Shown here: positions 1-32,000 of the stretch, piece by piece
How the letters are laid out: each line of letters opens with the position of its first letter
Position numbering within the stretch: position 1 is the stretch's first letter
NCBI RefSeq assembly: GCF_000284455.1
Contig: NC_017039.1
Location: 2,100,001-2,132,000 of the forward strand
Direction: 5' to 3'
DNA: 32,000 nt
Source of the DNA: Synechocystis sp. PCC 6803 substr. PCC-P
GTDB lineage: Bacteria; Cyanobacteriota; Cyanobacteriia; Cyanobacteriales; Microcystaceae
Notes under the pieces: model-generated
Seen by the model: the letters and a program-made list of their open reading frames with translations, nothing else
Databases searched by the model: none
What the model was told of the DNA's origin: nothing
Position numbers and translations under genes: made by a program

Positions 1-286
1 TCAAACGAGCCGATTCAAAATCTACGCCCCGGGCATCGGCCCCCTCTAAAATAGCCCCATCCATGTTGGCAGAAAAGAATCGTGCTCCCTGCAGATTGGC
101 TCCAGTGAAGTCCGCCCCCCGTAAATTGGCATGGTCAAAGATGGAGCCCCGCAGATCCTGATGGGAAAAATCTGCCCCCACTAAGTTACCCCGGTTATAG
201 TCTAGGGCTAGGCTAGGGCTTGCGAGGCTCCCCAAAGCGAGGATAAAAGTAGCAACTAGAATGCCAGTCCGGACTACGAACTGCCA
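1..286 (-). CDS. Pentapeptide-repeat protein with N-terminal signal peptide. Partial: the 3' end lies beyond the window edge and the start codon is unresolved.
   Basis: The minus-strand frame is open from 373 down to 1. It translates as ...RWQFVVRTGILVATFILALGSLASPSLA/LDYNRGNLVGADFSHQDLRGSIFDHANLRGADFTGANLQGARFFSANMDGAILEGADARGVDFESARL. This is a signal peptide with an AxA-type cleavage site followed by tandem A(D/N)LxG-type pentapeptide repeats. No ATG, GTG or TTG lies in frame between the upstream stop (374-376) and the TTG at 235. Confidence 0.7.
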
Positions 287-323
287 TCGGCCAAGGGACT
301 GGGGCTTTTCCCTCTGGACCCTG

Positions 324-331
324 GCGATCGC
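324..331. repeat. HIP1 (highly iterated palindrome GCGATCGC); representative copy
   Basis: I counted 32 exact copies by eye. Their start positions are 324, 1431, 2464, 2704, 2939, 3523, 3965, 4747, 5236, 5702, 6985, 7172, 7567, 8618, 9308, 10087, 11903, 14638, 15295, 15827, 15988, 17272, 17937, 18741, 19509, 19895, 20526, 21360, 24731, 27776, 29897 and 31097. The manual scan may have missed a few. Confidence 0.9.
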
Positions 332-503
332 CTTCCATGGGAATAGATTGGGGGTGAAAAATTTTTGACAAATTACTAAAAAATTCATTAACATTCAGCT
401 CCCATAGCACTTACCTTTTTCCACTATACATCAGTGCCTAAGAGCCTGTTGGTCGAGTTTTAGCTTGTCCCTAAAACCGAGCCGTTAGAAATCCGATCAT
501 GGG

Positions 504-555
504 GGAGAAATTTTATTTAGTTTCCCCAAAAATTGGAGAGTCAGGAGAAATTTTA
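504..555. repeat. 12-bp direct repeat GGAGAAATTTTA at 504-515 and 544-555
   Basis: Read directly. It lies in the intergenic region between the nhaS2 stop (596) and the pentapeptide-repeat gene. The first copy is part of an imperfect hairpin, GGGGAGAAA...TTTCCCC. Confidence 0.8.
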
Positions 556-595
556 AAAGCGAACTAAATTGTGGTTACCTCTGCCGTTAAGTTCG

Positions 596-2218
596 TCAGT
601 CATCCTGCAGGGCTAAAAGTTTTTCATTCAACACCTGTAAATATTCATCACTGATGTCATCGGCTAATATACCCTTTGCTAAGGCATCATTAATGGCACT
701 TTTTTCTGCTATGTAGAGACGCCGATATAGGCCATCAATGTATTTCTTTTCCACTTCGCCCTCGGAAAAAATTAAATTTCTCTGGTTATAAAATTCTCTT
801 AATTCTTGCTCAGAGTTGGCAATACGAGCTTGATAATCGGCGAATAGTTCTTCATATAAAAACTTAGGTAAACTTCCCGCTTCTAACAAATATTTTAACT
901 CTCCTTGGGCGGCCTTAGCTGTGACCAAATTCAACTGGAGCATGGCAATTTTTTGAGCCAATGGAGAAGGTTTGCTTAGTTGCAATTTTTTCACCACCCA
1001 AGGCAAACTCAAACCCTGGCCAATTAGGGAAACCATCACGGTGCTGAATACCAGTGTCACCACCTGATCCCTTCCTGGTAGAGTCAGGGGCAAGGCTAAG
1101 GCCAGGGCCATCGAAAGGGAGCCTTTGACATTACCCGCAATTAAAACGTGTTGCCAACGCAGGGGCAGGGGGCGATCAAAAAAGCTGAGCAGATAAAGCA
1201 AGGGATAAATGGAGAAAACACGACCAATTTGATAGGCCACAATGGCAATCAGGGCTGCAGGAATGGTGGAGAGGAGAATACTCGGATAGACTTCAATGCC
1301 CACCAACAGAAAAATAAGAGTGTTAACTCCGAAACCGGCGTATTCCCAAAAACTTAACAGGGTGACCTTAATCGAGGCGGAGGTCTGTTTCAGAGCCAAA
1401 TTACCAATTACCAACCCTGCCACCACCACGGCGATCGCACTGGAAACCCCCAGCATTTGACCAATTTGGAAAGTTCCAAGGGAAACGGACACGGTGAGGA
1501 GAATATCACTCAGGTCATCGTTGAGTTGGCGAAAAAGACCCACACAGAGATAGCCCAGCCCCAGCCCCACCAAGCCGCCCCCCACAAAGGCAACAAAAAT
1601 TTGTCTAATGCCTTCCCCAGCGCTAAAGCCTCCTTGGATATGGATGGTGGTAATGACGCTGAGCAACACCATGGCCACCCCGTCATTGAGCATACTTTCC
1701 CCTTCCACAATGGTGGCTAAACGGCGGGGAACTGGCACACTCCGAAAAGCGGCAATGACGGAAACGGTGTCAGTGATAGTGAGGATAACACTAACCCCAG
1801 CGGCGGTAACCCAAGCCAAACCCAGGCCGATTTTTAACAACACAGCGGTGATAGCGGCCGATATTACGACCCCAGGGCCGGCCAACACAGTAATAGGTTT
1901 GATGGTGCTGCGTAAACGGCTGATGTCGGTGTTGATTGCCGCTTCAAAAATGAGAATGGGCAAAAAGAAATTCAGGATTAGTTCCGGATTTAGTCCAACC
2001 GATAGACCCCGGGGAATGGCTAAACCAGCCAAGACTAAGCCGATCACATAGGGAATTTTTAGCCAGCGGGCCACCAAGGCCACCAGGGTGGCCACTAAGA
2101 GAAGAATGATTAGATTCTCCACTAGGGTGGTGATGGCTAAATTATTGAGGATTAGCTCCGGCTCGGTGGGCAGACTCTGGATATTAATGTCGGCGAGGAG
2201 CACAGGGAGCTTAATCAT
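596..2218 (-). CDS. nhaS2: Na+/H+ antiporter, CPA1 (NhaP-type) family, with a cytoplasmic C-terminal tail
   Basis: 540-aa ORF with about 11-12 hydrophobic helices and a soluble C-terminal domain of about 120 aa. The sequence pattern is typical of NhaP/CPA1 exchangers. Size and neighbours match my memory of Synechocystis NhaS2 (sll0273). Confidence 0.85.
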   Translation of the reverse strand: MIKLPVLLADINIQSLPTEPELILNNLAITTLVENLIILLLVATLVALVARWLKIPYVIGLVLAGLAIPRGLSVGLNPELILNFFLPILIFEAAINTDISRLRSTIKPITVLAGPGVVISAAITAVLLKIGLGLAWVTAAGVSVILTITDTVSVIAAFRSVPVPRRLATIVEGESMLNDGVAMVLLSVITTIHIQGGFSAGEGIRQIFVAFVGGGLVGLGLGYLCVGLFRQLNDDLSDILLTVSVSLGTFQIGQMLGVSSAIAVVVAGLVIGNLALKQTSASIKVTLLSFWEYAGFGVNTLIFLLVGIEVYPSILLSTIPAALIAIVAYQIGRVFSIYPLLYLLSFFDRPLPLRWQHVLIAGNVKGSLSMALALALPLTLPGRDQVVTLVFSTVMVSLIGQGLSLPWVVKKLQLSKPSPLAQKIAMLQLNLVTAKAAQGELKYLLEAGSLPKFLYEELFADYQARIANSEQELREFYNQRNLIFSEGEVEKKYIDGLYRRLYIAEKSAINDALAKGILADDISDEYLQVLNEKLLALQDD

Positions 2219-2265
2219 GGAGCTGGGGAGTTACTTTTGCTGGGGCACTGGGAGTTGATCTGGGT

Positions 2266-2691
2266 TTAGTTGCCCCCTAGCCATTTTTGACCGTTTAACC
2301 GTTGCAGGGTGTAGAGCACCATCAGATCCAGGGTTACTTTACGCTCGTCAATCATAAAGGACTCTAGAGTGCTGGGGGGGCGATTATCCACGCTGTAGGC
2401 AAAGCCTTTGGGACCTTTGATGTCTTCCTGGAAGAAGTAGAGGTTGAACTGTTTGGAAATTTGGCGATCGCCGCTCCAGGTGCCTTGTACTTGCCAATAG
2501 GGGGTGTTGTCAGCGCCGGGGATGGCAATGGGCTTTTTGCTAAAATCCAGGGCCACCGGACCCAGGCCAATTTTGCCGAGGGCACTTTGGAGGGCCGGCA
2601 GAAAATCTTGGTTGATGAATTCGGTGAAGGGCTTCTCTTCCACTGCGGGGGGTTTAGCTTTCTTTTCAGCGGGGGCTTTGGCTTCTGTCAT
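2266..2691 (-). CDS. ndhV: DUF2996 protein, NDH-1 complex subunit NdhV-like
   Basis: The ORF is open to a GTG at 2739 (157 aa). The ATG at 2691 gives 141 aa starting MTEAKAPAEKKAKPP... A Lys/Pro/Ala-rich N-terminus is followed by the conserved core EEKPFTEFINQDFLPALQSAL. The identification as NdhV (sll0272) is from memory. Confidence 0.7.
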   Translation of the reverse strand: MTEAKAPAEKKAKPPAVEEKPFTEFINQDFLPALQSALGKIGLGPVALDFSKKPIAIPGADNTPYWQVQGTWSGDRQISKQFNLYFFQEDIKGPKGFAYSVDNRPPSTLESFMIDERKVTLDLMVLYTLQRLNGQKWLGGN

Positions 2692-2769
2692 TAATTTGGG
2701 GAGGCGATCGCCATATACGTAAAAGGGAATGAGCGCCACTGGAGGCAGTCACAAAAAAAATAACAAATA

Positions 2770-3435
2770 TTAACGGGGTTCACCAGGGGTGACGGGGGCT
2801 CCGTCAGTCTTTTTTTCGGTAACTCGGCGCAAGACCCCATTGATAAAACGGTGACCATCCTGACCCGAATAACGTTTGGCCAACTCCACTGCTTCATTGA
2901 TGGCGACTTTTTGGGGCACACCGAGGTAATCCAGTTCGGCGATCGCCAGACGGAGTATGTCTTGATCTATTTTGGCCAGGCGGGACAGTTGCCAGTCCAC
3001 CATGGCTTCTTGCAACTGCTCATCAATCTGCTGACGGCGGCGACAGACGGTGCCAATCAATTCCAACGCAAATTTTCGTACTTCCATTTGCCCCGCCAAC
3101 TGCAACGTTTCCGGTAAATCCACCGCTAGGGCTAGGCGATTAATCACCGTTTCCGTTAGGGTCATAGCCTCTTCCAACATGGCCTTAGCACTGTTGAGGT
3201 TGCTAGCCCGGATTTCACTGTTTAACAGGCGTTCATGGCTACGACTCAATTCCGCCGAGGCCGTTTCTAAAATTTCATGGACTTCCCCACTCAGGGTGCG
3301 GGTGGCGGCCAACAACAATGCTTCCAGGTCGCCTTGCTCCAAGGTTTCGGGCTTAGTGTCCTTGCGGCTCAATTGGCTCAGGCTCAACAGGGACAGTTCA
3401 CGGGCCACACGGCGGGGTTGTTGACGGGCAAGCAT
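2770..3435 (-). CDS. nusB: Transcription antitermination factor NusB
   Basis: The C-terminal part ([50 protein letters not shown]) is canonical NusB. The ORF is open up to 3600 (276 aa). The ATG at 3435 gives [19 protein letters not shown]..., which matches the usual NusB N-terminus (ARRxARE). It also leaves about 200 bp of divergent promoter space. Confidence 0.85.
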
Positions 3436-3639
3436 AGGTTCAAATCTCAGCAAATCAGGAGTAATACTTTCTCTGATCCTATGGCCATTGTTGGTTACTT
3501 GGATAATCTGGCCCAAGCCTAGGCGATCGCCGACTGGATTTCGATTACCATGCAACTCACCAATGCCGATGGGTTTACCCTGTGCCAGAGCCGGCACCAA
3601 AGGATTGGTTCCATTGTGGATTAATGGCAGAATGGCTCC

Positions 3640-5472
3640 ATGGCCCTAGGGGATTTGCTGAAAATGGTTAATTGGACTAGAAATTGGTTTGGTTTTTCGT
3701 GCTTATTTGTTCTTACTCTGGCGGTAATGCTGGGGCTAAAACTGTTTTTGCCCAGTCCAGTGGTGGCCCAATCCTCTTCAGATTTTATTCAACAGGGCAA
3801 TCAAATTAGCATTGACGGTAAATCCTATCCTGTGGCCTGGGGTCAATGGCAGGAGGGAGGCCAGACCCGCACCGGCCTTGGGGATACTGGGGCCATGCAG
3901 TTTCTAGGGCTAGATCTGCTTGATAACACCAGCCCCAATCAGCAACCTGTGCAATGGTTCAGTGGCGATCGCCAAACTTTAAACGCCCGTTTTGTCGCTC
4001 CCAATCGTTACCTGGATGTAACTTCCCTCTTGCAAGGCTTCGGACCGTTGCAAGCCCAGGGCAATACCCTCGTGATGCCCAACACCAATGCCCAAATTCT
4101 GACCGTGCGGGACGGTAGGCAATCCTGGGGGGAAAGGGTAGTGTTGGAACTAAGCCAACCAGCCTTTTGGCAAGTGAGCCAAGCCAGGGAAGAAGCCGTT
4201 GTCACCATTAACGCCAGCAGTACCATCGGTAGCCAAGGCAATGCCAACGCCCCCGGACTACAGGCCATTGACCAGGACGATTTGGGTGGTAAAACCAGCG
4301 GCGGGCAACAAATTCGTTATCGCCTGGAAAGATCAGGGGCCAGCAGCAAAGTCCATTTTCAATTACCCGTGGGTTACAAGCTCCAGGTTAGTACTCTTAC
4401 TTCTCCCTTCCGTTTGGTAATTGATGCCCGGGCTGATGCTCCTCCGGTCAAAACTATCAACTGGACAGAGGGCATTACTTGGCAACAACGCTTTGTCAAT
4501 ATCAGCGGCGGCCAATTTCCCGTCACCACCGTCACCATTAACCCCCGATCTCCAGGCATTTCTTTACGACCTTTGATGGCCAATCCCACCATGGCCCAGG
4601 GCACAGCACCGTTGGTGACCATTGCTAGGGATCAACGGGCGGCGGTAGCTATCAATGCGGGCTTTTTCAACCGCAATAATCAACTTCCCCTAGGGGCAGT
4701 GTGGAGTCAGCAAAATTGGCGATCGGGGCCGATTTTGAACCGGGGGGCGATCGCCTGGAATGACCAGGGACAAACCACTTTTGGGCGCCTATCTTTGTCG
4801 GAAATAATCACCACTGGGTCTGGTCAACGCTTAACCGCCAATTATCTCAACAGTGGCTATGTGCAACGGGGCATTGCCCGCTATACCCCCGCCTGGGGCC
4901 CCAGCTATATTCCCCTCAGTGATAACGAACAGGTTTATGTGGTGCAAAATAGCCAGGTCACTGCCCAATATCCTTTGCCCAAAGCGGGCCAACAGCAAAT
5001 GCCCATTCCCAGCGATGGTTATTTAATCATTGACCGGGGCAACCAAATTCCCGCCGGGGTTCTGGCTGTGGGAACCACCCTTAACGTCAATGGGCGATCG
5101 ACGCCGGAAGCTTTCAACGCTTTCCCCAACGGCATGGGGGCAGGGCCCTTATTAATTGACCAGGGACGCATGGTGCTCAATGCAACAGGGGAAGGTTTTT
5201 CCAGTGCTTTTCAACAGCAACGGGCCTCCCGCAGTGCGATCGCCGTGGACAGAAACGGCAACATTATCCTGGTGGCTAGCCATAACCGGGTGGGGGGAGC
5301 TGGAGCTAGCTTGGGGGAATTTGCCCAAATTTTGCAACAGTTGGGGGCGGTGAATGCGTTGAATTTAGATGGCGGCAGTTCCACCTCCCTGGCCCTGGGG
5401 GGTCAGTTGCTGGATCGATCGCCAGTGACGGCGGCCCGGGTGAGCAATGCCATTGGCGTGTTTGTTCGTTAA
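3640..5472 (+). CDS. Secreted phosphodiester glycosidase family protein (DUF2233/NAGPA-like C-terminal domain)
   Basis: 610-aa ORF with an N-terminal signal/anchor ([27 protein letters not shown]). The C-terminal region carries AINAGFFN ... GAGPLLI ... [11 protein letters not shown], which is typical of the DUF2233 phosphodiester glycosidase fold. An alternative ATG lies at 3664. Confidence 0.7.
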
Positions 5473-5490
5473 ATAATGGTTGTGCCGACC

Positions 5491-7986
5491 CTAATCAATG
5501 CTGAGGGGGTCCACGTCAATATCCAGGTAAACGGAGCTAGGGCAAATTTGTTTAATTCTCTCCAGCGGCAAAATTACTTTGATGAAGCTGGGATATTTAA
5601 CTAACAACTGCCAGCGATACCGTTGGGCAATGCGGAGAATACTGGCCGGGGCGGGTCCCAAAATCTCCACGGTCTTGGGTAAAAGTTGTTCACACAAAAC
5701 GGCGATCGCCTGGATCGTTTTTTCCACCTCCCTTTCATTGGTCCCCAGACAACGGAGCAAAATTAACTTGCCGTAGGGGGGATAATTTAACATTTCCCGT
5801 TGGGGTAACTCCTGGGCGATAAAACCATGGTAATTGTGGGTTTTAACGGCTTGGATCACAGGATGGCGGGGGGTATAGGTTTGGATAATCACTTGCCCCG
5901 GCTCTTCTCCCCGGCCAGCCCGGCCACTCACCTGGGTTAAGGTCTGAAAACCCCGCTCAGCAGAACGATAATCGGCAAAATTAAGTAAACTATCGGCGGC
6001 CACCACCCCCACCAAGGTAATCTGGGCCAGGTCTAACCCTTTGGTTAACATTTGCGTTCCCACCAGTAAATCTGCTTCTCCCCGTTGGAATTGATCCAAC
6101 AAGGCTCGATGGGCACCTTTACGGCGGGTGGTGTCACTGTCAAAGCGAATCCAGCGTAAATCGGGAAATTCTTGGGTTAGGGCTTCGGTTACTTTTTGGG
6201 TGCCACTGCCAAAAAATTTCAGATAGGGGGAAGAACATTCCGGACACACTTTGGGCTGGATTTCCGCATGGTTACAGTAATGGCACCGCAGGAGAGGTTG
6301 GCCATTGCCCTGGACGTAGTGATAGGAAAGGGAAACGTCACAGTTGGGACATTCCAACACATAACCGCAACTGCGACAGGAGACAAAGGTGCTATGGCCC
6401 CGGCGGTTAATAAACAAAATACCTTGCTGTTGTTTGGCTTTGAGTTCCCCCAGGGCAGTTTGTAAAGCCCGACTAAAAATGGAGCGATTGCCCTGTTTTA
6501 ATTCCGCCCGCATATCGACAATTTGCACCGGGGGTAGGGGGCGGGACTGCACCCGTTCTGGTAACTCTAGGTAATGTCGCTGGGGGTCATTTTGATGGCG
6601 ATGAACTGTATGCCAGCTTTCCAAAGAAGGGGTAGCGGAACCCAGGATGAGGGGGCATTGTTCAAGTTCGGCCCGGCGTTGGGCCACGGTGCGGGCATGG
6701 TAATTAGGAGTTAACTGGGTTTGCTTAAAGCTACTGTCATGTTCTTCATCAAGGATGATTAATCCCAGATTAGGCAGGGGCGTAAAAATAGCGGAACGGG
6801 TACCAATGACAATCTGTTCATGACCTAGGAGAGTTTGCCGCCAGGTGTCGTACTTTTCCCCGGAAGATAGGCCGCTATGGTACACAGCCACCTTATTGCC
6901 AAAACGGGCCCGAAAACGGTCGGTTAACTGGGGGGTCAAACCAATTTCCGGTACTAGCACTAAAACCGATTGGCCCTTGCCCAGGCGATCGCCACAGATT
7001 TGCAGGTAAACTTCCGTTTTGCCGGAGCCGGTGACACCGTGGAGCAAAACCTGATGGTAACCCTGGAGGGGCAGGACAGTTTGGCAAGCTTGCTTCTGCG
7101 CAGGAGTTAGTTCTGGAGCTTGGCTGGCATTAATCGACGGTTGCTGGAAAAGCCGTAATTTTTCCCGTTCGGCGATCGCCACTAGTCCTTTTTTTGCCAA
7201 GGATTGAATGGTAGAGGCGGAACAGGGCACTGCTTTGAGTAAATCCGCTAACCACATTTCCCCCCCCTGGTTTTTGAGCACTATCAGGGTTCTGGCCTGT
7301 AGCTCCGTCAGTTTGAAACTGGGGTCAAAATTTAATAAAGTCACCATTTTGGGTAACTGGGGCTGCACCGCTTTGGGGGGTTCCAGGTAACTTTCCACCC
7401 ATTGTCGTTTGAGCAAATCCCGCAACGCCTTAGTCAACCCTGGTACTTTTTGCCGCAGGTAACGGTAACTATAATCCCCTTCCTTAGATGATTGCAGTAG
7501 GGTTAGAATTTGCCTTGCTCCCTGGTGGGACGGTTGACTCAAAAACAATGGCCAGTCCGATGGCAGGCGATCGCCATTCAATTTAATGCGACGCTGGGAC
7601 CGCTGGAGTAAACCTGGTGGCAACGCCATGCGAATAACGGTGATTAACTCGGTGCAATAATATTCCGCCAACCAATGCAACAGCCGCCAATAATGGGGCG
7701 CAAAAAAGCCCGATACAATTACGTCTTGAATGGGCTTAATTTTTTCCGGCGGCAAATCCGGTGGCAGTTTTGTCAAACAACCCACCACAATGCCCCCCAA
7801 CTGCTGGTTACCAAAGGGCACCGCCACAATGTCCCCATCCTGCACGGTTAAACCTGGGGGAATGGCATAGGTATAAACCCCTTCATTTTGGGGTAAATCC
7901 ACCAGCACCGCCGCCCAAGGGCGCACTGAATCTTCTTCCTGGTAGTTAAACCCCAATTCCGCCAGGGCTGAGGGAGAAACAGTCAT
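5491..7986 (-). CDS. priA: Primosomal replication-restart helicase PriA
   Basis: 831 aa. It has Walker A (GVTGSGKT), DEEH (ILDEEHD) and a Cys-rich zinc-binding insert (CRSCGYVLECPNCDVSLSYH...CHYCNH...CPEC). The helicase C-terminal motifs include GRAGRG. Confidence 0.93.
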   Translation of the reverse strand: MTVSPSALAELGFNYQEEDSVRPWAAVLVDLPQNEGVYTYAIPPGLTVQDGDIVAVPFGNQQLGGIVVGCLTKLPPDLPPEKIKPIQDVIVSGFFAPHYWRLLHWLAEYYCTELITVIRMALPPGLLQRSQRRIKLNGDRLPSDWPLFLSQPSHQGARQILTLLQSSKEGDYSYRYLRQKVPGLTKALRDLLKRQWVESYLEPPKAVQPQLPKMVTLLNFDPSFKLTELQARTLIVLKNQGGEMWLADLLKAVPCSASTIQSLAKKGLVAIAEREKLRLFQQPSINASQAPELTPAQKQACQTVLPLQGYHQVLLHGVTGSGKTEVYLQICGDRLGKGQSVLVLVPEIGLTPQLTDRFRARFGNKVAVYHSGLSSGEKYDTWRQTLLGHEQIVIGTRSAIFTPLPNLGLIILDEEHDSSFKQTQLTPNYHARTVAQRRAELEQCPLILGSATPSLESWHTVHRHQNDPQRHYLELPERVQSRPLPPVQIVDMRAELKQGNRSIFSRALQTALGELKAKQQQGILFINRRGHSTFVSCRSCGYVLECPNCDVSLSYHYVQGNGQPLLRCHYCNHAEIQPKVCPECSSPYLKFFGSGTQKVTEALTQEFPDLRWIRFDSDTTRRKGAHRALLDQFQRGEADLLVGTQMLTKGLDLAQITLVGVVAADSLLNFADYRSAERGFQTLTQVSGRAGRGEEPGQVIIQTYTPRHPVIQAVKTHNYHGFIAQELPQREMLNYPPYGKLILLRCLGTNEREVEKTIQAIAVLCEQLLPKTVEILGPAPASILRIAQRYRWQLLVKYPSFIKVILPLERIKQICPSSVYLDIDVDPLSID

Positions 7987-7992
7987 ATTTGC

Positions 7993-8424
7993 TTACTTTT
8001 TACCATTTTTTCCCTTGCTCTCCACGGTTAAATGCTCTGTGGGATAGACTTGCCAGGAATGCCAGGCTGCCTTGACTCCCGCCACAAAGCGTTTGGAACC
8101 CCCTTGCACCTTTTTGGCTCCCTCTTTGGTGATGGTTACGCCCCGGTCCACGGTTTGAACTACGTCTTCCACTGTTCTGACCCCTTGGTTTAAATCATCT
8201 GTCAATTCGCTAATTTCCAAACCCGTTAAACGAATGGCTTCCAACGTGGGGGGAAATTCCCGATTAAGGCTGTCAAATAATTTTTCTGCACTGCGTGCCG
8301 CCCGGGCCAGTTCCTGTAACGCCGGTAGGGCCACCACCAACACAGCGGTCAGGCTAATGGACACCAGGGTGAGGGAAAGACCCAGCCAGAAAAGGGGTTC
8401 GGTCATAGGTACAGAAAAAGTCAA
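7993..8424 (-). CDS. Membrane-anchored hypothetical protein, DUF948-like
   Basis: 143-aa ORF with a single N-terminal TM helix (LFWLGLSLTLVSISLTAVLVVAL) followed by helical repeats (LQELARAARSAEKLFDSL...). Its stop is only 6 nt upstream of the priA start, so it is probably co-transcribed. Confidence 0.6.
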   Translation of the reverse strand: MTFSVPMTEPLFWLGLSLTLVSISLTAVLVVALPALQELARAARSAEKLFDSLNREFPPTLEAIRLTGLEISELTDDLNQGVRTVEDVVQTVDRGVTITKEGAKKVQGGSKRFVAGVKAAWHSWQVYPTEHLTVESKGKNGKK

Positions 8425-8523
8425 CTACGGGGGCAATGGGGTGAGGGGCGACAGCGGTGGCCACAAGTTTCTGGTGGGGAAGGATTTAAACAACCATAAC
8501 CAGCCCAAAGATTAATGAAAAAA

Positions 8524-8871
8524 CTAACTGTCCGCCAGGGTAGTTTCCGCTGTAATGTCCCTTGGTTTTGGTTCCGGTTCTGACACCACGGTGGTTTGGG
8601 TTGCTTCCACCCCAGCGGCGATCGCCTCTTTGAGCCGTTCCAGGGTGCCCTGCCAATTACGTTGGGTGGCTTCGGAAAGATAGTCTGCCTGGAGTTGCAG
8701 AGTTGTGGCCAAATCCTCGGCTAAATCGGGGAGGGCGTCGGCAGATTTTTTTAACAGTTGCCTGGTTTGTTTGCCGGAGCGGGGGGCTAACAATAACCCA
8801 GTCACCGATCCCACTAAACCGCCAATTACCATGCCTGCCAACAGAGCGCCACCTTTGTTATTGCTGGCCAT
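8524..8871 (-). CDS. YtxH-domain protein (general-stress-like, membrane-anchored)
   Basis: The motif GGALLAGMVIGGLVGSVTGLLLAPRSGKQTRQLLKK is the YtxH signature. The ORF is open to 8931. The ATG at 8871 (MASNNKGG...) is the plausible start. Confidence 0.7.
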   Translation of the reverse strand: MASNNKGGALLAGMVIGGLVGSVTGLLLAPRSGKQTRQLLKKSADALPDLAEDLATTLQLQADYLSEATQRNWQGTLERLKEAIAAGVEATQTTVVSEPEPKPRDITAETTLADS

Positions 8872-8967
8872 GTTCCCCCGTAAAAAGAATTTCCCCCATT
8901 CTAGTGGAAGGGGAGAAAATGCTGGCCTCATTCCCCCATTTGTCTGGGTTAATCCGTTCGGCCAACT

Positions 8968-11900
8968 TTAACTGGCGGTTAATTTTTGATGAAATTCATC
9001 TATGGGCATGGGGCGACCGTAGAAATAACCCTGGTAAAAATTGCAACCCAACTGGGCTAAAAATTGCACCTGTTCCTCCGTTTCCACCCCTTCCGCCACG
9101 ATCGCCAGATTGAAAGTGCGGGCTACGCTAATGATGGCTTCCACCAGGGCGGCATTGTTGAGGTCCTGGGGCGCATCCTGGACAAAGGCTCGGTCAATTT
9201 TCAGTTCATTCAGGGGTAACCGTTTCAGATAGGACAGGGAGGAATAGCCCGTACCAAAATCATCCACGGAAAAATGAATACCCAAAGTTTGCAGCTCAAA
9301 CATGGTGGCGATCGCCTGGTGGGTATCCTCCACAATTAAACCTTCCGTCACTTCCAGGGTGAGGCGATAGGGATCTACTCCGGTGCAGGCCAGCAAGTTT
9401 TTGATTTCCTTGGCAAAGTTGGCTTGGCGGAATTGGCGGGGACTGACATTAATGGCAATGCGCAGAGTTAAGCCCAATTGTTGCAGCCGGGCTAAGTACT
9501 GACAAACTTGCTCCAGTACAAAATCGCCAATGCCCCCGATTAAGCCAATTTCTTCGGCAATGGGAATGAAAATGTTGGGGGGAATAAAACCCCGACCGGG
9601 ATGATTCCAACGGAGTAAAGCCTCTGCCCCAATCCAGACACCATGGCTATCCACCTGGGGTTGCAAATAAACCTGGAATTGTTTTTGTTCCAGGGCTGAG
9701 CGTAGATCCGCCTCCAGGGCAAAGCGGGACTCCACTTCCAACTGCATCTGCGACTCGAATAAACAAACCTTATCCCGGCCAGCCTTTTTCGCTTGGTACA
9801 TGGCCGTGTCCGCCTCTTTAAACAAATCGCTAACTTTTTCGTTCAGTTTGGGGAAGAGGGTTATGCCGATACTGCCGCTAATCTGTACCTGTTCCGCTTC
9901 CAGGGTAAAAGGGGTGGCTAGGGCTTGGCGAATTTTTTCCCCCACCCCCAACCCCAACCTAGCCGCCAATTCCCGGTCATGGGCCAACTCCGGCAACAGC
10001 ACAATGAATTCATCTCCCCCCAAACGGGCCACGGTGTCGGAATCCCGCAAACTATCGGCCAATCTTTTTGCCACCATCTGCAACAGGCGATCGCCGCTGT
10101 CATGGCCCCGGGCATCGTTGAGGGTTTTAAAGCCATCGAGGTCTATCAAAACAATGGCACCGAAATGCTTCGACCGTTGGGCTAAAGCCAAGGCATTTTC
10201 CGCCCGGTCCAACAACAAACGACGGTTGGGCAAAGCGGTGAGGGGATCGTAATAGGCCAGGTTTTCAATCTGGGCCTCCGCCTGTTTTCGTTCCGTCACA
10301 TCGGTCAAAATACCTAACATCCGCAGGGGTTTGCCCTGGCTATCCCACTCGACAATTTTGCCCAGAGAAAGGAGCCATTTCCATTGCCCCGCCATGGTTC
10401 GTTGGCGACACTCCACTGCGTAACGGGGAATTTTTCCTTGGATATATTGGTCGTAGATTTCCCTGACCCTTTGTTGATCCTGGGGGTGGATGCGCTCCAG
10501 CCAGCGTTGCTCAGTTTCTTGGAAATACTGGGGGTCGTAGCCCAAAATTTGCCCGTATTGGGGCGAAACTACGGCTTGGCCCGTTTGTAAATTAAGGTCG
10601 TAAAAACCTTGGTTGGCCGCCTCCAGAGCCAGGCGTAACCGTTCTTCGTTTTCTCCCAATTGATTCTGGGCCCGCTGGTTGGCCTGGTCTAATTGGATCG
10701 CATCCAGGGCAAAGGAAAGGTTATCGCTAATTTCCTGGAGCAAATCCTGCTCGTCTTCGCTGAAAAAGCCCGCTTCCTGGGAATAAAAAGTCAACACCGC
10801 CACTACTTGGCCGCCCTGGCGGATGGGTACAGCGGCGGAGGAAAGAAAGCCATAGCGCATGGCACTGCCACGCCAAGGAGCCATTTTGGGGTCTTGGCTA
10901 ATGTTGGAGCAGATCACCAATCTTCCTTCCCTGGCGGCGGTACCGGTGGGACCCCGGCCGGCCGGTTCGTCTTTGAATGTGATGCGAATATTTTCTAGGT
11001 AAGCGGTGGTGTGACCCCCGGCCATGTAGGGAATGATGGTTTGGCGATCGGGGTCAATGAGCCCAAACCAGATCAGGGAAAACTGCCCCACTGCCACTCC
11101 CACATCGCAGATGGCCCGGAATAAATCATCCCGTTCGCGATTTTCGATGATGGCTCGGTTAACTTGGCTCAGGGTGGCGTATAGGCGGGAGAGATATTCA
11201 ATGCGCTGCTGGTTTTGTTTGCGTTCACTAATGTCCCGGACTACGGCCAGTAAGCGGGATTTGCCATCAATCACTGTGGGTTGAATGGATACTTCGGCCC
11301 AAAAGAGGCTGCCATCTTGTTTTTTCGCTAACCATTCAAACATTTGGGGCTCAGCGTTTCTGGCTTGGCGGAGTTTTTGCTCAATTTCTGCTTCGGTTTT
11401 ACCCGGTTTATCGGCACTGAAATCACCAATGGGCCGGCCAATGACTTCTTCTTTGTTGCCATAGCCATACATGGTCAACATAGGTTGGTTCACGTCCAGC
11501 ACTGTCGCCTGGTGAGCATCTTGAATAAAAATGGCTTCGTGGGTGGAGTTAAAAATTTCCCGGTAATTGCGCTCATTTCTTTCCAAGATGATTTCGGTGT
11601 AATGGGATTCGAGGAAACGACTCAGAAATTGGCTGACCGTGTTGAGTAGGGCTTTTTCCTCCGGCAAAAAATCCCGTTCTTCGCCATAGCAAACTTCTAA
11701 CTGGCCCCGATGGAAATGTTCCGTTTGGAATTCTGCTATCAAACAGTAATCGGTCTTTTGATAGTTAGGGCTTTGGTAGATGGAGTTGCCCCAGGTCAAA
11801 CGGGCGGAAGCTAATTTTTCGTAGCGGAAAGCCAGGGGCAAAAGGTCTACGGTGTTTTGTAAAAACTCCTCCAGCACCAAATCCGCTTGTTGGCCCATCT

Positions 11901-13704
11901 GGGCGATCGCCACTAAGCAATCCATTTCCTTAACCCGTTCCCGCAATTGCCCCAGGGTTGCCCGTAATTCTTTGGTTCTTTGCCTAATCTGATGGGTGAG
12001 ATTGGCCTGACTGTTGGTGATAATTGCCACAATGATGGTGACTAGAACTGTGATCCCCGTGCCCACACCAAAAGCGACCATGGCCATTTGCTTGGGATAG
12101 TTCTGGTTAAACTCTGGCCCGGGCCAAAGCAGCAGTGCATAGGCCCTGCCAAAAATAAACAGGGGGTAAACCTGGAATAGCTCCTTATTGCTCTGCCAAT
12201 TGTTCATAGAGAAGGGAGAAGGGGCAGACGAAGCCAAAACCAGAGGCGATCGATCCACACTCAGTTGCAACCACTGTAATTCCAGAGATTTATCACCAAA
12301 ACTAATTTCTCCAAAAGTTTGGGTCAAAAAGTCGTTCAATCGCAACACCACCGCTGCTACCCCCATGGGGGGATTTTCCAGATTACCGTCGGCAAACACT
12401 GGGGAATAAGCAACAATGCCCCTTTGTTTTCCCAATTCTTGGATCAGAGTCAGGGGATTGGTGGCGGTGGGTAGTCTATTCTCAAGGGCTTCATCCAAAG
12501 CCATTTTGGCAGACTCGTTAGAACTGACATCGAAGCCCAGGGCTATATCATTACCCGCCAATGGTTCCGCATAAAAAATTGGATAATAAACTTCCCTTCC
12601 CTCGGCAGGAACAGGTTTCCCCCGACGATTAAGTTCAAAAATTTGGAAATTCTCTATCCCATCCTGCCTGGCCCTACGTTCAAAATTTTCCCTATCGGCG
12701 GCGGTAACTTTAGGAATCCATTCCCAGGCTTGAATACTCAATTTTCTGATCATGGGTAGGGTAAACCGGGCAAACTCAGCACGGGTCACCTCCGCACTGG
12801 ACTCCATAAAGCTATTGAGGCTAGAAAGACCATAATTTTGCAATTCCCAAAGTTTTTGTGCAAACAAGTTAGCCCTTGGGATGGCAAGTTGGCTAAAATT
12901 TCTTTGGCTATTGAGTAAAGAATTCTCCTGAACCACTGCTGTTAGGGCCAGGGTTAGGAACAGACCCACGATCGCCGTGGCCAAAGCTTCCCCTTGGTTA
13001 GTGATGAAAGAATTTCTCCAGCGGCGGCGTTCCTGGAGCAGATAATCTCCCCCTAAAATTAAGGCTATTAATCCCACGGAGAACAGGAGGGGAGTCCAGA
13101 GTTTTTGCTGTAATTTTTGGTGCCACTGCCTCGCTTCCATATCCATGGCAACGATCACCAAAACCCTTTCGGATTGGGGCTGTAGGATGGGCGCATAGGC
13201 CGAAACAAAATTACCCCGTTCACTATGGTATGGACCAATGACTAATTTTTTGGAAGGGAGCTCAAATAACTGTCGGACCGCCTCCGGGGGATTTTTATAG
13301 ACGGCACCAGGGTCGCGGGCAAGAAAATCTCCGGACTTAAGACTATCAGGGCCAAAAAGAATTTTTCCACTCCTTATAACCATGGTGTATATGCTACGGT
13401 GCTCGAATGTCTGAGCGTAGGCAGCCATCTGATTGTGGAGTCTTTGGAAGGAAGGATTCTCCAAGTCTTGTGGGGTGAAGGAAAGCTCTTGAAAAAGTCG
13501 AAAGTTTAGGTTTAGGGAGACCATTTCCACCTGGCTCAGCAACTGTTGGCGCATCTGTTGACTAACCATTTCTATGCGCCAGTGGGCAACGGCAACTCCC
13601 CCAAAAATAATCAAAAAAATCAAGACAAGCAAAACCGCTCCCCGCCAAAACCCATGCCCCTGATGGGGCGGAACCGAAGACGGAGGAGGGGGCATGATGG
13701 ACAT
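8968..13704 (-). CDS. Multidomain c-di-GMP signalling protein: TM, Cache-like periplasmic domain, TM-TM, CHASE domain, TM, then GAF/PAS modules, GGDEF and EAL
   Basis: 1578 aa. There is CHASE-like sequence (IQAWEWIPKVTAADRENFERRARQDGI...YYPIFYAEPLAGNDIALGFDV). PAS segments include NERNYREIFNSTHEAIFIQD and NEERLRLALEAANQGFYDLN. The GGDEF motif is intact (codons at 10006-10020) with an RxxD I-site (RDSD) 5 residues upstream. The EAL domain is intact (EALLRW at 9616-9624, DDFGTGYSS, ELKIDR, EGVET). Confidence 0.92.
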   Translation of the reverse strand: MSIMPPPPSSVPPHQGHGFWRGAVLLVLIFLIIFGGVAVAHWRIEMVSQQMRQQLLSQVEMVSLNLNFRLFQELSFTPQDLENPSFQRLHNQMAAYAQTFEHRSIYTMVIRSGKILFGPDSLKSGDFLARDPGAVYKNPPEAVRQLFELPSKKLVIGPYHSERGNFVSAYAPILQPQSERVLVIVAMDMEARQWHQKLQQKLWTPLLFSVGLIALILGGDYLLQERRRWRNSFITNQGEALATAIVGLFLTLALTAVVQENSLLNSQRNFSQLAIPRANLFAQKLWELQNYGLSSLNSFMESSAEVTRAEFARFTLPMIRKLSIQAWEWIPKVTAADRENFERRARQDGIENFQIFELNRRGKPVPAEGREVYYPIFYAEPLAGNDIALGFDVSSNESAKMALDEALENRLPTATNPLTLIQELGKQRGIVAYSPVFADGNLENPPMGVAAVVLRLNDFLTQTFGEISFGDKSLELQWLQLSVDRSPLVLASSAPSPFSMNNWQSNKELFQVYPLFIFGRAYALLLWPGPEFNQNYPKQMAMVAFGVGTGITVLVTIIVAIITNSQANLTHQIRQRTKELRATLGQLRERVKEMDCLVAIAQMGQQADLVLEEFLQNTVDLLPLAFRYEKLASARLTWGNSIYQSPNYQKTDYCLIAEFQTEHFHRGQLEVCYGEERDFLPEEKALLNTVSQFLSRFLESHYTEIILERNERNYREIFNSTHEAIFIQDAHQATVLDVNQPMLTMYGYGNKEEVIGRPIGDFSADKPGKTEAEIEQKLRQARNAEPQMFEWLAKKQDGSLFWAEVSIQPTVIDGKSRLLAVVRDISERKQNQQRIEYLSRLYATLSQVNRAIIENRERDDLFRAICDVGVAVGQFSLIWFGLIDPDRQTIIPYMAGGHTTAYLENIRITFKDEPAGRGPTGTAAREGRLVICSNISQDPKMAPWRGSAMRYGFLSSAAVPIRQGGQVVAVLTFYSQEAGFFSEDEQDLLQEISDNLSFALDAIQLDQANQRAQNQLGENEERLRLALEAANQGFYDLNLQTGQAVVSPQYGQILGYDPQYFQETEQRWLERIHPQDQQRVREIYDQYIQGKIPRYAVECRQRTMAGQWKWLLSLGKIVEWDSQGKPLRMLGILTDVTERKQAEAQIENLAYYDPLTALPNRRLLLDRAENALALAQRSKHFGAIVLIDLDGFKTLNDARGHDSGDRLLQMVAKRLADSLRDSDTVARLGGDEFIVLLPELAHDRELAARLGLGVGEKIRQALATPFTLEAEQVQISGSIGITLFPKLNEKVSDLFKEADTAMYQAKKAGRDKVCLFESQMQLEVESRFALEADLRSALEQKQFQVYLQPQVDSHGVWIGAEALLRWNHPGRGFIPPNIFIPIAEEIGLIGGIGDFVLEQVCQYLARLQQLGLTLRIAINVSPRQFRQANFAKEIKNLLACTGVDPYRLTLEVTEGLIVEDTHQAIATMFELQTLGIHFSVDDFGTGYSSLSYLKRLPLNELKIDRAFVQDAPQDLNNAALVEAIISVARTFNLAIVAEGVETEEQVQFLAQLGCNFYQGYFYGRPMPIDEFHQKLTAS

Positions 13705-13855
13705 CGGGAAATTGGGGATAGATTACCCAGGGGAAAATGCCGGAGCTACCATTTCGAACAATAGTACTTTCCTTCCTGTTGCTTGCTCCGAGGGAAGACT
13801 TAATTCTTGCTAACCATTGGGGGATGGAGTTTATACGTTTCTCCATACCACCACC

Positions 13856-13875
13856 AGTTTAAACAAGTTTAAACA
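13856..13875. repeat. Perfect tandem duplication AGTTTAAACA x2, each unit containing the palindrome GTTTAAAC
   Basis: Read directly: ...ccaccAGTTTAAACAAGTTTAAACAaaattt... It lies in the 205-bp spacer upstream of the c-di-GMP gene start (13704) and downstream of the oxygenase cluster stop (13910). Confidence 0.85.
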
Positions 13876-13909
13876 AAATTTACTGAATTTTTGATAGGGC
13901 TAATACTGT

Positions 13910-15139
13910 TTATTTTTCCGTTAGATAGTGTACCGATGGGGCAGTTTGCAAAAATCGCTGCAATGCCCTGCCCTGGAGTCTTAAATAACGTTCCATGGAA
14001 TTGCCCTTCATCAGAGCCATGGATTTGTTTGTCCGGTCTACAAACGGTAGGGGGTCTAGGTAAGCTTGGTAGGATAACCAGGCTTCTTGATGGGTTTGAA
14101 AACTACGGTGCAAGGCTTCCGTTTCCTGGGCGAAACAGGCCCAAAGCATGGCTTCACATTCCTGGGCGGAAAGGCCAAATAGAGGCGAGGTTAATAACTT
14201 CGTAATGGTGTCGTATAAGGCGGGGTCGTACCAAAAAATTCCATTGATAGCAACGGACACATGGTAATGATCCCTTTGACATCCCCTAATGCCCAAATTG
14301 ACTAATTGCCGCTCAAAGACAGTGGGACTAGGAAAAAGACTTCCAACGTCGTGGGACAAAATGGTGGAAGTATTGAAATGAAAGCTTTCGTCTAGGAAAT
14401 GGTAGTAGGAAATTTGGGTTGGGATGGTGTTATGTTCCGGCTCCTGGGGTTGGTAAAAGTTACTCAGCTTATGCTGCACTAACTTACCATTCAAGGTCCG
14501 CAGTCCCCTTACAGTCAGGTATTGAGAAGCTAAAAAAGCATTGTTAGCAGACAGTAAACCAAAGCTTTGGAGTTGTATCCCTTTCCACCAATTTTTAAAC
14601 CAATTTGTGTTGGCAAAAATCATCGTTTCCCGGAAGGGCGATCGCCGGGGTTGGCCAAACAGATTACCGCCGAATAGGGTTGACTCTACTTGGTCAATTA
14701 CAGTCTGAAAAGCATTGATATGGCAACGTTCCTGGGAAGTTTCCAGGTCTAGGGTGTCACAAACTAAACGAAAATCTGTCAGAGGATATAAACCAGTGGC
14801 ACTGGTTTGATTGAAGAAAATAGTCGCCACTTCCGCCGCAATAATTTGACTGTAGTAAGCCACCCAATAAAGATGATTCAGAATTAATTTTTGCCCTGGA
14901 CTAGACTGTTCCCAAAGGGGAGTGCCGTGAAGTAAAGAAAATTCCGGTGCTTGCCAGTATTGATCCCGGCATTGCTGATAATCAAATTGCTCCGCCAATT
15001 GATCTAAATTAGGACTGTGATCTGTTTGCTTCGCCCGGCGGTAATTAAGTTCTAATTTTTTTCGAGTTTTGCTATCTTTTGCCAACAAGGATGTTGATGT
15101 AACATTGGGTTGAGACAAGGAATTAATCACAGCAGTCAT
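13910..15139 (-). CDS. AurF-like di-iron oxygenase family protein (ferritin-like fold)
   Basis: The ORF is open to 15148 (412 aa). The ATG at 15139 overlaps the upstream stop as ATGA. The ligand pattern is E-x33-E-x2-H (AAEVA...QERCH) plus H-x3-E-x2-H (YYHFLDESFH). From memory, this matches the AurF arrangement E101/E136-x2-H139/H223-x3-E227-x2-H230. Confidence 0.7.
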   Translation of the reverse strand: MTAVINSLSQPNVTSTSLLAKDSKTRKKLELNYRRAKQTDHSPNLDQLAEQFDYQQCRDQYWQAPEFSLLHGTPLWEQSSPGQKLILNHLYWVAYYSQIIAAEVATIFFNQTSATGLYPLTDFRLVCDTLDLETSQERCHINAFQTVIDQVESTLFGGNLFGQPRRSPFRETMIFANTNWFKNWWKGIQLQSFGLLSANNAFLASQYLTVRGLRTLNGKLVQHKLSNFYQPQEPEHNTIPTQISYYHFLDESFHFNTSTILSHDVGSLFPSPTVFERQLVNLGIRGCQRDHYHVSVAINGIFWYDPALYDTITKLLTSPLFGLSAQECEAMLWACFAQETEALHRSFQTHQEAWLSYQAYLDPLPFVDRTNKSMALMKGNSMERYLRLQGRALQRFLQTAPSVHYLTEK

Positions 15140-16041
15140 AGTACACATTGCTCAGCACTATAGGGCAGAAAACATTGTTGTCCCTCCAGACGAATGATAA
15201 TTTCTGGGGGCACTCCATGGTTCATTAAGGAACGCAAAAGATTAAGTTTTTGTTGACTGTTTTCTTCCGTTTTCAACTCCTGAAAGATTTTTTGGCGATC
15301 GCCAGGGGATAAATAACCTTTGCCCTGTTCTATGGCCTTGACCAATCTTTGGGGCCCCACCTGGACCATGTGCAAAAATTCCCTTAATGCCTGGTAGATA
15401 TTATCTAGACTTTGTTGCTCATACGGCCAGGTTTGTAATTGCTGGACTCCTGCGGCATGGTGACGGGCTTCAGCGGCTAAAAATCCCTGTAACGTTGCTT
15501 GCAGATGATTGTCCCGACAATGGTGTGCCAGGGAACGGTAATGGCTCAGCCCCCAACCCTCTAGCACTACCTGCACCATAGTTAGTAACAGGGCTTTATC
15601 GTCGGCTTCCAATAATTGCCCCATAAAAGATAAAAAACTATCCTGATTAAACTCTGGCTTTTGCTGAAAAAATTGTTCAATTTGGCATAAATGTTGCGCT
15701 TCATCGGCGGCAAATAAACTGTATAAAATTCGTTCTTCACAGGTTTCTGCCAACAGTGACATTTTAGCCATATAGCCCATGCCGGCCTGCTCCACCCAAT
15801 AAATTTCCGTCAGCAAGTCCTGGTTGGCGATCGCCAAAATTGTTGCCTGTTCCACGGCGCTGGCCTGTTGAAATATGGTGACTTGGTTTAAGCCAAAATA
15901 TTCGGCGGGCCAATATAATTTCTGGGTCAAATCAAGAGTTTCCTCCTCCCTCGGTCTATCCAGAGCAGAGGCAAAAATCCGATGCAGGCGATCGCCGGAG
16001 GCAAGGGAAGGTAAATTAAAGCCACTAACAGTTTGTGCCAT
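15136..16041 (-). CDS. Ferritin-like di-iron carboxylate protein, function unknown
   Basis: 301 aa. It has two exact copies of the E-x29-E-x2-H motif (WVEQAG...AADEAQH and VLEGWG...AAEARHH), the classical four-helix-bundle di-iron ligand set. The ATG at 16041 overlaps the upstream gene's 3' end by 17 nt. Confidence 0.7.
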   Translation of the reverse strand: MAQTVSGFNLPSLASGDRLHRIFASALDRPREEETLDLTQKLYWPAEYFGLNQVTIFQQASAVEQATILAIANQDLLTEIYWVEQAGMGYMAKMSLLAETCEERILYSLFAADEAQHLCQIEQFFQQKPEFNQDSFLSFMGQLLEADDKALLLTMVQVVLEGWGLSHYRSLAHHCRDNHLQATLQGFLAAEARHHAAGVQQLQTWPYEQQSLDNIYQALREFLHMVQVGPQRLVKAIEQGKGYLSPGDRQKIFQELKTEENSQQKLNLLRSLMNHGVPPEIIIRLEGQQCFLPYSAEQCVL

Positions 16042-17131
16042 GGATTTTTACACTTCCATTGTGGTTATTTATTACCGGGACAGACAAAGATTTGTCTTCA
16101 TCTAGTGATTGCCAAGTTTCCCACTGGAGAACAGGTTGTTGTTCCAGATGGTGAATAAATTCAAGAATTGATTTATCTTCTGCTAAAGGTGTTTTAAGCG
16201 CAAATTTAATTGTCTGAAAAATTTTTGTATCTCCCTTAGCAAAGTAATTACCCACCAGTTTAGTTAGCCAAAGAATGATGCCGTTAATAAACCAACCCCA
16301 AAGCCCAGGGCGATGCTTAGTCAACAAAATTGTTTGCCCTTCCGTTTGCCCATTTTTGCCTAAGCGCAGGGTAAACATAATATAAAAATGTAAAAAATCT
16401 GGCCCCAAAGTTACCGTTCCCGTACTGCCAAACCAATAGGATAAATTATAGGTACCTGCTTCCCGATAAAAGGGTTTAATCAAACGCACTAAAAGGGAAT
16501 CATTCCCCCCCTTGGTAGTGTTAGCAAAATTAATGATATTTTGATCAATAACCTCGGATTTAAAGTCAATTTCCACCGGAAAATTATGTACCGTATTGAA
16601 GTGGTGGGCATCGATGGCATTAACCATCACCACATTGGGATGGCAAGCTTTTGTAAAACTTTTACCCAACGCACTGACTACTTTTTCCTTGGTCAACTCT
16701 AGGGGCAGAGGCAAAGTTTGACTAGGTTGATTCCCAGTCCAGAGCCAAATTAAACCATAGGCTTCCGTCACGGGCCAGCTATTAACTTTCACCGGCAATG
16801 ATTTAGCTAAACAGGGTACTTCCACACAATGCCCATGGTGATCAAATCGCCAATTGTGGAAAAAACAACGTAAACTTTCCTCCTCCACTTTGCCCTCGGC
16901 CAAATGGGCTCCCATGTGGGGACAATAGGCATCCACCGCCACTACTTTGCCACTGTCAGTGCGATAAACCGCCAAGTCTTTACCTAGTAAAAATACTGCC
17001 TTAACTTGGCCTCGTTTTAATTGTTTTGAGCGCAGCAACCAGTACCAACCGGCCACGAAGCGCTGGGGCTGATTAAACACTTTGGCGGAGTTCGGTTTAG
17101 GCAGAAAGACCACGGTGGTCAGACCAATCAA
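16025..17131 (-). CDS. Rieske [2Fe-2S] non-heme iron oxygenase, alpha-subunit type (KshA/VanA-like architecture)
   Basis: Rieske motif C-P-H-x16-C-x2-H (CPHMGAHL...CFFHNWRF; Cys98 codon at 16922-16924). Mononuclear iron motif D-x2-H-x4-H (NAIDAHHFNTVH). The ORF is open to a GTG at 17215 (396 aa), which would overlap the upstream gene by 88 nt. The TTG at 17131 overlaps the upstream TGA as TTGA and gives 368 aa. A GTG at 17113 is also possible. Confidence 0.8.
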   Translation of the reverse strand: MIGLTTVVFLPKPNSAKVFNQPQRFVAGWYWLLRSKQLKRGQVKAVFLLGKDLAVYRTDSGKVVAVDAYCPHMGAHLAEGKVEEESLRCFFHNWRFDHHGHCVEVPCLAKSLPVKVNSWPVTEAYGLIWLWTGNQPSQTLPLPLELTKEKVVSALGKSFTKACHPNVVMVNAIDAHHFNTVHNFPVEIDFKSEVIDQNIINFANTTKGGNDSLLVRLIKPFYREAGTYNLSYWFGSTGTVTLGPDFLHFYIMFTLRLGKNGQTEGQTILLTKHRPGLWGWFINGIILWLTKLVGNYFAKGDTKIFQTIKFALKTPLAEDKSILEFIHHLEQQPVLQWETWQSLDEDKSLSVPVINNHNGSVKIHGTNC

Positions 17132-17847
17132 TTCAAGATATTTACAGCATAGCTGGAATGCCAAATTCTTAGTCCCGCTTTGGTCAAATTTTCCGTTGAC
17201 ACTTCCGCCAAACACACCAACTCATCCCCCTGGATATGGCCGGGGTTTTTTTGTAAAAAGAATTCCACATGGCGATCGCCTAATTTTTCCGTTGGCACCT
17301 GGCGCAGGTTAGGGGTTAATACTTGGGGCTGGGGTAAGCGCACAATGCCCAAACTAGGATCGTAGTTGGCTTGGAATTTGTTCTGGGCTAGCTGATGGAT
17401 AAAATTTTGTACAGGCGGGGGAGTGGGATGGAGATAGTGGGGATAGAATTCCTTGGCAAAAATGCTCAAAAATCGGTAGGTGCGATAGCCGGAAGAAATC
17501 AGGAGCCAATATAATTTTTCTGGCCTAGCCTCGTGGAGAATTTGCATGGCCTTGGTCCAAGCCTTGGCCAGGGCTGGGTTAGACCACATGGATGGGTCGG
17601 TGATGGTGTCACCAGAATAAACAATTCTGACGGTTTGTCCTTCCCATTGAGCAGGGTAGAAACCAAAGGTGGTGAAGCCTTTCAATATCCCAGCGGATTT
17701 GAGCAAAATCACCCAATCTTTGCCTCCTAGGTCAGCTTGAAACTGCGGCCAATGAACCCCCTCAAAGTGGGTTTGGAGCAATGCCAACATCAACCTTTGG
17801 TCAGCATCGGGGATTTGGTCGGCGGGCAACAGAAAGGCTTCGATCAT
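17128..17847 (-). CDS. Conserved-looking hypothetical protein of about 240 aa. An alpha/beta acyltransferase-like fold is only a weak guess.
   Basis: The ORF is open from a TTG at 17886 (252 aa), and the first ATG is at 17847. It has no TM helices and no motif I recognise. Its position between desD and the Rieske gene, with short or overlapping junctions, supports it being real. Confidence 0.55.
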   Translation of the reverse strand: MIEAFLLPADQIPDADQRLMLALLQTHFEGVHWPQFQADLGGKDWVILLKSAGILKGFTTFGFYPAQWEGQTVRIVYSGDTITDPSMWSNPALAKAWTKAMQILHEARPEKLYWLLISSGYRTYRFLSIFAKEFYPHYLHPTPPPVQNFIHQLAQNKFQANYDPSLGIVRLPQPQVLTPNLRQVPTEKLGDRHVEFFLQKNPGHIQGDELVCLAEVSTENLTKAGLRIWHSSYAVNILN

Positions 17848-17893
17848 AGATTTACGAGGGATTTTGCCATTTTGCTTCAATCCCAAGGCAATG

Positions 17894-18973
17894 TCACGAT
17901 GCTTTGCCCATGGCCTCTAGCCAGCGATAGTTAGAGGCGATCGCCGCTTTGAAGGTGGGATAAACTTTATATTCCACACCAAACTCTTGGCAAACATCCT
18001 TAATAATATTTTCCAATTGGGGATAGTGAATATGACAAATATTGGGGAAAAGATGGTGGGTAACTTGGTGATTTAAACCGCCACAAAACCAGTTCCAAAA
18101 GGGATTATTGGTGGCAAAATTGGCCGTGGTACGAATTTGGCAAATAGCCCACTCGTCATCAATGGCACCGGATTCACCATCGGGGGTGAGAAATTCAGTT
18201 GATTCCAACACATGGGCCAGCATAAAGATGGTGCAAACCACGATGCCATAGGTCATATAGGTTACCGAAGCACCAATTAATACTTCAGGAATGGAAAAGC
18301 CCAGAGCCAGAGGTAAGCCGAAAACGTAGCCGAGCCATAATAGCTTAATCCCTAGCAAACTAGCTAATTCTAGGGGCTGGAAAGGAGGAATTTTATGGTC
18401 GTGATATTTGCCTTTATTAAGCACTAGGTAGACATCGTAGAGAAACCAATAAAAGGGAATGAAAAGATATAAACCCCAAATATAAAATTGCTGGAAACGA
18501 TAAATACCAACATGTTCTTGTTCAGGACTCATACGTACTGCGCCATCTCCATGGATTTCCACGTCATGGCCAAGAATATTGGTGTAGGTGTGGTGCAAAT
18601 AGTTGTGGCGATAGCGCCAAAGAAAACTAGATAACCCGACAAAATCGTAGGTCATGCCCAGAACCCGGTTGATGTGGGGATTGGAGGAATAGGCATTGTG
18701 GTTGGCATCGTGGCCGACATTGAAGGAAAAGGCCGCCAAGGCGATCGCCAAAACCATACAACCCAGTAGGCGCACCGGAAAAATAACTGGAGCAAAAAGC
18801 ACAAAGGCCCAAGCGGAAAACAACCAGAGCACAATAATCAGGGTTTTCAGATACATGGAGGGATTATCCCTTTGGGTCAGGCCATGCTCGGCAAAGTAGG
18901 CATCCACCCGTTGGTTTAGTACCCGACGAAACCCCCGTTTCTGGGTAAATTTAATTCTTTCCGCTGTTAGCAT
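17894..18973 (-). CDS. desD: Acyl-lipid delta-6 fatty acid desaturase (front-end desaturase without a cytochrome b5 fusion)
   Basis: 359 aa. It has three histidine boxes: HDANH, HNYLHH and QVTHHLF (the Q-x2-HH form is typical of front-end desaturases). Four TM segments are present. Length and sequence match my memory of Synechocystis DesD (sll0262). Confidence 0.93.
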   Translation of the reverse strand: MLTAERIKFTQKRGFRRVLNQRVDAYFAEHGLTQRDNPSMYLKTLIIVLWLFSAWAFVLFAPVIFPVRLLGCMVLAIALAAFSFNVGHDANHNAYSSNPHINRVLGMTYDFVGLSSFLWRYRHNYLHHTYTNILGHDVEIHGDGAVRMSPEQEHVGIYRFQQFYIWGLYLFIPFYWFLYDVYLVLNKGKYHDHKIPPFQPLELASLLGIKLLWLGYVFGLPLALGFSIPEVLIGASVTYMTYGIVVCTIFMLAHVLESTEFLTPDGESGAIDDEWAICQIRTTANFATNNPFWNWFCGGLNHQVTHHLFPNICHIHYPQLENIIKDVCQEFGVEYKVYPTFKAAIASNYRWLEAMGKAS

Positions 18974-19004
18974 TTATAAATTTAAATAGATAAAAAACTT
19001 TCAC

Positions 19005-19010
19005 ATTATA
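19005..19010 (-). promoter_or_regulatory. Candidate -10 box (TATAAT) for desD
   Basis: A perfect TATAAT on the minus strand lies 32-37 nt upstream of the desD ATG (18973). No good -35 hexamer is seen at 17-bp spacing. Confidence 0.35.
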
Positions 19011-19467
19011 CCGCCATTAACTACAAAAAAACTCCAGCGCCGGGGGAGACTAAAAATTTATTCCAACTGGGAGTCCATTGCTAGAATTTTAGTCTGCCTT
19101 CTACAGTGAGTCATCAAAGCTCTGGCAATATTGGGATAGTCTGTATATGATTTTGCCTAAAAATGGGGGAGTTAGCCGACTTGGAGAAAATACTCTCTAA
19201 AGGCAGCGGAAAAACTCCCTAGAGCAGATGCCTGGGAACCATGGTCACAATATAAAACCGAAGTGAAGCTTTTATTTTATCTGACTTTTTTGCACCGCTG
19301 TTTAGCAGTAAAACTCAGTTATGAATTAAACTTATTTTGCTACTTTTTGAGCTTAATTTCTTTTGGAAGTTATCCTCTGCTGTTGGTTAACTTAAAAATA
19401 CTAAACATAGACAAAGCGTTCTTTCTTGATCACCATTGGGCCGAGTCAAGAGTTCCATCCCCCCATG

Positions 19468-21174
19468 CTAAACCAAAAAAGAGTCCAGAGGATCAGCAGT
19501 GGCACGGGGCGATCGCCAAAGTTGCTCTAGGGCAGTGGCGGGCATGGTTAAATACAACACGTCTCCAGAGTCGAGATGGGTACCCAATAATTCCCAGCTA
19601 TGGATGGTTTTGCCACCCCGTTCTAGATAGAGGGGAACGAAATCAGACTTTTGGGCTGCAATTTTAACCAATTGGTCGGCAAAGGGATGGTTAGGAGTGA
19701 TTAAGGTGGCTAGGGCTACCCACAGCAAATCATCGGTCATGCCGTTGCCCAAAATTTTGCCCCCCAGGGCCGCCGCCGCAAAGGAATAGGTGGCCAATTC
19801 CGCCGGACAAAGCACCGTTTCAAATTCAAATACTTCCTGCAGGGACAGGCTAAACTGGGCATCCTGGCAACGCAACACCACTGGCAGGCTAGGGGCGATC
19901 GCCTTGGCAGTTAGGCCAATTTCCAAGTTAACGGTGTCGTCGCTGGTGGCCACCACAATGGCTTCGGCTCGGTTGATATTGGCGCAGGCCAACGTTCTTT
20001 CTAGGCGGGCATCCTCCACAATTACGGGCACCCCCAGGGAGCGGGCCGTATGCAAGAAACGATTATCTGTATCCTTTTCGATTACCACAATTTCATGGCC
20101 CTGGTGAATTAACTCTTCAATAATGGCCATGCTCACTCCCCCCAGCCCACAAATGATGATGTGATGGCGATCGGGTAACTTGGCCGCATCCAAAAACTGA
20201 CTAAAGCGACTGCCAAGGATGAAATCATTCAGTAGGGCATAACAAATACCAATCACCCCCGCCCCGGCGATCATCATCACCACTGTGAATACTTTGATGA
20301 TATCGGGGGACTTTTCGGCCACCTCTTCCTTGCCACCGGCCCCGGTAATCATGCCCACGGAAAAATACAACGCGTCCACTGGGGCAATATGTTGATCAAT
20401 GGAAACGTAGATGAAGGTGGCCAGAAAAATCATCAACAATAAAAACAACACCACCCATATCACCTGTTGGACATACCGCTGATACTCCCGCAGGTTGGTA
20501 ATCAGTTTGGAAAATTTGCGCCAAGGCGATCGCCGTTTGGTCTTGGGTTGGGGTTTTTGTCCCACTATTAAATGGTCCCCAGATTGCAACGTTAAATTAT
20601 TCACCACTGCGCCTACTAAATCCGTTTCACTGTGGGCCGGTAGGTAATAGATCAACATTCGGCTCGGATCATCCCATAAATCCGCCAGGGGTAAATTGAG
20701 CCAGGGATGGTCTTGGTGAATGACAATTTCCTGAATGGGCCAAGTCTGGTCAAACAAACGCAATTGCCCGATCGCCTGATTGCCCAAAGCCGCAAAGGAA
20801 AAAATCGGGGCCGCCAGGGCGGAAACACTCAAACTAACGTGGTCTGGCAAGGTGGTGTCTAAACGTTTACCCAGGGCATGGTTGAACAAACGATTAACAA
20901 TGCGAATGCGGGGATTCAGAATACGGGCCTGGGTCAGAATGGCCAAATTCAAGGCATCGTCACTGGTGGCTAGCACCAAAGTTTGGGCAGTGTGGATAGC
21001 GGCCCTAGTCAGAGTAGCAGTGGAATTCAGTTGCCCCACCACAATATTGCTGGGATTTTCCCCTGGCACGGGGCGATCGGAAACGCCAATCACTTCCGCT
21101 CCCTGTTGTTTAAGCAGGCTAAAAATTCGATAACCCGTTTGCCCCAAACCACAAACGATGATGTGCGGTTTCAT
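19468..21174 (-). CDS. Ion channel with RCK(TrkA-N/TrkA-C) - 2TM pore - RCK(TrkA-N/TrkA-C) architecture
   Basis: 568 aa. There are two Rossmann GxGxxG starts (IIVCGLGQTGYRI and IIICGLGGVSMAI). The central section has M1 (VIWVVLFLLLMIFLATFIYV), a pore helix and filter (DALYFSVGMITGAGG) and M2 (IIKVFTVVMMIAGAGVIGICYALL). Confidence 0.8.
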   Translation of the reverse strand: MKPHIIVCGLGQTGYRIFSLLKQQGAEVIGVSDRPVPGENPSNIVVGQLNSTATLTRAAIHTAQTLVLATSDDALNLAILTQARILNPRIRIVNRLFNHALGKRLDTTLPDHVSLSVSALAAPIFSFAALGNQAIGQLRLFDQTWPIQEIVIHQDHPWLNLPLADLWDDPSRMLIYYLPAHSETDLVGAVVNNLTLQSGDHLIVGQKPQPKTKRRSPWRKFSKLITNLREYQRYVQQVIWVVLFLLLMIFLATFIYVSIDQHIAPVDALYFSVGMITGAGGKEEVAEKSPDIIKVFTVVMMIAGAGVIGICYALLNDFILGSRFSQFLDAAKLPDRHHIIICGLGGVSMAIIEELIHQGHEIVVIEKDTDNRFLHTARSLGVPVIVEDARLERTLACANINRAEAIVVATSDDTVNLEIGLTAKAIAPSLPVVLRCQDAQFSLSLQEVFEFETVLCPAELATYSFAAAALGGKILGNGMTDDLLWVALATLITPNHPFADQLVKIAAQKSDFVPLYLERGGKTIHSWELLGTHLDSGDVLYLTMPATALEQLWRSPRATADPLDSFLV

Positions 21175-21472
21175 AACGTCCTAAAAAAAGGGGAATCTGA
21201 AGGAAAAAAATGTCACCGACGGTAAGCCTTATCCCAGGGCCGCTGGAACTGGTTAAAACTCACCAAACTGCCCTTTGCTAGCCCGGCCATTTCATTGTCT
21301 CCATTCTCTCCAGACAACGCTAGCAAAACTGTCACCGTTCAATCATTTTGCTCAACTCGGCGATCGCCCTAGCCCCAGCATCGTACTGAAATTGATCTGC
21401 CAATCATTGCGGCCAACGTTTAAGATGGGGGCATTGTTTTAGTCCACCATTGTAATTACCAACGGAGGGAAA

Positions 21473-21823
21473 ATGTTACAACTACTTATCGTCTGGATTG
21501 TCACCTCAGTCAGCCTGCTGATCATTGCCCAACTGCCCACAGGGGTAGAAATCTCCAGCTTTAAAAAAGCCCTCATTTCTGCCGTCGTTATCGGTTTACT
21601 CAACGCCCTAGTGCGTCCAGTACTGACGTTTTTCACTTTTCCCCTAATTTTTCTGACCTTTGGCCTGTTTTACACCGTAGTCAACGCCATCATCTTTGCC
21701 CTTGCTGCCGCTTTTGTAGATGGTTTTAGCCTCCGCTGGGGCTTTTGGAGCGCTCTCATTGGCGCCATTCTGCTGGGATTTATCAACTCTCTCCTCTTCC
21801 AATTACTACCCATCAGCAGCTAG
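21473..21823 (+). CDS. Small integral membrane protein, YvlD/DUF360 (Phage_holin_4_2) family
   Basis: 116 aa with 3-4 TM helices. The core LISAVVIGLLNALVRPVLTFFTFPLIFLTFGLFYTVVNAIIF closely resembles B. subtilis YvlD-type proteins. A GGAGGG Shine-Dalgarno sequence lies just upstream. Confidence 0.8.
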   Translation: MLQLLIVWIVTSVSLLIIAQLPTGVEISSFKKALISAVVIGLLNALVRPVLTFFTFPLIFLTFGLFYTVVNAIIFALAAAFVDGFSLRWGFWSALIGAILLGFINSLLFQLLPISS

Positions 21824-21930
21824 TCCACAGTTTGACTTAGCTATGACATTGGCATTTCAAAGTATCTAATTAATGCGGTGGGGTTGATTCTAACTTCACC
21901 GTTTTCATCTGTTCTTGCAAAAATTAAAAA

Positions 21931-22800
21931 TTGTTTGAGGGAAAAATTTTGCAAGTTACCATTAACCAAGCTAAATCTATCCTCAATAAAGCTACTGGTT
22001 TTATTCAGGACTACGATTTCACCCTCAATCCCTATCGTGGTTGTCAGTTCGGTTGTGACTATTGTTATGCTTCGGCCTTTAGTCCCAACTCTCAACTAAG
22101 GGCTAATTGGGGAGATTGGGTAATGGTAAAAGAAAATTCAGCAGAATTATTGGTGAGTGAACTAGAGAGAATTAGTAAAAAATATGACCGTCCGATTCGG
22201 ATCTATATGAGCAGTGTGACCGATCCCTATCAACCAATTGAAAAAGAAGTACAAATAACAAGAAAAATTCTCGAAGTATTAGTTAAATATCAACCCATAC
22301 TAGTCTTACAAACCCGTAGTCCCATGGTTGTGAGAGATATTGATCTTTTAGGTCAATTTCACAAGCTGAGAATTAATATTAGTATTCCCACCGCTAGCGA
22401 AAAGGTGAGAAAAGATTTTGAAAGTCGCTCTCCCAGTGTTAAAGCTCGCTTACAAACAGTGGAAAAACTCAGACATCAACTTCCTTCTGATGACAGTTAT
22501 CAAATTAAATTTGCCATTACCATGACCCCCCTGTTACCGTCCTATGATGAAGATTTACCCCAGTTTATTGAACAATTAGCCACAGTTGACAGGATAGTTA
22601 TACAGCCATTTCACAGCAGTAAAAATCAATCTTTAAAAGCTTCCACTCCAGCCAAAGCTATAGAATTAAAAGAAAAATATCAATGGTGGTATGTAGATGA
22701 AGATAAGAATTATCATAATCTATTCAAAAAATTAGAGTTACTCAATCAATACTATGGTGTAGAAATTTTTGAAGGCAGAGAAGGTTTTGGCTATGATTAA
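21931..22800 (+). CDS. Radical SAM enzyme, SplB/COG1533 ('DNA repair photolyase'-like) family
   Basis: 289 aa. The family-typical N-terminus is KSILNKATGFIQDYDFTLNPYRGCQFGCDYCYA, containing the CxxxCxxC cluster motif. No in-frame ATG follows the stop at 21922-21924, so the start must be the TTG at 21931 or the TTG at 21949. The gene is very AT-rich. Confidence 0.8.
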   Translation: MFEGKILQVTINQAKSILNKATGFIQDYDFTLNPYRGCQFGCDYCYASAFSPNSQLRANWGDWVMVKENSAELLVSELERISKKYDRPIRIYMSSVTDPYQPIEKEVQITRKILEVLVKYQPILVLQTRSPMVVRDIDLLGQFHKLRINISIPTASEKVRKDFESRSPSVKARLQTVEKLRHQLPSDDSYQIKFAITMTPLLPSYDEDLPQFIEQLATVDRIVIQPFHSSKNQSLKASTPAKAIELKEKYQWWYVDEDKNYHNLFKKLELLNQYYGVEIFEGREGFGYD

Positions 22801-24073
22801 TCCGATCAAGGCTGTCAAAGGCTTATGGCAGTTAAAAATCATAAAATCTGAAATTGCTCGCGGCAATACCAAACTAGCCCAACACTTAATTTTAGCCAGA
22901 AAAAAGCAAGGTTATAGGCTAACTCTTTTAGAAAAGTTATTTCTAGAAAATCAAAACTATCAAGCAAAAGTCCGGCAAGCTACTGACTATATATTTCAAC
23001 AAAGCTCATCAGTAATTCAGCAAAAATTTCCGATAAAAAAACAGCTAATACAGCAAGTCAGCCAATCTTTTCGCTTAATTGACCATGACGGTTACAAAAT
23101 CGAATGTACGGGTATTAAAACTTCAATATTTGCAAAATTAGAAACTGAGTTAGTTCATTTTCTGGAAAAAATCATTGCCGATAGTGGATTAAATGATAAT
23201 GAAGCCAAGAAAAAAATAGACGAAGCCCATCGAGATTTAAATGGGTTGAAAAAGGGACTAGATCCAACCTATGACAAAGCCTTTAGCCCCCATGTGTACT
23301 TAATAAAATATTTTTTGGACAATGTTTATTGTAGCTATCTCGCCTATTTTTTTATTTATCAAGCTGGATATCTTCCCAAAAATATTACGATTCTTGATAT
23401 TGCCGCCGGCCCAGCTACAATGCTATTCGGTTTATCTTTATTTCTAGAATCTTTAGCTCAACATCAAGAAATTAGTGATTTTAATTGCTCTTATTATTCT
23501 CTAGAAAAGGAACGTAATTTACAATACCGAGGCCTACAATTTTGGCGACAGTACATTAACGAACTTAAATTCCCGCCCAATATTTTTTATCAATTCAATA
23601 CAGTCAATATTTTTGATTATGACAACTATCGCCATAAACTACCGAAGGAATTTTTTAATTTGATTATTATTGCCCATTGTTTTTTCTACCAAGGGGAAGA
23701 TAGAAGTAAATCTTTGGATATTTATCGATCAATTTTCAAGCAATGTTTAGAACCGGATGGAAAAGTTCTATTGGTTATCCAAGGCAATAAATTTTATAAG
23801 ATGTTTGACACTTATCCTGATGAAAATTTAGCGAAGGAGAGAGATTTAATCAAATCATTTTTAGATTGCCTCGGTTTGCGATTGATCCTTTATAAATATT
23901 TTACTTCAACTGGCAAAAGAACCAATAACAAGGAAGACTTCAAGCAATTTATCCAAGGGGATCTGCCGGAGCGTCCCCAAATTTCCAAACTGCAAGAAAA
24001 GTACTTCGGTTATTCTTCCATGAGTAAATATATTATTGATGACTTTGTTATCTATGCAGAGAAACAAGTTTAA
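22793..24073 (+). CDS. Class I SAM-dependent methyltransferase (Rsm22-like motif context) with an unknown N-terminal domain of about 190 aa
   Basis: SAM-binding motif I is ILDIAAGPATMLFGL, followed by NLIIIAHCFFY and DGKVLLVI strands. The ORF is open from a TTG at 22769. The ATG at 22793 overlaps the radical SAM stop codon region (ATGATTAA, 8-nt overlap). The gene is AT-rich and Lys/Asn/Ile/Phe/Tyr-rich. Confidence 0.75.
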   Translation: MINPIKAVKGLWQLKIIKSEIARGNTKLAQHLILARKKQGYRLTLLEKLFLENQNYQAKVRQATDYIFQQSSSVIQQKFPIKKQLIQQVSQSFRLIDHDGYKIECTGIKTSIFAKLETELVHFLEKIIADSGLNDNEAKKKIDEAHRDLNGLKKGLDPTYDKAFSPHVYLIKYFLDNVYCSYLAYFFIYQAGYLPKNITILDIAAGPATMLFGLSLFLESLAQHQEISDFNCSYYSLEKERNLQYRGLQFWRQYINELKFPPNIFYQFNTVNIFDYDNYRHKLPKEFFNLIIIAHCFFYQGEDRSKSLDIYRSIFKQCLEPDGKVLLVIQGNKFYKMFDTYPDENLAKERDLIKSFLDCLGLRLILYKYFTSTGKRTNNKEDFKQFIQGDLPERPQISKLQEKYFGYSSMSKYIIDDFVIYAEKQV

Positions 24074-25416
24074 TTATCTGTTTCAGACTCTTCCTCCGTT
24101 GTAGAAGAATCCTCCGGCAGTTGATTGACTAATACTTTATCAATACGGATACCGTCCATATCCACCACTTCTACTCGGAGAGTATCGGAAACAAAATAAT
24201 CACCGGATTGAGGAATTTTGCCCAAGCTTTCGATCACAAAGCCGCCGAGGGTATGGTAGTGGCCTTCCTCTTCGTTGGAGAGGGTTTCAATGTCAAAAAT
24301 TTCCTTAAATTCATCAATGGGCAGTAAGCCATCGAGCAGGTAGGAACCGTCTTCCCGTTGAATGATTTGGGGCTCTTGAATTTCGTCGTCATTGGGGATA
24401 CTTCCCACGATCGCCTCGATGAGGTCGTTTAGGGTGACTAGGCCTTCAATGCCACCATATTCATCCGTAATTAGGGCCAGGTGGGTACCGGAAGCCCGGA
24501 ACATTTCCAACACATGGAGAGAGCGGGTATTTTCCGCCACAAATAGGGGCGGCTGAACAATTTCCTCCAGGTTGATTTTTTGTCCTGACCACTGGCTATT
24601 GAGAATGTCTTTGACCCGGACAAAACCTAGGCACTCGTCCAGACTATCCCTACCCACGGGAAAACGGGAATAGGGTGTGTCCAGAATTTCCTGTTGGTTT
24701 TCTTCCCAGTCCGACTCCACATCCAACCAGGCGATCGCCGTGCGGGGAGTCATCAAAGTTTTAACGGGGCGGTCCCCCAAGCGAAAAACCCGTTCCACCA
24801 TTTCCTGCTCTGCTTCATCAATCATGCCGGCCTGGGCCCCCTGCTCGATCATGACCCGGATTTCCTCTTCCGTGATCGGGCTAGCTTCCTTACTGGTAAT
24901 ACCAAATAGCCGTAGTACTGCATCGGTGGAGACCCCCAAAAGATAAACTAGGGGCGCTGTCAACTGGGCTACTAAATGCATCGCCGGGGCCACTCCACAG
25001 GCAATGTGTTCCGGATGGCTGAGGGCAATGCGCTTAGGCACCAACTCCCCCACCACCAGGGATAAATAGGTAATGAACCCCACCAACAGAGAAATGCTCA
25101 GGGGGCCGGCATAGGGGGCTAAGAGGGGAATATCGTCCAAAAACTCCGCCAGACGCAGGGCCACCGTTGCTCCCCCCACCGCACCGGTTAAAATGCCAAT
25201 CAGAGTAATGCCAATCTGCACCGCCGACAGAAAATTATTGGGGGCTGTGGCCAGCTTCAGTGCCAGCTTTGCTTTGCGATTACCCCGCTTTGCCAACTGT
25301 TCCAAACGAACTTTACGAGCTGAGACTATGGCAATTTCCGAGCCAGAAAAAATTCCATTTAACACCACCAAAACGAAGATGAAAAAAAGTTCCAGCTCAA
25401 CAGAAGAGGAAAACAT
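24070..25416 (-). CDS. CNNM/DUF21 - CBS pair - CorC_HlyC domain protein (TlyC/'hemolysin' family, putative divalent cation efflux)
   Basis: 448 aa. It has an N-terminal DUF21 membrane domain (LNGIFSGSEIAIVSARKVRLEQLA), a CBS pair and a C-terminal transporter-associated domain (GGFVIESLGKIPQSGDYF...VEVVDMDGIRIDKVLV). An acidic tail follows. Confidence 0.88.
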   Translation of the reverse strand: MFSSSVELELFFIFVLVVLNGIFSGSEIAIVSARKVRLEQLAKRGNRKAKLALKLATAPNNFLSAVQIGITLIGILTGAVGGATVALRLAEFLDDIPLLAPYAGPLSISLLVGFITYLSLVVGELVPKRIALSHPEHIACGVAPAMHLVAQLTAPLVYLLGVSTDAVLRLFGITSKEASPITEEEIRVMIEQGAQAGMIDEAEQEMVERVFRLGDRPVKTLMTPRTAIAWLDVESDWEENQQEILDTPYSRFPVGRDSLDECLGFVRVKDILNSQWSGQKINLEEIVQPPLFVAENTRSLHVLEMFRASGTHLALITDEYGGIEGLVTLNDLIEAIVGSIPNDDEIQEPQIIQREDGSYLLDGLLPIDEFKEIFDIETLSNEEEGHYHTLGGFVIESLGKIPQSGDYFVSDTLRVEVVDMDGIRIDKVLVNQLPEDSSTTEEESETDN

Positions 25417-25660
25417 TCAATTTTTAGGGATAGAAATCCGGTAGGCCGGGGATAAATTTAGTGGGGAGTGGCTGACGACAAACATCAATCATAGAAGAAA
25501 ACATCCCGACTGTCTGTGCTCCTGAGTCAGTTTGTGCCCGGGGGAGAGTTCGGAATCCTTGACCCCATTGGGAAAGCCCTGGTGCCATGGCTATCTGCGG
25601 CGATTGAGCTGGGCCCCTGAAAATTTACGACCCTAAAAATTCTGGCCCCAAAAAATAGGT

Positions 25661-25666
25661 TAGAAT
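25661..25666 (+). promoter_or_regulatory. Candidate -10 box (TAGAAT) for rpsP
   Basis: TAGAAT starts 45 nt upstream of the rpsP ATG (25706). Only a weak -35 (TTCTGG) is present, at short spacing. Confidence 0.3.
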
Positions 25667-25705
25667 GATAAACGCGAAATTTTTCCCAGTCTATTTTTAT
25701 TTAGT

Positions 25706-25954
25706 ATGATTAAACTCCGTCTAAAACGCTTTGGTAAGAAACGTGAAGTTAGCTATCGGATCGTTGCCATGCACAGCACCACCCGCCGGGATGGTCGCCC
25801 CTTGGAAGAATTAGGATTCTATAATCCCCGCACCGATGAAACTCGCCTTGATGTACCGGCGATCGTCAAAAGATTAAAAGAAGGTGCCCAACCCACCGAC
25901 ACCGTCCGCTCCATTTTGACCAAAGCCCAGGTTTTCGAACAGCTAAAAGCTTAG
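25706..25954 (+). CDS. rpsP: 30S ribosomal protein S16
   Basis: 82 aa. [21 protein letters not shown]...LGFYNP is the canonical bS16 sequence. Confidence 0.95.
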
Positions 25955-25994
25955 TGCCGGTTTTTTCCGTGGTGTTTACCAACGTCTGCCCCCT

Positions 25995-26351
25995 GTGACT
26001 ACCCTAAACTACGTTGAATTGGTCAAGTTTCTTGTCCGTCCCTTTTTGGAAAAGCCCGATGATCTGAAGGTGGACTGTGAGGTGTTTCGACAAAATAGCC
26101 GGGTTTGGATTCGGTTAGCCCTAGGGGACGAAGACCGGGAAAGGCTCCTTAGCCGGGGAGGGAGGAGTTTGCAAACCATTCGCACCCTACTTACCACCGC
26201 CGCTGACCAGATGGAACAGTCAGCCTTCCTAGAGATATACCTCACCGATTCCGTTGGGAAATCGACCCCCCTACGCCGTCGTCGCTCCTCTGCTGGCCCC
26301 GCCCCTGTCCGTCGTTCCCGCAGTCGGGGAGAGTCCGTTAATCGCTACTAG
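25995..26351 (+). CDS. KH-domain RNA-binding protein (YlqC/UPF0109 family) with an Arg/Ser/Pro-rich C-terminal tail
   Basis: GTG start. The N-terminus LVKFLVRPFLEKPDDLKVD...GRSLQTIRTLL is typical of the small KH protein usually encoded next to rpsP. There is an extra tail of about 35 aa, TPLRRRRSSAGPAPVRRSRSRGES. Confidence 0.8.
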   Translation: MTTLNYVELVKFLVRPFLEKPDDLKVDCEVFRQNSRVWIRLALGDEDRERLLSRGGRSLQTIRTLLTTAADQMEQSAFLEIYLTDSVGKSTPLRRRRSSAGPAPVRRSRSRGESVNRY

Positions 26352-26593
26352 GGGCAACGGTTTTCTCAGACAACATAACTTGGAAAGTTTTCTAATTTAT
26401 CTCTGGGTAATGGGGTAGTAGTATCTGTTTGTAATATTTCTTCATATTGTGATCCAACGATGTCGACCCATTTACGCTTCCCCTTGGGAGGCAAAGAAAT
26501 GGGTCGTTGTTTTTGTATCTATATTGTCTATTTTAAAAAATCATCTTGCGTATGATTGGGGGGTTTGTAAATTCTGAAATAGAGATTTAGTCC

Positions 26594-28768
26594 ATGACTG
26601 GAAACGCCGCCCGCACCCAATCAGTTCACCAAATCATCAATCGACCTCTATCTTCTGGCAAGAAGTTATCCCGCCTGGAAGATATGTGGGCTGAGAACGT
26701 TTTTAATTTGAGCAAAATGCAGGCCAGTCTTCCTAAAGGCGTTTTCAAATCAATTAAAAATACTATTACCACTGGCGAAAAATTGGACCCTTCCGTTGCT
26801 GATGCAGTGGCCACTGCTATGCGGGACTGGGCCATGGGGAAAGGGGCAATGTACTATGCCCACGTTTTCTATCCCATGACCAACCTCTCGGCGGAAAAGC
26901 ACGATGGCTTTATTTCTGTACAGGGGGATGGCAATGTCATTTCAGAGTTTTCCGGCAAAGTTCTAGTACAAGGGGAACCGGACGGCTCTTCTTTTCCCAA
27001 CGGTGGCATTCGGGATACCTTTGAGGCTAGGGGCTACACGGGATGGGACGTAACCAGTCCTGCCTACATTATGGAAACGGATAATGGTTCCACCCTATGT
27101 ATTCCGACGGTGTTTGTTTCCTGGACAGGGGAAGCGTTGGATAAAAAAGTGCCCCTATTGCGGTCCATTGCGGCCATGGATAAGGCGGCCCGCAAGGTGC
27201 TCAGTTTGTTGGGTAACGAAGACATTGCCCACGTTAATTCTAGTTGTGGGGCGGAGCAGGAATATTTTTTGGTGGATGCCAATTTTGCTAGCCAACGGCC
27301 GGACCTACTCCTCGCCGGACGGACTTTGTTTGGCAAGCTCCCGGCTAAGGGTCAGGAATTCGATGACCATTATTTTGGCGCTATTCCTGAACGGGTGCAG
27401 GTGTTCATGCAGGACGTGGAGGAGACCCTTTATAAGTTGGGTATTCCAGCTAAAACTCGCCATAATGAAGTGGCTCCCGGCCAGTTCGAAATTGCGCCCT
27501 TTTTTGAAGCGGCTAACGTGGCCAGTGACCACCAACAATTGTTAATGACGGTACTGAAAAATACGGCCAAAAAACATGGCTTTGTCTGTCTACTCCATGA
27601 AAAGCCTTTTGCGGGCATCAACGGTTCCGGTAAGCACGTTAACTGGTCAGTGGGTAACTCCACCCAGGGTAATTTGCTTGATCCCGGCGATTCTCCCCAC
27701 GATAATGCCCAATTCCTCGTTTTTTGCGGTGCAGTGATTCGGGGAGTGCACAAATACGGCCCTCTGATGCGGGCGGCGATCGCCACGGCTAGTAATGACC
27801 ACCGTTTGGGGGCCAACGAAGCTCCCCCGGCCATTATGTCCGTTTATCTGGGTACCCAATTAGAAGAGGTGTTTGAACAGATCAAAACCGGCAGTGTGAA
27901 GGATTCCAAGAAAAAAGGCGTGATGGATCTGGGAGTTGATGTACTTCCAGATTTAACCAAGGACGCTGGCGATCGAAACCGTACTTCTCCCTTTGCCTTC
28001 ACTGGTAACCGTTTTGAATTCCGAGCAGTGGGCTCCAGTCAGTCGGTTTCTGGTCCGCTAATTGTGCTGAACACCATGCTGGCTGACTCCCTTAACTGGA
28101 TTGGCGATCGTCTGGAGGCGGAGTTGGCCAAGGGATTGGACTTGGACACTGCCATTTTGACGGTGCTGAAGGAAATTATGGAAAACCACGGCCAGGTAAT
28201 TTTTGGTGGCAATGGCTATTCCGAAGAATGGCATAAAATGGCAGTGGAAGAACGGGGTTTGGCCAACTTGCGTACTACTGCCGATGCTTTGCCGGTGCTG
28301 AAGGAGAAGTATATCGAAGACCTATTTGAAAAAACTGGTGTATTGACTCCAGTGGAGTTGGAAAGCCGCTTTGAAGTCTACGCTGAGCAGTACATCCTCT
28401 CCATTGAAGTGGAAGCCAAACTGGTGGTCAGCATGGCCAAAACGGTCATTTATCCAGCGGCAGTGGAATACCTGTCCAAACTTTCCTCCACCATTGCCAG
28501 CCTCAGTGGTTTAGGCATTGATTTTGAAAAGGAAAGTGCCAAAAAGATCGCTGATTTGACCAACCAAATGGTCGGTGCTGTCGCCAAACTAAGTGAAGCT
28601 ATGGCTAAACACGACTTTGCCAACACCGAAGAGAAGTTGCAGTATTGCGCCCAAACTCTCCGTCCCCTGATGGATGAAGTACGGACTTTTGCCGATGCCC
28701 TGGAAGGGGAAATTGCCGATAGTTTCTGGCCCCTGCCTACCTACCAGGAAATGTTGTTTATCAAATAG
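26594..28768 (+). CDS. glnN: Glutamine synthetase type III
   Basis: 724 aa. Length and sequence are characteristic of GSIII (GlnN): an N-terminal GSIII domain and a catalytic core with [18 protein letters not shown] and [13 protein letters not shown]. Confidence 0.95.
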
Positions 28769-28776
28769 TGCATATC

Positions 28777-28817
28777 ACCCCAGGGGGATGGGTAAAACCA
28801 TCTCCCAATGCTGGGGT
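28777..28817 (+). terminator. Extended stem-loop 9 nt downstream of the glnN stop. It may mark the transcript 3' end or act as a stabiliser.
   Basis: The outer stem ACCCCAG (28777-28783) pairs with CTGGGGT (28811-28817), 7 bp perfect. The inner stem GGGGATGG (28784-28791) pairs with CCATCTCC (28798-28805), 8 bp with one G-U. The loop is 6 nt. No U-tract follows, so intrinsic-terminator function is uncertain. Confidence 0.4.
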
Positions 28818-28931
28818 AAACCAGCTTAAAGTCCCCTCAAGCTTTTGGAAGTTTGGGGGGATTAATGATCGGGAAATTGCTGATTTTTTAGATATACCTT
28901 TAAAATTGGTCAATAGATTTGATTAAAACCC

Positions 28932-29366
28932 ATGAAAAACCAACTTTACGAAACGGATTTTGTACGGTGGACAGAAGAACAGGCACAATATATTCAACAA
29001 AATGACTTGGAATCCATTGACTGGCAAAATATTCAGGAAGAAATAAGTGCCTTGGGTCGCAGTGAAAAACATGAGCTAGAAAATCGTCTTGAAGTTCTCC
29101 TGGAGCATCTGTTAAAACGAGGCTATATCAATAGCGCTTACGATAATCGTGGCTGGGAAATTACTATTAAAGAACAACGAAAGAAAATTCGACGGTTATT
29201 ACGAGATTCCCCTAGTTTAAAGAATTACGGCGAGGCCTTAATTCCAGAAATCTGGCAGGAGGCACGCTCTGATATCCAAGACATTTATCCGACTACTCCA
29301 CTGCCCACAATCAATCCATTTGGTGAAAGTTTGGATCAATTATTAACGGTTACTTTTTGGCAATAA
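28932..29366 (+). CDS. DUF29 family protein
   Basis: 144 aa. LYETDFVRWTEEQAQYIQQNDLESIDWQNIQEEISALGRSEKHELENRLEVLLEHLLK is the DUF29 signature. This multi-copy family is abundant in cyanobacteria. The gene is AT-rich. Confidence 0.85.
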   Translation: MKNQLYETDFVRWTEEQAQYIQQNDLESIDWQNIQEEISALGRSEKHELENRLEVLLEHLLKRGYINSAYDNRGWEITIKEQRKKIRRLLRDSPSLKNYGEALIPEIWQEARSDIQDIYPTTPLPTINPFGESLDQLLTVTFWQ

Positions 29367-29442
29367 AAAAGACCTCCAACTCAGAATCGAGGGGAGATCT
29401 TGCTAGTTTTTACGGAGTTCGATGGTTTACTTCTCTATTTTT

Positions 29443-29925
29443 CTAGAAGTAGATGGTGCCACCCCACCGTTCATCTAATTTGGGAGCAATGAGGGTGTAA
29501 CCAGCCACATCAAAGATGTCGTCTTCGGTGTAGTTTCTCATTTCTGGGTAGATGTCGGGACGGGAAATATTGGGATGTAATTCCGAATAGTCATCTTCAC
29601 CGTCATAACTCTTGGGATTCTTGAGAAATTCCACCAAGGCCAGGACGTTGTCCCGACGGGGCTCGGCACCAGCCAAGTCTGCCAAGCCTAAACTAACGTT
29701 ATTATTAGTTTTGGTTTTACCCTGGAGGTGACATTGGGTGCAGGTGTCCACAAAAATCTTTTGGCCGTTGGTGAACTGGCGGGCGGTTAAGGTTGTGGTG
29801 CCACCGGCTTCATCGAGGGGAATGGTGCGGGTGCTTTCGGTTAACTCCACCGCATTGGCACTGCCGACCATGGTGTTAAAGAAAAATAGGACAGAGGCGA
29901 TCGCCACCAGAAAAAAGCGTTTCAC
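29443..29925 (-). CDS. psbV: Photosystem II extrinsic cytochrome c-550 (PsbV)
   Basis: It has a signal peptide (...MVGSANA), the heme motif CTQCH, and the C-terminus ...WGGTIYF. The ORF is open from a TTG at 29940. The GTG at 29925 lies 7 nt downstream of a GAGGAG Shine-Dalgarno sequence and gives the 160-aa precursor I remember for Synechocystis PsbV. Confidence 0.95.
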   Translation of the reverse strand: MKRFFLVAIASVLFFFNTMVGSANAVELTESTRTIPLDEAGGTTTLTARQFTNGQKIFVDTCTQCHLQGKTKTNNNVSLGLADLAGAEPRRDNVLALVEFLKNPKSYDGEDDYSELHPNISRPDIYPEMRNYTEDDIFDVAGYTLIAPKLDERWGGTIYF

Positions 29926-30083
29926 AAAGGTTCTCCTCAAACTGTTGGTATAAGGGGTGAGAAAGGGAATCGGTCAATTCTCAATCTTTTTAAAAATAGG
30001 GTTTTAATCAAGTATGCCAAGAAAATCGAGGGTTTTTGCTCGGTCAGTATGGGAACAGGAGCCATAGCAACCAGCCGACAATG

Positions 30084-30284
30084 TCAGGAAAGGCCCCCTA
30101 ACTCAGAAGCAGATTGCTGGCGGTGTAGAATTTGCATAATCACCGCTTTAGCGTCCTCTAGGGCAAGGTTAGTATCCTGGTTTTTGTAGGCTATGCCGAG
30201 TTGGTCGCACAGGTCGAAAACCGACTGCACAGTCAGATCGTACTCTGTGGCAATGGACTGAATCGACAGATCCGCAAACCCCAT
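30084..30284 (-). CDS. Small protein with an IF-2 N-terminal-domain-like (IF2_N) helix-turn-helix
   Basis: 66 aa. SIQSIATEYDLTVQSVFDLCDQLGIAYKNQDTNLALEDAKAVI fits the IF2_N pattern (ve.lA.e....…...L..lGi.......L..e.a..i). It is a stand-alone ORF divergent from cbiX. Confidence 0.5.
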   Translation of the reverse strand: MGFADLSIQSIATEYDLTVQSVFDLCDQLGIAYKNQDTNLALEDAKAVIMQILHRQQSASELGGLS

Positions 30285-30541
30285 AAAATTTAATTGCTAT
30301 GGTTTACCGAAAGATTGAGCGGTATAACTATCATGCCATTCTCGGTTCCCTTTGCCACAGCCTGCCGCCGGGGATCTAACCGAGATATGCTGTGCCCTAT
30401 GCCATTGCTGGAAAAGATCCCGCCGCATTTGGGGGCTTTGGGCCGTTGGAAGCTCTGAATTTGGTTAAAATCGTCACCCCAGGGTAGGGATGTGTTGATT
30501 AAGATATATTAAGCCCAACTTCCCATCACCCCTAATCAACC

Positions 30542-31372
30542 TTGTCCACTGCCTATCTGTTGGTTGCCCACGGTAGCCGTGATCCCCGTCCCCAGATCGC
30601 CCTCGATCGCCTGACTTACCTAGTGGGTCAATTTTTACCCAGACCCCGCCCCCTGGAAAGCAAGAAAGGGTTAGCTAAGCGCAATGGGGCGGAAACTTGG
30701 CGGGCGTATTATTCCGGAGGATTATTAACGGAGGTAAATCAGGGGAAGCAACTGGAACCGCCGGTGTTTAGTGCCAGCTTGGAGGCCCAGGCGTTACCTC
30801 TCCATCAACAGTTGGTAAACTTAGCCGAAAACCTGATTCCCCAGGGGGTCAAACGGATTGTCATTCTGCCCCTGTTTCTGCTTATGGGAGTACATACCTG
30901 TGAAGACTTGCCCCAGGCCATTGCCCAGGCCAAAGCGGAGTTGGGTAATAGCATCTCCATTCACTGTTTGCCCATTTTGGGGGTTTATCCCTGGCTACCA
31001 GCCTTACTAGAAAAGTCTTTCCTGCAGTACCAAAACCAACCCCAGGCGGAGAGAATCCTCTTGGCCCACGGTAGTAAACGGGCCGGTGGTAATTTGGCGA
31101 TCGCCACGGTGGCGGAAAAATTAGGGGCCAGGGCAGCCTACTGGAAAGGGGGCATTAGTTTGAACACCGTCCTGGGGGAAATTAAGACGCCGGGGGAAGT
31201 TGTGATTTTGCCTTACTTTCTATTTGCCGGAGGATTGACAGACCTGATCAGAAAAGAGCGGGAACAACTCCAATTGGTCCATGGCCAGCTCCGCCTGCAA
31301 TTGGGGGAACCCCTGGGGCCCCAACCGTTGCTGGCCCAGTTAATTGCCACGGAACTACAGCGTTTTAACTAG
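30542..31372 (+). CDS. cbiX: CbiX/SirB-type sirohydrochlorin chelatase (two-lobed, long form)
   Basis: TTG start. The two homologous halves begin LLVAHGSRDPR and ILLAHGSKR. The motif VILPLFLLMGVHTCEDLP matches the CbiX PlfL..G.H..eDiP pattern. The N-terminal lobe carries an insertion of about 40 aa. Confidence 0.72.
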   Translation: MSTAYLLVAHGSRDPRPQIALDRLTYLVGQFLPRPRPLESKKGLAKRNGAETWRAYYSGGLLTEVNQGKQLEPPVFSASLEAQALPLHQQLVNLAENLIPQGVKRIVILPLFLLMGVHTCEDLPQAIAQAKAELGNSISIHCLPILGVYPWLPALLEKSFLQYQNQPQAERILLAHGSKRAGGNLAIATVAEKLGARAAYWKGGISLNTVLGEIKTPGEVVILPYFLFAGGLTDLIRKEREQLQLVHGQLRLQLGEPLGPQPLLAQLIATELQRFN

Positions 31373-31375
31373 GTT

Positions 31376-31855
31376 TTAACTAGGGGGCAATAGCTCTTTT
31401 AAATCCATGGCCCAGTCCTGGGCTGTCAGGGCGATGCTCCTTCCTTCTCCTTGGTGGCACAGTTGAATTTGTAAATACTGACTTGGTAGTTGCGGTAATC
31501 TTTCCGGCCACTCGACCGCGGTAATACCCAAGGGAAAATCTTCCCCTTGCCAATATTGTTCCGGGTATAAATACTCGACTTCAAGGGTGTTAAGTCGATA
31601 CAAATCCAGATGGTAAAGGGGCATCTTACCTTCCCGATACTCATTAACAATGGTGAAAGTGGGACTGACAATTTCCCCCGTAATGCCCAACCCCCGGCCA
31701 AGGCCCTGGACTAAGCTAGTTTTCCCCGCTCCCAAATCCCCCTGCAACAAAATAATGGTGCCCAGCGGTAACTGTTGGGCCAATTGTTGTCCCCATTGAT
31801 CGGTAGCATTTAGGTCAGGGAGAAAAAATTCCATGGAGTTTTCATTCATCGGCAA
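31376..31855 (-). CDS. tsaE: tRNA t6A37 biosynthesis ATPase TsaE (YjeE family)
   Basis: 159 aa. P-loop GDLGAGKTSLVQGLGRGLGI, followed by VSPTFTIVNEY and LYHLDLYRL, which are TsaE hallmarks. Confidence 0.85.
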   Translation of the reverse strand: MPMNENSMEFFLPDLNATDQWGQQLAQQLPLGTIILLQGDLGAGKTSLVQGLGRGLGITGEIVSPTFTIVNEYREGKMPLYHLDLYRLNTLEVEYLYPEQYWQGEDFPLGITAVEWPERLPQLPSQYLQIQLCHQGEGRSIALTAQDWAMDLKELLPPS

Positions 31856-32000
31856 ATGGGAAACGTTTTAAGAATATTTGGACGAGTTTTATGGGGATGG
31901 GGCCGCCTTGGCAATGCTGACCCCTAGGCCTACCAAAATTTGTTAAGCTTTGTATCTAATTAGAGCCAATCTGTAACATTTTTTGACAGATCCAGTCCAG

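Follow-up and report, generated by a model that had tools for sequence, protein, structure and literature searches.

Spore photoproduct lyase (SPL, or SplB; TIGR04070 / PF20903) is a radical SAM enzyme of the COG1533 type that acts on DNA. It carries a CX3CX2C motif near the N-terminus and, outside this cluster motif, a conserved cysteine that serves as hydrogen atom donor, C141 in Bacillus subtilis. To our knowledge, SPL is the only COG1533 member with a known reaction. Fixed partners are described for the radical SAM mobile pair (TIGR04470/TIGR04471), in which a radical SAM protein goes together with another radical SAM protein or with TcmP, the "three-Cys-motif partner protein". The published radical SAM system for defence named Ophion has PHP and PRTase components. 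Genes of the COG1533 SplB type have been reported to be SOS-regulated in several phyla (PMC8565304).

Here we describe a gene pair of Synechocystis sp. PCC 6803 substr. PCC-P that shares with the mobile pair and TcmP the idea of an SPL-like radical SAM protein (here called A) with a fixed partner. The partner (here called B) is Slr0286, which is unlike both partners of the mobile pair, and the components of Ophion are likewise unlike those of the present pair. The window is the whole stretch of DNA that was analysed, 32,000 nucleotides long (positions 2,100,001 to 2,132,000 of contig NC_017039.1), and all coordinates are counted from its first letter. The features of the pair are as follows.

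21949-22800, + strand: radical SAM gene (A), 283 aa from the TTG at 21949; SPL-like, COG1533-type, with a match to PF04055
21931-22800, + strand: longest form of the A reading frame, 289 aa counted from the first TTG at 21931
22042-22065, + strand: predicted [4Fe-4S]/SAM motif CX3CX2C of A, C38-QFG-C42-DY-C45 in the 289-aa numbering, within NPYRGCQFGCDYCYA
22780-22784, + strand: GAAGG, read as SD-like, 8 nt 5' of the B ATG and within the conserved A C-terminus EG(K/R)EGFGY(D/E)
22793-22800, + strand: 8-nt overlap of A and B, ATGATTAA, containing the B ATG and the A TAA stop
22793-24073, + strand: slr0286 (B), 426 aa from the ATG at 22793; assigned by orthology to Slr0286 and by AF2 and Foldseek to the class I methyltransferase fold

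That the overlapping gene pair is real, as proposed in a sequence-only reading of this DNA, is borne out by the 8-nt overlap, the Pfam match of A, hundreds of homologues of each protein and confident AF2 models. Translation of A probably starts at the TTG at 21949 and not at 21931, since a GAGG lies 8 nt 5' of it and the Synechocystis homologues are annotated from MQVTINQ. A is presumably the product of slr0285. The ATG of slr0286 lies inside the end of the A gene, and judged from this arrangement the two genes are translationally coupled, in agreement with the same reading. At least 79 of 82 loci have the same overlap junction, TATGANTAA, and 65 of 80 loci have an SD-like tetramer 5-20 nt 5' of the B ATG. 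Conservation of the two genes as neighbours had been set beforehand as a test, and the radical SAM gene was found directly 5' of an Slr0286 homologue, on the same strand, in all 81 other cyanobacterial loci. A comparison of the cyanobacterial neighbourhoods gave no universally conserved neighbour besides the partner gene itself.

By its sequence, A belongs to the radical SAM superfamily. It matches the Pfam family Radical_SAM (PF04055) with 56.4 bits (cut-off 29.5; E 5.5e-15), and C38, C42 and C45 are its sole invariant cysteines among 27 cyanobacterial homologues. This cluster triad is also invariant in an alignment with the non-cyanobacterial relatives. A Foldseek search of the PDB with the AF2 model of A (pLDDT 85) gave SPL (4fhg/4fhc) as the best match, with E 7e-11 and TM 0.63-0.64, which supports the earlier description of A as an SPL-like enzyme of the COG1533 type. 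RlmN (3e-6) and Elp3, both acting on RNA, form a second tier of fold matches. Searching the solved structures by sequence, with profiles of the A and B families, gave no meaningful match. Both families are basic, with a median pI of 9.1 for A and 8.7 for B, and neither contains transmembrane segments or a signal peptide.

A shares with SPL the CX3CX2C motif near the N-terminus, but it scores 25.8 bits against TIGR04070 (E 4.6e-6), where the equivalog cut-off is 400. It is also about 55 aa shorter, lacks a sporulation context, and has an obligate methyltransferase-fold partner that is absent from SPL. In the family alignment, made without residue-level structural alignment, A has no invariant cysteine beyond the cluster triad, and a counterpart of the hydrogen-donor cysteine of SPL is not evident. 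The best profile matches of A are the PA0069 family (NF033668; 134 bits, cut-off 360, covering profile positions 36-240 of 348) and the Rv2578c family (NF038135; 87 bits, cut-off 430), and these are collinear with A over the N-terminal 200 residues. The scores against these two families and SPL are all far under the cut-offs. The PA0069-like proteins are about 30 aa longer than A at the C-terminus and form an outgroup in our tree, and no Slr0286-like partner was found at the sampled loci of the PA0069 and Rv2578c families. A also weakly matches protein B of the radical SAM mobile pair (90 bits, cut-off 410). TcmP, which in Haladaptatus lies beside a distant radical SAM relative, was considered as a relative of Slr0286 and rejected (hhalign Prob 0.1%).

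B is identified as Slr0286 by full-length orthology. It is 99, 85 and 73% identical to Synechocystis proteins over 99-100% of the length; the 85% and 73% proteins are named "Slr0286 family photosystem II assembly protein" (NCBI/UniRef), and the 99% one is a "hypothetical protein". The AF2 model of B (pLDDT 87) shows an N-terminal helical hairpin, a variable coiled coil and a family-specific helical segment, followed by a predicted class I SAM-methyltransferase fold in which strands and helices alternate from residue 197. Foldseek against the PDB gave 152 matches with E<=1e-3 (top E 3e-8), and the best 50 of these are nearly all class I methyltransferases. The model thus points clearly to a class I SAM-dependent methyltransferase fold with SAM-binding motifs, as had been read from the sequence, and the residues of two motifs that support this are invariant.

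23390-23419, + strand: methyltransferase motif I, ILDIAAGPAT, with D202, G206 and T209 invariant
23504-23506, + strand: E238 (YYSLE, end of beta-2), invariant acidic residue of motif II at the putative SAM-ribose position

In class I methyltransferases, an acidic residue at the end of beta-2 binds the ribose of SAM. Which kind of methyltransferase B might be is less clear from its matches. The many small-molecule enzymes among its top folds include TmtA, GtmA, histamine N-methyltransferase and SABATH enzymes, and RNA methyltransferases are found as well, namely cap N7 methyltransferase, Bud23, RlmA, NSun6, METTL17 and Trm9. The family has many invariant aromatic residues. A Pfam search with B itself gave no match, and 30 family members hit, among the 25 Pfam families listed, just the generic Methyltransf_23, Methyltransf_31 and Methyltransf_25 as methyltransferase families. 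The description of B as Rsm22-like has to be dropped, given that PF09243 is not matched and that METTL17 (8csp_7) ranks 38th among generic methyltransferase folds. Domain scans for RNA-binding domains such as PUA, THUMP and S4 detected none. It should be noted that B lacks the DPPY-type motif of the DNA amino-methyltransferases and that its motif after beta-4 resembles that of small-molecule or RNA methyltransferases, which speaks against DNA as the substrate.

Our literature search found nothing on slr0285, and slr0286 was found in a review table, where it is entered for second-site suppressors of D2-E69Q with reference to Kufryk & Vermaas 2001 (PMC12658273). The sole experimental evidence on Slr0286 is genetic and concerns photosystem II (PSII), not DNA. 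The label "Slr0286 family photosystem II assembly protein" has spread to hundreds of cyanobacterial genomes and rests on one suppressor study. In that study, second-site suppressors of D2-E69Q reportedly mapped to slr0286, with the alleles R42M and R394H, and deletion of the gene is said to have altered the properties of the water-splitting site. Photoautotrophic growth is said to be intact when slr0286 is deleted in the wild type. The window protein has an arginine at both positions, and we take these residues to be the suppressor sites.

22916-22918, + strand: codon of R42, residue 42 counted from the ATG at 22793; site of the reported suppressor R42M
23972-23974, + strand: codon of R394; site of the reported suppressor R394H

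The statement that no characterised system pairs two such enzymes therefore needs amending: B is Slr0286, which was studied genetically in 2001 and is named a PSII assembly protein. The pairing of Slr0286 with a radical SAM enzyme appears to be undescribed so far, and a literature search for a system of radical SAM protein, UvrD and methyltransferase found no description. If Slr0286 is indeed the methyltransferase-fold partner of an SPL-like enzyme, different experiments on it make sense.

The pair stands out from its surroundings by its base composition.

21900-24100, no strand: GC trough in the GC and GC3 profile, spanning both genes

Within the trough, the pair has a GC content of 33-36%, compared with 48-52% in the flanks, and a GC3 of 0.29-0.30, compared with 0.49-0.57 in the neighbouring genes. 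The sequence-only reading had taken the pair for part of a probably foreign island. The atypical composition is real, but the pair is not a recently acquired foreign island. S. salina has the pair at the syntenic position, between flanks that are 91-96% identical, and a low GC3 is seen in 78 of 81 cyanobacterial loci. The cyanobacterial pair is single-copy and lies among housekeeping genes, and its radical SAM tree, a neighbour-joining tree without bootstrap support, follows taxonomy. No mobile-element genes were found near the pair in the window, and a search for direct or inverted repeats flanking it gave only short chance matches in AT-rich DNA. Searches for Slr0286 in plasmids, phages and viral contigs found none except three marginal matches of 70 aa. 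B itself diverges much faster than its neighbours: between the window and S. salina it is 73% identical at the amino acid level, compared with 91-96% for the neighbours, and its dN is 0.17 compared with 0.02-0.06 (NG86 dS for slr0286 is saturated). Carriers of the family were found in about 220 species genomes, and picocyanobacteria, Microcystis and Thermosynechococcus are absent from the named B matches listed.

The closest non-cyanobacterial relatives of A are 39-45% identical over the full length and form its sister clade in the neighbour-joining tree. Here too, the radical SAM gene comes first and is overlapped by a partner gene, by 4 nt (ATGA) in each case and not by 8 nt as in cyanobacteria. 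The N-terminal approximately 320 aa of the partner are homologous to residues 116-335 of Slr0286 (hhalign Prob 96.3%, E 1.9e-9, 209 columns), while a control against a generic Methyltransf_23 protein gave Prob 6% over 19 columns. Plain HMM searches between Slr0286 and the partner families gave cross-matches both ways. Motif I of B aligns to DLGAGTG in the helicase-fused relatives, and the equivalent of E238 is an aspartate (VDSSP). The C-terminus of the partner is an SF1 helicase of the UvrD/PcrA type, and the N-terminal hairpin and coiled coil of Slr0286 are missing. Stand-alone partners without a helicase also occur, and one pair lies after ligA. Helicase-fused relatives are located on a conjugative plasmid, adjoining HipA and IS21, and on a conjugative transposon; further relatives adjoin a Type ISP restriction-modification enzyme, an N6/N4 DNA methylase and a Schlafen/DUF2075 helicase. 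Unlike the cyanobacterial pair, the helicase-fused pairs are mobile and patchy, and they are no richer in AT than the DNA that flanks them. Carriers of the homologous module among non-phototrophs include Runella (Bacteroidota) and, going by the source names of the matches, candidate division WOR-3 and Nitrosopumilus.

The next clade consists of proteins from Bacillales, which are 34-39% identical to A and collinear with it over the full length. They share with A the motifs LNPYxGCxFxCxYCY, SSxTDPYQPxE and QTRSP and a C-terminal GF. Their genes are found in operons of adaA, ogt, a PF09859 oxygenase gene and the radical SAM gene, or beside DNA glycosylase, Ada and ogt genes, a setting of DNA alkylation repair. 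These operons have no Slr0286-like partner; a 2OG-Fe(II) "Oxygenase-NA" gene lies 5' of the radical SAM gene instead. Since this clade lacks the partner, what it says about alkylation in the cyanobacterial pair is second-hand.

Based on the fold of B, its obligate radical SAM partner and the relatives in other bacteria, we suggest that the pair is a two-subunit SAM-dependent enzyme that acts on DNA, in repair or modification, and that its effect on PSII is indirect. The close fold match of A to SPL, the basic character of both families and the reported SOS regulation of COG1533 SplB-type genes also speak for this. We put its probability at roughly 0.4; that the two proteins form a complex, that DNA is what they act on, and every chemical step are parts that we infer. 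In brief, A and Slr0286 would be made in fixed proportion from the overlapping genes and would work as one enzyme. The SPL-like subunit A would cleave SAM reductively on its [4Fe-4S] cluster, and the resulting 5'-deoxyadenosyl radical would attack a base that is damaged or modified, abstracting a hydrogen atom. Subunit B, with its methyltransferase fold, would bind the nucleic acid together with another SAM molecule; it could either recognise and present a methylated or alkylated base, or methylate the product of the radical step. In the specific version that we prefer, alkyl (methyl) damage to bases would be directly reversed or processed without a need for O2. The effects of slr0286 alleles on the water-splitting site of PSII would then be indirect. 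As the cyanobacterial partner has no helicase, the pair may have changed in function since the lineages separated.

A wider proposal is that the pair, the helicase-fused relatives and the Ada-operon relatives together make up a second kind of radical SAM enzyme for DNA repair or DNA editing after SPL, one that removes or rewrites methyl or alkyl groups on bases independently of O2 under the guidance of a methyltransferase-fold "reader" subunit; the PSII label, now 25 years old, would then reflect a secondary effect of this activity. We regard this wider proposal as doubtful. If it were true, the pairings (the methyltransferase-like partner, the helicase fusion and the adaA-ogt-oxygenase operons) would offer testable substrates for a second COG1533 chemistry, for instance alkylated DNA under anoxia, and the helicase-fused pairs of plasmids and conjugative transposons could be a defence or DNA-protection system that is not yet catalogued.

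As an alternative, the pair could provide immunity to phages or plasmids, or mark the cell's own DNA by modification, as a module that has become chromosomally fixed in cyanobacteria. The plasmid and transposon locations of the helicase-fused relatives, their restriction-modification neighbours, the fast divergence of B and the AT-richness of the pair relative to the host genome are consistent with this. Against PADLOC-DB 2.0, however, B was unmatched, A gave only the generic radical SAM matches PDC-M30B and PDC-M41B (E about 3e-4), and the helicase partners gave generic GajB/DRT-helicase matches only. The pair in cyanobacteria is moreover single-copy, syntenic and taxonomy-following among housekeeping genes, and no copies were found in the plasmid, phage and viral-contig searches. 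We consider such a module unlikely. Of the earlier proposal of a nucleic-acid modification or defence module, the nucleic-acid part gains from the UvrD-type helicase fusions, the Ada operons and the restriction-modification and mobile contexts of the relatives, and the defence part is not supported for the cyanobacterial copy. The pair could also install a tRNA or rRNA modification, in a radical step and a subsequent methylation like those of the wybutosine and Elp3/Trm9 pathways. Its effect on PSII would then run through translation, for instance if the mutant psbD codon were decoded differently. The RlmN and Elp3 fold matches of A, the RNA methyltransferases among the fold matches of B and the basic character of both proteins would fit, and a translational route might account for suppression in a strain whose E69Q codon is unchanged. 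This route is quite unlikely in our view, as SPL is by far the best structural match of A, the partner in the sister clade is fused to DNA-acting helicases of the UvrD/PcrA type, relatives adjoin ligA, restriction-modification genes and Ada operons, and the scans for PUA, THUMP, S4 or similar RNA-binding domains came out negative.

Slr0286 and its radical SAM partner might instead be a dedicated PSII biogenesis factor. In the cytoplasm they would modify a cofactor or the precursor of a PSII subunit (such as D2), and in this way they would take a direct part in assembling the Mn4CaO5 site. The NCBI family name, the presence of R42 and R394 at the expected positions, and the suppressors in slr0286 and altered water-splitting site on deletion, as entered in the review with reference to Kufryk & Vermaas 2001 (PMC12658273), argue for this. 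Both proteins are soluble and basic, and since transmembrane segments are missing from both, they are unlikely to act directly in the thylakoid lumen. The homologous module is furthermore present in non-phototrophs, on mobile elements and in fusion with DNA helicases, and the distribution of the family, with only about 220 carrier species genomes found and with picocyanobacteria, Microcystis and Thermosynechococcus missing from the named matches listed, appears unlike that of a core PSII factor. The reportedly intact photoautotrophic growth of the deletion strain points the same way, and we find a dedicated PSII factor improbable. Synthesis or tailoring of a small molecule, be it a cofactor, a lipid or a natural product, is very improbable. 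The many small-molecule methyltransferases among the top folds of B and its invariant aromatic residues would suit such a role, but there is no biosynthetic gene as conserved neighbour, A is SPL-like and not like a biosynthetic radical SAM family, and the helicase fusions and DNA-repair contexts of the relatives do not fit.

Some minor observations concern the regulation and the architecture of the pair. In the regions 5' of the radical SAM gene in 79 loci, we found neither an Anabaena-type LexA box nor an HLR1-like motif (0 loci for each), and the NtcA motif GTA-N8-TAC in 4 of 79, which is the chance level. The lack of a LexA-type box counts against a role on DNA. An Rfam scan of the whole window gave no family match. 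Two inverted copies of a 12-bp repeat (21914-21925 / 21944-21955), which lie about the TTG start, were considered as a translational hairpin and rejected, since the folding energy is about that of shuffled sequence (z 0.13); the repeat is also only partly retained in S. salina. Long Slr0286 homologues of 480-690 aa, considered as possible fusions of A and B (Rosetta stone), owe their length to Q/E-rich coiled-coil expansions and not to a radical SAM fusion.

The two genes lie on the plus strand, gene A for a radical SAM (rSAM) protein, presumably Slr0285, and gene B for Slr0286. They overlap as described by the sequence-only reading, with the ATG of B within the end of A:

TTG 21931 to TAA 22798-22800, plus strand: ORF A (rSAM), contains NPYRGCQFGCDYCYA
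ATG 22793 to 24073, plus strand: ORF B (slr0286), 426 aa, contains ILDIAAGPATMLFGL
22793-22800, plus strand: 8-nt A/B overlap ATGATTAA, with the start codon of B and the stop codon of A
8 nt 5' of the ATG of B, plus strand: SD-like GAAGG

The true start of A is probably TTG 21949 (283 aa), with GAGG 8 nt upstream; Synechocystis homologues are annotated from MQVTINQ. The Synechocystis gene (window 21931-21951) has a TTG start and lacks the approximately 20-aa N-terminal extension (KYEGY...REKFG) of other cyanobacteria. These features and the AT-rich codons suggest that the rSAM gene is weakly expressed in Synechocystis. The GC content across both genes is 33-36% against 48-52% in the flanks, and GC3 is 0.29-0.30 against 0.49-0.57 in the adjoining genes. 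Judging by translation, we take the neighbours to encode a fatty-acid desaturase, a TrkA-like protein, a CBS-domain protein, RpsP and a type III glutamine synthetase.

Protein A matches PF04055 (radical SAM) at 5.5e-15. The top structural match of its AF2 model (pLDDT 85) is spore photoproduct lyase, SPL (4fhg/4fhc, E 7e-11, TM 0.64), followed by RlmN (3e-6), Elp3 and MoaA. The sole invariant cysteines are C38, C42 and C45. Protein A thus combines the classical rSAM active-site motif with an SPL-like fold, and the model is in line with the SplB-like assignment made from the sequence.

Best curated-family matches of protein A
PA0069 family: 134 bits, cut-off 360
Radical SAM mobile pair B: 90 bits, cut-off 410
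Rv2578c family: 87 bits, cut-off 430
SPL: 26 bits, cut-off 400

As all scores are far under the cut-offs, A belongs to none of these families, yet it would work like SPL, PA0069 and Rv2578c.

Homologues of B carry the NCBI name 'Slr0286 family photosystem II assembly protein', and B is a member of this family. We found no Pfam, NCBIfam or PADLOC match for B. In brief, its AF2 model (pLDDT 87, pTM 0.79) consists, from the N- to the C-terminus, of a helical hairpin, a long helix, a helical segment and a seven-stranded Rossmann fold. Of the 50 best Foldseek matches nearly all are generic class I methyltransferases (best 2.8e-8), and the Rsm22 homologue METTL17 ranks 38; the fold is therefore not specifically Rsm22-like, and the Rsm22-like context proposed earlier, which has no Pfam match behind it, is dropped. 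The proposed class I SAM-binding motif is retained: D202, G206 and T209 in motif I never vary, nor does the acidic E238 of beta-2, and the model predicts a methyltransferase fold with the SAM-binding residues intact.

The Slr0286 family is small and sharply bounded, with 132 of 1.84 billion cluster representatives at E<=1e-3, approximately 30 of which are full-length. Longer homologues are coiled-coil expansions without extra domains. Homologues of 480-690 aa (proteins P0258, P0244, P0246, P0247, P0251, P0253, P0257 and P0260) have Q/E-rich coiled-coil insertions, partly repetitive and variable in length, that separate the N-terminal helical hairpin from the core, which suggests a stalk or dimerisation element. 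Both the A and B families are basic (median pI 9.1 and 8.7), and no membrane segment was found in either.

In a species-level scan (one genome each), Slr0286 relatives turned up in 220 genomes, the top 80 of which are cyanobacteria or MAGs; loci were taken from pattern-based scans of up to 80 loci. The rSAM gene is located immediately 5' of the slr0286 homologue on the same strand in 81/81 other loci examined, and the A/B junction TATGANTAA is retained in at least 79 of 82 loci. The refuting condition named in the sequence-only reading, a pair not kept as neighbours elsewhere, thus does not apply: the genes strictly co-occur as translationally coupled neighbours and form an obligate unit. Apart from the partner, no universal neighbour was found among the loci examined; adjacency to ureD/A/B and groEL is lineage synteny inside Nostocales.

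The pair had also been placed in a probably foreign island, but it is no recent arrival. In S. salina (locus L002) the pair is found between the same flanking genes. In an NJ tree of rSAM proteins, built without support values, Synechocystis groups with Merismopediaceae, and all cyanobacterial sequences fall into a single clade. No repeats flanking the pair and no plasmid, phage or viral-contig copies of it were found. GC3 of the pair is below that of the neighbours in 78/81 cyanobacterial loci (means 0.27 vs 0.36), and this is absent in non-cyanobacterial relatives; low GC3 thus characterises the cyanobacterial clade. It coexists with vertical-looking inheritance.

Gene B evolves unusually fast compared with A and the flanks. 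At the amino-acid level B is 73% identical to its S. salina counterpart, against 89% in A and 91-96% in the flanking genes, and dN is 0.17 for B against 0.02-0.06 for the others. The divergence peaks towards the two ends of B, in its N-terminal helices and C-terminal tail, with 61-70% nucleotide identity at 22826-23275 and 23876-24025 in slr0286 against 85-95% in the flanks. D2-E69Q suppressors were reportedly mapped by Kufryk and Vermaas in 2001 to Slr0286 R42M and R394H. Residues 42 and 394 of B are both Arg, numbering from ATG 22793, and fall within the fast-evolving stretches.

The closest full-length collinear relatives of A outside the cyanobacteria form two groups. The sister clade, 39-45% identical to A, is represented on a conjugative plasmid of Runella slithyformis and on six metagenome contigs. 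Each of its rSAM genes shares 4 nt (ATGA) with the gene after it, which encodes an 800-930 aa protein; in this protein an unannotated N-terminal domain of approximately 320 aa precedes an SF1 UvrD/PcrA-type helicase. Helicases of this type act on DNA.

Fused pairs, rSAM plus Slr0286-like domain-UvrD helicase with 4-nt overlap (coordinates within each relative's locus)
L085: 4929-8242
L096: 4920-8248
L117: 4914-8551
L098: 4890-8155
L175: 7042-9761

A profile of the N-terminal domain aligns with Slr0286 residues 116-335 (hhalign, Prob 96.3%, E 1.9e-9, 209 columns), taking in the family-specific LKxGxDPxYD...PHVY...Y upstream of motif I, whereas a generic Methyltransf_23 protein used as control gave Prob 6% over 19 columns. 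Plain HMM searches cross-match both ways. Judged by these alignments, the partner domain is elsewhere covalently joined to a UvrD/PcrA-type helicase. Stand-alone partners of 231-352 aa are found immediately 3' of other rSAM genes in the sister clade. One metagenome contig (L110:2515-6467) encodes ligA (NAD-dependent DNA ligase), the rSAM and a 231-aa stand-alone Slr0286-like partner, in that order and all on the same strand. Searching with the N-terminal-domain profile gave 37 proteins only, with source names including candidate division WOR-3 and Nitrosopumilus.

Sister-clade pairs are located on a conjugative plasmid with a HipA toxin and IS21 and on a Bacteroidota-type conjugative transposon; others adjoin a Type ISP restriction-modification enzyme, an N6/N4 DNA methylase or a Schlafen/DUF2075 helicase. 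The helicase-fused pairs, which match no catalogued PADLOC system, may represent an uncatalogued defence or DNA-protection system. At L174:5954-9870 such a pair looks degraded, with rSAM and helicase fragmented by two identical-length DDE transposase genes.

The next clade, from Bacillales, is 34-39% identical to A. In Bacillus sp. DX3.1 and Brevibacillus laterosporus the rSAM is the terminal gene of an adaA-ogt-PF09859 ('Oxygenase-NA')-rSAM operon. On a Staphylococcus saprophyticus plasmid it follows PF09859 and adjoins genes for a DNA glycosylase, an Ada Zn-domain protein and ogt, and in two metagenome contigs of this clade adaA is immediately 5' of the rSAM.

Bacillales rSAM loci in Ada context
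L088: 2977-5789
L089: 2922-5792
L086: 4275-5792

This SPL-like rSAM, found with the PF09859 2OG oxygenase, may be an O2-independent counterpart of oxidative DNA dealkylation. The outgroup of the rSAM tree consists of PA0069-like proteins. A comparative study found COG1533 SplB genes to be SOS-regulated in several phyla (PMC8565304).

We regard the pair as a COG1533 DNA-type rSAM enzyme with an obligate methyltransferase-fold subunit, and suggest, at a probability of roughly 40%, that A and B together make up a single enzyme with DNA as its substrate. The rSAM subunit would abstract hydrogen on a DNA base, and the methyltransferase-fold subunit would present the methylated or alkylated base or methylate the product. 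Because of the Ada-operon clade we prefer a version in which alkyl damage is processed independently of O2; it should be noted that the link is an indirect one, as the Ada-operon clade lacks a Slr0286-like partner. On this view, the effect of slr0286 on PSII would be indirect.

A defence or self-marking module, as raised in the sequence-only reading, would fit the fast evolution of B and the mobile and restriction-modification contexts of the relatives; we consider it unlikely, however, as no catalogued defence system in PADLOC matches the pair or its helicase-fused relatives. RNA modification by the pair seems less likely still, and we are slightly more doubtful of a direct PSII factor. A table in a 2025 review places Slr0286 under PSII ('D2 folding'), citing Kufryk & Vermaas 2001 (PMC12658273); in the literature searched, slr0286 appeared only in this table and slr0285 nowhere. 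Small-molecule chemistry we hold to be highly improbable. The fold and context of Slr0286 are here linked to an rSAM partner apparently for the first time. An enzyme acting on DNA would cast doubt on the widely propagated PSII-assembly annotation of Slr0286 and offer testable substrates for a large uncharacterised rSAM family, and the helicase-fused form may be a mobile system for defence or repair.

Elsewhere in the window, a second GC dip at approximately 28.5-29.5 kb holds a 144-aa ORF at 28932-29366 (MKNQLYETDFVRWTEEQ..., GC 0.39, GC3 0.34), which we take to resemble a DUF29-type cyanobacterial protein. At 16025-17886 two long minus-strand ORFs of 396 aa and 252 aa overlap by approximately 90 nt (17128-17215), counted from the first possible start codons; the true start of the 396-aa ORF probably lies further downstream.
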